Shown: positions 1 to 64,000, numbered from the stretch's first letter. The stretch: DNA of 64,000 nt from an uncultured Gemmatimonadales bacterium (GCA_963730185.1 CAVSQW010000006.1:384001-448000), one strand, 5' to 3'. The notes: generated by a model not told the origin, from the sequence alone. Made by a program: numbers and translations.

Positions 1-91
1 GGCCGGCGCCGAGAAGCACGAGGCGGACATCGACCCGGCGGACCATCAAGACGATGGCGCCCACGATGACGAGGGTCGCGAGGATGATCAC
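1..91 (-). CDS. N-terminus of a membrane protein running off the window edge, possibly a DcuC-like C4-dicarboxylate transporter
   Basis: Reverse strand from GTG at 91 reads VIILATLVIVGAIVLMVRRVDVRLVLLGAG, a hydrophobic helix followed by an RRVDVRLVL pattern. Only 30 codons are visible. Confidence 0.35.
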   Translation of the reverse strand, partial: MIILATLVIVGAIVLMVRRVDVRLVLLGAG

Positions 92-246
92 GTCGGTTCT
101 CGAATGAGGACGGAGGAGGTACCGTCCGGTCCGAGACCTCGCCACGAGCGGCGGCGAGGTCGGCTCTCGACGCTCTTCCGCCCCCCGGTCCGGAGCGTCA
201 ATATTGTCATCTCGGACCGCCCACCTTCCACCCGCGAGAGTCGAAG

Positions 247-1503
247 ATGACAACGATGACCCATCGGATCCGATGGTTCGCCGCCGGCCTGCTCACCGCT
301 CTTGGCGGAGTCCCCTCCGGGTGGGCCCAGGCGCCGGCCAAGATCGACATCGCCAAGATGCGCCCCGCCGGGCTCCTGGTGGATTCGTACAGCTACATGT
401 CGCCGCCCTACAACGCCTACTACTTCCACCACATCGACGAGCTGGGCTTTCGGCTCGACTGGGTCAAGCGGTCCGGTCCGATCACCCCGCTGGTGACGGC
501 CCAGGGCAGGGCCCTGCCGACGACGCTCTCCGGCGCCCACGGTGAGATCGACCTGGAGCGGTACTTCGTCCACAACCAGGTCACCGGCTTCCTGGTACTC
601 CACCGCGACACCGTGCTCCTGGAGCGGTACTTCCACGGCGCGGACCGCCGATCGCGGTTCGTCTCGCAGTCCGTCGGCAAGTCGGTTCTCTCGATCCTGG
701 TCGGCGTGGCGGTCGACGAGGGCAAGATCCAGAGCGTCGACGACCCGATCGTGAAGTACCTGCCGGAGCTCGAGTCGAGCGGCTACCGCGACGCGACCAT
801 CAAGAACGTGCTCCAGATGGCGACCGGGGTGGACTACAGCGAGGACTACACCGACCCGACCTCCGGTGCCGCGATGATCGGTTCGGCCCTGGTGTCCGGC
901 AAGCCCTCGTTCTCCGCGTTCGTCAAGTCGATGAAGCCGACCTCGGTCCGCCCCGGGACCACGTTCCAGTACCAGAGCGTCAACAGCCAGGCGCTCGGGC
1001 TTCTGGTCGCGCGGGTTACCGGCATGCCGCTCAACCGGTGGGCCGAGCACGCGCTCTGGAGCAAAGTCGGGGCGGAGTCGGACGCGTTCTTCTACCAGGC
1101 CAAGTCGCAGCCGGAGACCTGCACCTTCGCCTGCTACAATGCCACGCTCCGGGACTACGCCAGGATCGGGCTCATGATGCTCAACGGCGGAGAGAGCGAC
1201 GGACGGCGGGTGGTGTCGGCGTCGTGGGTGCGCCAGTCGGTCACGCCGGACGCCGACTACCTTCGGCCAGCCCCCGCCACCGCGTCGACGCCGCCCAAGT
1301 TCGGGTACGGCTACCAGTGGTGGGTCCCGCCCGGCCCAGACGGCGCCTTCATGGCGATCGGAATCTACGGTCAGGCCATCTACGTGAACCCGGCCCGGCA
1401 GATGGTGATCGTCCAGACCTCCGCCTGGCCGGCGCCGATCGGGAGCCAGGGCCTCAACGCGGAGCGGTTCGAGACCTTCGAGGCAATCGCGGCCGCGAGG
1501 TAA
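247..1503 (+). CDS. Secreted serine hydrolase, beta-lactamase class C / NylB-like
   Basis: Signal peptide, SxxK (SVGK), LLQMxTG-like VLQMATG, YQS, and GIYGQ near the C-terminus. Confidence 0.9.
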   Translation: MTTMTHRIRWFAAGLLTALGGVPSGWAQAPAKIDIAKMRPAGLLVDSYSYMSPPYNAYYFHHIDELGFRLDWVKRSGPITPLVTAQGRALPTTLSGAHGEIDLERYFVHNQVTGFLVLHRDTVLLERYFHGADRRSRFVSQSVGKSVLSILVGVAVDEGKIQSVDDPIVKYLPELESSGYRDATIKNVLQMATGVDYSEDYTDPTSGAAMIGSALVSGKPSFSAFVKSMKPTSVRPGTTFQYQSVNSQALGLLVARVTGMPLNRWAEHALWSKVGAESDAFFYQAKSQPETCTFACYNATLRDYARIGLMMLNGGESDGRRVVSASWVRQSVTPDADYLRPAPATASTPPKFGYGYQWWVPPGPDGAFMAIGIYGQAIYVNPARQMVIVQTSAWPAPIGSQGLNAERFETFEAIAAAR

Positions 1504-1519
1504 CCGCCCGCAATGCCGG

Positions 1520-2038
1520 TTACCCGGCTCGAGCCGCGCCGCTCAGATAGGGCGCGGTATAGCACCGGCCGGCCTCGCCCATCAACCGACTCCCCTGCTC
1601 CATGGCCGCCGTCGCGCCGTCGAACGCCTTCATCGCGGCGCTGCTCCGATGGTAGGCGGCGCTGATCGTGGCCCAGTGGGCCGCGTCCGGGAGCCACTTG
1701 AGGATCGTCTGGAGATACACCTTGATGGTTCCGGCCTGCGCATACGTCGGCGGGCTGGACGACCGCGATGGCAGGAAGTTCACCATGGCGGTGGCCCGGT
1801 CGTACGATCGCTGGAGCAGATCGCGGGCGTTGGTCGCGGCCACGGCGTAGGCGCCGGTCGTACCGTTGGCTTGGGCGTCGGCGCGAGCGGCCGTCAGCGC
1901 GGTGGCGATCATCGTCCGATACGCGCTGAGCGCCGGCCAGGCGACCGACGTGCAGGCGTCGGCCGTGGGCCTCGGGATCGGACCGGCGCTCGCGAGGAGC
2001 ATTAGCGGCAGGATGGTGGAAGCCCGGGTCAGGTGCAT
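1520..2038 (-). CDS. Hypothetical secreted Ala-rich helical protein (172 aa)
   Basis: ATG at 2038 preceded by AGGAG; signal-like MHLTRASTILPLMLLASA; GC-rich codon usage. Confidence 0.65.
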   Translation of the reverse strand: MHLTRASTILPLMLLASAGPIPRPTADACTSVAWPALSAYRTMIATALTAARADAQANGTTGAYAVAATNARDLLQRSYDRATAMVNFLPSRSSSPPTYAQAGTIKVYLQTILKWLPDAAHWATISAAYHRSSAAMKAFDGATAAMEQGSRLMGEAGRCYTAPYLSGAARAG

Positions 2039-2118
2039 GGCGGTCTCCTGGTGCAAGAGGCTTTGGGAAGCGGGTTCAGCCGAGCGGGGCGATGGGCCGG
2101 CTCCAGGCCGGGGCCGGC

Positions 2119-3431
2119 TCAGGGCTCGAGCCGGACCAGCTCTACCCGGCGGTTCTGCTGCTTGCCTTCCGCGGTCGCGTTGTCGCCCACCGGCTGCGTC
2201 TCTCCAAAGCCCGACGCCTCGAGCCGGGCCCCCTCGACCGCGAACCGCTCGACCAGATACGCCTTCACCGCGGCGGCGCGTCGCTCCGAGAGGTCCTGGT
2301 TGAAGGCGTCGTCTCCGTCGCTGTCGGTGTGGCCCTCGATCGCGATTCGGAGGTCCGGATGGTCGGCCAGCATCCGGCCGATCTCCTCCAAGGTGGGCGT
2401 CGACTCCGGGCGGATCCGGGCGCTCGCCGTCGCGAACAAGATGCCCTGCGTCGCCACCCGGCCGTCGCGGGCCAGCCGGTCGTACAGATCCTTTCCGCCG
2501 GCCGCGATCCGGATCGGGCCGACCAGGATCGGGTGGCTCTCCGCCGCCGAGCCGACGGCGAGGAAGAGGGTATCGGTACGGGGAAAGACGGCGTTCGGCA
2601 CGTTGGCCACCCGGCGGTCGCCGAGATACATCTTGAGATGCTCGCCATCGGCCATCAGCCGGACGGCGACGATCGCGTCGCGGGCCGTCTTGGAGTCCAT
2701 GTTGACCATGACCGTCGGCCCCTGGCCGCCGAGCGCCCGGACGCCGGCCCGGGCCATCTCCACCGAGGCCACGGACCCCCGGTAGTCGCGCCGCGGGCCG
2801 AAGTAGGCCCGGTCCGGCATCAGGCGGATGTAGGCGTTGCCGTGCTTGAGGTTGACGCTGTACTCGACGGTGAACTTCTCCGGCAGCGTGCGGGGCAGCG
2901 GAATGGCGATCAGACCGCCGGAGGTCGCCCGGAGATATCGCTCGCCCTCCCAGTCGACCAGCTCGAAGCTGCCTTCCACCAGCTCGAACCGGCGGGGGAA
3001 GTCGCCCACCTCGTCGTGGCGGAAGTCGTCGGCGAAGAGGATCTCGTCTCCGGGCTGGAAGTCGTAGTTGGCCCAGGCGCCTTCGCCCGGCCGCGCCACG
3101 GCTCCCCCTTCCCGGCGATGGCGGCACCGGCCTCCGGATCGGAGACCGGCATCCCCTGGTCGTCAAGCAGGAGCTCCCCATCGTCGTCGGTCAGCACGGC
3201 GCCCTTGCCGGAAGCGTCGGCCCGCTCGATGCAGCCAGCGTCGTCGAAGACGCACCGCACCTTGCCCCGCACCAGCCGGTCGACCTGGCTCAGCGTCTCC
3301 GATTCCGCCGCGTCCTTGATGGTGTTCTTCAGTTTCTTGAGAACCTGGCCGTCGAGCGTCGCCGGGGCGGCCGTCAGGGCCGCCACCGCCACCGCGAGGC
3401 CACCGGCAAGCCGCCACCGGATCGCAATCAT
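2119..3431 (-). CDS. OmpA-family protein with an N-terminal beta domain (one frameshift near 3105)
   Basis: N-terminal part MIAIRWRLAGG... joins ORF 2119..3099 (NYDFQPGDEILFADDF). The C-terminal OmpA domain has IEGHTDS, NQDLSERRA and NRRVE. Confidence 0.85.
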
Positions 3432-3666
3432 GCCCCACCTCCCAGATGAGTGGGCCGGCCCTCGGCCGGCCAATCCACTCACCTGAACGCGGTCGGGCCC
3501 GGATTCCCGCCACCCACGCTCGCGCCTGGCCCTCTGGCGGGTTCTGGACCACTCGCCCGTTTGAGCAGACAGGCCGTGCCAGGGCAGTTCATTTGCCAGC
3601 GGCCCGATCGACGCGATACAATCGCCTGTTGGGGAGAAGGGCATGGAACCCGGGCCAGGGAGGCGC

Positions 3667-6227
3667 ATGACCGACAGGGACGACCTGCTCTGGCAGCGAT
3701 GGGACGAGGTCGATACGCTCCTCGACGAGCTGCTCGACCTCCCAGAGTCCGACCGGCAGTTGGAGCTCGACCGGCGGGCTCGGACCGACCCCGCCTTGCA
3801 CGACCTGGTGCGGCGTCTCCTCGGCCGCCTCGGCGATCAGGCCGACCGGGTGTCCGGGCCGTCCGACGCGATGCTTCGGGCGGCGTTCCCCACGCCCGAG
3901 CCGGCGGAGGAAGACCTTCCGTCAGGGATGGAGGTCGGGCGCTACGTGATCAGCGGCCGCCGCGGCCGGGGCGGCATGGCCACGGTCTACGAGGCCGAGC
4001 GGTCGGACGGGGCGTATCGGCAGCGCGTCGCGGTCAAGGTGCTGCGGCGGGGGCTCGACACCGAGGACCTGGTCCGGCGGTTTCTGACCGAGCGCCAGAT
4101 CCTCTCCTCGCTGGCCCATCCCAACATCGCGAGGCTGCTGGACGGCGGCTCACTCCCGGACGGCCGACCGTATCTGGTGATGGAGCTGGTGGAGGGCCAG
4201 CCGATCACCCGGTTCGCCGACGCCCGCCGGCTCGACGTCACCGCCCGGCTCGATCTGTTCCTGGCAGTGGCCGGAGCGGTGCAAGCCGCTCATCGGCAGC
4301 TGGTCGTTCACCGTGACATCAAGCCGTCGAACATCCTGGTGAACGAATCCGGCGCGGTGAAGCTGCTGGACTTCGGCATCGCCAAGCTGCTCGAGGGCGA
4401 CCCCGGCAGCACCAGCACCGGCGTCGCGATGCTGACGCCGGACTACGCCAGCCCGGAGCAGATCGGCGGCGGACCGATTACCACCGGCACCGACGTCTAC
4501 CAGCTCGGGCTCCTGCTCCGGGAGCTCCTCACCGGGCTGGCGCCCGCTGGCGGGCGACACCCGGCGGGGCGAGCCGCCGGTCCATCCGAGCCGGGCGGCC
4601 CGGATGGCGCTCCCCGATCTTCCCGGTCCGGAGGTCCGGGCTCAGGCCCGCGGCACGACCGCGGCGGGGTTGGTCCGGCGTCTCGCCGGCGACCTCGACA
4701 TCATCGTGGGCAAGGCCATCCGTCCCGCCCCGGAGGAGCGGTACGCATCGGTCGAGGAGATGGCCGCGGACGTTCGGCGGCACCTCAGAGGCCTCCCGAT
4801 CGTCGCCCATCCCGAGTCGGTGGCCTATCGGGTGCGAAAGTTCTCGGGACGCCACCCGCTCGCCATTCCAACGGTGGTCACTGCGGCGGTCGCCCTGGTG
4901 GGCTTCGTGACCGCCCTGGCGGTTCAGAACCGGCGGATCGCCCGGGAGCGGGACGCCGCCGAGATCGCCTCCCGGCGGGCCCAGGCTACCCAGTCTTTCC
5001 TGGTCGACCTGCTCCGGAGCCCGGATCCGACCGGCGAGTCGGGGACCCGCGACCTGACGGTCGTCGAGGCGCTGCAGCGGGGACGGGCTCGGGTCGACAC
5101 CGAGCTCGGCGGAGCAGCCCGAGGTCCGGGCCGCGCTGCTCATCGCCATGGGAAAGACCTTTGCGGGTCTGGGCCGTCACGAGGTGGCCGACACGCTCCT
5201 CCACCAGGCGCTGGCGGAATACACCCGGCTCTACGGCAGCGGCGACGTTCGGACGGCAGCCGTGCTGGGCGACATCGGGAACAACTTCCGACAGGATCGA
5301 GCCTACCGCGATGCCGACTCACTCCTCCATCAGGAGTGGCGGGTCCGGGCGGCGGCGGGGCCGATTCCGGATTCCGTGCTGGCCGACATGATGGCGGCAC
5401 TGAGCGCGACCCGGCGCGAGGCGGGAGACATCGATTCCTCGTTGGCGTTGGCCGAGCGGGCGGTCGCCATCCGCCGACAGGGAGGCGATACCGGTGCGGC
5501 CTTGACCGGCGCGCTGGGCGCGCTGGCCTTCGCGCTCCGGGGCGCCAACCGACTCGATTCGGCGGAGGTGGTCTATCGCCTGGTGCTCGAGCGGCAGCAG
5601 CGGGTCCCCAATCCGAATGCCGTCAAGCTCGCGACGACCCACAACAACCTGGGTTACCTGTACCGGGTTCGGAACGATTTGCCGGCGGCCGAGCAGTCGT
5701 ACCGGGAGGCGCTCCGGCTGGCGAACGCCGCGCTGGGAGAAGGTCACAACCTGACCCAGACCGTCATGACCAATTTGCTCGCCGCACTCGCGGCCGAGGG
5801 CAAGGACGACGACGTCGAGCGTCTCAGCCGCCAGCGAATCGCGGCCGCTGAGCGGCAATGGCCGGACGGCAGCTGGCGGGTCGGGCAGCTCCACCTGGCT
5901 CTGGGTCGGTTCTTCCTGACCCGCGCCCGCCCCGCCGACGCGGTGGCCCCCCTCCGAGCCGGCCTCGCGAGCTATCGGTCGTTCCTGGGACCCACCCACG
6001 CCTGGACCGCCGTGGCCCAGGCCGACCTCGGGCTGGCGCTGTCGCAAGCCGGTCGGAAAGGCGAGTCCGGCCGACTGCTCGATCAGGCCTACCGGATCAT
6101 CGACGATCTCCCGGGCGACCCCAATCCTGAGATGCAGGGTATCCTCCGCCGGCTGATCACCGCCCTCGAGCGCGGCGGCGACACCTCGCAGGCCGAGCAC
6201 TTCCGCCGGCTCCTCCCGGCGTCCTGA
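3667..6227 (+). CDS. Ser/Thr protein kinase with TM helix and TPR repeats (frameshifts near 4543 and 5110)
   Basis: GRGGMATVY, VAVK, HRDIKPSN, DFG, TPDYASPEQ; continues in ORF 4604 (GDLDIIVGKAIRPAPEERYAS, TM) and ORF 5148 (TPR: THNNLGYLY). Confidence 0.9.
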
Positions 6228-6250
6228 CCGAAAAGGCACCCCGCTCGCGC

Positions 6251-6826
6251 TCAGGGGTCGCGAGGCTGCTCTCCAAGCATCTCCAGCAGATAGACCCGGG
6301 CCCGGGTCCATTCCCGCTCGACCGTCCGCACCGACGCATCGAGCACCTCGGCCACTTCGGGCACGCTCAGCCCGCCGAAGAAGCGAAGCTCGACCACCTG
6401 GGCCATCCGGGGGTGCCGGGTCGCGAGCTGCTCGACCGCCTCGTCCACCCCGAGGACGTCGGCCATCCCGCCGTCGGCCGCGACCTCGGCTTCGTCGAGG
6501 GGGATCAGCACCGCCCCACCCCCCCGCCGCTCCGCCTGCCGGCGCCGGGCGTGGTCCACCAGGATGTGCCGCATCGCCCGGGAGGCGAAGGCGAAGAAGT
6601 GCGCCCGGCTCTCCCAGGTGCCGCCGGTCCGGTCGACCAGCTTGAGGTAGGCCTCGTGCACCAGGGCCGTCGTGGCGATGTCGCCGCCACCCCCCGCCCG
6701 GAGACGCCGGTGGGCAATGGCCCGGAGGTCGTCGTAGGCGACGGTCACCAGCTTGGGGAAGGCTTCGGTATCGCCCTCGCTCCAGCGGGACAGGAGCAGG
6801 GTGATCGTGCCGGGGTCGGCGGACAT
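6251..6826 (-). CDS. ECF sigma factor of the kinase-associated type (TIGR02999 / ECF43-like)
   Basis: ITLLLSRW, TTALVHEAYLKL, HFFAFASRAMRHILVDHAR, VVELRFFGGLS, SVRTVEREW. Confidence 0.9.
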   Translation of the reverse strand: MSADPGTITLLLSRWSEGDTEAFPKLVTVAYDDLRAIAHRRLRAGGGGDIATTALVHEAYLKLVDRTGGTWESRAHFFAFASRAMRHILVDHARRRQAERRGGGAVLIPLDEAEVAADGGMADVLGVDEAVEQLATRHPRMAQVVELRFFGGLSVPEVAEVLDASVRTVEREWTRARVYLLEMLGEQPRDP

Positions 6827-7007
6827 GCGCGGGCCCGAGTTCGGGGAACGGAGGAACCACCTTCCGCGAAGCTACCGCGTTCCGAATGGCCCGCAACCAA
6901 CCCTCCGCTTGGCGGGCCGAACGCCGAGGAGCGGCTCGATCAGGTATCGCCCCAGAGCAGCATGAGGTCCACTTGGATTGATCAGCGTGGTGGCAGCAGA
7001 CTGTCCG

Positions 7008-9132
7008 CTACCGCCCTCCCCGAATTTTGCGGATGGCGGCCTCCGCGTTCCAGCGGACCCGCGGCGCCTTGGCCATCTCCACCAGGACCGGCAGCGCCTC
7101 GACGGCCGCCGGACCGATCGCGCCGATGGCGTCGGCCACGGCGCGCTCGACATGGGCGTTCTGCCCGGGGAGCTTCCCCACCCGGATCAGCGCCGGCAGC
7201 ACCCGGATCGCCCTCGGTCCCTGGGCGGCGATCGCCCAGCCGCTCATCATCCGGACGCCGTCGTCGGAGTCGTCGAGCCGGGCGGCGAGCGCGTCGATCG
7301 CCGCGTCCCGAACTCCACCGAGGTCCCGGAGCGCCAGGGCCGCGAGCCCCCGGACGACGTAGTCGCGGTCGCCTAACGCCGTGACCAGAGCGGCCTCCGC
7401 GGGCGCCGCCGCCCGCCGCATCTGCCCCAGCGTGTACGCCGCTGCCGCCCGCACCGCGCTATCGGCCGCGCCCAAAGCGGCGACCACTTCGGGAAGTCGG
7501 CTGGCACCGGCCGGACCAAGAGCGGCGATCCGGCGCAGTCGATCCGCCGGGTTCCGGGCGCTGGCGCTGTCGCTCGAGCCGGGGTGCTCGTTGGCCACCC
7601 GCGCCAGGACCAGCGCGTCGACGCCGAGGAAGTAGTTGGTCGACGCCGGGCTCTTGCCGGTGCAGACGAAGCTCACCGTGTGACGGCCCCGGGTGAGGCG
7701 CGGCCAGCCGATCACCCGGTCCTCGCCCACGTAGACCTCCGGGTAGTAGCCGTCGAACGACGGCCCCGTGCCGGTGTTGGCGCCGGGCTCGTGCTCGAGC
7801 TCGGTCGAGCTGCCGGGGACCTGGCCGTCGATCAGCATCGCGTAGACCCCGTAGTCCGGAGCGCCGGCGGTCTCGACCGACAGCTCGTAGCGGCCGTCCT
7901 CCGGCACGTCGAACGGGATCTCGACCTTGGCGCCGACACCCTGCGCCTCGAAGAAGAGGATGTCCTTGGACCAGAAGACCTCCTTCTGGACCGAGACCTT
8001 GCCGCCGGTGCCGACCGCCTCGTCGGCCCGCTGCTCCACCTCGATCTGGGTGGCATTGCCGTGGGGAAGACGGGCCGCCCCGTAGGGCGGCTCGGGCTGG
8101 TCGGCCGCGATGCCCACTTGGTACCAGAACGCCACCGAGCTGAAGAGATCCTCCCGCTCCTCCGACGCGCTCCGCACCGTCCCGTCCGGGTTGTAGGTCC
8201 AGCCGTTGTGCTCCATCTCGAACCGGATCTCGCGCCGGAACGGAATCGGGTCGGTCACGTGCCATCGATAGGCCGTCATCCGGGACCCGAGGTCGGTGCC
8301 GTCGGCGACGGTCACTCCATAGTACGGGCCGTCGCCGATCCGGAACGACCAGGCGTCGTTGAAATAGTCCTCGGTGCCGGTGCCCTCCAGGTTAGGATGA
8401 GCCTTGCCGTCGACGTAGATGTGGTCGTCGCCCTCGCCGAACCAGCCGGGCTGGTTCTGGATCACGCTCAGCACGGTGCCGACGTAGTGCCCCCGCCCCC
8501 TGGTGCGGAGCACCTCATAGGGCGCGCCGAGCCGGGTGGGCAGGGCCTGGCGGTAGCGGGCGTGGAAGTACGGCGTGTTGAGCGGGAGGCTCGGGTACTT
8601 GGCCCAGTCGACATGGTAGTAGAGGTTGGCGACCCGGCGGCGCCCCTCGTTGGTGATCGTCACCTTGGCCGACTTCCGGAACGGCATCGGCCAGTAGGCG
8701 TTCCGGGACCGTCCCGCCGAGCTGCTCCGCTCGACCGCCGAGTTGATCGGCCGCTCCAGTCCGTGGCCGACGGCGAAGAAGTCGCCGAGCGGGGCATCCA
8801 CGCTCGGAATCGGGCTCCCGTCGTAGTACACGCGGAGCCGGAGCAACCGGGGCCAGCCGTACTCGTTGGCGGCGACGGTCACCCAGAGGTGGGTGATGAC
8901 ACCGGGTCCCTTCGAGGTCGGCGAGCACGATGGTCTCACCGGGGATCGGGCGCTTGCTGTCGTCGTTGCTGGCCCAATCGGGGTTGTTGCTCGACGACCG
9001 GAAGGCCTCGAAGTCGCGGAGCTGGGTGAGGCGAAGGGGGTCGAGCGTCTCTCGGACCTGGGCTCCGACCGGCGGCGACCCAATCAGGAACAGCAACGTG
9101 GCGACGGTGGCGAGCCGGAGCGAGCCGGTCAT
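7008..9132 (-). CDS. Secreted DUF2961 / GH172-like glycoside hydrolase with C-terminal HEAT repeats (frameshift near 8910)
   Basis: Signal peptide in ORF 8515..9132, then GPGVITHLW, DAPLGDFF, WFGEGDD, GTGTEDYFN; C-terminal HEAT-like repeats (VRAAAAYTLG, VRGLAALAL, VERAVADAIG). Confidence 0.8.
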
Positions 9133-9350
9133 GGGAGTGCCCTCGACAGGTGCGGGTGGCTGGCTGAGAGCCTACCGTCGCCAGGGGTCCGGCGCCAGGA
9201 GTCGAGGATCGGGTCATGACACGAAGCCCACTGTCACGATCGCCGTGAGGCCGCCACTCGACCCGGTTCTTGACCCGGCGTCGGACCGGCGGCATTCTTT
9301 GGGAGGGGGCGACCGATCAATCTGCCAGCCCCAAATAGAGGGGCCCGGCC

Positions 9351-12300
9351 ATGATCCCCTACGCGCTCATTGGCATCACCGTCGTGCTGGCCGTGGCGGT
9401 CATCGCGCTCGTCAACCGCCGGCTGCTCCGGAAATACCACCAGGAGGCGCACGATGCGGTGGTCGAGCTTCGCGCCAGCGAAGCCCGGCTCCGCACCATC
9501 GGCGACAACCTGCCCGGCGCGCTCGTGTACCGGCTGGAGCGCGACCGCCACGGCACCCCGCGGTTCCACTACCTGAGCGCGGGAATCACCCGCCTCACCG
9601 GCCATACGGCGGCGGAGGTCCTGGCCGACCCGAGCCTCTTCTTCGACCGGGCGGTGCCGGAGGACCGTCCCGCCGCGGAAGCCGCCCGGATCGAGGCGGC
9701 GGCGACCGTGTCGCCACTCACGATCCACTTCCGCCTCCGCGACGCCGCCGGGCGGATCCGGTGGATCGAGTCCTCCTCTTCGGCGCCGCGCCCACTGCCC
9801 GACGGCGCGACCCTCTGGGACGGCATCGCGATCGACGTCACCGAGCGGCAGGAACAGGAGGCCTCCCGTCGAGAACAGGAAGCCCTCTTTCGCGCGGCCT
9901 TCGAGAACGCCACCGCGGGGATCGCGCTGGTGGGTACCGACGGCCGGTTCCTCCGGGTCAACGCGGCGCTCTCCGACCTGCTCCAGTACACCGCCAAGGA
10001 GCTTGCGGGCCTCCGCTTTCAGGACGTCACCCATCCCGATGACGTCGCGAGCGGGAACGAGTTCATCGCCCACGCGCTCGCGGGCGGTCCACCGACCGGT
10101 CGATTCGACAAGCGGTATCTCCGGCATGACGGACAGGTCGTCGTCGCCCACGTGTCAACCACCCTGATCGACCTGCCCGGCAACGGCCGCTACTTCCTTA
10201 CCCACATCCAGGACATCACCGAGCGCCAGCGGGCACTCCGGTCGCTCGCGGCGAACGAGGCCCTGCTCCGTCAGTTCGTGCGCCACACACCCGCGGCCGT
10301 CGCCATGTTCGACCGCGAGATGCGCTACATGGAGGTGAGCGACCGGTGGCTGAGCGACTATTCCCTGGGCGACCAGGAGGTGGTCGGTCGCTCGCACTAC
10401 GAGGTGTTCCCCGACATCCCGGAGCGCTGGAAGGCGGTGCATCAGCGGGCCCTGGCCGGCGCGGTCGAGCGGTGCGACGACGATCCCTTCCCTCGCGCGG
10501 ACGGCCGGGTCGACTGGCTCCAGTGGGAGGTCCGGCCCTGGCTCGACACCGACGGGGTCATCGGCGGGGTGATCATGTTCACCCAGGTGATGACCGAGCG
10601 GAAGCGCACCGAGCTCCGGGTTCATCACCTGAACCGGGTCTACGCGGTCCTGAGCAGCATCAACGAGATGATCGTCCGCGAGAAGGACCCGGGCCGGGTT
10701 CTGGACGCCGCGTGTCGGATCGCCGTGGAGAAGGGTCGATTCGAGATGGCGTGGGTCGGGAGGCCCAACGCCGCCGGCTCCAGGCTGGAGCCAGTCGCCT
10801 CGGCCGGCGCGACCGAGGGATACCTGGACGACGTCGACATCGACCTGACCAGTCCGGAGCGGTCGAACGGCCCGAGCGGCCGGTGCTTCCGCGAGGGGGT
10901 GCCGGTGATCTGCAACGACCTCGAGACGCGACCCCCAATTCGCCCCGTGGCGAGACGCGGCGACCCGGGCCGGGTTTCGCTCCTCCGGTGCGTTCCCACT
11001 CCGGAACCAGTACGGGATCGAGGGCATGATCGCCTTCTACTCGGCCGAGCCTGACTTCTTCGACGATGAGGAGCAGGCGGTGCTCGGCGAGCTCGCGGCC
11101 GACATCGGCTTCTCCCTCGAGGTGCACCGGCGGGAGGCCGAGCGGGCCACGGCCGAGGCCAGCCTCCACGAAAGCGAGGCGCGGTTCCGGCAGGTGGCCG
11201 ACAATATCCAGGAAGTGTTCTGGATGACCGACGTGACTGACGGCCGGGCGCTGTACGTGAGCCCAGCCTACGAGCGGATCTGGGGACGAAGCCCGGAGAG
11301 TCTCTACCGGTCCTCCACCAGCTGGGTCGACACCATCCACCTCGAGGACCGGGCTCGGGTGGCGGAGGCGGCCGCGACCCAGCAGGCACTCGGCACCTAC
11401 GACGAGGTCTACCGGATCGTCCGCCCGGACGGCCGGATACGCTGGATTCACGACCGGGCCCTGCCGATCCGGGATCCGGCCGGCGGCGCAGTGGTCCGGG
11501 TGGTCGGCACGGCCGAGGACATCACCACTCGCCGGGAGCTGGAGGAGCAGCTCCGCCAGGCCCAGAAGATGGAAGCGATCGGCCAGCTGGCGGGCGGTGT
11601 GGCCCACGACTTCAACAACATCCTGATGGCGATGATGGGCGAGGCCGAGATGGCCGGGTCCAACCCCGAGGCGGCGCCGGAGCTCAAGGCCCATGCGGCC
11701 GCCATCACCGCCCTGGCCGAGCGGGCGGCCGCCCTGACCCGGCAGCTCCTGCTCTTCAGCCGCCGGCAGGTGATGCGGCAGCACGATCTCGACCTGAACG
11801 ACGTCGTCGCCAACCTCTCGAAGATGCTGCAGCGCATCATCGGCGAGGATGTGATCCTCGACCTGGCGCTCCACCCGGCGCCCCTGGTCGTTCACGCCGA
11901 TGCCGGGATGCTCGACCAGGTCCTGATGAACCTGGCAGTGAATGCCCGAGACGCCATGCCGGGAGGCGGCCGGTTGCGGATCGAGACCGGCCTCACCCAG
12001 GTGGACGGCGAAGAGGCCCGCCGCCATCCTGACGTCCGACCCGGACCCCACGTCCGGCTCCGCGTCCGGGACACCGGGACCGGCATCCCCGCCAACGCGC
12101 TGCCGAGAATCTTCGAGCCGTTCTTCACGACCAAGGACGTCGACAAGGGGACCGGGTTGGGCTTGGCGACCGTCTTTGGCATCGTCCGCCAGCACGCCGG
12201 GTGGATCGGGGTCGAGAGCGAGCTGGGTCAGGGTACGGTCTTCGAGATCTTCCTGCCGGCTCGGGACGAGCTGACCGGCACCCTCGCCGCCGAGCCCGTC

Positions 12301-12690
12301 GCGGCCGGCGACCGGCTGGGCGGTAGCGAATCGGTTCTCCTGGTCGAAGACGACCCCAGCGTCCGGGCCGTCACCCGGGCGATCCTCGAACGGGCGGGAT
12401 ACCAAGTCCTGGCCACGGCCACCGGGTCCGAGGCGATCGAGGTTTCGGACCGGGGCGACCCCATCGACCTGCTCCTGACCGACATGGTGCTCCCCGGCGG
12501 GATCAGTGGCAGCGAGCTGGCACGCCGACTCCGGCGCCAGCGGCCGGTGCTCCGGGTCCTGGTGTTCAGCGGCTATAGTGCCGAGATCGCCGGCCGCGAT
12601 CTCGGACTCGAAAGCGGATCGCACTTCCTCCAAAAACCCTGCACGGCGGTCGAGCTCCTGACCAAAGTCCGAGCCTGCCTCGACGAGTGA
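9351..12690 (+). CDS. Hybrid sensor histidine kinase: TM, multiple PAS domains, GAF, HisKA, HATPase, receiver (frameshift near 10935)
   Basis: PAS motifs (VTHPDD, IHLEDR), GGVAHDFNNIL, NLAVNARDAM, FEPFFTTK, GTGLGLA, receiver LLVEDD...LLTDMVLP...FLQKP. Confidence 0.92.
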
Positions 12691-12938
12691 CTCGGCGTCA
12701 AGCGGGCGTTCCGACGGAATCGCCGCACCGGCTTCGGGTTCGCACCCCTCGCGGGATGGGAAGGGATCATGGAAGGGTACCGGACCAATCCGCAGATCCG
12801 CGCCGCAGCTGGCACCTACGCGGACCTCTGGACAGTGAGCAAACGGGAGTTGTTCCTGATCGCGTAGCCCGCTCGGGCTGGTGAGCCTGGTCGGCGATCG
12901 GCGGACCGGGGAGTCGACCTGGACCAGTGGAGTCACGA

Positions 12939-13788
12939 ATGGATCTGAGCCACGTCACGAAGACCGTCGCCCTCGGCGACGAGACGTTCCCGGTGGTCGA
13001 TGTTGGATCCGGCCCCCCGGTCGTCCTCTTACACGGCTTCCCGGACTCGCGGTTCCTCTGGCGGCGTCAGGTCCCCGCGCTCGCCGAACGCCGGATACCG
13101 GGTCGTCGCGCCCGACCTCCGCGGGTTCGGCGACGCTCCCCGCCCCGCCGGGATTCACGCCTACCGCCGCCCCTTCCTGATCGCCGACGTGCTCGGCCTG
13201 CTGGACCGGCTGGAACTCGACCGGGTCCACCTGGTAGGGCACGACTGGGGCGCGTCGCTGAGCTGGCGGATCGCCGGGTCGTACCCCGACCGGATCGATC
13301 GGTTGGTCGTGCTGTCCGTCGGCGCGCCCGAGAGCCCCGGCTGGGGAACGATCGCCCAGCGGGAGAAGTCCTGGTACTTCGACTTCTTCTGCAAGCGGGG
13401 CCTGGCCGAGAAGGTCCTGACCGCCGACGACTGGAGGCTCTTCCGGGAGTGGAGCCGCGGCCAGGGAGACCAGGAGCGCCATCTCCGAGACCTCGCCCGC
13501 CCCGGCGCGCTCACCGCCGGCCTCAACTGGTATCGCGCCGCCTTCTTGCCGCCCGAGCCCGGCGAGCCTCCGGTCCCCGACCTGCCCGCCTGGGACCGGG
13601 TCAGGAGCCCGACGCTCGGGGTCTGGGGCGAGGGCGACCCCTTCCTGCTCGAGCCCCAGATCGCCGAGTCGGCTCCCTGGGTGGCCGGGCCGTGGCGGTA
13701 CGAGCGGCTCACCGGGGCCGGGCACTGGTTGATGCTGGACCGGCCCGACCCAGTCAATCGCTTGCTGCTCGAGTTCCTCGGCGCCTGA
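12939..13788 (+). CDS. Alpha/beta hydrolase, epoxide hydrolase-like (frameshift near 13090)
   Basis: LLHGFP, APDLRGFG, GHDWG nucleophile elbow, AGHW catalytic His. Confidence 0.88.
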
Positions 13789-13854
13789 AACGGCAATCCG
13801 AATGCCCAGAGGGTGTTTCTCTGATCTCCGTGTCCTCCCCAGCCTTCGCATATC

Positions 13855-13889
13855 TATACCTTGCGCCGTATATGCTTGTCACGGTATAT
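13855..13889. promoter_or_regulatory. Inverted repeat TATACC-N22-GGTATA, candidate ArsR autoregulatory operator/promoter
   Basis: AT-rich palindromic arms immediately upstream of the ArsR start at 13897. Confidence 0.55.
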
Positions 13890-13896
13890 TGGCTGG

Positions 13897-14241
13897 ATGG
13901 CATCAGCATTCGACGTCATCGCGGAGCCAAGTCGGAGGGCGATTCTGAGCCTATTGGCCTCGTCGCAACGGTCGGTCGGAGAGATCGAGCGGCAGCTTCG
14001 GATGCCCCAGCCGACGGTATCGAAGCACCTTCGCGTGCTCCGCGAGGCCGGGTTCGTGGAGGCCACGGTGGACGCGCAGCGCCGGCTCTACAGCCTCAGG
14101 CCGGGGCCCCTTCAGGAGGTGGATGCCTGGCTGGCTCCCTTCCGTCGACTCTGGTCCGCGCACGTCGATGCACTCGAGCGCCACCTCGACCGCATGGATC
14201 AGTCACCTCAAACGAAGAAGAAGTCACGGAGAACGCGATGA
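13897..14241 (+). CDS. ArsR/SmtB family transcriptional regulator
   Basis: AFDVIAEPSRRAIL, QPTVSKHLRVLREAGFV, QRRLYSL. Confidence 0.9.
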   Translation: MASAFDVIAEPSRRAILSLLASSQRSVGEIERQLRMPQPTVSKHLRVLREAGFVEATVDAQRRLYSLRPGPLQEVDAWLAPFRRLWSAHVDALERHLDRMDQSPQTKKKSRRTR

Positions 14242-14864
14242 GCGCGCGCGAACGGTATGCCCCCGGTCCGGCCAGCGGGGCGCGAGTCGACAAGGCAGGC
14301 GGCACCTGGACGCTCGTCGTAGTCCGAGACCTGCACCACCCGCCGGAGAAGGTCTGGCAGGCACTCACCGACCCGGTTCACCTCCGCGAGTGGGCGCCCT
14401 TCGACGCCGACGGGAGCCTGGGCAGGGTCGGGAACACGGTGAAGCTCACGACCGTGGGAGCGCCCAAGCCGCAGGTGTCCGAAACCAAGGTGACGCGAGC
14501 CGACGCCCCCAAGGTGCTCGAGTACAAATGGGGTGGCTTCGACATGCGGTGGGAGCTCGAAGCCGTCGGCGGCGGCACTCGCCTGACGCTCTGGACCAAC
14601 ATCGATCGCCGCTTCATCGCCATGGGAGCGGCCGGGTGGCACGTTTGCTTCGACGTGCTCGATCACCTGCTCGGCGGCGATCCGATCGGCCGCCTCGTCG
14701 GGCCCGAGGCGCTCAGGTTCGAGGGCTGGCAGCGCCTGCACGTCGAGTACGCCAAGCAGTTCGGCATCGAGACACCCAGCTGGCCGCAATCGCTAGGAGG
14801 AGGACGCGATGGAAACGACCCTGCGAGGCCAGATCGGCTTCCCCCGCGGGAGGTGACCTCATGA
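14238..14864 (+). CDS. SRPBCC/AHSA1-like domain protein
   Basis: ATGA overlap with ArsR; HPPEKVWQALTDP, GWHVCFDVL. The C-terminal end is uncertain. Confidence 0.85.
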   Translation: MSARERYAPGPASGARVDKAGGTWTLVVVRDLHHPPEKVWQALTDPVHLREWAPFDADGSLGRVGNTVKLTTVGAPKPQVSETKVTRADAPKVLEYKWGGFDMRWELEAVGGGTRLTLWTNIDRRFIAMGAAGWHVCFDVLDHLLGGDPIGRLVGPEALRFEGWQRLHVEYAKQFGIETPSWPQSLGGGRDGNDPARPDRLPPREVTS

Positions 14865-15269
14865 AAAAGTCGGCCGCGAGCCAGGACCAGTCGGCACCCA
14901 AGCGCATCTCCGAGCGGGTCGCCGAGCTCGGCGACTGGCGCGGGGAAACCCTCGCTCGGATGCGGAAGCTCATTCGGGAGGCGGACCCGGACGTCGTCGA
15001 GGAGTGGAAGTGGGCCAAGGCCACCAGCCCCGGCGTCCCGGTCTGGTCGCACGACGGGATCATCTGTACCGGCGAGTCTTACAAGAAGGCGGTGAAGCTC
15101 ACCTTCGCGAAGGGCGCCTCGGTCGACGACCCAGCCGGGCTCTTCAACTCGAGCCTCGAAGGAAAGGTGCGCCGGGCAATCGACATCGCCGAAGGCGAGA
15201 CGGATTGATGCGGCGGCCTTCAAGGCGCTGATCCGACGAGCGGTTGCCCTGAACCGGTCGGGCAAGTGA
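14861..15269 (+). CDS. DUF1801 (YdhG-like) protein (frameshift near 15203)
   Basis: LGDWRGETLARMRKLI, EEWKW, PVWSHDGIICTGESYK; shifted frame ends DAAAFKALIRRAVALNRSGK*. Confidence 0.82.
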
Positions 15270-15712
15270 CACCGGCGAAGAAGAAGGACAACAAGCCGTC
15301 GACGACCGCGAAGCCGGTACTCCTGTCCGGCGGCAACCCCCAGATCGCGAAGGCGGATGGAAGCGCGCCGGTCAGGGCATACCTCGCGGCGATGCCGGGG
15401 TGGAAGCGTCGGGTCGGACGGCAGCTCGATGCGCTCATCGCGAAGACGGTCCCCGAGGTGCGGAAGGCGGTGAAGTGGAACTCGCCGTTCTACGGCGTCG
15501 AGGGCCGGGGCTGGTTTCTCAACTTCCACTGCTTCGCCCGGTTCGTCCGAGTGGCGTTCTTCCGCGGCACGTCACTCCGACCCGTCCCGCCCGGCCAGTC
15601 CAAGCACCAGGACGTCCGCTACCTCGACGTCCACGAAGACCAGCCGCTCGACGAGACGCTGGTAACGAGCTGGATCCGGCAGGCGTCAGACCTGCCCGGC
15701 TGGCTCCGATAG
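15266..15712 (+). CDS. DUF1801 domain protein
   Basis: LLSGGNPQIAKADG, KAVKWNSPFYG, VAFFRGTSL. Confidence 0.85.
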   Translation: MTPAKKKDNKPSTTAKPVLLSGGNPQIAKADGSAPVRAYLAAMPGWKRRVGRQLDALIAKTVPEVRKAVKWNSPFYGVEGRGWFLNFHCFARFVRVAFFRGTSLRPVPPGQSKHQDVRYLDVHEDQPLDETLVTSWIRQASDLPGWLR

Positions 15713-15784
15713 CACGCGCGCTACAGGCGTTCGTTCGGCCTGGCTAACCCAACCAGCATCACAATCGTGCCACTGTAACCAACA

Positions 15785-15898
15785 GAATCAACCACAGAGC
15801 ACGCATGAGGGCGCCGAGGGATCTCCCTGCGTTCTCGGCCCCCTCTGCGGTTAATCAGTTGTTGTTGTCGTTTGTCGTTGTTGTTGTTGTTGTTTGTT
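15785..15898 (+). repeat. Hairpin repeat element copy 1, with a long (GTT)n tail
   Basis: GAATCAACCACAGAG...CTCTGCGGTTAATCAGTTGTTGTTG..; similar elements at 21759, 28703, 48954 and 57697. Confidence 0.8.
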
Positions 15899-15948
15899 CA
15901 TGGCACTCCGGCCCACGAACCGTACCGCCAGGCGCCGGTGCGAACGGA

Positions 15949-17037
15949 TCACTCGTTTCGCAACGCCACGATCGGATCGACCGACGCCGCCCGGCGGGCG
16001 GGCAGGTACCCAGCCACGAGAGCGATGACGCCCAGCAGGATGGCGGCGGCGCCGAGGACGCGGGGATCGGAGGGGCTGGTGTCGAAGAGGATGGCCTGCA
16101 TGCCCCGTCCGAGGGCCAGCGCCCCGACCAGTCCGATCGCAACGCCGGTCAGCGCCAGCCGCGCCGCCCCGCTCACCACCAGACGAACGACGCCGCCGTG
16201 GGAGGCGCCGAGGGCGGCGCGGAGGCCCAGCTCGCGGGTGCGGCGCGCCACCGCGTATGACATCACGCCGTAGGTCCCGACGGCCGCCAGCACGAGGGCG
16301 ACGATCGCCGAGACGGCCAGCATCTGCGCCGTGGCGGACTGAGGCGACGTGACCGTCGCCACCACCCGGTTCATCGGCGTCACCTCACCGGCCGCCAATC
16401 GTGGGTCGAGCCGGCCTACCGCCGCCTGGGGCGCCGCCGCGAGCGTCATAGGATCGCCGCTGCGGGTCGGGATGACCAGATACGCGGTGCGCGCGGTCCA
16501 TTGCGCCAACGGCGCGTAAACCACGTCGAGGGGTGCGTCGGCCGTGAGCGGATTGCCGCGCACGTCGCCGACGACGCCCACGACCTCCATCGACCGGTTG
16601 CCCCGGACCAGGCGGCGGCCCACCGCGCCCCCAGAGGGGAAGAACCGGCGCGCCGCGCTCTCGCTCAAGACCGCGACCGGCGGGCCGTCCTGGCGGTCGG
16701 CTGGCCGCGAGGAACCGGCCGCTCACGAGCGGCACCGTGAGGCTCTGCAGGTAACCCGGCGACACCCGCCGGAACCCGGCGATGGGAGCGTCCGCGAGTC
16801 GCTCGGGCCGCTCGGTCTCCGGGTAGAAGCTGGCCCGCTGGTCGGCCCACGTCATGGGCAGCACCGTGGTCAGCTCGGCGGCCTCCGCGCCCGGTAACGC
16901 GGCGGTGGCCTCCCGCAGGCGATCCCAGAACCGGAGCACCACGCTGTCGCGGGCGTAGTCCGTCTCGGGCAGGGAGACCGCGGCCGTGAGCACCCGCTCG
17001 GTCCGGAAGCCCGGGTAGGAGACGCTCAGGCGCCGGA
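15949..17037 (-). pseudogene. 3' half of an ABC permease, diverged duplicate of 21872..22956
   Basis: Colinear nucleotide similarity to the full permease. It lacks the 5' half and a start, has an internal frameshift near 16700, and ends abruptly at 17037. Confidence 0.9.
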
Positions 17038-17397
17038 TCGGTTCTCCTGGTCGAAGACGACCCCAGCGTCCGGGCCGTCACCCGGGCGATCCTCGAACGG
17101 GCGGGATACCAGGTCCTGGCCGCGGGCACCGGGGCCGAGGCGATCGAGATCTGGGACCGCGGCGATGGGATCGATCTGCTCCTGACCGACATGGTGCTCC
17201 CCGGCGGGATGAGCGGCGGCGAGCTGGCGCGGCGGCTCCGCCGCGAGCGACCCGAGTTCCGGGTTCTGGTGTTCAGCGGCTACAGCGCCGAGATCGCGGG
17301 GCGCGATCTCGGTCTCGAGAGCGGAACGCACTTCCTCCAAAAGCCCTGCACGGCGGTCCAGCTGCTGGGGAAGGTCCGGGGCTGCCTCGACGAGTGA
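17038..17397 (+). pseudogene. Receiver-domain fragment, diverged duplicate of 12331..12690 of the hybrid kinase
   Basis: Ungapped alignment at offset 4707; about the first 75 nt are identical, then it diverges; same ACLDE/GCLDE* ending. Confidence 0.9.
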
Positions 17398-17444
17398 TCC
17401 AACGTCGGGACCGTCCGTGAGGATCGGGAGGTGGCCGGGGAACA

Positions 17445-17994
17445 GTGGAACCACCAGCGAAGGAAGCTTGGGCCATATTTGCCGGTCGGATCGACAATGC
17501 CGCCGTCGCTCGCTTCATGTCGAACATGACCGGCGCCACAAGCGAGGGGTTTACTCATCTTCACCTCCTCTTTCAGTCGTTCGGGGGCGTCGTTGGTGAT
17601 GGTGTTTGCCTATACAATTTCTTCCGGGCTCTGCCGTCCGACCTGACGATATACAACTCGGGCAAGGTCGAGTCGATCGCGACTATCGCTTTCCTCGGAG
17701 CCGGCAGACGGGTCGCGAGCAACCGCGCCACGTTCATGGTCCACCGAAACGAGCCTTACACCATCGGTCGCCACCGCGAGACGACTGGCATCCCTCACGA
17801 AAGGCCTGCTGCTCGATGACGAGAGGACCGAGGCGATCCTGAGGGAACATCTTGATCTAACCCCCGAACAGTGGGCGGAACGGAACGGCGACCAGGATGT
17901 CGAGCTCTCGGCGGATGACGCTAAGCGAATCGGCCTCATCCATGAGATCGCGGAATTCGTCCCGCCTCGCGGCACGCGCTTGTACAACATTTAG
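17445..17994 (+). CDS. Stand-alone ClpP-like protease (frameshift near 17748)
   Basis: FQSFGGVVGDG (ClpP NSPGG-like), VESIATIAF (catalytic Ser), TFMVH (His); shifted frame gives LSADDAKRIGLIHEI...YNI*. Confidence 0.75.
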
Positions 17995-18201
17995 GGCCTC
18001 GACCGGTCGCGGCCTTAGGGGCTCTGCCGTCGATAGGCCTGCGTGACGTCCCGGGCCCAGCGCTCGGCCTGGCGCAGGTCGTCCAGGGTGAGAGTGCCGA
18101 GATAGGAGGAGGGCTTGGGTATGGGGGAAGGGCAGGGGGTGGAGCTCAACGGATCGCGGGCTGCCAGTTTACGAATACGTGGTAGCACGTAATCGGCAAT
18201 G

Positions 18202-18243
18202 CCGGTGTATGATAATGCCGCACCGGTGTATGATAGTGCAGCA
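18202..18243. repeat. Two tandem 21-bp direct repeats (19/21 identical)
   Basis: CCGGTGTATGATAATGCCGCA / CCGGTGTATGATAGTGCAGCA. Confidence 0.85.
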
Positions 18244-18318
18244 GGAGCGAATGACCCTATTGCTACCTCCACCGGGATGGGCTAGGTTGCGACGTAGGTG
18301 ACCAGTCTAGGGGGCGAC

Positions 18319-18702
18319 ATGCAGCGTTGGCGTTCGGCGGCAAGCGTGTCCGCTCTGGCGACCCTTCTATGTCTGACTGGATGCGGCGGGCACGATCGCG
18401 CCGCGCAGGTCCTCTCGCTCAAGCTCCCGGCGGGTGACAGGCTCCAAAGTCTCGCTGTGGCTTCTCCCGATACCACTGTCCTGATGGTGTACGACCCCAG
18501 CGACTGCCTGGCCTGCGGGGCACCGTATGGTGCCTGGCGCGGATGGGCGCGCGAGAGCCCGCGACGCCACGTGCGGCTCGTTCTCGCTCGCAAGCCCTCC
18601 GAACTCGAGGCGAAGGAGCTGCGCATCGCCCGAGCCGAGCTCAGTGGGATCCTTGACGGACTACTGTCCGCACGGGTGACCAGGCCGGTCACTCGGCCAT
18701 AG
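18319..18702 (+). CDS. Hypothetical lipoprotein with a thioredoxin-like CxxC
   Basis: Lipobox LTGC; LMVYDPSDCLAC. The C-terminus may be affected by a frameshift. Confidence 0.55.
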   Translation: MQRWRSAASVSALATLLCLTGCGGHDRAAQVLSLKLPAGDRLQSLAVASPDTTVLMVYDPSDCLACGAPYGAWRGWARESPRRHVRLVLARKPSELEAKELRIARAELSGILDGLLSARVTRPVTRP

Positions 18703-18787
18703 CCGCCGAGGGGCCGTAACGCCGCGTTGTAGTCGATTTCGGCGGCACCCATCCCTGGCGCGTGCTCCCTCTCCCCTCGGCGACGCA

Positions 18788-19933
18788 ATGAACCAGTTCC
18801 GTCGGGTCGGTCTCGCAGTAGGCCTAATCGTGGCGGCAGGCTGTCGTCCGCGGACGGTTGATGCAAGTGGCGCGGATGTGCGTCTGGTGTCGGTAGACAG
18901 CGTGGTGCTGGCGGAAACGGACACGTCCTTCGTCGGGAAGCCGGCGATGTTCTTTGGGCTGGGCCCCGATGGCTCGTTCCTCATCCCGGACCAGACCAGT
19001 GATCGCTTGATGGTGTACGATCGCGACGGCCGCCTTCGCCAGTTCGTCGGGCGGCGGGGCCAGGGGCCTGGTGAGATGTCAACTGTCGGGATCACGACCT
19101 TTGTCGTCGACTCGTTGCTGATCCATGCGACGATGGGACGGTCGATTCATATGTTCGCCTGGCCAACGGGCCGATGGGTCAGGACCCTCCACGTCCGCGG
19201 CTTCGTGACGTCGGCCGCAGCTCTTGGGGGCCGCCTGTTCTTTGGCGACTACGATCCCTTTGTCCGCCGTGGGGTGGTCGTCCTCGAGCGCGAGGCCTTG
19301 GTCACTGAGGATACGGCCCAGGTTGGTGCATCCCTCGTAGAGTTTCCGAGGGACTACGTGACCTACCCCGACTTCGATATGTTTAACTCCGTGCTGATCG
19401 CCGCGTGGCCCGACACGTTGGCCGTGGGATTCGGTGGCACCGACTTTCTCGTGCTGTACGACCTGCGGGGAGCCCCGACCGACACCCTATGGATCCCACC
19501 GGTGCGGCGGCGTGGCATTCCCGAGGCAGCGAAGCGACTGTTCCGGCCGAACGCCGGGTCCTTCCCGGACCGGCTGGCGGCCGTCTCCGGTCTGTACGGT
19601 CTCTGGCGTCCCGACGAGGGCGGACTACTCGCTTGGTACGGCGATGGGGAAACGCACGGTGTCCCGGGCCAGCCGATGGAGGTGCTGAACCAGGCCTGGC
19701 TCTCATTGATCGACCCCGGTTTGCGGCGCGCCTGCGTCGACATCCGGGTCCCGGCGTTCGACACGAAGATTCCGCGGCTCGCCTTCCGGCACGATACGCT
19801 TTATGCGCTCGATCAGGTGGTGCCGGATCAGGAAGGGAAGTCGCCTCGGACGGTGATTCGCCGGTTTGTCATTGATCGGTCGCGTTGTGACTGGCAGCCG
19901 GTCAAGGTCGCTCACGCTTCGCCCAGGCCTTGA
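18788..19933 (+). CDS. 6-bladed beta-propeller (TolB/NHL-like) lipoprotein
   Basis: Lipobox AAGC; VYDRDGRLRQFVGRRGQGPGEM signature. Confidence 0.75.
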   Translation: MNQFRRVGLAVGLIVAAGCRPRTVDASGADVRLVSVDSVVLAETDTSFVGKPAMFFGLGPDGSFLIPDQTSDRLMVYDRDGRLRQFVGRRGQGPGEMSTVGITTFVVDSLLIHATMGRSIHMFAWPTGRWVRTLHVRGFVTSAAALGGRLFFGDYDPFVRRGVVVLEREALVTEDTAQVGASLVEFPRDYVTYPDFDMFNSVLIAAWPDTLAVGFGGTDFLVLYDLRGAPTDTLWIPPVRRRGIPEAAKRLFRPNAGSFPDRLAAVSGLYGLWRPDEGGLLAWYGDGETHGVPGQPMEVLNQAWLSLIDPGLRRACVDIRVPAFDTKIPRLAFRHDTLYALDQVVPDQEGKSPRTVIRRFVIDRSRCDWQPVKVAHASPRP

Positions 19934-20056
19934 TCTCGAGCGAGGTCTGCCGGACGCCCAACGTCTATCGATGAGGAAGCGACCTGTTTCAGGGACCGGC
20001 CGGGCCGACGCGACAGAGAGCGAAACGCCGACCAGCCTCGGTGATCCAGCGTCTGC

Positions 20057-20203
20057 CTACTTGCTCTTCTTCTTGTCCGGGGCCTGGGTCAGCACCGACG
20101 CCGCCAGCTTCTTCGCCTCGGCGGTCGTGGGCTTCTTGGCACCGGAGAGCACCTTCGAGGCGAGCGACGCGACGCCCTTCGACGTCTTCTCGTTCTTGGC
20201 CAT
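20057..20203 (-). CDS. Small basic hypothetical protein (48 aa)
   Basis: Strong RBS AGGAGG; MAKNEKTSKGVASLASKVLSGAKKPTTAEAKKLAASVLTQAPDKKKSK with clean GC3-rich codons. Confidence 0.75.
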   Translation of the reverse strand: MAKNEKTSKGVASLASKVLSGAKKPTTAEAKKLAASVLTQAPDKKKSK

Positions 20204-20392
20204 CAGGTACAACCTCCTGCATCCGGCAAACCCCTTGCTACCGGCGGAGTTGGCGGCCATGATTGTGGTGCATTCCACGAATCATGGGACTCCGGTCCCG
20301 GCCTCCCGGTGAGCAGCCTACCGCGCCCGGTGGGAGATTCGGCGCCCGTCCTCAGTGACAAGCTGGGAGCGGGCGTTCTTCCGTTCCTTCAA

Positions 20393-21466
20393 TCAAGCGA
20401 GGCGCAGATGGCCTGCTCGTCCGAAGTCGGAGCGAAACTGGTCGACGTTCTGATGAAGCGCCGAGCTGAGCGCTTTCGCCGTGAAGTTCAGCTCCCCAAG
20501 GTGCCTCTCGACGAGCTTGGTCAGGGCTCGCGGTCGCTCTGACGGAAGCTCGACTGGCTCATCGGACCTTCGCAGCTCGATCCAGAACCTTCGAGCGTGA
20601 CGCTCAGATATCATCCCGGACCGCTGGGAGCGCATCAGAATTGCCTGCATGGACAGGCCCCAGTGCTTCTTCAGGCTGGCCATCCGGTGCAAGTTCAGAT
20701 ATCGAAGGTGACCGCTCACTGCCCGGAACGACATCAAGAACTCCGACGCAAATCGGAACGCTTCCTCCTCGGTGTCCTTGCCCTCGGCAGGATTACGGAG
20801 GTGGTGGTGAAGGACGATATGGGCAACGTCGTGTGCCAACGTGGGGCGCCAACGGTCAGTCGACTGGGTCGGGTTCATAATGACCATCGGCGGGAGCGAG
20901 TCGTTGGGTTCATAGATGCTGAGCCCGTCGACTTGTGCCGTCCCGAAGTCGATCGCCACAACCAGGATGCCATGGCTCTCAACGACACTTGTGAGGTCGC
21001 GGACCGGTCCCGGCGCGACGTTCCAATAGACGCGCAGTAGGCCGGCCGCGTCCTCTGGGCTCTTGCCCTCCTTGGCGAGGTCGGTCAAGAGCACCCGGGG
21101 GGTGAGATCGGCGTCCAGGCTTCGCAGCAGGATCTCGATTCGCAGCCGAAAGAGGTTGACCGTGGCCCGGATCGCGGCAACGTCCCGGGCCCCGATCCGG
21201 GTCTTCTTCCGGAAGAACGTTGCTGGCACCTGCGTGAACCGCACGGGATGTCGGAAGAGTGAAACGGGATAGTCCAGGCGCTCCGCGATGCTGTCGAGGA
21301 CTTCGTCCGTCGGCCTGATGATCCCGGCCTCCATCTGAGAGAGAGCGCCCTGGGTGACCCCGACTGCCTTGGCGAGGGCCGTTTGCGAGAGGCGACGGGA
21401 CTCACGCCCGATAACCAGCATGAGGGGCGAGAACTCAGCCACGCGCGTCCTGGTGTTGCGTTCCAT
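20393..21466 (-). CDS. XRE HTH fused to an ImmA/IrrE (DUF955) metallopeptidase-like domain
   Basis: RESRRLSQTALAKAVGVTQGALSQMEAG HTH; VDGLS, TLAHDVAH, EEEAFRFASEFLM, LKKHWGLS. Confidence 0.88.
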   Translation of the reverse strand: MERNTRTRVAEFSPLMLVIGRESRRLSQTALAKAVGVTQGALSQMEAGIIRPTDEVLDSIAERLDYPVSLFRHPVRFTQVPATFFRKKTRIGARDVAAIRATVNLFRLRIEILLRSLDADLTPRVLLTDLAKEGKSPEDAAGLLRVYWNVAPGPVRDLTSVVESHGILVVAIDFGTAQVDGLSIYEPNDSLPPMVIMNPTQSTDRWRPTLAHDVAHIVLHHHLRNPAEGKDTEEEAFRFASEFLMSFRAVSGHLRYLNLHRMASLKKHWGLSMQAILMRSQRSGMISERHARRFWIELRRSDEPVELPSERPRALTKLVERHLGELNFTAKALSSALHQNVDQFRSDFGRAGHLRLA

Positions 21467-21529
21467 CGGTCTCACTCCTACGCCGCTGCTCTTCCTGGGC
21501 CTCGATGTCCGCCGCGCTGTCGCGCAGGG

Positions 21530-21679
21530 TCAGGAACTCAAGCGTTCCTGGGTCAACTTGGCGTTCACCGTCTTCACCCGCTCGGCCGCGGCGGCCGCGG
21601 CCCGGTACCAGGCCACGCCGGTCACGCCGGCGCCGAGCACCGCGGCGATCGGGAGCGCCCACCAGCGAAGGCGGGTCAT
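21530..21679 (-). CDS. Small membrane-anchored hypothetical protein (possibly frameshifted, extending to about 21435)
   Basis: MTRLRWWALPIAAVLGAGVTGVAWYRAAAAAAERVKTVNAKLTQERLSS*. Confidence 0.35.
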   Translation of the reverse strand: MTRLRWWALPIAAVLGAGVTGVAWYRAAAAAAERVKTVNAKLTQERLSS

Positions 21680-21758
21680 GGCTGGGAATCCCCGCATGGC
21701 TCGAGCACGCCGTTGGTGCAGAACGCGGGGAATCGACCGGCCCGAATCGAGGCCCGCA

Positions 21759-21838
21759 GAATCAACCGCGGACAGCGCAGAGGTCGCGGAGCTCTCTGCG
21801 TGCTCTGCGGCGTCCGCGGTTGAGCAGTTGTTGTTGTT
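21759..21838 (+). repeat. Hairpin repeat element copy 2
   Basis: GAATCAACCGCGGACAGCGCAGAGGTCGCGGAG-CT-CTCTGCGTGCTCTGCGGCGTCCGCGGTTGAGCAGTTGTTGTTGTT. Confidence 0.85.
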
Positions 21839-21871
21839 ACGATAGGATGTCGGTTGACGGCGGGTGACCGG

Positions 21872-24289
21872 TCACTCGTTGCGCAATGCGACGATGGGGT
21901 CGACCGCCGCGGCCCGCCGCGCTGGCAGGTACCCGGCGACCAGCGCAACCACACCCAACAGCAGAGCGGCGGCCCCGAGCACCCGGGGGTCGGACGGGCT
22001 GGTGTCGAACAGGATGGCCTCCATGCCCCGCCCGAGGGCCAGGGCCCCCACCAGCCCGATAATGACGCCGGTCAGCGCCAGCCGCGCCGCGCCGCCCACC
22101 ACCAGCCGAACGACGCCGCCGCGACTGGCGCCGAGGGCTGCGCGGACGCCCAGCTCCCGGGTGCGGCGCGCCACGGCGTAGGACATCACGCCGTAGATGC
22201 CGACCGCCGCCAGGATCAGGGCGATGATCGCCGACACCGCCAGCATCTGCGCCGTGGCGGACTGGGGCGAGGTAACGGTCGCCACCACCCGATTCATCGG
22301 CGTCACCTCACCGGCGGCCAAGCGCGGGTCGAGCCGCCCGATCGCCGCCTGCAACGGGAGGGTCAGCGAGCCGGGATCGCCGCGGGTGGGAAGGACCAGG
22401 TACGCGGTGCGGGCGGGCCACTGCGGCAGCGGCACGTACACCACGTCCAGGGGCGCGTCGGCCGTGAGCGGGTTGCCGCGGACGTCGCCCACGACGCCGA
22501 CGACCTCCATCGACCGGTTGCCTCGGACCAGGCGCCGACCCACCGCGCCGCCGGCAGGGAAGAACCGGCGCGCCGCGCTCTCGCTCAACACGGAGACCGC
22601 CGGCGCATCCTGCCGATCGCCCGCCGCGAGGAACCGGCCGCTCGCGAGCGGGACCGTGAGGCTCGGCAGGTAACCCGGCGACACCCGCCGGAATCCGGCG
22701 ACCGGGGCATCCTCGACTCGCTCGGGCCGCTCGGTCTCCGAGTAGAACGCGGCCCGCTGGTCGCTCCACGTCATGGGCAGCACCGTGGTCAGCTCGGCGG
22801 CCTCGACGCCCGGGAGCGCGGCGGCGGCTTCCCGGAGGCGGTCCCAGAATCGGGTCACCACGCTGTCCGTGGCGTAGTCGGACGCGGGCAGGGAGACCGC
22901 GGCCGTGAGCACCCGCTCGGTCCGGAAGCCGGGGTAGGCGACGCTGAGGCGCCGGAAGGTGGCCACCATCAGCCCGGCGCCGGCCACCAGCATCAAGGCG
23001 AGCGCGATCTCGCCGACGACGAGCGCCGCCCTGAGCCGGCGCGCGCCCAGGCGGCGTGACCCGCCGGTGCCGGCGTCCTTGAGGGTGGTGACGACGTCGA
23101 CCCGGGAGCCGGCCAGGGCCGGCGCCAACCCGAACAGCACGCCGGACACCATCGACACGATCGCGGCGACCGCGAAGGCGCGGGCATCCAGCCGAATCAA
23201 CCCGAATCCCGGGAGGTACCGCTGCACGTCGGCCGGCACCGTCGCGGCAACCCCTCGAGTTCCCCAATACGCAAGCAGCACCCCGACCGCTCCGCCCGCC
23301 AGGGCGAGCAGCAGGCTCTCCGCGAGGAGCTGGGCGACCAGTCGCCCGCGCGAGGCACCCAAGGCGACGCGAATCCCGGTCTCGCGGCGCCGGCCGGTGG
23401 CCCGAACCAGCAGCAGGTTGGCCACGTTGGCGCAGGCGATCAGGAGCAGAAAGGCCACCGCGCCGAGCAGGACCAGCATGAAGGGGCGCGGCCCGGAGCC
23501 GAAGAACGCCTCGGCCGGCCGGGTGTAGAGCACGCGCCCCTGGTAGGCGCCCGGCCAGGCCGCGGCGAGCCGGGCGCCAAGGGCCTGGACCGCCGCCTCG
23601 GCCTGCTGGGCGGTCACCCCGGGGGCCAGGCGCGCGAGCATGTTCAGGCTCCGCCCGGTCCGGTCGGCGGCCTCGGCCGGCGTCAGCGCGAGCGGCGCCC
23701 AGAGCTCGACCCCGGCCGGAAAGGCGAAGTCGGGCTGCATCACCCCGACGACGCTCCAGGCTTCGCCGTTCAGTCGGATGGCGCGCCCCACCACGGTCGG
23801 GTCGGCTCCGAAGTGGCTCTGCCAGAGGCCGTGGGAGAGCACCACGACCCGGTCGGCCCCGGGCACCATCTCGTCGGCCCTGAAGGTGCGACCCAGTCGG
23901 GGCGAGCGGCCGGTGAGGCGGAAGAAATCGGCGCTCACCCGCATGGCCGTGACCCGCTCGGGCAGCTCCACGCCAGTGAGATTGGCGCCGAAGCCGCTCA
24001 CCGCGGCGGCGGCGCTGAACACCCGGAGCGAGGCGATGTCGGTGAACGTGGCCGGGGCCACGTTGCTCTCCCGCTCGGGCGCCTGCGCCGGGCCGTCGGC
24101 CACGAACAGGAGCCGGTCCGGTTCGACGAGCTGCGGGAGCGGATGAAAAGTGAAGGCGGAGGCAGTGCTGTAGATCGTGGTCACGGCGCCGATGCCGAGC
24201 CCGATGCAGAGGACGGCCAGGAGGGAAACCAGCGGCGCGCCGCGCAGGGCCCGAACGGCCATGCGGGTGGCAAAGCGGATGTCCAGCAC
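21872..24289 (-). CDS. ABC transporter permease, MacB/FtsX duplicated (ADOP) type
   Basis: GTG start with AAGGAG RBS; LGIGA, LLIACANVANLLL, IRVALGASRGRL, GIYGVMSY, PARRAAAVDPIVALRNE. Confidence 0.92.
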   Translation of the reverse strand: MLDIRFATRMAVRALRGAPLVSLLAVLCIGLGIGAVTTIYSTASAFTFHPLPQLVEPDRLLFVADGPAQAPERESNVAPATFTDIASLRVFSAAAAVSGFGANLTGVELPERVTAMRVSADFFRLTGRSPRLGRTFRADEMVPGADRVVVLSHGLWQSHFGADPTVVGRAIRLNGEAWSVVGVMQPDFAFPAGVELWAPLALTPAEAADRTGRSLNMLARLAPGVTAQQAEAAVQALGARLAAAWPGAYQGRVLYTRPAEAFFGSGPRPFMLVLLGAVAFLLLIACANVANLLLVRATGRRRETGIRVALGASRGRLVAQLLAESLLLALAGGAVGVLLAYWGTRGVAATVPADVQRYLPGFGLIRLDARAFAVAAIVSMVSGVLFGLAPALAGSRVDVVTTLKDAGTGGSRRLGARRLRAALVVGEIALALMLVAGAGLMVATFRRLSVAYPGFRTERVLTAAVSLPASDYATDSVVTRFWDRLREAAAALPGVEAAELTTVLPMTWSDQRAAFYSETERPERVEDAPVAGFRRVSPGYLPSLTVPLASGRFLAAGDRQDAPAVSVLSESAARRFFPAGGAVGRRLVRGNRSMEVVGVVGDVRGNPLTADAPLDVVYVPLPQWPARTAYLVLPTRGDPGSLTLPLQAAIGRLDPRLAAGEVTPMNRVVATVTSPQSATAQMLAVSAIIALILAAVGIYGVMSYAVARRTRELGVRAALGASRGGVVRLVVGGAARLALTGVIIGLVGALALGRGMEAILFDTSPSDPRVLGAAALLLGVVALVAGYLPARRAAAVDPIVALRNE

Positions 24290-24514
24290 GTTATCTCCTT
24301 GGCTTTGGCGGATGACGGGCGGCCCCCGGACACGCTCGGCCGACCAGACCCGGTATTCGATACGTTCGCGGGAGCGGCGGGTTTCAGCTGGAACCTGTGC
24401 CGCACCATTCTCCGTTGGGTGGCGCCGGCCCGTGCTTGGCGCCACCTTTCCCGGTCTCCAACCCGATGCCGTGATGGCCCTTCGAGACCCTCGCCAACCG
24501 CGTGGGAGACGACA

Positions 24515-25234
24515 ATGAGTGACCTGCATGACCCCGACCGTCGATACACGGATCGGGAAGTGGCGCTGGTGTTGCGACGTGCGGCGGCAATCGACGAGCG
24601 GGGCTCGACAGACACGGCACCAGCCCGTGGTCTGACCCTTCGCGAGCTGCACGAGATTGCCCGCGAGGTGGGGCTCAGTCCTGCGGCAATCGACCAGGCG
24701 GTCGGCGGACTGCGGTCGGGCGGGCACGCTGCCGGCGTTTCCCTCATGGGGGCCCCGGTTTCGCACAAGACCGTCCGCGCCGTGCCCGGCCGTCTGCAGG
24801 ACGAGGCACTCCAGGGTCTCATCAGGGTCATCGAGGAGCAGGTCGACGCGACCGGGACCGTGACGGAGGCGTTGGGAACGGTGCGGTGGACGAGTGTGGC
24901 GCGCGGCCACCGATTCTCTCCGACCATGCAGGTCTCACTGACGCCTGCTGACGGGGAGACGCGGGTTCATGTCGTCCAGCGATATCCCGCGCAGCTCCGC
25001 GCCATCCTGCAATTCTTGCCGACGAGCTGGGGCCTGATGATTGGGGGTGTCGTCGCCGCGTCGATTGGGGTGGGAGTCGTGTCCGGCATCGGGCTGGCAG
25101 CCGGCACGGGGATCCTTGGGTTGGGGATCGGCCGTACGGTGTGGCGCGCCATCTCCCGCCGCAACGAGCGTGTCGTGGAGCGGATCATGCAGACCGTCGT
25201 CGGAGCCGCGAACGACCGTCCGTCGACCTCTTGA
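24515..25234 (+). CDS. Hypothetical membrane protein
   Basis: RBS GGAG; RRYTDREVALVLRRAA, GLTLRELHEIAREVGL, two C-terminal TM helices. Confidence 0.75.
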   Translation: MSDLHDPDRRYTDREVALVLRRAAAIDERGSTDTAPARGLTLRELHEIAREVGLSPAAIDQAVGGLRSGGHAAGVSLMGAPVSHKTVRAVPGRLQDEALQGLIRVIEEQVDATGTVTEALGTVRWTSVARGHRFSPTMQVSLTPADGETRVHVVQRYPAQLRAILQFLPTSWGLMIGGVVAASIGVGVVSGIGLAAGTGILGLGIGRTVWRAISRRNERVVERIMQTVVGAANDRPSTS

Positions 25235-25396
25235 GGGCCACGAAGGACCTGGACCGCGCGGGAAGGGGAGCGACCCGCTGGGATGGGAGTTGAAGGTCAC
25301 CGAATGGGTGTCGGGGAACCGCGAGGACCCGACAGGATTGGCCGCGGCGTTAGATTGGGACGCTCCCGACGACTATTCCCTTCCCCCGGCCCGCCC

Positions 25397-26871
25397 ATGG
25401 TCTTCCGCGCCCGCTGGTTCCCCCTCGCCTTCGCGATTGGCGCGGGCACGCTGGCCGCCCAGTCGGCGGCCCGGCTCGATTCGGTCGCCCGGGCAACTCA
25501 TCACCCGAGAGCAGGTCGCGGGAGCGTCCGTGCTGGTCGCGCGGGGCGGACGGATCCTGCTCCATCAGGGGTACGGCTTCGCCGACGTCGGGCTCGAGGC
25601 TCCGACCCGGCCGGAGACGGTCTATCACGTCGTCGGTCCGATGCTCCCCTTCACCGGGGTCGCGGTGATGCAGCTGGTCGATCAGGGCCGGCTCGGCCTC
25701 GACGACGAGCTCGCCAAGTACGTCCCGGAGTTCCCGCTCCAGGGACACCGGGTCACCATCCGGCAGCTCTTGGCTCACACGTCGGGGATCGTCGACTACC
25801 ACTACCTGGGCGATCCGATCGAGGCCACCAGCCGGATCCCGAAGGGGCTCGACGAGGTGATGGCGCTCTACGCGGGCAAGGCCTGGGTCAACGAGCCCGG
25901 CACCCGGTGGGACTGGTCGATCTCCGGCTTCCAGCTCCTGGTCACCGTGGTCGAGCGGATCACCGGGCAGTCGTTCGCCGACTACGTGGCCGAGCACCTC
26001 CTCCGACCGGCGGGGGTCGGCTCGACCAGCTACTGCGACGATCACTCGCTGGTCCGGGGGCTCTCTCACGCCTACCGCCGGCTCGACGGCGAGTTCATCG
26101 AGGCGCGCGAGAACGACATGGCCTACAACGCCGACCTCAGATTCTGCAGCACCGTCGGCGACCTCTATCAGACTGTGGACCGCGCTCCGGAACGGAAAGC
26201 TGCTCGGTCCAGCGTCGTTCCGCCTGATGGCGACGCCGGAAGGCCCCGGCGCGCGGCAGGATCCTCGCGACTCGCTGGTCCAGTACGGTCTGGCGCTCTC
26301 GCTCAACCACGAGGACCAGCACCGTCGGTTCGGGCAGCACGGGTCGCTCTTCGGGTACAGCGGGAGCCTCTACGAGTTTCCCGCCGACAGCCTGACGATC
26401 GTGGTCCTCTCGAATACGGAGGGGCAGAACGCCTACGCGATAACGCGGGCGCTGGCTCGCGAGGTGCTCGGCCTGGCGCCGCTGCCGGTCGCGGAGCGCC
26501 GCCCGCCCCGCCGGCTCGCCGACCTCCCGGTCGACGCCGCCGAGATGGCCCGGCTCGAGGGAACCTACCGGCTCAAGGTCCGGCGACTCTCACCGGGCCT
26601 CCACGATTCGTACGCCCAGTACGTCCGAACGGTCCGGGTCTTCGATCAGAACGGGCACTTCCTGCTCCAGCGTCTCGGCGAGGGCCCCGAGGCACTCCTC
26701 AAGCAAGAGGACGGGAACTTCGCGATCCGGTCGACCCCGAACACCAGGGTGGTGTTCGCGCTGGTGGGCGGCAAGGCGACCCGGCTCTCGCTCGACCCCC
26801 AGGGCCAGGGGCTCGATCTCGCCGGCGACCGAATCGGCGCTGGCGACCCCGCTACCTTCCACCGGCAGTGA
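25397..26871 (+). CDS. Beta-lactamase-fold protein lacking the catalytic motifs (frameshifts near 25490 and 26176)
   Basis: Signal peptide, GYGFAD, QLVDQGRLGLDD, TIRQLLAHTSGI, VERITGQSF; SxxK is replaced by GPML and YSN by WSI. Confidence 0.8.
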
Positions 26872-26887
26872 GGAAGGACCGGCTTCG

Positions 26888-27058
26888 CCGGCGGACCCTA
26901 CAGCCCTCAACGCGGCCCTGACCGGACGCTACCGCCTGGAGCGCGAGCTCGGGGCGGGCGCGGTGGGACCTAGGTTCCGCTTCATGCTCAACGTCTATCT
27001 CGGACCAAAGCTCCGGGCCGACCCCAGGCTCCCGGCCGCAATGGGTCTCGGCAACTAA
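26888..27058 (+). pseudogene. Internally deleted Ser/Thr kinase remnant
   Basis: ADPTALNAALTGRYRLERELGAG (kinase N-terminus) joined in frame to KLRADPRLPAAMGLGN* (typical kinase-TPR C-terminus); no start codon. Confidence 0.6.
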
Positions 27059-27122
27059 TTGACCAACAGGGCTGCCATCTCGGACCGTTCACCTAAACCA
27101 GCCGCAGTGCGGCGACGGGCCC

Positions 27123-27160
27123 CACAACAGATTTTACCGCAGAGTACGGCGAGACTGCAG
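27123..27160 (+). repeat. Possible left-arm half copy of the hairpin repeat
   Basis: CAACAGATTTTACCGCAGAGTACGGCGAG resembles CAACAGAATCAACCACAGAG of copy 1; no clear right arm. Confidence 0.4.
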
Positions 27161-27210
27161 GGCGGGAGGTACTTTCCACCCGAGGCCTCTTTGCCCTCCG
27201 GGAGAATTCG

Positions 27211-28635
27211 ATGCGCTCCGTGCCCCTTGCCGCCGCCTTGCTCCTCGCCCCTTCCCCCGCCGGCGCGCAATCCACCCTACCACCCCAAGTCCAGGCCTAC
27301 GTCTCCGTCCGCGCCCCGGTCGTCGCTCTGACCCACGCCACCCTGATCGACGGGACCGGCCGGCCGGCCCGGACCGACCAGACGGTGATCGTCTCCGGGG
27401 AGCGGATCTCGGCCGTCGGCCAGAGTAGCACGACCCCCGTGCCCGACGGCGCGACCGTGGTCGACCTGACCGGGCAGACCCTCATGCCCGGGATCATCGG
27501 GCTCCACGACCACATGTACTACAGCTCGCCGGTCGCCGGGTCGATGAGCCCGATGCGGATCAGCTATCCGCGGCTCTTCCTCGGCGCCGGGGTGACGACG
27601 ATCCGGACCACCGGGAGCGTCGACTCCTACCAGGAGCTCAACATCCGGCAGCGGATCCTGGCGGGCCAGCAGGTCGGTCCCGAGATCGTGGTCACCGGCC
27701 CCTACATCCAGGGCGAGGGCGGCGGAATCGGCGCCATGCACGCCCTGAGCGGCCCCGACGGCGCCCGGCGGCTGGTGACCTACTGGGCCGACGAGGGCGT
27801 CACCTGGTTCAAGGCCTACACCACCGTGACCCGGGCCGAGCTCAAGGCGGCCATCGACGCGGCCCACCAGCACGGAGTGAAGGTGACGGCCCACCTCTGC
27901 TCGGTCGGGTTCCGCGAGGCCACGGCCCTGGGGATCGACAACCTCGAGCACGGGCTACTCACCGACACCGAGTTCTACCCGGGCAAGGAGCCCGACGTCT
28001 GCCCCTCCGACTACGCCGCCCTGACCCGCATGTGGGCCGACCTGGACCTGGACCGCCCCGACGTGAAGCAGACCATCCGGGAGATGGTGGCCGGCCACGT
28101 GGCGATGACCTCGACCCTCGCCGTGATGGAGCTGTCGTCGCCGAGCCGGGTGCCGAGGGACCCGCGGGTGCTGGCGGCGCTCCATCCGGAGGCGGCCGCC
28201 GCGGTGGAGAAGTACTACCAGACCGGCGACTCGGCGAAAGACGGCGTGGACCGGCGCGCGCTCGCCAAGGCGATGGCGTTCGAGCGGGCCTTCGTGGCCG
28301 CCGGCGGGCTCCTGGGTGCCGGATCGGACCCCTGCTGCCTCTCGGCCATCGCGGGCTTCGCCGATCAGCGGAACTTCGAGCTGCTGGTCGACGCCGGTTT
28401 CCCAACCGAGACGGCGGTCCGGATCATGACGGCCAACGGGGCCTCGATCCTGGGCTTCCAGGACCGGGTCGGCACGATCGAGCCCGGCAAGACGGCCGAC
28501 CTGCTCGTGCTGGACGGCGACCTGACCCGGGATCCCCGGGTAATCCGCCGGACCCGGACCGTTTTCCGACTGGGTATCGGGTACGACTCGGCCAAGCTGC
28601 TCGACTCGATCAAGGGGCTGGTCGGACTGCGATAG
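27211..28635 (+). CDS. Secreted amidohydrolase family protein
   Basis: Signal peptide, PGIIGLHDH, GVTTIRT, WFKAY, TAHL, NLEHG, AGSD, GKTADLLVLDGD. Confidence 0.9.
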   Translation: MRSVPLAAALLLAPSPAGAQSTLPPQVQAYVSVRAPVVALTHATLIDGTGRPARTDQTVIVSGERISAVGQSSTTPVPDGATVVDLTGQTLMPGIIGLHDHMYYSSPVAGSMSPMRISYPRLFLGAGVTTIRTTGSVDSYQELNIRQRILAGQQVGPEIVVTGPYIQGEGGGIGAMHALSGPDGARRLVTYWADEGVTWFKAYTTVTRAELKAAIDAAHQHGVKVTAHLCSVGFREATALGIDNLEHGLLTDTEFYPGKEPDVCPSDYAALTRMWADLDLDRPDVKQTIREMVAGHVAMTSTLAVMELSSPSRVPRDPRVLAALHPEAAAAVEKYYQTGDSAKDGVDRRALAKAMAFERAFVAAGGLLGAGSDPCCLSAIAGFADQRNFELLVDAGFPTETAVRIMTANGASILGFQDRVGTIEPGKTADLLVLDGDLTRDPRVIRRTRTVFRLGIGYDSAKLLDSIKGLVGLR

Positions 28636-28702
28636 CACCCGGGCCGCCCCAAGCCCACCCGGCGCTCGGAAGGGCTCCGTGATCGGGCGCTCCCAAGAAT
28701 CG

Positions 28703-28793
28703 GAATCAACCGCAGAGTGCGCGGAGGTCGCAGAGGGGCAACGATGCCTCTGTGTTCTCTGCGCACTCTGCGGTCAATCAGTCGTAGTTGTTG
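28703..28793 (+). repeat. Hairpin repeat element copy 3
   Basis: GAATCAACCGCAGAGTGCGCGGAGGTCGCAGAG-GGGCAACGATGC-CTCTGTGTTCTCTGCGCACTCTGCGGTCAATCAGTCGTAGTTGTTG. Confidence 0.85.
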
Positions 28794-29012
28794 GTGCCGC
28801 CCGGAGCCGGGCCGAACCCGCTCCGCGAAGGCGCTCACCTCGGCGTTCGGTTGATCGCTTCCCAGCATGAGCGCGCTCTCGACCCTCGGCCACGACGGCA
28901 GTCCACCTCCGGCAAGCCGATCACCAGGCGACCGGCGCCCCTTTCGGACGTTCCCGTTTGAAACCTGAGAATCATCCCCGGCGTAGGGCAGCTACTTCGA
29001 TCGGGATAATCC

Positions 29013-31451
29013 ATGTCGGCCCTGCTGCAAGACCTCCGCTCGGCATTTCGGCTGATCGTCAAGAATCCCACGTTTTCCGCCATCGTCATCGCCACCCTGG
29101 CTCTGGGCATCGGGCTCAATACGGCGGTGTTTTCGGCCCTCGACGGACTCCTCCTCCGCCCCCTCCCCGGGGTCCGGAACGCGGACGAGCTGGTCCAGGT
29201 CTACCGGACCTGGCCCGGGATGCTCTACGGCTCCAATTCGGTGCCCCATTTCCTCGACGTTCGGGACCGGAGCAGGGATGTCTTCAGCGACGCGGCGATC
29301 TGGGGGTTCGTCCCGATGAACCTGTCGGTGAACGGCCATCCGCGTCGGATCATGGGGCAATTGGTCTCGGCCGACTACTTCAAGGTGTTCGGGGTGAACC
29401 CGACCCTGGGTCGGACCTTCGTGCCCGCGGAGGACAGCGGGCGGGGCGCTCATCCGGTGGTGGTTCTGAGCCATCAGGGATGGGTCGAACTGTTCGGAGC
29501 CGACCCGGGGGTGATCGGGAAGACCCTCGTGCTCGACGGCCAGACCTACTCGGTGATCGGGGTGGCGCCCGAAGCGTTCAAGGGGGGAATGGCGATCCTG
29601 ACCCCCCTGGTGTGGGCCCCGGTGACCCAGAGCGACCAGCTGGAACCTGGCTCGAACCGCTGGGAACGCCGGGGCAACAACTCCTTCAACATGGTCGCTC
29701 GGTTCAAGCCCGGGGTGACCGTCGAGCGGGCTCAGAGCAGGATGCAGGCGATTCTGGGCCAGCTGCGGGAGCTCTACCCGGACGACTATCGCCACAGCGG
29801 GATCGGCCTGGTGCTGCAGTCCGACGCCGGGATCCATCCGATGTTCCGGAGCGCCCAGCTCAGTTTGAGTGCGGTGATCATGGGGGTCGTCCTCCTGCTG
29901 CTGCTCATCGCCTGCGTCAACGTCGCCAACCTGATGCTGGCGCGGGCCCGGGACCGGTCCCGGGAGATGGCGGTGCGGCTCAGTATCGGGGCCCGGCGGT
30001 CGGTCCTGATCCGGCAGCTGCTGACGGAGAGCCTGGTGCTGTCGCTGCTGGCCGGGCTGGCTGGGCTGGCGGTGGCCTGGTGGGCGATGAACATCGTCAA
30101 CCGGGCGGTGGCCGGTCTGGCGCTCCAGATTCAGATCACTCCCGATCTCCACATCAGTCCGACGGTGCTGGCCTTCACGCTCGGGGCTTCGCTGCTGACC
30201 GGGGTCCTCTTCGGACTGGCGCCGGCCCTGCAGGCGACCCGCCCCGACCTGGTGCCGGCCCTCAAGGGCGAGGCGCCGGCGGGCGGTTCGAAGTCGCGAA
30301 TGAGCCGGGGGCTGGTGATCGCCCAGATGGCGCTTTCGATCGTGCTGCTCATCTCGGCCGGCCTGTTCCTCCGGAACCTCCAGGCCGCCACCCGGATCGA
30401 CAAGGGTTTCATCAGCGACAATCTCCTCCTCGCCGACGTGGATCCGGGCCTTCAGGGGTATTCCCGGGCCCGGACCGAGGACTTCTACCGGCAGCTCACC
30501 GAGCGGCTCGAGGCGTCGCCGAGCGTCAAATCCGTGAGCTACACCAACACCCAGCAGCTCAGCCTCGCCGGCAGCGACTGGGGAGTCACGATTCCCGGGT
30601 ACACGCCCGCGCCGGACGAGAACATGTCGATCTACGTGGCGACCGTCACGCCGGGTTACTTCGAGACGATGGGCATTCCCATGCTCAAGGGTCGCGGCTT
30701 CACACCTCAAGACGACAGCGCGGCCGCCCGGGTCATCGTGATCAACCAACGATTCGCCGACCGGTTCTGGCCCGGCCAGGACCCGATCGGCCGAACCGTC
30801 CGAGTCGGCGGCGGCGAGCACACCGTGGTCGGGATGACGCCGACCGGTCGGTACCGCAGCTTGGGCGAGACTCCAACCGCCTACATGTGGCTGGCGCAGG
30901 CGCAGCACTGGGAAACCGGCATGAATGTGGTGATCCGAACCGTCGGCGATCCGCAGGCGGTGGTGCCGTTGCTCCGCCGGGAGGTGGCGGCCCTCGATCC
31001 CAATCTCCCCCTCGCGTCGGTCAACTCGATGAATGACCGGCTGGGCATCACCTTCCTCCCGGCCCGGCTGGCCGCGACGGTCCTCGGTGTGTTCGGGATC
31101 CTGGGCCTGGTGCTCGCCTCCCTCGGCGTCTACGGCGTGATGTCGCACGCGGTGGTCCAGCGGACCCGGGAGATCGGGATCCGGCTCGCCATCGGCGCGG
31201 GCGCGCCGGCCGTGGTCCGGACCGTGATGGGCGACGGGATGGCCCTGGTGGGGATCGGGATCGCGGTCGGGCTGGGAGGCGCGCTGGGCGCGGCCCGGCT
31301 GATGAGCGGCGTTCTCTACGGCACCGGCCTCGATCCGGCCACCTTCGCGGTGGTGCCTCTGGTCCTCGGTGGGGTGGCGGCGCTGGCCATCTGGATTCCG
31401 GCCCGCCGGGCGGCGGCCGTCAACCCGGTGGTGGTGCTCCGCCAGGAGTGA
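29013..31451 (+). CDS. ABC transporter permease, MacB/FtsX duplicated (ADOP) type
   Basis: LLQDLRSAFR, LALGIGLNTAVFS, LIACVNVANL, RTREIGIRLAIGA, PARRAAAVNP. Confidence 0.93.
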   Translation: MSALLQDLRSAFRLIVKNPTFSAIVIATLALGIGLNTAVFSALDGLLLRPLPGVRNADELVQVYRTWPGMLYGSNSVPHFLDVRDRSRDVFSDAAIWGFVPMNLSVNGHPRRIMGQLVSADYFKVFGVNPTLGRTFVPAEDSGRGAHPVVVLSHQGWVELFGADPGVIGKTLVLDGQTYSVIGVAPEAFKGGMAILTPLVWAPVTQSDQLEPGSNRWERRGNNSFNMVARFKPGVTVERAQSRMQAILGQLRELYPDDYRHSGIGLVLQSDAGIHPMFRSAQLSLSAVIMGVVLLLLLIACVNVANLMLARARDRSREMAVRLSIGARRSVLIRQLLTESLVLSLLAGLAGLAVAWWAMNIVNRAVAGLALQIQITPDLHISPTVLAFTLGASLLTGVLFGLAPALQATRPDLVPALKGEAPAGGSKSRMSRGLVIAQMALSIVLLISAGLFLRNLQAATRIDKGFISDNLLLADVDPGLQGYSRARTEDFYRQLTERLEASPSVKSVSYTNTQQLSLAGSDWGVTIPGYTPAPDENMSIYVATVTPGYFETMGIPMLKGRGFTPQDDSAAARVIVINQRFADRFWPGQDPIGRTVRVGGGEHTVVGMTPTGRYRSLGETPTAYMWLAQAQHWETGMNVVIRTVGDPQAVVPLLRREVAALDPNLPLASVNSMNDRLGITFLPARLAATVLGVFGILGLVLASLGVYGVMSHAVVQRTREIGIRLAIGAGAPAVVRTVMGDGMALVGIGIAVGLGGALGAARLMSGVLYGTGLDPATFAVVPLVLGGVAALAIWIPARRAAAVNPVVVLRQE

Positions 31452-31512
31452 CGGGGCCGCGCCGGCGCCGGAAAGTCTCGGGCGGATCTGGCGCATCGGA
31501 GCGGCTCCGTGA

Positions 31513-31836
<324 letters not shown>

Positions 31837-31959
31837 TAGATGCCAAGTGTTGCCTTCGAGAAGGTTACGCCTCCTGTAGAGGCTGGAGGGCGAAAACCAT
31901 CGACCGCGAAGCACGGGAAGAGCCCGGTGGTGGAGGACTGTCGAGCGGCACGGAGACAT

Positions 31960-32030
31960 ATAAGCGCGACTAATGCTTTCCATAGGTGACATTAGCGCCG
32001 CTTGCGAACCACGTCGGGGCTCCGCAGAAT
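31960..32030 (+). promoter_or_regulatory. LysR-type operator (ATAAG-N5-CTAAT, T-N11-A) with -35 TTGCGA and -10 CAGAAT for the mutase operon
   Basis: Ungapped 31/47 match to the dgdR-dgdA intergenic motif at 40966..41012; 17-nt spacer between the -35 and -10. Confidence 0.7.
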
Positions 32031-32185
32031 AGGTCGGCAGCGGAACGACGCCATCCCGCTCTCTGCCGGGTCCCCCTGAATGGCGGTCGGCGTTGACTGT
32101 CGGGGCGGCAACGAAGGTCGGAGCCGACAAGGGGTACGCCGACGGTCGGATCGAGCCGCCGGCTGTCTTTCGGGAGGGGCAACCA

Positions 32186-33874
32186 GTGAACAAGACCAAC
32201 GAGGTGGCGGCGACCCCGGGATCGCCCGACGTGGAGACCTGGCAGCGCACCACCCTTGCTGCCAGCCTCGAGCGGCTCCGACCGCGACGCGAGGCGTTCA
32301 CGACGCTGTCGGGACTGCCGGTCAAGGAGCTCTACACGGCCGACGACCTGAAGGACGTCGATCCGGCCCGGGACATCGGGTTTCCGGGGGAGTATCCCTA
32401 TACCCGGGGCGTCCACGCGACCATGTACCGCGCCCGGCCCTGGACGATTCGCCAGGTCGCCGGTTTCGGCACGGCCGAGGATACCAACGGACGCTACCGG
32501 TACCTGCTGGCGCACGGGGAGACCGGGTTGTCGACGGACTTCGACCTTCCCACCCTCCTCGGCTACGACTCGGATCACCCGATGGCGGTGCCCGAGATCG
32601 GCAAAATCGGCGTCGCGGTGGATACCATCGACGACGTCCATCTCCTGATGAAGGACATTCCGCTCGATCAGGTCTCGACCTCCTACACCGTCAACGCGTC
32701 GGCCTTCGTACTGATGGGGATGTACGAGGTGGTGGCGAAATCCCAGGGGGTGCGCGCCGACCAGATCACCGGAACCATCCAGAACGACATTCTGAAGGAA
32801 TACACCGCGCAGAACGAGTACATCTATCCGCCGGCCGATGCCGTCCGGCTGGTCGTCGACACGATGGAGTACGCGGCCACGACGATGCCGCGGTACAACC
32901 CCGTCAGCGTCTCCGGCTATCACATTCGGGATGCCGGGTCGACCGCGGTGCAGGAGCTGGCGTTTACCCTGGCGGCGGGTCACTGCTACGTGACCGAGGC
33001 CGTCGAGCGCGGCTTGTCGGCCGATTTCGTGGCCCCGCGAGTGTCCTTCTTCTGGAACATCCAGAACGACTTCTTCGAGGAGATCTGCAAGCTGCGGGCG
33101 GCGCGGCGGCTCTGGGGACGGATGATGCGCGACTGGGTCGGCGCCAAGGATCCCCGTTCCTGGACGATGCGGGCCCATTCGCAGACCTCGGGCGTGAGCC
33201 TGACCGCGCAGCAGCCCGACAACAACATTGCCCGAACGGCGATTCAGGCCCTGGCCGCGGTGCTGGGTGGCACCCAGTCGCTCCATACGAACTCGAAGGA
33301 CGAGGCATATCAGATTCCCTCGGAAGGCGCGATCAAGATCGCGGTCCGGACCCAACAGATCCTGGCCTTGGAGAACCGGGTCGCGGATGTGGTCGACCCG
33401 TTGGGCGGCTCCTACTACGTCGAGTCGCTCACGACCCGGCTCGAGGAGGAGGCCGAGGCGCTGATCCGCCAGGTGCTGGATCGGGGCGGCATGGTCCAGT
33501 GCATCCAGGACGGGTTCATTCAGCGCCAGATCGCCGATGCGTCGGCCGCCTACCAGCAGGCCGTGGAGGCGAAATCCGAATTCATCGTCGGTGTCAACGT
33601 GCATGCCGAGCCGGAGGGCGAGCTGCCATTCGAGCCGTTCGTGCTCGATCCGGGTCTGGCCGAGCGACAGATCAAGCGAACCCAGGGGATTCGGCGGGCT
33701 CGGGCCCAGGCGGAGGTGGCCAGCGCCCTCAGGGCCATCGAGCAGGCGGCTCGAGGTGGCGAGAACACGATGCCCAGTACGGTTCGCGCGATCAAGGCGC
33801 AGGCAACCGTGGGCGAGATCTGCGATGTGCTCCGGGAAGTCTTCGGCGGGTACCGGGCGCCGATCGTCTACTAG
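32186..33874 (+). CDS. B12-dependent acyl-CoA mutase large (substrate-binding) subunit, HcmA-like; predicted 2-aminoisobutyryl-CoA mutase
   Basis: GTG start with GGAGG RBS, 562 aa; PGEYPYTRG, RPWTIRQVAGFG, GLSTDFDLPT, GTIQNDILKEYTAQ, SGYHIRDAG, GGTQSLHTN. Confidence 0.93.
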   Translation: MNKTNEVAATPGSPDVETWQRTTLAASLERLRPRREAFTTLSGLPVKELYTADDLKDVDPARDIGFPGEYPYTRGVHATMYRARPWTIRQVAGFGTAEDTNGRYRYLLAHGETGLSTDFDLPTLLGYDSDHPMAVPEIGKIGVAVDTIDDVHLLMKDIPLDQVSTSYTVNASAFVLMGMYEVVAKSQGVRADQITGTIQNDILKEYTAQNEYIYPPADAVRLVVDTMEYAATTMPRYNPVSVSGYHIRDAGSTAVQELAFTLAAGHCYVTEAVERGLSADFVAPRVSFFWNIQNDFFEEICKLRAARRLWGRMMRDWVGAKDPRSWTMRAHSQTSGVSLTAQQPDNNIARTAIQALAAVLGGTQSLHTNSKDEAYQIPSEGAIKIAVRTQQILALENRVADVVDPLGGSYYVESLTTRLEEEAEALIRQVLDRGGMVQCIQDGFIQRQIADASAAYQQAVEAKSEFIVGVNVHAEPEGELPFEPFVLDPGLAERQIKRTQGIRRARAQAEVASALRAIEQAARGGENTMPSTVRAIKAQATVGEICDVLREVFGGYRAPIVY

Positions 33875-33896
33875 TCCGTCACGGGAACCGAGAACC

Positions 33897-34295
33897 ATGA
33901 GTCGACCGTTGCGTGTGGTCGTGGCAAAGCCGGGGCTGGATGGTCACGATCGTGGAGCGAAAATCATCGCGCGAGCCTTCCGCGACGCGGGGATGGAGGT
34001 CATCTACACCGGGATCTTTCAGACGACGGAGATGATCGTCCGCACGGTCCTCGAGGAGGATGCCGACGTGCTGGGACTGAGCATCCTCTCGGGAACGCAC
34101 CTGCATTTCGCCGAGGAGATCTGCCGAGCGCTGACCGAGCAGGCCGTGAAGGAGGTGCTGGTGGTGATGGGCGGCACGATCCCGCCGACCGACATCGGCG
34201 CCGTCAAGGGCTTCGGGGTGGCCGAGGTGTTCGGGCCGGGGACGGCCACGGGCACGATCGTGGACTTCGTCCGGCAGTGGCACGATGCCCAATGA
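33897..34295 (+). CDS. Acyl-CoA mutase small cobalamin-binding subunit
   Basis: AKPGLDGHDRGAK (DxHxxG), GLSILSG, GGTIP, VFGPGT. Confidence 0.95.
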   Translation: MSRPLRVVVAKPGLDGHDRGAKIIARAFRDAGMEVIYTGIFQTTEMIVRTVLEEDADVLGLSILSGTHLHFAEEICRALTEQAVKEVLVVMGGTIPPTDIGAVKGFGVAEVFGPGTATGTIVDFVRQWHDAQ

Positions 34296-35845
34296 CCCGG
34301 CTGGAGCACGGTAGTCCAGCGCGAGTGGACGCGCTCCTGGCCCGGGCGGCGATCAGCGTCCCCAACCGGGAGGCGGTCCGCTTCGAGGGACGGAGCTGGA
34401 CCTATCGGGAGGTCCACGACCGGGCCCGCCGCCTCGCGGGCGGCTTGGCCGCGATCGGCGTGGCCCCGGGCGACCGAGTCGCGCTCTGGACACCCAACCG
34501 ACCGGAGTTCGTCGAGGTGTTCTTCGGCGTGCCCCAATTGGGCGCGATCCTCGCTCCGCTGGACTGCTGGTGGCACTGGCGCGAAGCCGCCGAGGCGCTC
34601 GGCCAGCTGCGGCCGAAGGTGCTCATCGTGGGGTCGCCACAGGTGGCGATGGTGGCGCAGGAGCTCGAGGCGATTCGCGAGCTCGGGGTCGAACGGGTGC
34701 TGTGTCTCGACCAGCCGCCGGGCGGCGTGATCCTGGGCTCCTATCAGCGGACTCTCGCCGACGCGCGGCCGCTCGAGGCGCCGTTGCCGGTCGACCCCAG
34801 TGCGCCGGCCGCGATCCTCTTCACCTCCGGCTCGACCGGCCGATCGAAGGGTGCCGTCCATACCCACGCCGGTCTCCTGGCGGCGGCGACCACGATGACG
34901 GCCGAGCTGCCCTTCGTCGACGGCGAACGGACGCTCCATTTCCTCCCCCTGTTCTCCTCCTGTCTCGAGCACCTGCTCCCCCTCACGCTGGCGCGGGCGA
35001 CCCACCTCATCCTGCCGGCCTTCGACGCGCAGTTGGTGTGGGACAGCGTCCGCGAAGCCCGTGTCACCCATTTCGACGCCGTGCCCACGACCCTCCGCCG
35101 GCTCCTGGAGGTGGCGCCGAGCGAGATCCCGTCGTCGCTGCGGCTGATTTCGTACGCCTCGGAGCCAATGCCCGAGCCGCTGATCACGGCGCTGCTCGAG
35201 CGACTGCCGAGCGTCACGTTCGTCCAGTTCTACGGCATGATCGAGCAGCTCTGTCTCACCGTGCTGGAGGCGCCCGACCAGCTCCGGAAGATCGGAACGG
35301 TGGGCCGCCCGATGCTGGGCGCCGAGCTCGCGGTCCGGAGCCTTCCCGGCATCGACGGTCCCGGAGAGATCGTCGCGCGGGGTCCGACGATGTTCGCCGG
35401 GTACTGGCAGGACCCGGCCACGACGGCGCAGGTGATGCTCGACGGATGGATGCGGACCGGCGACCTGGGCCGCTTCGACGAGGACGGATTCCTCGTGCTC
35501 GAGGGCCGTCTCAAGGAGATGATCAAGACGGGCGGGCTCACGGTGGTCCCGGCCGAGGTCGAGGCCACGCTGGCAGGACACCCCGCCGTTCGGGACGTCG
35601 CGGTGATTGGCGTCCCCGACCCGGAGTGGGGCGAGGCCGTGCATGCGATGGTGGTGCTGGTGCCTGGAGCCACGGTCGGGGAAACGGAGCTCAAGGGGTA
35701 TTGCCGCGACCGGCTGGCAGGCTACAAACGACCGAAGGTCATTCACGTGGTGCCGGAGCTACCGAGAACCGGGATCGGCAAGATCGCTCGTCGGACCGTG
35801 CGCGACCACGTGTTGGCCGTCGAGACCCCCGAAAGGCGACGGTGA
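34292..35845 (+). CDS. Acyl-CoA synthetase / AMP-binding ligase
   Basis: ATGA overlap; LFTSGSTGRSKG, FYGMIE, GWMRTGDLG, GRLKEMIKTGG, LPRTGIGKI. Confidence 0.92.
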   Translation: MTRLEHGSPARVDALLARAAISVPNREAVRFEGRSWTYREVHDRARRLAGGLAAIGVAPGDRVALWTPNRPEFVEVFFGVPQLGAILAPLDCWWHWREAAEALGQLRPKVLIVGSPQVAMVAQELEAIRELGVERVLCLDQPPGGVILGSYQRTLADARPLEAPLPVDPSAPAAILFTSGSTGRSKGAVHTHAGLLAAATTMTAELPFVDGERTLHFLPLFSSCLEHLLPLTLARATHLILPAFDAQLVWDSVREARVTHFDAVPTTLRRLLEVAPSEIPSSLRLISYASEPMPEPLITALLERLPSVTFVQFYGMIEQLCLTVLEAPDQLRKIGTVGRPMLGAELAVRSLPGIDGPGEIVARGPTMFAGYWQDPATTAQVMLDGWMRTGDLGRFDEDGFLVLEGRLKEMIKTGGLTVVPAEVEATLAGHPAVRDVAVIGVPDPEWGEAVHAMVVLVPGATVGETELKGYCRDRLAGYKRPKVIHVVPELPRTGIGKIARRTVRDHVLAVETPERRR

Positions 35846-35849
35846 GCCC

Positions 35850-36233
35850 ATGGAAGGCGTCATTCGAGTGCGGATGTCCGCCGCGGACGGTCATTACGGC
35901 GGTGGCCTGGTCGCCGGTGCGACGGTGTTGAAGCTGGTCGGTGATGCGCTCACGGAAGCGCTGATCCGCCGCGACGGCGACGAGGGGCTGGAGCGGACCA
36001 TGACGGTCGAGCTGCTCGCGCCGGTGTACAGCGGGGACTACCTCGAGGCGAGGGCGAAGCTGCTGTCGATCGGGAACTCCTCGCGGCGATTCGAGTGCAC
36101 GGTGCACAAGCTCATTCGACTGGTGAGTCCGGACGACTCGGCGGCCGACGTGTTGAACGAGCCGTTGCTCGTTCTGAAGGCCACCGGAGTGGCCGTGGTC
36201 CCCTTGCCGAAGCAACGAGCGCGGGGATCATGA
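35850..36233 (+). CDS. kal: 3-aminobutyryl-CoA ammonia-lyase-like hotdog-fold protein
   Basis: 127 aa; IRVRMSAADGHYGGGLVAG, GDALTEALIRRDGDEGL, LAPVYSGDYLEA, GNSSR match the Kal pattern (RMS..DAHYGG.LVDG, GD.ATE..I..DGDEGL, APV.AGDYIEA). Confidence 0.85.
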   Translation: MEGVIRVRMSAADGHYGGGLVAGATVLKLVGDALTEALIRRDGDEGLERTMTVELLAPVYSGDYLEARAKLLSIGNSSRRFECTVHKLIRLVSPDDSAADVLNEPLLVLKATGVAVVPLPKQRARGS

Positions 36234-37198
36234 CCGCCCCGGAGGCGCTCCTGGCGCGGGCCCGGGCCGGGCAGATTGCCCCGACGGCGCGCCTGCTCTC
36301 GATCGTCGAGAACGACGAGCCAGGAGCGGAGCAGGTGATTCGCGGCACCTTCGCCGACGTCGGGCGGGCGATCCGGATCGGAATTACGGGGTCGCCGGGA
36401 ACCGGCAAGAGCACATTGGTGGCCTCGCTCCTCGCGGCCTATCGGCGAGTCGCGTCTCGGGTGGCGGTCATCGCCGTCGACCCCTCCAGTCCGTACACCG
36501 GAGGGGCGATCCTCGGGGACCGAATCCGGATGCGGGACACCTCCCTCGACCCGGGTGTCTTCATCCGGAGCATGTCGAATCGAGGCGCCTCCGGAGGGCT
36601 GGCCCGGGCGACGGGACGCGTCGCGGACCTCCTCGATGCGCTGGGGTTCGAGGTGATCCTGGTGGAGACGGTCGGCGCGGGGCAGCAGGAGATCGACGTG
36701 GTCCGGCTGGTCGACACGGTCTCGGTCCTCACGATTCCCGGCGCCGGTGACGACATTCAGGCGATCAAGGCCGGCATCCTCGAGATCGCGGACGTCCTGG
36801 TGGTCAACAAGGCCGACCAGCCGGGCGCGGACCAGGCCGTCAGGGACCTGACCCAGATGCTGAGCCTCGGCGCCCCCCGCAACGACTGGAAACCGCCGGT
36901 CGTCCGCACCTCGGCGGCGACCGGCGCCGGGATTGATGACCTCGTCGCCGCCTTGGCGCGGCACCGGGCCTGGGCCGCGGCGTCCGGAGAGACCGAGCGC
37001 CGCCGCCAGGCGGCGATGCGCAGCGAGCTCGAAGCGCTGATGCGCGAGCGGGTGCTTCGAGAGCTGGCCCGCCGGATCGATGCCACGGCGGTTACCGACG
37101 CCGCGTCGCGGGTGATGCGGAAGCAGCTCGATCCCTATGACGCGGTCGAGCTGCTCTTGGCCGGCACCGAGAGAACCTCCGCCACCCGAACCGAGTGA
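36230..37198 (+). CDS. meaB: MeaB/ArgK G-protein chaperone for B12 mutases
   Basis: ATGA overlap; GITGSPGTGKST, AVDPSSPYTGGAILGDRIRM, ETVGAGQ, IQAIKAGILEIAD, VNKAD. Confidence 0.95.
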   Translation: MTAPEALLARARAGQIAPTARLLSIVENDEPGAEQVIRGTFADVGRAIRIGITGSPGTGKSTLVASLLAAYRRVASRVAVIAVDPSSPYTGGAILGDRIRMRDTSLDPGVFIRSMSNRGASGGLARATGRVADLLDALGFEVILVETVGAGQQEIDVVRLVDTVSVLTIPGAGDDIQAIKAGILEIADVLVVNKADQPGADQAVRDLTQMLSLGAPRNDWKPPVVRTSAATGAGIDDLVAALARHRAWAAASGETERRRQAAMRSELEALMRERVLRELARRIDATAVTDAASRVMRKQLDPYDAVELLLAGTERTSATRTE

Positions 37199-37206
37199 CC
37201 GTAACG

Positions 37207-39108
37207 ATGCGACCGTTCTTCGCAAGCCTGTTCCTGCTGGTCGGTGCGACCGGCCTGGGCTCCGCCCAGACCCCGAAGCCGGCGCCCTTCAACGACGTTC
37301 CGAAGGACTTCGAGGTTCGGACTCTCCCGAAGGACTTCGTCACCCGGGTCGAAATGATTCCGATGCGCGACGGGGTCAAGCTCAAGACCTACATCGTGCT
37401 GCCGAAGGGCGCGAAGGACGCGGCCATCATTCTGGAGCGGACACCCTACGATGCCGGGAGGTTCTTCCCGAACCCCGACGCCGATCCGCTGTTCCAGGCC
37501 GGCTACATCCGCGTCTTCCAGGACGTGCGCGGGAAGTACGGCTCGGAAGGCGACTACGTGATGAGCCGACCGGCTCGCGGACCGCTCAATCCGACCGAGG
37601 TGGATCACTCGACCGACGCTTGGGATACCATCGACTGGCTGGTGAAGCACCTGCCCGAGTCCAACCGGAAGGTGGGGATGATCGGTGCGTCGTACGACGG
37701 CTTCACGGTCGCCATGGGGCTGCTCGACCCGCACCCGGCCCTCAAGGCCGCCGTGGCGCAAGGCCCCCTGCTCGATGGATGGATGGGCGACGACTGGTTC
37801 CACTACGGGGCCTTCCGCAACATGATGTTGGGCTACGTCCACTCGCAGACCGCGCAGCGGGGGGCGGGAGTGATCCCACCCAGCGATACCTACGACAAGT
37901 ACGAGGAGTTCCTCCGAGCCGGCTCGACCGGAGACTACATCCGAGCGAATGGCCTCGACCGGTTGCCCTGGATTGCCCGGGCCATGGCGCATCCCGCGTA
38001 CGACGGCTATTGGCAGGGGCAGGCGGTCGACCGGTTGCTGGTGGCCCGGCCGTCGACCGTGCCGACGCTCTGGACGCAGGGGCTCTGGGATCAGGAGGAC
38101 ATGTACGGCGCCAACCACGTGTGGCGCGGCTTGAAGGCCGCCGGTCACGAGGCCACCAACTGGCTGGTGCTGGGACCGTGGAATCACATCCAAGTGCACG
38201 GCCTCGGCACCTCGTTGGGTCCCCTGGCGTGGGGTGAGGAAACCGCCCGGATCTATCGCCGCGACATGCTGCTGCCGTTCTTCGACGAGCACCTCCGAGG
38301 CGGCCCGCCCGCCAATCTGGCGCGGGTAGCCGTGTACAATACCGGTGAGAAGCGCTGGGAACGGTTCTCCACCTGGCCCACGGCGTGCGACCGGGGCTGC
38401 GCCACCGGGCTCACGCCGCTCTATCTCACCGCCGGGTTCGGCTTGGCGTTCGACCAGCCGGCGACCGACGGCGGTGATACCTACCTCAGCGATCCCGCCA
38501 AGCCGGTACCGTTCCTGCCCCGCCCCGTGGTCGATCCGTTCGCGGAGCTCGGGATGGGATCGCTGGGGAATCCGTACGAGCCCTGGAGCAAATGGCTGGT
38601 GTGGGATCAGCGCTTCGTGGACGGTCGACCCGATGTCCTCTCCTACGTGACACCGGTCCTCACCTCACCAGTTGAAGTCCAGGGCGTCCCGATCGCGGAC
38701 ATCCGGGCTGAGACCACCGGCACCGACCTGGACGTCGTCGTGAAGCTGATCGACGTCTTCCCCAGCACCGATCCGATCAATCCCCAGGTGAGCGGCTATC
38801 AACTGCCCATCGCGCTGGACATCTTCCGAGGCCGCTACCGGGAGAGCTTCGCGCACCCGATCGCCACGCCGGCCAACACGCCGGAGCAATACCGCTTCGA
38901 GCTGCCTAACGTCAATCACGTGTTCCAGCCCGGACATCGGATCATGGTTCAGATCCAGTCGACCCTCTTCCCGCTGTACGACCGGAACCCGCAGCGCTTC
39001 GTCCCGAACATCTTCGACGCGAAGCCGGACGACTATCGCAAGGCCGAGATCACGATCCTCCGCTCCAAGGCGCAGCCCTCGGCGATCCTCCTGCCCACGG
39101 TCAACTGA
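37207..39108 (+). CDS. CocE/NonD family hydrolase, alpha-amino acid ester hydrolase-like, secreted
   Basis: Signal peptide; MIPMRDGVKL, RTPY, QDVRG, GASYDG, DGWMGDDWFHYGAFR, WDQEDMYGA, GPWNH; an alternative GTG at 37195 overlaps the meaB stop. Confidence 0.9.
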   Translation: MRPFFASLFLLVGATGLGSAQTPKPAPFNDVPKDFEVRTLPKDFVTRVEMIPMRDGVKLKTYIVLPKGAKDAAIILERTPYDAGRFFPNPDADPLFQAGYIRVFQDVRGKYGSEGDYVMSRPARGPLNPTEVDHSTDAWDTIDWLVKHLPESNRKVGMIGASYDGFTVAMGLLDPHPALKAAVAQGPLLDGWMGDDWFHYGAFRNMMLGYVHSQTAQRGAGVIPPSDTYDKYEEFLRAGSTGDYIRANGLDRLPWIARAMAHPAYDGYWQGQAVDRLLVARPSTVPTLWTQGLWDQEDMYGANHVWRGLKAAGHEATNWLVLGPWNHIQVHGLGTSLGPLAWGEETARIYRRDMLLPFFDEHLRGGPPANLARVAVYNTGEKRWERFSTWPTACDRGCATGLTPLYLTAGFGLAFDQPATDGGDTYLSDPAKPVPFLPRPVVDPFAELGMGSLGNPYEPWSKWLVWDQRFVDGRPDVLSYVTPVLTSPVEVQGVPIADIRAETTGTDLDVVVKLIDVFPSTDPINPQVSGYQLPIALDIFRGRYRESFAHPIATPANTPEQYRFELPNVNHVFQPGHRIMVQIQSTLFPLYDRNPQRFVPNIFDAKPDDYRKAEITILRSKAQPSAILLPTVN

Positions 39109-39138
39109 GGCTTGCCCCGGGCCACGTCCTGAGCGCGG

Positions 39139-40038
39139 TTATCCGGCCTTCTTGCGATGGTACCGGGCAATGCCGTACCAGCTGGCCCGGTAATCCGAGA
39201 ACCGGGCAGCGGTGGCGATCGCCTCGGCGCCAGCCTTGTCGGCGAGCGACGCGATGACGTGCTGCTCGAAGCTCGCGGCCCGTTCCAGGTCGGTGCCCGG
39301 GCTCTCGAGCAGTCGCCCCGCCGCCTCCGTCCAGTCGTGTAGGCCACGGCGCAGCTGCGCCAGGTGAGTGGCCACGTCGTCCCAGAACCCGAAGTGGGTG
39401 GAGAAGAGGCGGCGAGGCTTCCAGGCCTCGATCGCGTCGAGGCTCGCAAGCCAGCGCTCCAGGTCGAAGTCGGGGGCAGGCGTCACGGGCAGGGGATAGG
39501 GGAGAGACGGAAGCCGGATGCCGCCCACGTCCCCGACGTAGGCCGTGTCGGTGGCCCGTTCGAGGTAGGCAACGTGGTGGGAGGCGTGGCCGGGCGTATA
39601 GAGCAGGTCGAATGACCGGCGGCCAAAGGACACCCGCTCGCCGCCCTTAACGACCCTGATCCGCTCGGCGGGAACGGGGACGAACGGACCCCACAGCTTG
39701 TCCATCCGGTCGCCGAAGACCTGGGTCGCACTCGCGAGAAGTCGGGTCGGATCGATGAGATGGGGAGCGCCCCGCTCGTGGACGTAGACCAGCAGCCCCG
39801 GATGCTCGGCAACCAGCAGCCCGATTGCGCCGGCGTGATCGAAGTGAATGTGGGAGAGAAGGATGGCGTGGAGGTCGGTGACCCGGAGCCCATGAGACTC
39901 GAGTCCCGCCCGGAGCTGGTTCAGCGTCGAGCCCGGTCCGGTGTCGAGCAGCACGGGGCCGGCAGGCGTGTCGAGCAGGTGCGAGGCCACGTAGGCTTCG
40001 CGGCCCAGGTGCCTGACGTCGATGGTCACGTCGGTCAT
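39139..40038 (-). CDS. MBL-fold metallo-hydrolase
   Basis: SHIHFDHAG, TPGHASHH, YVGD, THFG. Confidence 0.9.
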   Translation of the reverse strand: MTDVTIDVRHLGREAYVASHLLDTPAGPVLLDTGPGSTLNQLRAGLESHGLRVTDLHAILLSHIHFDHAGAIGLLVAEHPGLLVYVHERGAPHLIDPTRLLASATQVFGDRMDKLWGPFVPVPAERIRVVKGGERVSFGRRSFDLLYTPGHASHHVAYLERATDTAYVGDVGGIRLPSLPYPLPVTPAPDFDLERWLASLDAIEAWKPRRLFSTHFGFWDDVATHLAQLRRGLHDWTEAAGRLLESPGTDLERAASFEQHVIASLADKAGAEAIATAARFSDYRASWYGIARYHRKKAG

Positions 40039-40103
40039 GTCGTAGAATACCCGCCCCGAGGGCGAACGTGATAGGGCCGGTCGCTGCCCTCTGACCGCGT
40101 CGC

Positions 40104-40965
40104 CTAGATCGTCGGCAGGACGAGCCGCACGTGCTCCGCGAAGGCGCTCACCAACGCGCTCGGTTGATCGCTGTCCACCGTGAGCGCGATCCCCACGCTC
40201 GGTAACGGCGGCAAGCCATTCTCCGCGGGGAGCACCCGCAGGTCCTCGGGCACGGCGGTCCGGGTGAGCACCGCGATCGCCTGCCCGGATCGGACCACCG
40301 CCGTCAGGCCCGCCAGACTCGCGCTGGCGTAGGCGATCCGATAGGCCCGACCGATCGCCTCGAGACTGCGGCGCGCCGCCTGGTGATCGAGCGTGTCAGG
40401 GTCGGTCAGCGCGAGCTGAAGCGGATCGACGCGCGGCACGTTCGACCCGACCGAGCCCACCCACACGAGCGGCTCCCGCCGAATGACCGTCTTGCCCTTC
40501 TCGCGCTCGGCCAAGGAGACGAGGGCGAGGTCCAAGCCATGGCGCTCAAGCCGCTCGAGGAGCCGGGGCGTGTGAGCGCAATGCACCTCCACGAGCACCC
40601 CCGGATGCTCGCGGGCGAAGCCGCGGAGCAAGTAGGGCAGGAAGACCACCGCGTAGTCGTCCGGACAGCCGAAGCGGATCGTCCCGACGAGTCCCTTTCC
40701 CGAGAGCTCGGCGAGCGCCTCGTCGTGGTACCGGAGGATCCGGTGGGCGTGGGCGAGCAGCCGCGTCCCGTGCGCGGTGAGGCTCACGCCTCGCCCGCTT
40801 CGATCCAGCAGGCTGTGACCGACGATCTCCTCGAGCCGCTTCACCTGGAGGCTGATGGCGGCCTGGGTCTTCCCGACCCGAGCGCCCGCCCGGCTGAGCG
40901 TTCCGGTCTCGGCGATGACGGCGAACGTCCGGAGCAACCGGAGGTCCAGCTCTTCGATCATGGCC

Positions 40966-40967
<2 letters not shown>
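40104..40967 (-). CDS. dgdR: LysR family regulator divergent from dgdA (DgdR-like)
   Basis: LDLRLLRTFAVIAETGTLSRAG, TQAAISLQVKRLE; the divergent arrangement with dgdA matches Burkholderia cepacia dgdR/dgdA. Confidence 0.8.
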
Positions 40968-42382
<1,415 letters not shown>

Positions 42383-42411
42383 ACGCCTCCATTCGCGAAT
42401 CGAGAGAATCC

Positions 42412-43296
42412 ATGGATCTCGTCGTCCGAAACCTCAGCAAGACCTATCCGAACGGCGTCCGCGCCCTCGACGGGATCGACCTCACGGTCGGTCCCGGGAT
42501 GTTCGGCCTCCTCGGCCCCAATGGGGCGGGCAAGTCGAGCCTGATGCGCACGCTCGCAACGCTCCAGCTCCCGGACACCGGCTCGATCCGGTTCGGGGAC
42601 CTCGACGTCCTGGCCGAGCCGGACGGGCTCCGGCGAATGCTCGGGTACCTGCCCCAGGAATTCGGGTTCTATCCCAGCCTGTCGGCCGAGCACACCCTCG
42701 ATCACTTCGCGGTGATGAAGGGCGTGATCGACCGGGCCGAGCGCCGATCCCTGGTGGCCGGCCTGCTCCAGCAAACGAATCTCTACGACGTGCGGAAGAA
42801 AGCGGTCGGCTCCTTCTCCGGCGGGATGAAGCAGCGGCTGGGCATCGCGGTGGCGCTGGCCGGGTCGCCCAAGCTTCTCATCGTCGACGAGCCGACGGCG
42901 GGGCTCGACCCGACCGAGCGGCACCGGTTCCTCAACCTGCTGGCGGAGATCGGCGAAGAGATCGTGGTGCTGCTCTCGACCCACATCGTCGAGGACGTTC
43001 GCGAGCTCTGCCAGGCGGTCGCCATCGTCGATCGGGGTCGGGTCGTGCTGCAGGGAGATCCGCGTGAGATCGTGGGCACCATGCGCGGCAAGGTCTGGCG
43101 GCGGGCGGTGGAGAAGCGCGACCTGGCGGCCGTCCGGGCCGGGCACCGGGTCATCTCGGTCCAGCTCCTGGCCGGGGCACCCGTGGCGCGGGTCTACAGC
43201 GAGACCCCGCCGGCCGGCTTCGAGCCGGCGGAGCCGGACCTCGAGGACGTCTACTTCTTCCATCTCGCCCCGGCCGACCGGGAGCTGGCGGCGTGA
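42412..43296 (+). CDS. ABC transporter ATP-binding protein
   Basis: GPNGAGKS, FSGGMKQR, IVDEPT, LSTH. Confidence 0.95.
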   Translation: MDLVVRNLSKTYPNGVRALDGIDLTVGPGMFGLLGPNGAGKSSLMRTLATLQLPDTGSIRFGDLDVLAEPDGLRRMLGYLPQEFGFYPSLSAEHTLDHFAVMKGVIDRAERRSLVAGLLQQTNLYDVRKKAVGSFSGGMKQRLGIAVALAGSPKLLIVDEPTAGLDPTERHRFLNLLAEIGEEIVVLLSTHIVEDVRELCQAVAIVDRGRVVLQGDPREIVGTMRGKVWRRAVEKRDLAAVRAGHRVISVQLLAGAPVARVYSETPPAGFEPAEPDLEDVYFFHLAPADRELAA

Positions 43297-46200
43297 TGTT
43301 CGGCGCCCTCTTCCGGTACGAGCTCCGGTACCATCTCAGTCGTCCGATCACCTGGCTTTACTTCGCGCTCTTCACCGCCGGATCGTTCGCGCTTGCCGGG
43401 TCCGACGTGATCCAGCTCGTAGGCGGCACCGGCCAGGTGATGCGCAACGCCCCCTGGGTGATCGTCCGGGCGATGCAGCTCGTGGCGACGGTGGGTCAGA
43501 TCGTCGTCGCCGGCCTGATCGGGAGCTCGATCCTCCGCGACTACGAATACCAGACGCACGAGCTCGTCTTCACCACCCGGATCAGCCGGTTTGCCTACCT
43601 GGGCGCGCGCTTCAGCGGCGGATTCGTGGTGATGGTGTTCGTCCACCTCGGCATTCCCCTCGGTCTCGCGCTCGGCACGCTGATGCCGGGGATCGATCCG
43701 GCCAAGCTCCTGCCGCTGAACCCGGCGGCGTACCTGGTGCCGTTCGTGGGGTTGGTGGTGCCGATGATTCTGGTGCTCTCGGCGATCTACTTCGCGGTCG
43801 GCGCCTTCACCCGGAGCGCCTTCGCGGTCCACACTCAGGGGATCGTGCTGTTCGTCGCCTGGCTGATCGCCCAGACCCTGATCGGCAGTCTGAACGACAT
43901 GAGGCTGGCCGGGTTGCTGGATCCGATCGGCTCGGCGCCCTACCTGATCGCCACCCGCTACTGGACGGTGGTCGAGAAGAACACCCAGATCGCGCCGTGG
44001 GGCGGGCTCCTGCTCGCCAACCGCCTGCTCTGGACCGGCGTGGCGCTCGCGATCGTGGCCCTCACCTTCGCCTTCTTCCGGTTCCGGGCGGCACCCCCCA
44101 CGATCGGCCGGCGCCGCAAGGTCGTTGCGGAGACACGGGAGGCCCCGGCCTTCAGCCTCGGGGCGCCCGACCAACGGTTCGATCGGCGGGCCTGGTGGCG
44201 GCAAGCCCGCTCGACCGCGGGGCTCACCTTCTGGGGCATCGTCCGTCAGGTCTCCTTCGCGGTCATCGTCACGATCGGCCTCGTCAACCTCGGGATCGCG
44301 GCGGCCTATGCGGAGACCATCTTCGGGCAGAAGGTCTGGCCGGTCACCTACACCGTGGTCGAAGTGCTCGACGGACAGTTCTTCCTCTTCTTCGTGGTCC
44401 TGATCGCCCTCTACGCCGGCGATACCGTGTGGCGGGAGCGGGAGCTTCGGTGCGACCAGATCGTGGACACCCTTCCCGCCCCGACCGGAGCGCGGGTGCT
44501 CGGCAGTCTGACCGGTCTGATCCTGGTACAGATCGCCGTGCTGGTGATCCTCGCGGCGGCCGGCATCGTGTTCCAGGCGGCCACCGGATACTTCCACTTC
44601 GAGCTCCCGCTCTACTTCGAGTTCCTGTTCGGGACGCTCCTCCCTTCCCTGATTCAGCTGACCGTGTTCGCGGTGGCGGTTCACGTTCTGGTCGACCACA
44701 AGTACCTGGGCCACGCGCTGGTGATCCTGGCCTTCGTGCTCCGGATCGCGGCGCCGAGGCTCGGATTCGAGCACCCGCTCTTTCAATTCGCCAAGGCGGC
44801 CCCGTTCCGCTACTCCGACATGAACGGCTTCGGCCCGTACGTGCCGGGGCTCTTCTGGAACGCGCTCTACTGGAGCGGCGTGGCCGGGCTGCTGGGCGTG
44901 GGGGCGTATCTCCTCTGGGTGCGGGGCACCGACACGCCCTGGCGGATGCGGCTCCGGGAGGCGGGCCGCCGCTGGCGGGGGCCGGTGCGTCCGCTCGCCG
45001 GAGCGTGCCTGCTGGTGACGCTCGGCGCCGGCGGCGTGGTGTTCTACAACGCCAATGTGCTCAACCACTACCATCCGGCGTCCTATGCCCGGCGGCTGGC
45101 CGCCGAGTACGAGCGGGTCTACCGGCCGATGACCCGGATTCCGACCCCGAAGCTGGTGGACGTCGATGCCCGGGCCGACCTCGAGCCGGAGCACCTCGCG
45201 TTCGGGGTCAGCGGCACGTTCACCTACGTGAACGAACAGCCGAGCCCGATCGACACCATCCTGGTCTCGATGTTCGCGTCCCGCGAGCTCCGGGTGGACA
45301 GCATGGGCTGGGGCCGGCCGGCGACTTTGGTGACGGACGACTCCACCCACGGTGCCCGACTCTACCGGCTCGACCCGCCGCTCGCCCCGGGCGATACCGT
45401 TCGGCTCCGCTATCGCGCGCACTATCGAGCCCGCGGCTTTCCGATCGGTGGACCGGACACGGCGGCCGCGCAGATCGGCATCCGAAACGCGATCTCGGGC
45501 AACGGCTCGTTCCTCAGCTTCCAGTACTTCCCGTTCGTCGGATACCTGACCTGGCGCGAGCTGGAGTCGGACGCGGAGCGGCGGAAGGAGGGCCTGGCGC
45601 CCAAGGTGCGGGCCGCGCCGATCGACGACGACTCGGCCCGGGCGGTGACCTACCTGGGGATCAACGCCGACTGGATCAGCTTTCACGGCACCGTGAGCAC
45701 GGCGCCCGACCAGATCGCGATCGCCCCGGGATACCTGGTCCGCGAGTACCAGGAGAACGGGCGCCGGGTATTCGAGTACCGCTCGGACGAGCCGATGCTG
45801 GCCTTCTATTCCTTCCTTTCGGCGCGATACCAGGTGAAGCGCGACACGGCCGGCGGGATCGCCCTCGCGGTCTACTACCACAAGGGCCACGAGTTCAACG
45901 TGGACCGGATGATGGCGGCGATGAAGGACGCGCTGGCCGACTATTCGGCCCGATTCGGGCCCTATCAGTTCAAGCAGCTCCGGATCATCGAATTTCCGCG
46001 CTACTCCCAGTTCGCCCAGTCCTTCCCCAACACCGTGCCGTTCTCGGAGAACATCGGGTTCATCCTTCGGGCCGGACACCGCAACGACGACATCGACACG
46101 CCGTACTACGTGACCGCCCACGAAACCGCGCACCAGTGGTGGTTCCATCAGGTCATCGGCGGCAACGTCCAGGGCGCCACCATGCTGTCCGAGTCCCTGG

Positions 46201-46904
46201 CCAACTACTCGGCGCTGGTTCTGATGGAGAAGACCTTCGGCCTGAACAACGTGCGGAAATTCCTGCTCCAGCAGCTCGATTCCTATCTGGTGGGCCGGGG
46301 ACGGGAAGCCAAGGCCGAGCGGCCGCTGATGCTGGTGGAGAACCAGTCGTACATCCACTACAACAAGGGCTCGCTCGCGCTCTACGCCCTCCGCGACCTG
46401 ATCGGCGACGAGGCGATGAACCGGGCGCTGTCGCGGTTCGTGAAAGACAAGGCGTTCCAGAAGCCCCCGTTCACCACCAGCCGGGAGCTGCTCGGCTATC
46501 TGGAGGCCGAGACGCCGGACTCGGTGCGGTACGTGCTCGATGATCTCTTCCGGACGATCACGCTCTGGGACGACGCCGTCGAGGAGGCGACCGCCACCCG
46601 CCGCCCGGACGGCCGGTACGACGTGGCCATCCAGGTCCGCGCCGCCAAGGCGCGGGCCGACAGTCTGGGAAACGAGCACCGGGTGCCGATCGCCGATCTG
46701 ATCGACATCGGGGTGTTCGGGGAGCCGGCGCCGGGATACAGCCTCGGCAAGCCGCTCTACCTGGAGAAGCAGTGGATCCGGACGGCGGACACCACCTTCC
46801 ACGTCGTGGTCGACGGGCTCCCGCGGAAGGCCGGGATCGACCCCTACGACAAGCTCATCGACCGAAACCCGCGGGACAACGTGATGACCGTCGGACTCAA
46901 GTGA
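43293..46904 (+). CDS. ABC-2 type permease fused to an M1 family aminopeptidase domain
   Basis: Many N-terminal TM segments; C-terminal FAQSFP, AHETAHQWW, LSESLANY, YNKGS. Confidence 0.88.
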   Translation: MMFGALFRYELRYHLSRPITWLYFALFTAGSFALAGSDVIQLVGGTGQVMRNAPWVIVRAMQLVATVGQIVVAGLIGSSILRDYEYQTHELVFTTRISRFAYLGARFSGGFVVMVFVHLGIPLGLALGTLMPGIDPAKLLPLNPAAYLVPFVGLVVPMILVLSAIYFAVGAFTRSAFAVHTQGIVLFVAWLIAQTLIGSLNDMRLAGLLDPIGSAPYLIATRYWTVVEKNTQIAPWGGLLLANRLLWTGVALAIVALTFAFFRFRAAPPTIGRRRKVVAETREAPAFSLGAPDQRFDRRAWWRQARSTAGLTFWGIVRQVSFAVIVTIGLVNLGIAAAYAETIFGQKVWPVTYTVVEVLDGQFFLFFVVLIALYAGDTVWRERELRCDQIVDTLPAPTGARVLGSLTGLILVQIAVLVILAAAGIVFQAATGYFHFELPLYFEFLFGTLLPSLIQLTVFAVAVHVLVDHKYLGHALVILAFVLRIAAPRLGFEHPLFQFAKAAPFRYSDMNGFGPYVPGLFWNALYWSGVAGLLGVGAYLLWVRGTDTPWRMRLREAGRRWRGPVRPLAGACLLVTLGAGGVVFYNANVLNHYHPASYARRLAAEYERVYRPMTRIPTPKLVDVDARADLEPEHLAFGVSGTFTYVNEQPSPIDTILVSMFASRELRVDSMGWGRPATLVTDDSTHGARLYRLDPPLAPGDTVRLRYRAHYRARGFPIGGPDTAAAQIGIRNAISGNGSFLSFQYFPFVGYLTWRELESDAERRKEGLAPKVRAAPIDDDSARAVTYLGINADWISFHGTVSTAPDQIAIAPGYLVREYQENGRRVFEYRSDEPMLAFYSFLSARYQVKRDTAGGIALAVYYHKGHEFNVDRMMAAMKDALADYSARFGPYQFKQLRIIEFPRYSQFAQSFPNTVPFSENIGFILRAGHRNDDIDTPYYVTAHETAHQWWFHQVIGGNVQGATMLSESLANYSALVLMEKTFGLNNVRKFLLQQLDSYLVGRGREAKAERPLMLVENQSYIHYNKGSLALYALRDLIGDEAMNRALSRFVKDKAFQKPPFTTSRELLGYLEAETPDSVRYVLDDLFRTITLWDDAVEEATATRRPDGRYDVAIQVRAAKARADSLGNEHRVPIADLIDIGVFGEPAPGYSLGKPLYLEKQWIRTADTTFHVVVDGLPRKAGIDPYDKLIDRNPRDNVMTVGLK

Positions 46905-47178
46905 GCGCCGGCTCCGAGCCATCACCGTACCGCAGCACGGCACCGCGCGGGCCGCGGTGCCCCGGAAGCACCTCCCTCCTCCCGAGATGACGGCTGGGAG
47001 GAGGTCCGGATTACCCCCGGCAGCGACACCAGCGTCGAGACGCTGCTCGCCAGGGCAGGCAAGGGGAAGTAGGAGGCACGGCGGCGTCGAAAGGAACCGA
47101 GTGGCGGTGGTTGTTGACGAAGTGTCGCTTGCCCACGACATTCCCGCTCACACCATCGCCCACTCATTCGAGCGCACC

Positions 47179-48876
47179 ATGCCCGAGCGTCTTGGACTTC
47201 TCGCCGCCGCCATTCTCGCGGTCGGTTACCCGAACGCGGCCTCGGCCCAGTACATCGTCGGCGAGCGGGACAGCCAGGCGCTCCGGGTCGACAGCGTCTT
47301 CCGGGCGTTCGACCGGACCGACGCCCCCGGCTGCGCCCTCGGTGTCTATCAGGACGGGAAAGTCCGGTACGCCCGGGGCTACGGGATGGCCAGCCTCGAG
47401 CACTTCGTCCCGATCTCCCCGCGGACGGCGCTCGACGTCGGCTCGATCTCGAAGCAGTTCACCGCCATGTCCGTCCTGATCCTCGTCAAGGAGGGCAAGC
47501 TCTCCCTCGACGATCCGATCCGGAAACAGTTCCCGGAGCTCCCGGCATACGCGGACGGGATCACCTGGCGCCGAGCCCTCAGTCAGACGAGCGGGTTGCG
47601 GGACCTGTGGAGCATGTGGGGGCAGACCGGGCGGACTTTCGCGGGCGACACGATCGACGCGCTCCACATCATCGCCAAGTCGGCGCGCGCCAACTACGAG
47701 CCGGGCGACCACTACCTCTACACCAACACCGGCTGGATCCTGGCGGCGCAGCTGGTCTACCGGCTGACCGGCAAGACCCTCGCGGAGTTCGCCAAGGAGC
47801 GGATCTTCACCCCGCTCGGGATGCGGGACACCCGCTACCTCTCCAACCGCGAGGCGGTGATCCCGAACCTGGCGGAGAGCTACGCGCCCGTGGGGACCGG
47901 GTTCGAGGTCCGGCGTAACAGCTACGACGGCGCCATCATGGGGGCGGGCGGGATCCACACCACGGTCCTGGACTTCGGCCGCTGGCTCGACAACTACGAC
48001 CAGGCCACGGTCGGCGGACCCGACATCATCCGGACCATGACGACGCCGACGCAGCTCAACGACGGCTCACCGGCGTGGACGGGGCCGGACCTGGCGTACG
48101 CGATCGGGCTCACGGTGGGGACGCTACGCGGTCTCCGGGTGGTGGCGCACGGCGGCGTCTGGGGAGGGTTCCGGGGCCACTTCCTCCGCTTCCCCGATCA
48201 GCGGTTCGGGGTCGCGACCTTCTGTAACCTGACGACCTCGGGACCGGATTCCCTGGCGCGGAAGGTGGCCGCCATCTACCTCGGCGACCGGATGCAGGCC
48301 GACACCGCGGCGGCGTGGGCCGAGGCGCTGGCGGCGGAGCCCTTGGTCGCGCGCTCCGCCGAGAGCCTGCGTGGGCTGGTCGGGGTGTGGCGGAACGTGG
48401 AGCTCGGCCAGGTGCGCCGCATCCGGCTGGCGGGCGACACGCTCGTCTCGGACGGCAACCGGCCGACGCCCTACGAGCCGCTCGCGGGCGGCCGATTCCG
48501 CTTCGGCCACGGCGCCGAGGTACGGTTCGAGGGGGATCCGGCGGCGCCCTCGAGCATGATCGTGCGCACGACGGGGGGCATGGAGACGTTTTCGCGGGCG
48601 GACACCGCCCAACTCGACCCGGCGAAGCTGGCCGAGTACGCCGGCGATTACCGGAACGACGAGGTGGAGGCGACCCAGACCTGGAAGATCGAGGACGGGA
48701 AGCTGGTCATGTACGTGGGCTATCGGAAGCTCGGCGCTCTGGAGCCGAGCTACCAAGACGGCTTTACCCGGGGCGGGAGTGTGATCGACATCGTTCGGGA
48801 CAAACGCGGGCGGATCACGGGCTATCTGGTGGAGGCTGGGCGCGTTAGGCACTTGCGGTTCACCCGGCTCCGATAG
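47179..48876 (+). CDS. Secreted serine hydrolase, beta-lactamase family
   Basis: Signal peptide, GSISKQF (SxxK), YTN, AHGG. Confidence 0.9.
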   Translation: MPERLGLLAAAILAVGYPNAASAQYIVGERDSQALRVDSVFRAFDRTDAPGCALGVYQDGKVRYARGYGMASLEHFVPISPRTALDVGSISKQFTAMSVLILVKEGKLSLDDPIRKQFPELPAYADGITWRRALSQTSGLRDLWSMWGQTGRTFAGDTIDALHIIAKSARANYEPGDHYLYTNTGWILAAQLVYRLTGKTLAEFAKERIFTPLGMRDTRYLSNREAVIPNLAESYAPVGTGFEVRRNSYDGAIMGAGGIHTTVLDFGRWLDNYDQATVGGPDIIRTMTTPTQLNDGSPAWTGPDLAYAIGLTVGTLRGLRVVAHGGVWGGFRGHFLRFPDQRFGVATFCNLTTSGPDSLARKVAAIYLGDRMQADTAAAWAEALAAEPLVARSAESLRGLVGVWRNVELGQVRRIRLAGDTLVSDGNRPTPYEPLAGGRFRFGHGAEVRFEGDPAAPSSMIVRTTGGMETFSRADTAQLDPAKLAEYAGDYRNDEVEATQTWKIEDGKLVMYVGYRKLGALEPSYQDGFTRGGSVIDIVRDKRGRITGYLVEAGRVRHLRFTRLR

Positions 48877-48953
48877 GGGAGGTGAGAGTCGGGGCCAAGG
48901 CTGGCCGACCGTCCGTGGAACGGTTCCGTGACCGAGCACACCTCAAGAGACGG

Positions 48954-49037
48954 CAACCGCAGAGGGCGCTGAGGACGCAGAAGTACAACGATGCCTCCGC
49001 GCCCTCAGCGTACTCAGCGGTTGATCAGTTGTTGTTG
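48954..49037 (+). repeat. Hairpin repeat element copy 4
   Basis: CAACCGCAGAGGGCGCTGAGGACGCAGAA-GTACAACGATGC-CTCCGCGCCCTCAGCGTACTCAGCGGTTGATCAGTTGTTGTTG. Confidence 0.85.
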
Positions 49038-49127
49038 CCGCTGCGCCGAAATCCACGACCCCTACGGTCCCCATTTCGCGCGTGATCGCCCTTGACGCTC
49101 TCCCACCCCGTCCTCACCTTTTCGCGC

Positions 49128-49325
49128 ATGATCGCGGTGATCAGGCGGATCGGAGCGGGGCTCGCGCTCGCCATCTTCGCGGCCCAGGCCGCGGCGGGCG
49201 CGAGCTTGTGCTGCCTCTCCAGCACCCGCGGCGAGGTGGTGGCACCGGCGCAGTCGGGGCCGAGCCACCACCACGCCCCTGATCGGGAGCCGGCCGGGCG
49301 CCACCAGCACGCCAGCCAGTGCTGA
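49128..49325 (+). CDS. Small His/Cys-rich exported hypothetical protein (possibly truncated)
   Basis: Hydrophobic N-terminus, LCC, SHHH, RHQHASQC*. Confidence 0.35.
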   Translation: MIAVIRRIGAGLALAIFAAQAAAGASLCCLSSTRGEVVAPAQSGPSHHHAPDREPAGRHQHASQC

Positions 49326-49557
49326 GGGTCGGCTCGGGCCGCTCTGTCTCGTGGCGCAAGAGCACGTCCTTCCCCTGCCGCTCGCGCCGCCTCTCTTCCA
49401 GTAGGATCACCCGCTCCACCGCTCCAACGGCTTCGCCCGGGCGGGCCGGTCGTGGCGGAGCTCGAGGCCGCTTCGTTCGCGCCGGCGATCATCGCGCGCA
49501 GCGAGGGCACCCGGCGCGCGGGGCAATGACCGCGCCAATCACCGCAGGGGACCGAAC

Positions 49558-50313
49558 ATGTCCGACACAACGTCGCTTTCGAAGCTGCTGACCTTCTTGA
49601 TCGCCGTGGCGATCTTCGAGTGGTGGGAGCGCACCCGCCCGAGTCGTCGGCTCGACCCGCGTTACCACCTCCGCCTCAATCTGCTGGCTTTCGCGGTCGT
49701 GCTGGTGGCGGGAGCCCTCTGGCCCAAGCTGCTGGTACCCTTGTTCGAGCGGCTCGATCTCCAAGCGGCGTTCACGGGCCTCGGGGCGCTCCGGAGCCTC
49801 CCCAGCGTGGCGAAGGTCGCGCTCGGGCTCGTGCTGGCGGACTTCAGTCTCTACTGGGTCCACCGGTGGATGCATGGGCCGGCCTGGCTCTGGCGCGCCC
49901 ACCAGTTCCACCACAGCACCGAGCAGCTCAACTGGTTCTCGGGCGCCCGGACGAGCGTCGTGCACCTCCTGCTGTTCGCGATCCCCCAGGTCCTCATCGC
50001 CTACTATCTGCTCGACGTGTCGGCGTGGGAGGCCGCGATCGGGTTCTCGATCGGGGTGGTGGTGAACCTCTGGGTCCACACCAACATCTCGGTGAACCTG
50101 GGACCGCTCGAGTGGCTGATCATCACACCCGACTTCCACCGGGTGCACCATGCGAGGGACATCCTGCCGTCCAAGAACATTGGGTTCATGCTCACGATCT
50201 GGGACCGGCTGTTCGGTACCTATCTCGACCCGCACGCGCTCGCCAACGACTATCCGCTCGGTCTGGCCGAGGATCAGCCGGCCGTGAGCGGGCGGATGAT
50301 CGCGGGGGTCTGA
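49558..50313 (+). CDS. Sterol desaturase / fatty acid hydroxylase family protein
   Basis: YWVHRWMH, HQFHHS, WVHTN, FHRVHH, WDRLFGT. Confidence 0.92.
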   Translation: MSDTTSLSKLLTFLIAVAIFEWWERTRPSRRLDPRYHLRLNLLAFAVVLVAGALWPKLLVPLFERLDLQAAFTGLGALRSLPSVAKVALGLVLADFSLYWVHRWMHGPAWLWRAHQFHHSTEQLNWFSGARTSVVHLLLFAIPQVLIAYYLLDVSAWEAAIGFSIGVVVNLWVHTNISVNLGPLEWLIITPDFHRVHHARDILPSKNIGFMLTIWDRLFGTYLDPHALANDYPLGLAEDQPAVSGRMIAGV

Positions 50314-50444
50314 CCGGGGTGACATCCTGGCCTCGACCCATGGCGCCCGCGCTGGCCCGGCGGCATATTCGCCCTTCAGCTTCGCGCAGCATGGACATCT
50401 CCGCCACGAAAGCGTCATCGCCGCGTCGGCGTCAGGGGGAAGAC

Positions 50445-50909
50445 ATGAGGATTACTATCGCTTCCGTGGTCGCACTGCTGGCCTCGGCTCTTCCCACCGT
50501 GGCGCTGGCGCAGGCCGGTCCGCCCCAGGTCACCTTCCTCACGTCCGGGGAGACGACCAAGCTCAACCTGCCCTTCTCGGAGGCGGTGCGGGTCGGAAAC
50601 GTCCTCTACCTGTCCGGCAACGTCGGGAACAAGCCCGGCACCAACCAGCTGGTTCCGGGCGGCACCGAGGGCCAGACCCGACAGGCGCTCGAGAACATCA
50701 AGACCGTGCTGGAGCGCTACGGCTCGTCGATGGACCGGGTGTTCAAGTGCACGGTGATGATGGCGGACATCTCCGAGTGGGGGAAGATGAACGCGGTCTA
50801 CGTGACGTTCTTCAAGCAGCACTTTCCGGCCCGGAGCGCGATCGGCGCGTCCGGTCTGGCGCTCGGCGCGGCAGTCGAGATCGAGTGCCTGGCCACGGTG
50901 GGACCCTGA
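50445..50909 (+). CDS. RidA/YjgF family protein with a signal peptide
   Basis: PFSEAVRVGNVLYLSG, MNAVY, FPARS, VEIEC; N-terminal ALAQA cleavage-like site. Confidence 0.88.
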   Translation: MRITIASVVALLASALPTVALAQAGPPQVTFLTSGETTKLNLPFSEAVRVGNVLYLSGNVGNKPGTNQLVPGGTEGQTRQALENIKTVLERYGSSMDRVFKCTVMMADISEWGKMNAVYVTFFKQHFPARSAIGASGLALGAAVEIECLATVGP

Positions 50910-50947
50910 ACGGGGGTTTCCCAGCCACGGGCCATGGAGAAGTCCTC

Positions 50948-51463
50948 ATGGTTTGCCTTAGGAGAGTGGCGGTGACCGGCGGAGTTGTGGCGATGGCGTC
51001 CGCCTGCGCCCAACCGGGCACGGTTCACTATCGTCGGATCGAGCCGAGGCCCTCCCGGGTCACGGTTCCGCCTCCCCCGGCCTCCTGGCTGGGATCGCCG
51101 GAGCGCCCCCGAACGGCGGCGATCGTCGGCACGGTATTCGACTGCCGCGGCCAGGCCGTCAGCGCGCTCCTCCGGGTCCGCCGGGACGCCGAGCCGGCCG
51201 ACACCCTCAGTCTCCGGGCTCCTGAGGGACAGTTCACGATCGGACCGCTGGCGCCCGGCACGATAGCCGTGGATGTGCTCGCCCCGTTCGCGACCCGCCG
51301 CACCTGGCATCGGTCCGTGGTCCCGGGACGTCTGGATACGGTCGCCGTTCGCCTGTCAGACGACGAACTTGGACTTGCCATCGAGGACTGCTGGCAGAGC
51401 GGCAAACGCTTCGAGCCCTGCCCCGCGCGAACCGCCTATAGCTGCCCGGTCGAGCCCATCTGA
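50948..51463 (+). CDS. Hypothetical lipoprotein with a carboxypeptidase-regulatory-like beta domain
   Basis: Lipobox ASAC; IVGTVFD, GQFTIGPLAPG. Confidence 0.55.
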   Translation: MVCLRRVAVTGGVVAMASACAQPGTVHYRRIEPRPSRVTVPPPPASWLGSPERPRTAAIVGTVFDCRGQAVSALLRVRRDAEPADTLSLRAPEGQFTIGPLAPGTIAVDVLAPFATRRTWHRSVVPGRLDTVAVRLSDDELGLAIEDCWQSGKRFEPCPARTAYSCPVEPI

Positions 51464-51551
51464 GCATGGCCCGGCCCGGAGCCGAGGACGTGCAGTTGAC
51501 GGCCCGTCGGCCGCCCCGTAGCTATCAAGCAGCCCCTCAATCGAGGCTCCG

Positions 51552-52016
51552 ATGAATCTGCTGGTGAACGGCAACACCGTTTCGGTCGACGCGCCGCCCC
51601 AGATGCCGTTGCTCTGGGCCCTTCGCGACCTGGCCGGCCTGACCGGGACCAAGTTCGGCTGCGGGATCGCCCAGTGCGGCGCCTGCACCGTCCATGTCGA
51701 CGGCCGGCCGGTCCGGTCGTGCTCGGTCACGGTCGGCTCGCTCGCGGGCCGGTCGATCACCACGATCGAAGGGCTCGCGGCCGGCGGGAGCGACCACGCG
51801 GTGCAGCGGGCCTGGCTCGAGCTCAACGTGCCGCAGTGCGGGTACTGCCAGGCGGGCCAGCTGATGAGCGCCGCCGCGCTGCTCGACCACAACCCCAACC
51901 CGACCGACGCGGACATCGACCAGGCGATGCAGGGGAACCTCTGCCGGTGCGGCACCTACATCCGCATCCGGCAGGCGATTCACCGGGCCGCCGAGCTGAA
52001 GAGGGGGGCCCGATGA
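51552..52016 (+). CDS. iorA: Isoquinoline 1-oxidoreductase alpha-like 2x[2Fe-2S] subunit
   Basis: [31 protein letters not shown]. Confidence 0.9.
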
Positions 52017-54256
52017 GCACCGAGAGACTGGAAGGCGCCGGGCTCGACCGCCGCGGGTTCCTGGCGGTGAGCGTCGCGGTCGGGGGCGGGCTCCTGATGC
52101 AGGTGGCCTGCCGGCGCCCGGAGGAAGCCGCGGCGCCGGCGGCGGCGGGTCCCCAGGCCGAGACCACCCCGTCGCTGTTCATCCGGATCGCGCCCGACGA
52201 CACCGTGTCGGTCACGATCCCCAAGTCCGACATGGGGCAAGGCACCCGCACCATGCTCGCGGCGCTGGTGGCGGAGGAGCTGGACGCCGACTGGGCCCGG
52301 GTCCAGGCCGAGGCGGCGGTGTTCGATCACCGGCTGGGTACCCAGGGCACCGGTGGGAGTAGCTCCGTGCTCGAAACGCATGAGCGCCTCCGGACCGCCG
52401 GGGCCACGATGCGGCAAATGCTGGTGGCCGCGGCCGCGACCAAGCTGGCCGTGGCGGCCACCGAGCTCACCACCGGCGATTCCCAGGTGACCCACGCCGC
52501 AAGCAACCGGTCGCTCCGCTACGGCGAGCTGGCGGAGGCCGCGGCCGGGCTCCCAGTGCCGACCCAAATCACCCTCCGCACGCCGGCCGAGTGGAAGCTC
52601 CTCGGCAAGGAGGGGATTAAAGGCATCGACGTGCCCGCGATTACCCACGGCGAGGCCAAGTACGGGCTCGACGTCCGGCGGGACGGAATGCTGTTCGCGT
52701 CGGTGGAGCGGGCCACCACGTTCGGTGCCCGGGTCAAATCCTTCGACGCCTCGAAGGCCCTGCAGGTGCCGGGGGTCAAGCAGGTCGTCGAGATCAAGCC
52801 CAAGGCCGCCGGCACACCGGGTCAGGACGGAATTCACGCGGGCGTGGCGGTGGTCGCCACGAACACGTGGGCGGCGATGCAGGGCCGGAAGGCGTTGGTG
52901 ATCGACTGGGATCCCGGCGAGCACGCCGGCGAGAGCAGCACAGCGTACCTGGGGGCGATGCGGGCGGCGGTGGCCGAGACCGGCAAGGAGCTGGTCAACA
53001 AGATCGGTGATCCCGACGGTGTGATCGCCAAGTCGAACGACGTGCTGACGGCGGAATACGTGTTCCCGTTCCTGTCGCACGCCACGATGGAGCCGCAGAA
53101 CTGCACCGCCCAGTTCGCCAACGGGACGATGGAACTCTGGTCGCCGACCCAGTTCCCCGACTGGGCCACTACCGCGGTCGCCGCCGAGCTGGGGCTCAAG
53201 CCGGAGCGGGTCAAGGTCCACGTCACCCCGCTCATGGGCGGCGGGTTCGGGCGCCGGATCAATCCCGATTTTTCGATCGAGGCCGCGGTCGTGGCCAAAC
53301 AGGTGGGTGGGGCGCCGGTCCAGGTGGTCTGGACCCGGGAAGACGACATCCGCCATGACTTCTATCGTCCCTGCGCGGTGCACCGGCTGGACGGCGTGCT
53401 GGGGGCCGATGGCTACCCGGTGGCGATCCGGCACCGGCTCTCGACCCCGGCCATCGACGCGACCGGCGGGAAGACGGGCGAGTTCGGCGCCGGCGAGGCG
53501 GACGGCATCGGGAACCACGTCTATCGGGTCGCCAACCGGTCCACGGAGTACACCCTCCTCGACTCGGGCGTGCCGCGGGGCTGGTGGCGCGCGGTGAACA
53601 CGACCCACGGCGCCTTCGCGATCGAGTCGTTCATCGACGAGCTGGCGGAGAAGGCGGGGAAGGATCCGTACCAGTACCGGCTGGCGCTGAGCGACCGGTG
53701 GGTGGTCACCAATCCGAAGGACAGCACGGACTTCCCGTTCGATCCGGCCCGGTTCCGGGCCACCCTCACGCTGGCGGCCGAGAAGGCCGGCTGGAAGGAC
53801 CCGGTCCCGGCGGGCCGGGGACGAGGGATCGCCCAGAACGTGCCCGACCACCTGACCTACGCCGCCGTGGTGGTCGAGGCCTCGGTCGCGGCGGGCCGGG
53901 TCCGGGTACACCGGGTGGTGGTGGCGGTGGACCCAGGCCGGGTGCTCAATCCGGACGGCGCCCGGGCGCAGCTCCAGGGTGGCGTGGTCCAGGCGATGTC
54001 GGCGGCGCTGGGTGAGGCGATCACCATCGAGCGGGGCGCGGTCGTCGAAGGGAACTTCGACAAGTACCGGCTGCTCCGGATGGGCGAGGAGCCGACCGTG
54101 GTGGAGTGCTATTGGGTCGACCGGGACGACGTGCCGATCACCGGAATGGGTGAGCCGTCGGTGCCGCCGCTCTTCCCGGCGCTGGCCAGCGCGGTGGCCC
54201 GGGCAACGGGCAAGCGGCCCCGGCGGCTGCCCATGTATCCGTTAGCGGCAAGCTAG
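52013..54256 (+). CDS. iorB: Isoquinoline 1-oxidoreductase beta-like molybdopterin subunit, Tat-exported
   Basis: DRRGFL Tat motif, [33 protein letters not shown]. Confidence 0.88.
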
Positions 54257-54271
54257 CCGGGAGCGCCGACG

Positions 54272-55729
54272 ATGCGTCTCGGCATCGTGACGCTCGTCCT
54301 CGGTGCCTGCGGCGGGACCGGCGCCGCTCCCTTGCCCGGGACGCTCGCGATCACGAACGTCTCCGTCGTCGATGTGGAGCGCGGCGTCGTGGTGCCGGGC
54401 CGGCAGGTCCTGATCGACGGTCCTCGCATCGTGGCGGTCGAGGCCAACGGAGCATCGCCCATTGGCGACGGCGTCGCCAGGCTGGATGGCACCGATCGCT
54501 TCCTCATCCCCGGCCTGTGGGACATGCACGCCCACATCATCGAGCGAGCCAGCACGGTCGCCGGACCGCTGTTCATCGCCAACGGCGTGACCGGTGTGCG
54601 CGAGATGTGGTCCGACGGCGACGACTATCGACCGATGTTCGTGGCGTTTCGCGACAGCGTCCGGCGCGGCCTGCTGGTCGGGCCTCGGCTCCTCCTCACC
54701 TCCACACCGATCGACGGTCCTCCGGGGTCCGAGCCGGGGGTGACGATCGTCCGCTCGGTTCCCGACGCGCGCGACGCGGTCGACTCGGCCGTGGCCCATG
54801 GGATGGACCTGGTGCAGGCGTTCCCGTCCCTTTCGCGAGAGGCCTACCGGGCAGCCGCGCGGCGGGCCGCCGAGCGCGGCATCGTCTTCGGCGGGCTCGT
54901 CCCGATGGCGGCCTCGTTCGACGACGCGCTCGAAGCCGGGCATCGGGCCCGGGATTTCGTCGGGGAATGGCCGATCTGGTGCTCGACCGCTGGCGATGCG
55001 ATCCGGGCGCGCCTGGCAGCCGCGGCCGACAGCGACGCGAGGGCGCCGGCCAAGGCGTCAAGGCTGTTGGCCGCCCGGGCGGCTGCGAAAACTCGGTTGC
55101 TCGAGACCTTCAGTCCGGCGCACTGCGACTCCCTGGGACGACGCCTGGCGTCGGATTCCGTGTGGGAGGTGCCTCGGATGGTCATCGAACGCGATCACGG
55201 CTACGCCCGCCCCGCCGACCCGACCCGCGATTCGGTTCGGGCCCAGTATGCCGGCCCGGAGGCGACGGCGTTCTGGGACCCGATCCGTCGGTCGCAGCGC
55301 CGGGACGAACAGGACAGGGCCAAGGTGAATGACGCGCGCCGGACCTGGGACCGCACCCTCGAGATCATGGGGATCCTGCATCGCGCCGGTGTGCACTTTC
55401 TCGCGGGAACGGAGACGGGCGACCTCGACATTCATCCGGGCTTCTCGTTGCACGACGAGCTCGAGGTGTTCGTGTTGCTCGGGATGTCGCCGGCCGAGGC
55501 GCTTCGGTCGGCGACGCTCGAGCCGGCGCGCTACCTGCGCGGGACCGACTCGCTCGGCGCCGTCGCCGTGGGGCATCTCGCCGATCTCGTCCTCCTCGAT
55601 CGCAACCCGCTCGCCGACATCGCGGCCACGCGCGCGATCCACGCCGTGGTCGCCAACGGTCGCCTGATCGACTCGGCGGGACTGGCGTCGCTACTCGAAA
55701 GCGCGGCGAGGGCCGCCCGAGCCCGGTAG
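54272..55729 (+). CDS. Amidohydrolase-family lipoprotein with a degenerate metal site
   Basis: Lipobox [40 protein letters not shown]. Confidence 0.85.
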
Positions 55730-55866
55730 TCCAACCCGGAGCCCAACCGTTGCGCACGGGATCTCCAGGCGAGAGATCCTCTCCTCCGGCCCGACCCGTT
55801 CGGCGGTACATTGTCCCCGGCTCACCGTGGTGGGGCGTCACGATCGGCCAGGCCAAGGAGAAAGCC

Positions 55867-56395
55867 ATGCGGAAGTACGGTGCGGAGTTCTTCGGCACGT
55901 TCTGGCTGGTTCTTGGGGGGTGCGGCAGTGCCGTCCTGGCGGCGGCGTTTCCCAACGTCGGCATCGGCCTGTTGGGTGTGGCGCTGGCCTTCGGCCTCAC
56001 CCTGCTGACGATGGCCTTCGCCATCGGGCACATCTCGGGCTGCCACCTCAACCCGGCGGTTTCGGTTGGCCTCTGGGCGGGCGGTCGATTTCCCGCCAAG
56101 GAATTGCCGCCTTACATCGTGGCCCAGGTGCTGGGGGCGGTCGTCGCCGGCGGGGTCCTCTATCTCATCGCGAGCGGCAAACCCTGCTTCGAGCTCTCCG
56201 CCGGCTTCGCCGCGAACGGGTATGGGGCCCACTCGCCGGGCGGGTACAGTCTCCAGGCGGCCCTGATAACCGAAGTCGTCATGACCATGATGTTTCTCCT
56301 GGTGATCCTCGGGGCCACCGACGAGAGAGCGCCGCATCGTCGGGGGCATTCTCGGTGCGGCGGTCTACCGGCTCATTGGAAGTGAACGGCACTGA
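55867..56395 (+). pseudogene. aqpZ: Aquaporin Z with an internal deletion
   Basis: [36 protein letters not shown]; after GATDERAP it jumps, out of frame, to [13 protein letters not shown], so the second NPA is missing. Confidence 0.88.
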
Positions 56396-56439
56396 CCTCG
56401 CCTCCCGGCGGGCGAGGTCCTGAATCGACCAGGACACCC

Positions 56440-57658
56440 ATGTCGCTCGATCGACGGACCTTCGTTGCCACCACCGCGTCGCTCGCCGCGGGGCTCGGTG
56501 CGCTTCCCCCCGGCACTCGTTCAGGCTTCGCCGGCCCGGCCGACGACCCGCTCGGCGTCCGAAACGACTTCCCCATCGTCGGGGACCGGACCTACCTCAA
56601 CTCCGCCTACATCGCCCCGATCCCCCGCCCGGTGGTCGAGGCCGGCCGGGCCTTTCTCGAGGCCAAGGCCCTGCAGCGCCTCACGGTGCGCGACCTGCTC
56701 CGGACCAACGACGAGGTCCGGGCCAAGTTTGCGGCCCTGATCCACGCCAGCCCCGATGAGATCGCCCTCCTCTATACCACGGCCGAAGGCGAGAACGTGG
56801 TCGCCAACAACATCGAGTGGCGGCCGGGCGACAACGTGGTGATCGACGAGCTCCACTACGACTCCGAGTTCGTGATCTACCGGGAGCTCGAGGCCCGGCG
56901 CGGCGTGGAGCTCCGGATCGTGAAACACCGGGACGGCGCGGTCGCGGCGAGCGACATCGAGCCTCACGTAGACCGGCGGACCCGGCTGGTGTCGGTGGCG
57001 TGGGTGTCCCACCAGAACGGGTTCCGGCACGACATGCGGCCGATCGCCGATCTGGCCCACGCCTACGGGGCGCTGTTCTACACCGACGCGATCCAGGCGG
57101 TCGGGATGTTCCCGATCGACGTCCGGGCCGCCGGCGTGGATTTCCTGTGCGCGGGCACCTACAAGTGGCTCCTCTCCGGCTTCGGGGTCGCCCCGTTCTT
57201 CATCCGGCGCGAGGTGCTGGAGCGCTTTCCCCAGGACCGCTTCGGCGAGTTCGCCGTTGCCACCTTCCTGCCAGACCACCGGCACCAGCTCCACCGAAGC
57301 GCCAAGCGGTACGACTACGCCGAGCCAGGCGTTCTGTGAGGTGGCGATGCTGAGCACGGCCCTGAGCTACCTCCACCGGGTCGGGCCCGAGCGGATCGAG
57401 GCCCACACCGTGGGGCTCGGCCGCCGGCTCCAGGAGGGGCTCGACTCCCAGGGGCACCGCCTCTTCACTCCGCCGGGGAACCGGTCGTCGATCGTGTCGT
57501 TCTACCCGAGCCGGCCGCCCGCGGAGGTCGAGGCACGACTGAAAGCGGCCAAGCTGGACGTGACGGTGCGCGACGGGGGGATGGTCCGGGTGTCGCCCGC
57601 CCTCTTCAACCTGGCCGATGACGTCGAGCGGTTCCTCGAGGTGAGCCGGGGGCTCTGA
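56440..57658 (+). CDS. Class V aminotransferase / cysteine desulfurase-like protein with a Tat signal (frameshift near 57322)
   Basis: DRRTFV, YLNSA, TDAIQAVG, GTYKWLL, RVSPALFN. Confidence 0.85.
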
Positions 57659-57696
57659 CGCCTCGCCGGCCGTTGCGGCCGTGGGGCCACGGTCCG

Positions 57697-57760
57697 AACA
57701 ACAACAACAACAACAACCACCACCACCCAACAACTGCCTCACCGCAGAGGACGCTGGGAG
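57697..57760 (-). repeat. Half copy of the hairpin repeat on the minus strand, with an (AAC)7 tail
   Basis: (AAC)7(CAC)3CCAACAACTGCCTCACCGCAGAGGACGCTG is the reverse complement of the right arm plus tail. Confidence 0.7.
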
Positions 57761-57879
57761 CCCGGACTGAGCCTACGCCGAACCGCACCGATACCCCGAT
57801 CAGTCGAACCGCGCCGACGGGACGTAGCGGTCGGCGAGCGGGCGAGGTAGCTTCGCGCTAGCCGAGCGGAGCTCCCACC

Positions 57880-59280
57880 ATGGCGCCAGACGGCGCACCA
57901 CCCGACCGACAGCCCGAACTGAGGCCCTCCACCGATCTCCTCGGCCACCCCCGAGGGCTGCTCTACCTCTGTCTTTCAGAGGCGTGGGAGCGATTCAGCT
58001 ATTTCGGGATGCAGTCACTCCTGGTGCTCTACCTGACCCACCAGCTGCTCCTGCCGGACCACGTACACCGGGTCGCCGGGTTCGGCGCGTTTCGGGCGGC
58101 GATCGAGGGGGTGACGGGCCCGCTCTCCGACGCCGCTCTGGCCTCGCAGATCTTCGGGCTCTACGCCGGGTTGGTCTACCTGACGCCGCTCCTGGGGGGG
58201 TTGGTGGCCGACCGCTGGCTCGACCGGACGGCGACCGTCACCATCGGCGCGGTGACGATGGCGGTGGGCCATTTCCTGATGGCGTTCGACCCGACCTTTC
58301 TCCTGGCCATGGCACTGCTCCTCGCCGGGGTGGGATGCTTCAAGGGCAACATCGCGAGTCAGGTGGGCGGCCTCTACGCCGCCGACGATCCGCGCCGGGC
58401 CAGCGCCTTCCAGGTGTTCCAGCTCTTCATCTCGACTTCCGTGATCGTCTCACCGCTGGTCTGCGGTACCCTGGGCGAAAAGGTGGGCTGGCACTACGGG
58501 TTCGCCGCCGCGGGGATCGGGATGCTGATCGGCCTCGCGACCTACCTCTGGGGGCGTCGCTGGCTGCCGGCCGCAGCCACCCCGGCAACCGGCCCCGCGA
58601 CCAGCGCCCGCCAGGCACCGCGCCTGACCCGGCCGGAATGGGGCCGAGTGGCGCTGCTGGTGGCGCTCCTGCCGGTGCTGGCCGCGTCGATGGTTGGCAA
58701 CCAGCAGATGTTCAACACCTTCGTGGTCTGGGGCGAGCGGAGCTTCGACCTTCACGTCCTGGGCCGGGATATGCCGGTCACCTGGCTGCTCTCGTTCGAT
58801 GCCGTGATTGCGGTCGGGTGCCTGCTGCTCACGATCGCGTTCTGGCGAGCCTATGCCCGGCGGTGGCGGGAGCCGGACGACATCGTCAAGATCGCGATCG
58901 GCGCGGCGATCATGGCCACCGCGCCGCTCCTGCTCACCGCGGCGAGCCTCCATCAGGCGGCGACCGGCGCCAAGCTGTCGATCGGATGGGGCCTCGGCTT
59001 CGAGGTGGCGAACGAGATCGGGTTCGCGATGCTGGTGCCGGTGGCGTTGTCATTCTACTCGCGGGTGGCGCCCCGATCTCTCCAGGGGCTCGCGATGGGG
59101 ATGTTCTACCTCGCGTTCTTCTTCTGCAACGTAGTGGTCGGGCGGTTGGGCGGGATGCTGGAGCGGATGAGTGCGGCCGGCTTCTGGGTGACACACGCGG
59201 CGATCGCGGCGGTGGCGGCCTTGGTGCTCGGAGCCATGGCGTTCGGACGGCGGCTGGTGCCGCCTTCGGCCAGCGCCTGA
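57880..59280 (+). CDS. Proton-dependent oligopeptide transporter (POT/PTR, MFS)
   Basis: LGHPRGL, EAWERFSYFGM (ExxERFxYY-like), GGLVADRWL, GCFKGNI, GWHYGF. Confidence 0.92.
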   Translation: MAPDGAPPDRQPELRPSTDLLGHPRGLLYLCLSEAWERFSYFGMQSLLVLYLTHQLLLPDHVHRVAGFGAFRAAIEGVTGPLSDAALASQIFGLYAGLVYLTPLLGGLVADRWLDRTATVTIGAVTMAVGHFLMAFDPTFLLAMALLLAGVGCFKGNIASQVGGLYAADDPRRASAFQVFQLFISTSVIVSPLVCGTLGEKVGWHYGFAAAGIGMLIGLATYLWGRRWLPAAATPATGPATSARQAPRLTRPEWGRVALLVALLPVLAASMVGNQQMFNTFVVWGERSFDLHVLGRDMPVTWLLSFDAVIAVGCLLLTIAFWRAYARRWREPDDIVKIAIGAAIMATAPLLLTAASLHQAATGAKLSIGWGLGFEVANEIGFAMLVPVALSFYSRVAPRSLQGLAMGMFYLAFFFCNVVVGRLGGMLERMSAAGFWVTHAAIAAVAALVLGAMAFGRRLVPPSASA

Positions 59281-59385
59281 GACTCGGACCGGCGGCCCGG
59301 GCACTTTCCCTGGTCCCGATTCGGTCGTACGTTTCCGAACGGTCACCGGCGCGCCCGGTGACCGCTCCCCATCCCAGGATCAGGC

Positions 59386-62300
59386 ATGCCCAACGGATTG
59401 TCCTCCCGCCGCCCCGGCGCGCTCGCCGCCTTCGGGCTCGGCTTGGCACTGGCGCTTCCCTGCGCCCGGTCGCTCGCGGCGCAGGCCACGTCGCCGGGCG
59501 ACTGGAGCGTCGAGAGGCCCACGGGCCCGAGCAAGAACGTCGCGTTCGACGTAACCGAAGGCACCTGGATGAGCGTCACCGTCTCGCCGGACGGGCGGTT
59601 CATCGCCTTCGACCTCCTGGGCCACATCTACGAGATGCCGGTCGAGGGCGGGACCGCCCGCCGCCTCACGAACGGCCGCTCGTGGAACCTTTTTCCCCAG
59701 TACAGTCCCGACGGGACGACCCTCGCTTTCGCGTCCGACCGGGCTGGACGGTTCGACGTGTGGACGATGGACCGCGAGGGTGGCTCGCTCCGAAACTTGT
59801 CTCACGCCACCGCCGTCGCGGCCGACGAGAACGTGTACCGCCCGGCCTGGGCACCCGACGGTCGGCGGATCTACGCCGTCACGGAAGGCGACGGGGAGCC
59901 CAACCGGCTGATCGCGCTCGACCTCCTGGGAGGGCGGCAAGTACTCGCCAGCGGACCAGGCATGGGCGGGGTCACCGCGGCCCCCCCGGGAGGTCACTCT
60001 TCGTGGAGCGCCGGGGCGCGCCCCTCTACGCGTTCTCCTTCAACCCCTACGTGACGCCGCCGACCGGCGAGCGGATCGATCGCTATGACCTGACCACCGG
60101 CGAAACGGTCGAGCACGTGGCTCGGCCCGGCGGCGCGTTCGCCGCGGCCGTCTCGTTCGACGGGGCGCGGTTGGCGTACGTACACCGCCTGGTGGACGAG
60201 GACGTGCTGATCGTGCAGGATCTCCGAACCCATGCCGAACGGGTGGTGCTCCGCGGCCTTGACCATGACCAGCAGGGCGCGGCCCACACCTACGGCGCCT
60301 ACCCGGCCCTGGCCTGGCATCCCGACGGCCGCCGGATCGTGCTCGACCTCAAGGGTCATCTCACCTGGGTCGACGTGGCAACCGGACGGACCACGCCGAT
60401 CGCGATGACGGCCCGGGTGGAGCGGCCGATGTCGGAGACCATCCGGTTCAAGACCGAAGAGCCTCGCGACCGCGCCACGACCAGGATGGCTCGCTGGGCA
60501 AGCCGGACGCCGGACGGCGTCCTGTTCGAGACCCTGGGCGACCTCTGGCTGGCTGGGCCCGACGGGACCAAGAAGAACCTCACCAGCTCGTCCCTGCTCG
60601 AGACCAGCCCGGTCTACGTTCCCACAACCCGCACGCTCTACTTCGCGGGGTGGACCGACGACAGCCTGGGCGCGGTCTACCGGAAGACCGGCCCGGCGGC
60701 GCCGGCCGAGCGGCTCACGTCGGTGCCGTCGCAGTACGGCAGCCTGGCGGTGGCGCCCGACGGGACGACGCTGGCGTACGTGCGCGGCACCGGACTGCTC
60801 CAACGCGGTGGCTGGCTCTCGAACGAGACCGAATTCGATCTCGTGGTCCGGACCGCCGACGGGGCCGAGCGGCGGGTGACCGGGATCACCGGCCAGCCGC
60901 TGGAGTACGCGAACATCGCGGGCAAGATCCCGCCGAGCGTGGTCTTCGACTCGACCGGCAAGACCATCTACTTCACCGAGTTCGTCCGCGACACGCTGAG
61001 CCTGGAGCGGATCGGGGTCAACGGGACCGGTGAGACGGTGCTGGTCAAGTTCCCGAATGCGGTCGCCGCAGTGCCCTCGCCCGACCTCCGATGGATCGCG
61101 ATCCGCGAGTACCACCGGAGCTTCGTTACGCCACTCGACTTTGCCGGTAGCCCCGCCGTCGTCTCCCCCTACGACCATCAGGGCTCGGGCGCCCGGGTGG
61201 ACCCGGAAGACGGCGGCTACCTGACCTGGTCGGCCGACGGCAAGACCCTGGGTTGGACCCGGGCGACGGGCTTCTACGAGAAGACGGTGGACGCGATCCT
61301 GGCCGACGACCGGGCGCCCAAGGTGGCCTCGCCGCCAGACGACTGGACCGGCCCGCGCGTACCCGGCTCGACCGCTCAGCGCACCGACCTGGCGGTCGAG
61401 TTTCCGGTGGCCACACCGGCCGGAACGCTTGCCCTCACCGGGGCCCGGGTGGTGACCATGAACGCGAAGCGGGAGGTGCTGGAGAACGCGACCATCGTGA
61501 TCGAGGGCGGCACCATCAAGGCGGTCGGCCGGTCGGTGGCCGTCCCCAAGGGAGCCAAGGTGTACGACCTCCGGGGCCGCACCATCATCCCCGGCCTGAT
61601 CGATGCGCACGCGCACCCGAAGATCGAGCATTCGTCGCTCCACGTCATCGAGCAGCAGCCCACCTCGCTCAGTGGTCCGCTGGCCTACGGGGTAACGACG
61701 CTCATCGAGGTCTACGGCAACGAGTACCGGGACCAGTGGCTCTCCGACATGATCCGCGCGGGCAAGATGACCGGTCCTCGCTTCTACACCACCGGCTCGG
61801 TGATCTTCGGTGAGCGACACGGGCTCCGGATCCGGATGTTCCGGCCGATCGAGACGCTGGACGACGCCCTGGAGCAGCTCCGCTGGAACAAGGACTACGG
61901 CGCGATCGCGGTGAAGGACTACGTCCAGCTCACCCGGAAGCGGCGCCAGCTCACCATCACCGCGGCCCGCCGGCTCGGTCTCAACGTGGTGAGCGAGTCG
62001 GATGCCGATCCGCAGATGAATCTGACCCAGATCATGGACGGGGTGACCGGGATCGAGCACTCGATGGGGCTCCAGCCGTTCTACGACGACGTGGTCAAGT
62101 ACTGGGGCGCCACGAAGGCGGGCATGACGCCCACCCTCCTGGTGGTGTACGACGCCCACATGGGCGAGGGCTGGTATCACGAGTCGAGCAAGCTCTGGCA
62201 GGACCCGAAGCTGACCCGGTTCATCTCCCCGGAGCAGTTGATGCGGGTCCGGAACCCGGCCCACCTCTGGCCCGAGGACATGACCGCCTGGGCGATGGGC

Positions 62301-62672
62301 GCGGCCATGAAGAAGCTCTACCTGGCCGGTACCTCGATCCAGCTGGGTGCGCACGGACAGATGTACGGGCTCGACGCGCACTGGGAGCTGGACCTCCTGG
62401 TCCGGAGTGGGTTCACGCCGGCGGAAGCGCTCGAGATCGCCACGATCCGGGGGGCCAGGCACCACGGGCTGGATGGGCAGATCGGCTCGCTGGAAGCCGG
62501 CAAGCTGGCCGACCTGGTCGTGCTGGACGCCAACCCGCTGGTGGACATCGCCAACGCAGGGAAGATCCGCTATGTGATCAAGAACGGGGTGGTCTACGCC
62601 GGCGCGGACGGGTCGCGGGTGTGGCCGGATCCGAAGCCCATGGCCCGGCCGTATTTCGCCAGCCGGCCATGA
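59386..62672 (+). CDS. PD40/TolB-like beta-propeller fused to an amidohydrolase (frameshift in the C-run near 59985)
   Basis: TEGTWMSVTVSPDG, PQYSPDG; C-terminal PGLIDAHAH, GIEHS, LGAHGQ, GKLADLVVLDANP. Confidence 0.88.
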
Positions 62673-62740
62673 TGGTTCCGTGCGTCCGCTATATTGAGCC
62701 AGCAGCCAGCGGCCTTACGACTTCACCCGGAGTTTCCTCG

Positions 62741-63457
62741 ATGCATCGCGCGTCCGTCCTCCTCCTGTTCCCGGCCGTCCTGGTCGGTTGCGGACCCAAG
62801 ACCCCCAAGTCCGAGGGGGCCAGCCCCAGTCAGACGGCGGCCGCGCCAACGCCCGGGACGCCGATCACCGGATCAGTCGCCGAGCGCCTCGAGGCCCCTC
62901 CCTACCTCTACCTCCGTCTCAAGACCGCCTCAGGCGAGGTCTGGGCCGCGGTGCCGGCGGCCCAGGTGGAGAACGGCGCGACCGTGACGGTGTACGGCGC
63001 GATGCCGATGGGCCGGTTCGAATCGAAAACCCTGAAGCGCACCTTCGATCAGATCTACTTCGGGACCCTGACGGCGTCCGGCGGCATGGCCAGCGTCCAC
63101 GGCGGCGGCCCAACCCGGGCCACCGTGGTCGCGCCGGTGGCGAAGGCTGGTGGCCCGGAGGCGCGGACGATCGCCGAGGCGTGGGCCCAGAAGGCGAGTT
63201 TGACGGGTAAGACCATCGCGGTGCGGGGCGTGGTCGTAAAGTACAACCCCGAGGTGATGGGTAAGAACTGGATCCACCTCCAGGACGGCAGCGGCGACGC
63301 CTCGCAGGGGACGAACGACCTCGCCGTGACCTCGCTGGACGCGGCGGCGGTGGGCGACACGATCACCGTCCGAGGCACGGTCCGTACCGACCGCGATTTC
63401 GGGGCCGGCTACGCGTACGCGATCATCGTCGAGGACGCGAAAGTCACGGCGAAGTAG
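62741..63457 (+). CDS. Lipoprotein with OB-fold domains
   Basis: Lipobox LVGC; YLYLRL, VWAAVP, VMGKNWIHLQDGSG, DFGAGYAY. Confidence 0.75.
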   Translation: MHRASVLLLFPAVLVGCGPKTPKSEGASPSQTAAAPTPGTPITGSVAERLEAPPYLYLRLKTASGEVWAAVPAAQVENGATVTVYGAMPMGRFESKTLKRTFDQIYFGTLTASGGMASVHGGGPTRATVVAPVAKAGGPEARTIAEAWAQKASLTGKTIAVRGVVVKYNPEVMGKNWIHLQDGSGDASQGTNDLAVTSLDAAAVGDTITVRGTVRTDRDFGAGYAYAIIVEDAKVTAK

Positions 63458-63561
63458 AGGGCGGAGCGCCTGGAGTGCGGCCATCGGGAGTGAGCGTCGT
63501 CCCCCTTGTTGACCGGACCCCGCGGAGGGCGACGGCAACCAACTCACACCGAGAGGCGGAG

Positions 63562-64000
63562 ATGGCGACAGCTCTTCGACGAACCGGAATCGCGGCGCTC
63601 CTCGTGGCCGGCGTCGGGTCCGCGGGATGCGCGAACAAGACCCAGACCGGCGCGGCGGTTGGGACGGTTGGGGGGGCGGCGGCCGGCGCGGTCATCGGCA
63701 AGGTCGCGGGATCGACCGCCAAAGGGGCGATCATCGGCGCCGTGGTCGGCGGGGCGGCCGGCGCGATCATCGGGCACCAGATGGACAAGCAGGCCAAGGA
63801 GCTCGAGCAGAACATTCCGGGCGCCCAGGTCGAGCGGGTCGGCGAAGGCATCCAGGTGACCTTCGACTCCGGGCTCCTCTACGACTTCGACTCCGACGCG
63901 ATCAAGCCGACGGCCCAGGACAATCTCCGGCAGCTGGCGACCAGCCTCGGCGCCTATCCCAATACAGATCTGGTGATCGTCGGACACACCGACTCGGTCG
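63562..64000 (+). CDS. OmpA family lipoprotein with a glycine zipper (YiaD-like), truncated by the window end
   Basis: SAGC lipobox, GAAVG/GAIIG repeats, MDKQAKEL, VERVGEGIQVTFDSGLL, IVGHTDS. Confidence 0.9.
   Translation, partial: MATALRRTGIAALLVAGVGSAGCANKTQTGAAVGTVGGAAAGAVIGKVAGSTAKGAIIGAVVGGAAGAIIGHQMDKQAKELEQNIPGAQVERVGEGIQVTFDSGLLYDFDSDAIKPTAQDNLRQLATSLGAYPNTDLVIVGHTDSV

Follow-up and report, generated by a model that had tools for sequence, protein, structure and literature searches.

A clade of B12-dependent acyl-CoA mutases encoded with Kal-type ammonia lyases and predicted to act on Aib-CoA

The mutase operon and its surroundings

The window, i.e., the whole stretch of 64,000 nucleotides analyzed here, contains an operon whose first gene encodes the substrate-binding subunit of a B12-dependent acyl-CoA mutase. 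The reading frame starts with GTG and encodes 562 amino acids. It is followed by genes for the B12-binding small subunit, a CoA ligase, a Kal-type ammonia lyase, a MeaB chaperone and an amino-acid-ester hydrolase, and the junctions downstream of the mutase are 4-bp overlaps or short gaps (Table 1). With a TIM-barrel subunit, a B12 subunit carrying the DxHxxG motif, and MeaB, the operon has the hallmarks of the AdoCbl acyl-CoA mutase superfamily. Within 4 kb past the ester hydrolase lie a LysR-type regulator gene and dgdA, the gene for 2,2-dialkylglycine decarboxylase (DGD). The dgdA product is a full-length orthologue of Burkholderia DGD, the next family matching at only E 6e-63; the true start of the gene is probably about 100 nt further in. 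A relic of a second dgdA precedes the mutase. Its match to the intact dgdA ends after 150 nt, and no such relic was seen at the equivalent place in the two closest relatives (L001 and L002).

The ligase has no significant BLASTP match to the HCL ligase of Methylibium. Its Glu226 lies four residues past the A4 motif, as does a glutamate in 54 of the 54 clade-linked ligases that cover the site; by analogy with adenylation-domain structures, this position probably lines the acyl pocket. The Kal-type protein is 51% identical to a Fusobacterium homologue and scores 127 bits against NF052388, below the curated cut-off of 160, which one copy from a genome with a mutase of the same clade (V1) passes (173 bits). 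It keeps the helix Asp/Glu and the DGDEGL segment of the Fusobacterium and Acetoanaerobium homologues, residues whose catalytic roles are putative, save for one Asp of Fusobacterium Kal that is replaced by Ala. This Asp is kept in 21 of 53 clade-linked sequences.

Two further features of the window were noted. Downstream of dgdA (42344-47000), genes for an ABC ATPase and a 1203-aa permease/M1-peptidase-like protein form a pair that recurs in 12-14 loci of the mutase clade described below. On the minus strand at 20393-21475, an XRE/ImmA-like regulator-peptidase gene lies beside a CocE fragment, at what is possibly a mobile-element boundary.

Table 1. Features of the window, in window coordinates, and loci of a second Val-type lineage (V2)
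Feature	Position	Strand	Basis or remark
Relic 5' fragment of second dgdA, directly upstream of mutase	31579..31728	+	86% nt identity over 150 nt; Aminotran_3 E 8e-7
Predicted Aib-CoA mutase: substrate-binding subunit of a B12-dependent acyl-CoA mutase, clade V1 (Val/Asp/Gln)	32186..33874	+	PF01642 E 3e-208
Val91 codon (HcmA Ile90 position)	32456..32458	+	Alignments to 4r3u and Methylibium HcmA
Glu112 codon (HcmA Gln111 position); not a specificity residue	32519..32521	+	Model position and clade counts
Asp118 codon (HcmA Asp117 position); putative partner of substrate amine	32537..32539	+	Alignments; model
Gln209 codon (HcmA Gln208 position; Arg in MCM)	32810..32812	+	Alignments
B12-binding small subunit	33897..34295	+	PF02310; TIGR00640 above cut-off
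AMP-forming CoA ligase, non-HCL type, invariant Glu226; predicted Aib-CoA ligase	34292..35845	+	PF00501
Predicted 3-aminobutyryl-CoA ammonia lyase, a hotdog protein of the Kal/Acl family	35850..36233	+	NF052388 E 5e-37; PDB 4mtu E 2e-15
MeaB-type G-protein chaperone	36230..37198	+	TIGR00750 above cut-off
Alpha-amino acid ester hydrolase (S15/CocE) orthologue	37195..39108	+	PDB 1mpx E 3e-219; start overlaps meaB stop
LysR regulator, divergent from dgdA, DgdR-like position	40104..40967	-	Pfam
2,2-dialkylglycine decarboxylase (DGD, dgdA)	40979..42382	+	PDB 1d7r E 3e-215; ~7 kb from mutase
V2 mutase loci	L237:4224-5936 (G328), L241-L246, L248, L255-L257, L260-L262		Operons with DGD or Kal

Active-site residues and phylogenetic position of the mutase

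An earlier note on this DNA had described the mutase as carrying a non-standard specificity signature of Val, Asp, Gln and a GETG motif. Alignment to HcmA of PDB 4r3u and of Methylibium, set against human and Mycobacterium tuberculosis methylmalonyl-CoA mutase (MCM), confirms this description. The motifs are RQVAG from residue 89 (nt 32450; segment 89-95), GETG from residue 111 (nt 32516) and STDFD from residue 116 (nt 32531; both within segment 111-120), and KEYTAQ at residues 204-209. Val91, Glu112, Asp118 and Gln209 align with Ile90, Gln111, Asp117 and Gln208 of HcmA, and with Tyr, Gln, Ala and Arg, in that order, in the MCMs. All four residues are invariant in the best 120 database homologues, and Val, Asp and Gln are kept in 65 of 65 sequences of the Val-type clade (hereafter V1) taken from genomes. 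The signature is thus neither chance nor sequencing error.

These residues do not carry equal information. Every Ile-type (60) and Phe-type (13) sequence also has Gln at the 209 position, which therefore excludes MCM only; we rejected it as a diagnostic residue. To place the others, we used an AlphaFold model of the mutase (pLDDT 84), whose best fold match is HcmA 4R3U (TM 0.92, 47% identity), also the best PDB match by sequence. Val91 and Asp118 are located at the C-terminal ends of the first two barrel strands, Asp118 in strand 114-119; this is presumably the B12-facing end, as in the rest of the family. In HcmA, Asp117 binds the substrate hydroxyl. Glu112, by contrast, is in the loop preceding strand 114-119, at the opposite end of the barrel. 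Nor does it track the clade: 4 of 65 V1 sequences and all 121 sequences of the V2 lineage have Gln at this position, and six of the 13 Phe-type ones share the Glu. The suggestion that this extra Glu might pair with an amino group was therefore dropped.

The earlier note had further held that the protein is not a methylmalonyl-CoA mutase, although pipelines would label it so. Both parts stand. The protein has no equivalents of the MCM residues Tyr89 and Arg207, and it scores 623 bits against the NCBIfam MCM profile NF006944, whose cut-off is 876; methylmalonyl-CoA mutase is indeed the name that annotation pipelines give to such proteins. Two further mutases are encoded in the window's genome, one with Phe/Gln and one with Tyr/Arg (C2:138936), and ordinary MCM function is thus covered elsewhere. 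The mutase of the window is the only Val-type enzyme found in this genome. At G000 C15:720414 there is a non-MCM mutase with RLFSG and Phe/Ala/Gln, accompanied by a MeaB and a small subunit of its own.

Related loci were collected by a scan of species genomes, which yielded 79 loci, 68 of them V1 (Val/Asp/Gln) and 11 mostly Phe-type. V1 occurs in Gemmatimonadota, Pseudomonadota, Chloroflexota and Actinomycetota. No additional Val or Ile loci came from 150 genomes drawn within the order of G002, and among the top plasmid matches listed there was no Val-type mutase, the best being 53% identical. As an Ile-type control we used 123 loci, namely three HCM operons from plasmids and a sample of 120 out of about 1100 metagenome loci, 40 of which lacked flanks. 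Trees were built with FastTree and, for a reduced set, IQ-TREE, from sequences that did not include characterized ICM, RCM or pivalyl-CoA mutases. V1 and the Ile-type form separate clades with support of 100 (65 and 60 full-length sequences, respectively), and each is supported at 100/99 in a 35-sequence IQ-TREE. V1 does not branch inside the clade of Methylibium and Xanthobacter HcmA. Sisterhood of V1 and HCM is absent from the trees, yet an AU test does not reject it (p 0.09, with one long-branch sequence left out). On these sequence comparisons, V1 is a real and distinct mutase clade outside the characterized HCMs, probably HCM-like in its working but not a member of that group.

The likenesses and differences are as follows. 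V1 shares with HcmAB of Aquincola tertiaricarbonis (4R3U) and Methylibium petroleiphilum PM1 the split into A and B subunits, MeaB, a CoA ligase in the operon, the Asp117 and Gln208 residues, the fold, and a predicted 1,2-migration of the thioester on a tertiary carbon. It differs in overall sequence (47-49% identity), in having Val for Ile90, in its separate clade, in the family of its ligase, and in being accompanied by a Kal-type lyase and DGD where HCM has HCL and GntR. With the Phe-type mutases (ICM/IcmF, RcmAB-like) V1 has in common the Gln at the Arg207 position and many backbone residues, and in two trees it branches beside the Phe-type sequences sampled (90/91; 94/90, unstarred). Phe at the Tyr89 position without Asp117, which we take to define the ICM/RCM type, is not what V1 has: Val and Asp stand where the Phe-type has Phe and Ala, and Kal is found in none of 11 Phe-type loci. 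Fold, cofactor and chaperone are those of MCM, without the Tyr/Arg carboxylate clamp.

Gene context across genomes

The counts below refer either to all loci or to well-flanked loci, defined as those with at least 3.5 kb on each side. Because the loci were found with patterns derived from the query and include near-duplicates, the counts are not independent, and p-values are omitted. One locus in the counts (L021, genome G326) is from an unpublished assembly; no conclusion hangs on it.

The lyase and the ligase distinguish V1 from the other types. Of the 44 well-flanked V1 loci, 38 encode Kal, against none of the 22 Ile-type loci listed and none of 10 Phe-type loci; over all loci the figures are 51/68 for V1 and 0/123 for the Ile-type loci listed. 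Six well-flanked V1 loci have no Kal gene, and in four of the five genomes searched, G326 among them, Kal is encoded elsewhere. The Glu-type ligase is present in 39 of 44 well-flanked V1 loci (Ile-type, 0/22 listed; Phe-type, 0), and the HCL ligase shows the reverse (V1, 0/44; Ile-type, 20/22 listed; Phe-type, 0). The HCL operon typical of HcmA is likewise missing from all 68 V1 loci, against 57 of the 123 Ile-type loci listed with HCL. That is, the ligase type is swapped together with the lyase. Lysine fermentation could have accounted for Kal; full-length lysine 5,6-aminomutase was detected in only 2 of 45 V1 genomes, in a search whose positive control was found, and we rejected this explanation for the other 43. 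The corresponding search of the window's own genome lacked a responding positive control. A BKACE gene is located on another contig of this genome.

DGD is linked to 9 of 44 well-flanked V1 loci, compared with 0/22 Ile-type (listed) and 0/10 Phe-type loci, and to 12 of 68 V1 loci overall (0/123 Ile-type listed). The DGD-linked loci fall in both deep subclades of V1 and differ in gene order. Elsewhere, too, V1 or V2 mutases have LysR homologues as neighbors, and an orthologue of the alpha-amino acid ester hydrolase, a candidate for freeing Aib from peptides or esters, occurs in 18 of 68 V1 loci. Genome-wide, DGD was found in 16 of 62 V1 genomes and is missing from 46, many of them incomplete. 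Among Gemmatimonadota it is present in 9 of 13 V1 genomes and in 6 of 301 genomes of a phylum sample. All six of the latter, however, belong to the window's genus and four have no V1; among genus mates of the window's genome, DGD is present in 5 of 5 and V1 in only one. The enrichment at genome level is therefore confounded by genus, and we rejected it as proof.

Other neighbors of V1 would, although mutually unrelated, each yield an amino acid. Peptidases and peptide transporters are encoded in L058, L052, L040 and G328. In G336, hydantoinase A/B and a carbamoylase-family amidase lie beside both mutase copies; the whole cluster is tandemly duplicated there (L222 and L223, G336:C1), and both copies are about 60% identical to the query. 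L054/L218 and L066 have a glutamine-synthetase-like ligase, an SDR, a C26 hydrolase and an aldehyde dehydrogenase, a set that presumably resembles gamma-glutamylation routes for alkylamines. Such a module is joined to the cluster in L054/L218, L066 and L053/L221, with an R2lox-like protein added in L066, and could form a tert-alkylamine route. From these neighbors, we infer that dimethylhydantoin, aminomethylpropanol and peptaibols are among the feeder substrates; a literature search on dimethylhydantoin and aminomethylpropanol returned nothing relevant.

A second Val/Asp/Gln mutase, 46% identical to the query and with its own Kal, lies beside V1 in G328. It represents a lineage, V2, for which at least 120 close homologues were counted, Mesorhizobium and its relatives supplying many of them. 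The 14 V2 loci considered comprise 11 from V1 genomes and three from a 200-genome family draw; among 19 second pattern matches, four were not mutases. Kal lies within the fetched stretch in 9 of the 14 loci, a co-directional DGD gene immediately precedes the mutase in five, and 13 have one or the other. In the five DGD-type loci a crotonase-fold gene follows, with a carnitine-type ligase in four. V2 nests inside the Ile-type (HCM) clade on a long branch (0.73). It shares Ile88, Val91, Tyr104, Leu121 and Leu125 with V1 against the Ile clade; residues 62-150 join V1 with V2 weakly (SH-aLRT 82), and residues 151-560 join V2 with HCM (100). These trees suggest that the pocket segments are alike through convergence or exchange.

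The earlier note had weighed against its reading the case in which Val-type homologues group within the HCMs. V1 forms a clade of its own; V2 does lie among the HCMs, and has an amino-acid context as well. Since V2 has given up its HCL surroundings in favor of amino-acid genes, we read it as support for an amino substrate, which may be Aib or isovaline. We consider it a tentative idea, somewhat less likely than its opposite, that acyl-CoA mutases were recruited twice for alpha-amino-acyl-CoAs, once outside and once inside the HCM clade, converging on or exchanging the Val/Asp pocket segment, and that genomes with two mutases, duplicate ligases and lyases, and dense peptidase arrays encode a complete system for peptaibol degradation in which Aib and isovaline are split between the two mutases. 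The G328 island (G328:C6:570000-613000; L237-L239), about 45 kb long, has a pair each of Val mutase and Kal genes, an aldehyde dehydrogenase gene and many genes for peptidases (S9, S15, M19, S10 and DPP-IV-like), and is a candidate peptaibol-degradation locus.

Proposed route and alternatives

A mutase that has the Asp of HCM and is placed upstream of a Kal-type lyase argues for an amino analogue of the HCM reaction. Judging from sequence, the mutase probably converts Aib-CoA to 3-aminobutyryl-CoA, which would then give crotonyl-CoA and ammonia; that its substrate is some 2,2-dialkylglycyl-CoA is more probable still. In the route we propose, hydrolases and transporters would supply free Aib, and the Glu226 ligase would convert it to Aib-CoA. 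The adenosyl radical would abstract a methyl hydrogen, the thioester carbonyl would migrate 1,2, and the hydrogen would be returned. Asp118 would hold the protonated amine where HCM has the hydroxyl of 2-hydroxyisobutyryl-CoA, and this protonated amine would presumably limit the oxidation to which an alpha-amino radical is prone. The Kal-type lyase would eliminate ammonia to give crotonyl-CoA, and this would be converted further to acetyl-CoA. The route would retain the nitrogen and all four carbons, where the neighboring DGD loses carbon as acetone and CO2. The earlier suggestion that an amino substrate is paired by the Asp receives strong, if indirect, support from the gene context relative to the Ile-type control, with the contact of Asp and amine as a prediction. 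No residues that demand an amine were found, Asp118 and Gln209 being identical to those of HCM.

CoA activation followed by elimination of ammonia from a beta-aminoacyl-CoA is common to this route, to Kal in lysine fermentation, to Acl, and to the BvaAB beta-valine route; here, however, the beta-aminoacyl-CoA would come from a B12-dependent carbon-skeleton mutase, and lysine fermentation genes were mostly not found. The available text of PMC4619459 describes Kal and Acl as removing ammonia from beta-aminoacyl-CoAs, and that of PMC7782822 describes DGD as an Aib enzyme. DGD, physically linked here, and the Rhodococcus AibH1H2GF monooxygenase route (PMC7782822) have the same predicted substrate; the proposed route would differ in being CoA- and B12-dependent and oxygen-independent, and in losing neither CO2 nor acetone. 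No Aib-CoA or amino-acyl-CoA mutase was found in the full-text literature, most subscription papers and patents being outside that search. If the prediction holds, the enzyme would catalyze a new reaction, a skeleton change from an alpha,alpha-dialkyl to a beta-amino acid without PLP, within a third, oxygen-independent and carbon-conserving Aib route. Aib occurs in peptide antibiotics of fungi, and the route would point to recycling of fungal peptaibols by soil and water bacteria and, from the neighboring genes, possibly of the man-made Aib precursors dimethylhydantoin, aminomethylpropanol and tert-butylamine. It would also correct the annotation of a family named methylmalonyl-CoA mutase in four phyla, and, operated in reverse, the route offers a possible enzymatic synthesis of Aib from crotonyl-CoA and ammonia. 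V1 is carried by cultured strains, among them Pseudaminobacter salicylatoxidans DSM 6986 (L027), whose mutase is 81% identical, and Steroidobacter flavus CGMCC 1.10759 (L022), so that this reading is directly testable.

The same chemistry might serve mainly isovaline-CoA, via 3-aminopentanoyl-CoA to pentenoyl-CoA, or a larger 2,2-dialkylglycyl-CoA, with Aib handled by DGD or V2; we consider this preference unlikely, and isovaline-CoA may be a side substrate. The two amino acids occur together in peptaibols. The smaller size of Val relative to Ile favors this reading; Val is found in both lineages, however, and thus is no mark of a larger substrate. A pattern search of 50 V1 genomes found V2 in 11, several of which have both mutases on one contig along with Kal and ligase genes in duplicate, an arrangement that suggests the two enzymes divide substrates between them. 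Genomes with two different Val mutases also lend some plausibility to the earlier suggestion that Val might admit isovaline. V2 was not found in most V1 genomes, however, nor is there a second Val mutase in that of the window. Genes resembling 3-hydroxybutyryl-CoA dehydrogenase (8/68 V1 loci) fit a C4 product. Gene context as such does not separate Aib from isovaline.

Quite improbable, in our estimate, is a hydroxyacyl-CoA mutase within an Aib island, in which acetone or butanone from DGD would be joined to formyl-CoA by an AcHACL-like TPP enzyme to give 2-hydroxyisobutyryl- or 2-hydroxy-2-methylbutyryl-CoA as mutase substrates. The Asp and Gln are compatible with it, and so are the rhizobial V2 operons in which the crotonase-fold gene takes the place of Kal. 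The available portion of PMC12025749, which does not indicate the reaction direction, gives for HcmA I90V a kcat/Km of 10.9 per M per s against 481 for the wild type, and a kcat of 0.02 against 0.05 per s; on these figures, Val therefore makes a poor HCM, its activity weakened rather than abolished. For a Bacillus Hcm V92I variant, the portion of PMC11599936 available states that there was no change facing the substrate. Val by itself is not diagnostic of the substrate. According to the accessible parts of PMC8760513 and PMC7176365, an AcHACL-like lyase allows a route from ketone and formyl-CoA to hydroxy substrates, and in the latter source a lyase and mutase route serves acetone in Desulfococcus biacutus. 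A homologue of the TPP lyase (7pt1, E 4e-135) occurs in 10 of 68 V1 loci, and in 10 of the 123 Ile-type loci listed. This route, however, leaves unexplained Kal and the Glu-type ligase, the most constant partners of V1, and the window's genome (82% complete) has no close TPP homologue (best, 26%). In addition, the position that is Gln128 in AcHACL, and Gln in the Methylibium copy as well, is occupied by Glu in the five Val-linked TPP enzymes aligned (L058:4044-5795, L039, L007, L243 and L219). The L219 enzyme is fused to a RidA-like domain. The Glu-type enzymes are possibly aminoacyl-CoA lyases that give a B12-independent branch.

Just as improbable is a beta-amino or other small amino acid as substrate, in which 3-aminobutyrate or 3-aminoisobutyrate would be deaminated by ligase and Kal, and the mutase would interconvert 3-aminoisobutyryl- and 4-aminobutyryl-CoA or alanyl- and beta-alanyl-CoA, or run towards Aib synthesis. 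The hydantoinase and carbamoylase could also give 3-aminoisobutyrate, and ECH_2-family genes are present in eight actinobacterial loci; a mutase would be superfluous for a beta-amino acid, yet it stays with the ligase and lyase across four phyla, and the linkage to DGD favors 2,2-dialkyl amino acids. The synthetic direction is disfavored by the AMP-forming ligase and by the absence of peptide-synthetase genes among the neighbors scanned. Ligase and lyase modules for beta-amino acids without a mutase do exist, according to the part of PMC4619459 available. We also found Kal-like hotdog genes with CoA ligases and no mutase, in L217 (Paenarthrobacter pTC1) and in L216 and L215 (Rhizobium plasmids), one of the Kal-like genes being fused to an alanine-racemase-like domain.
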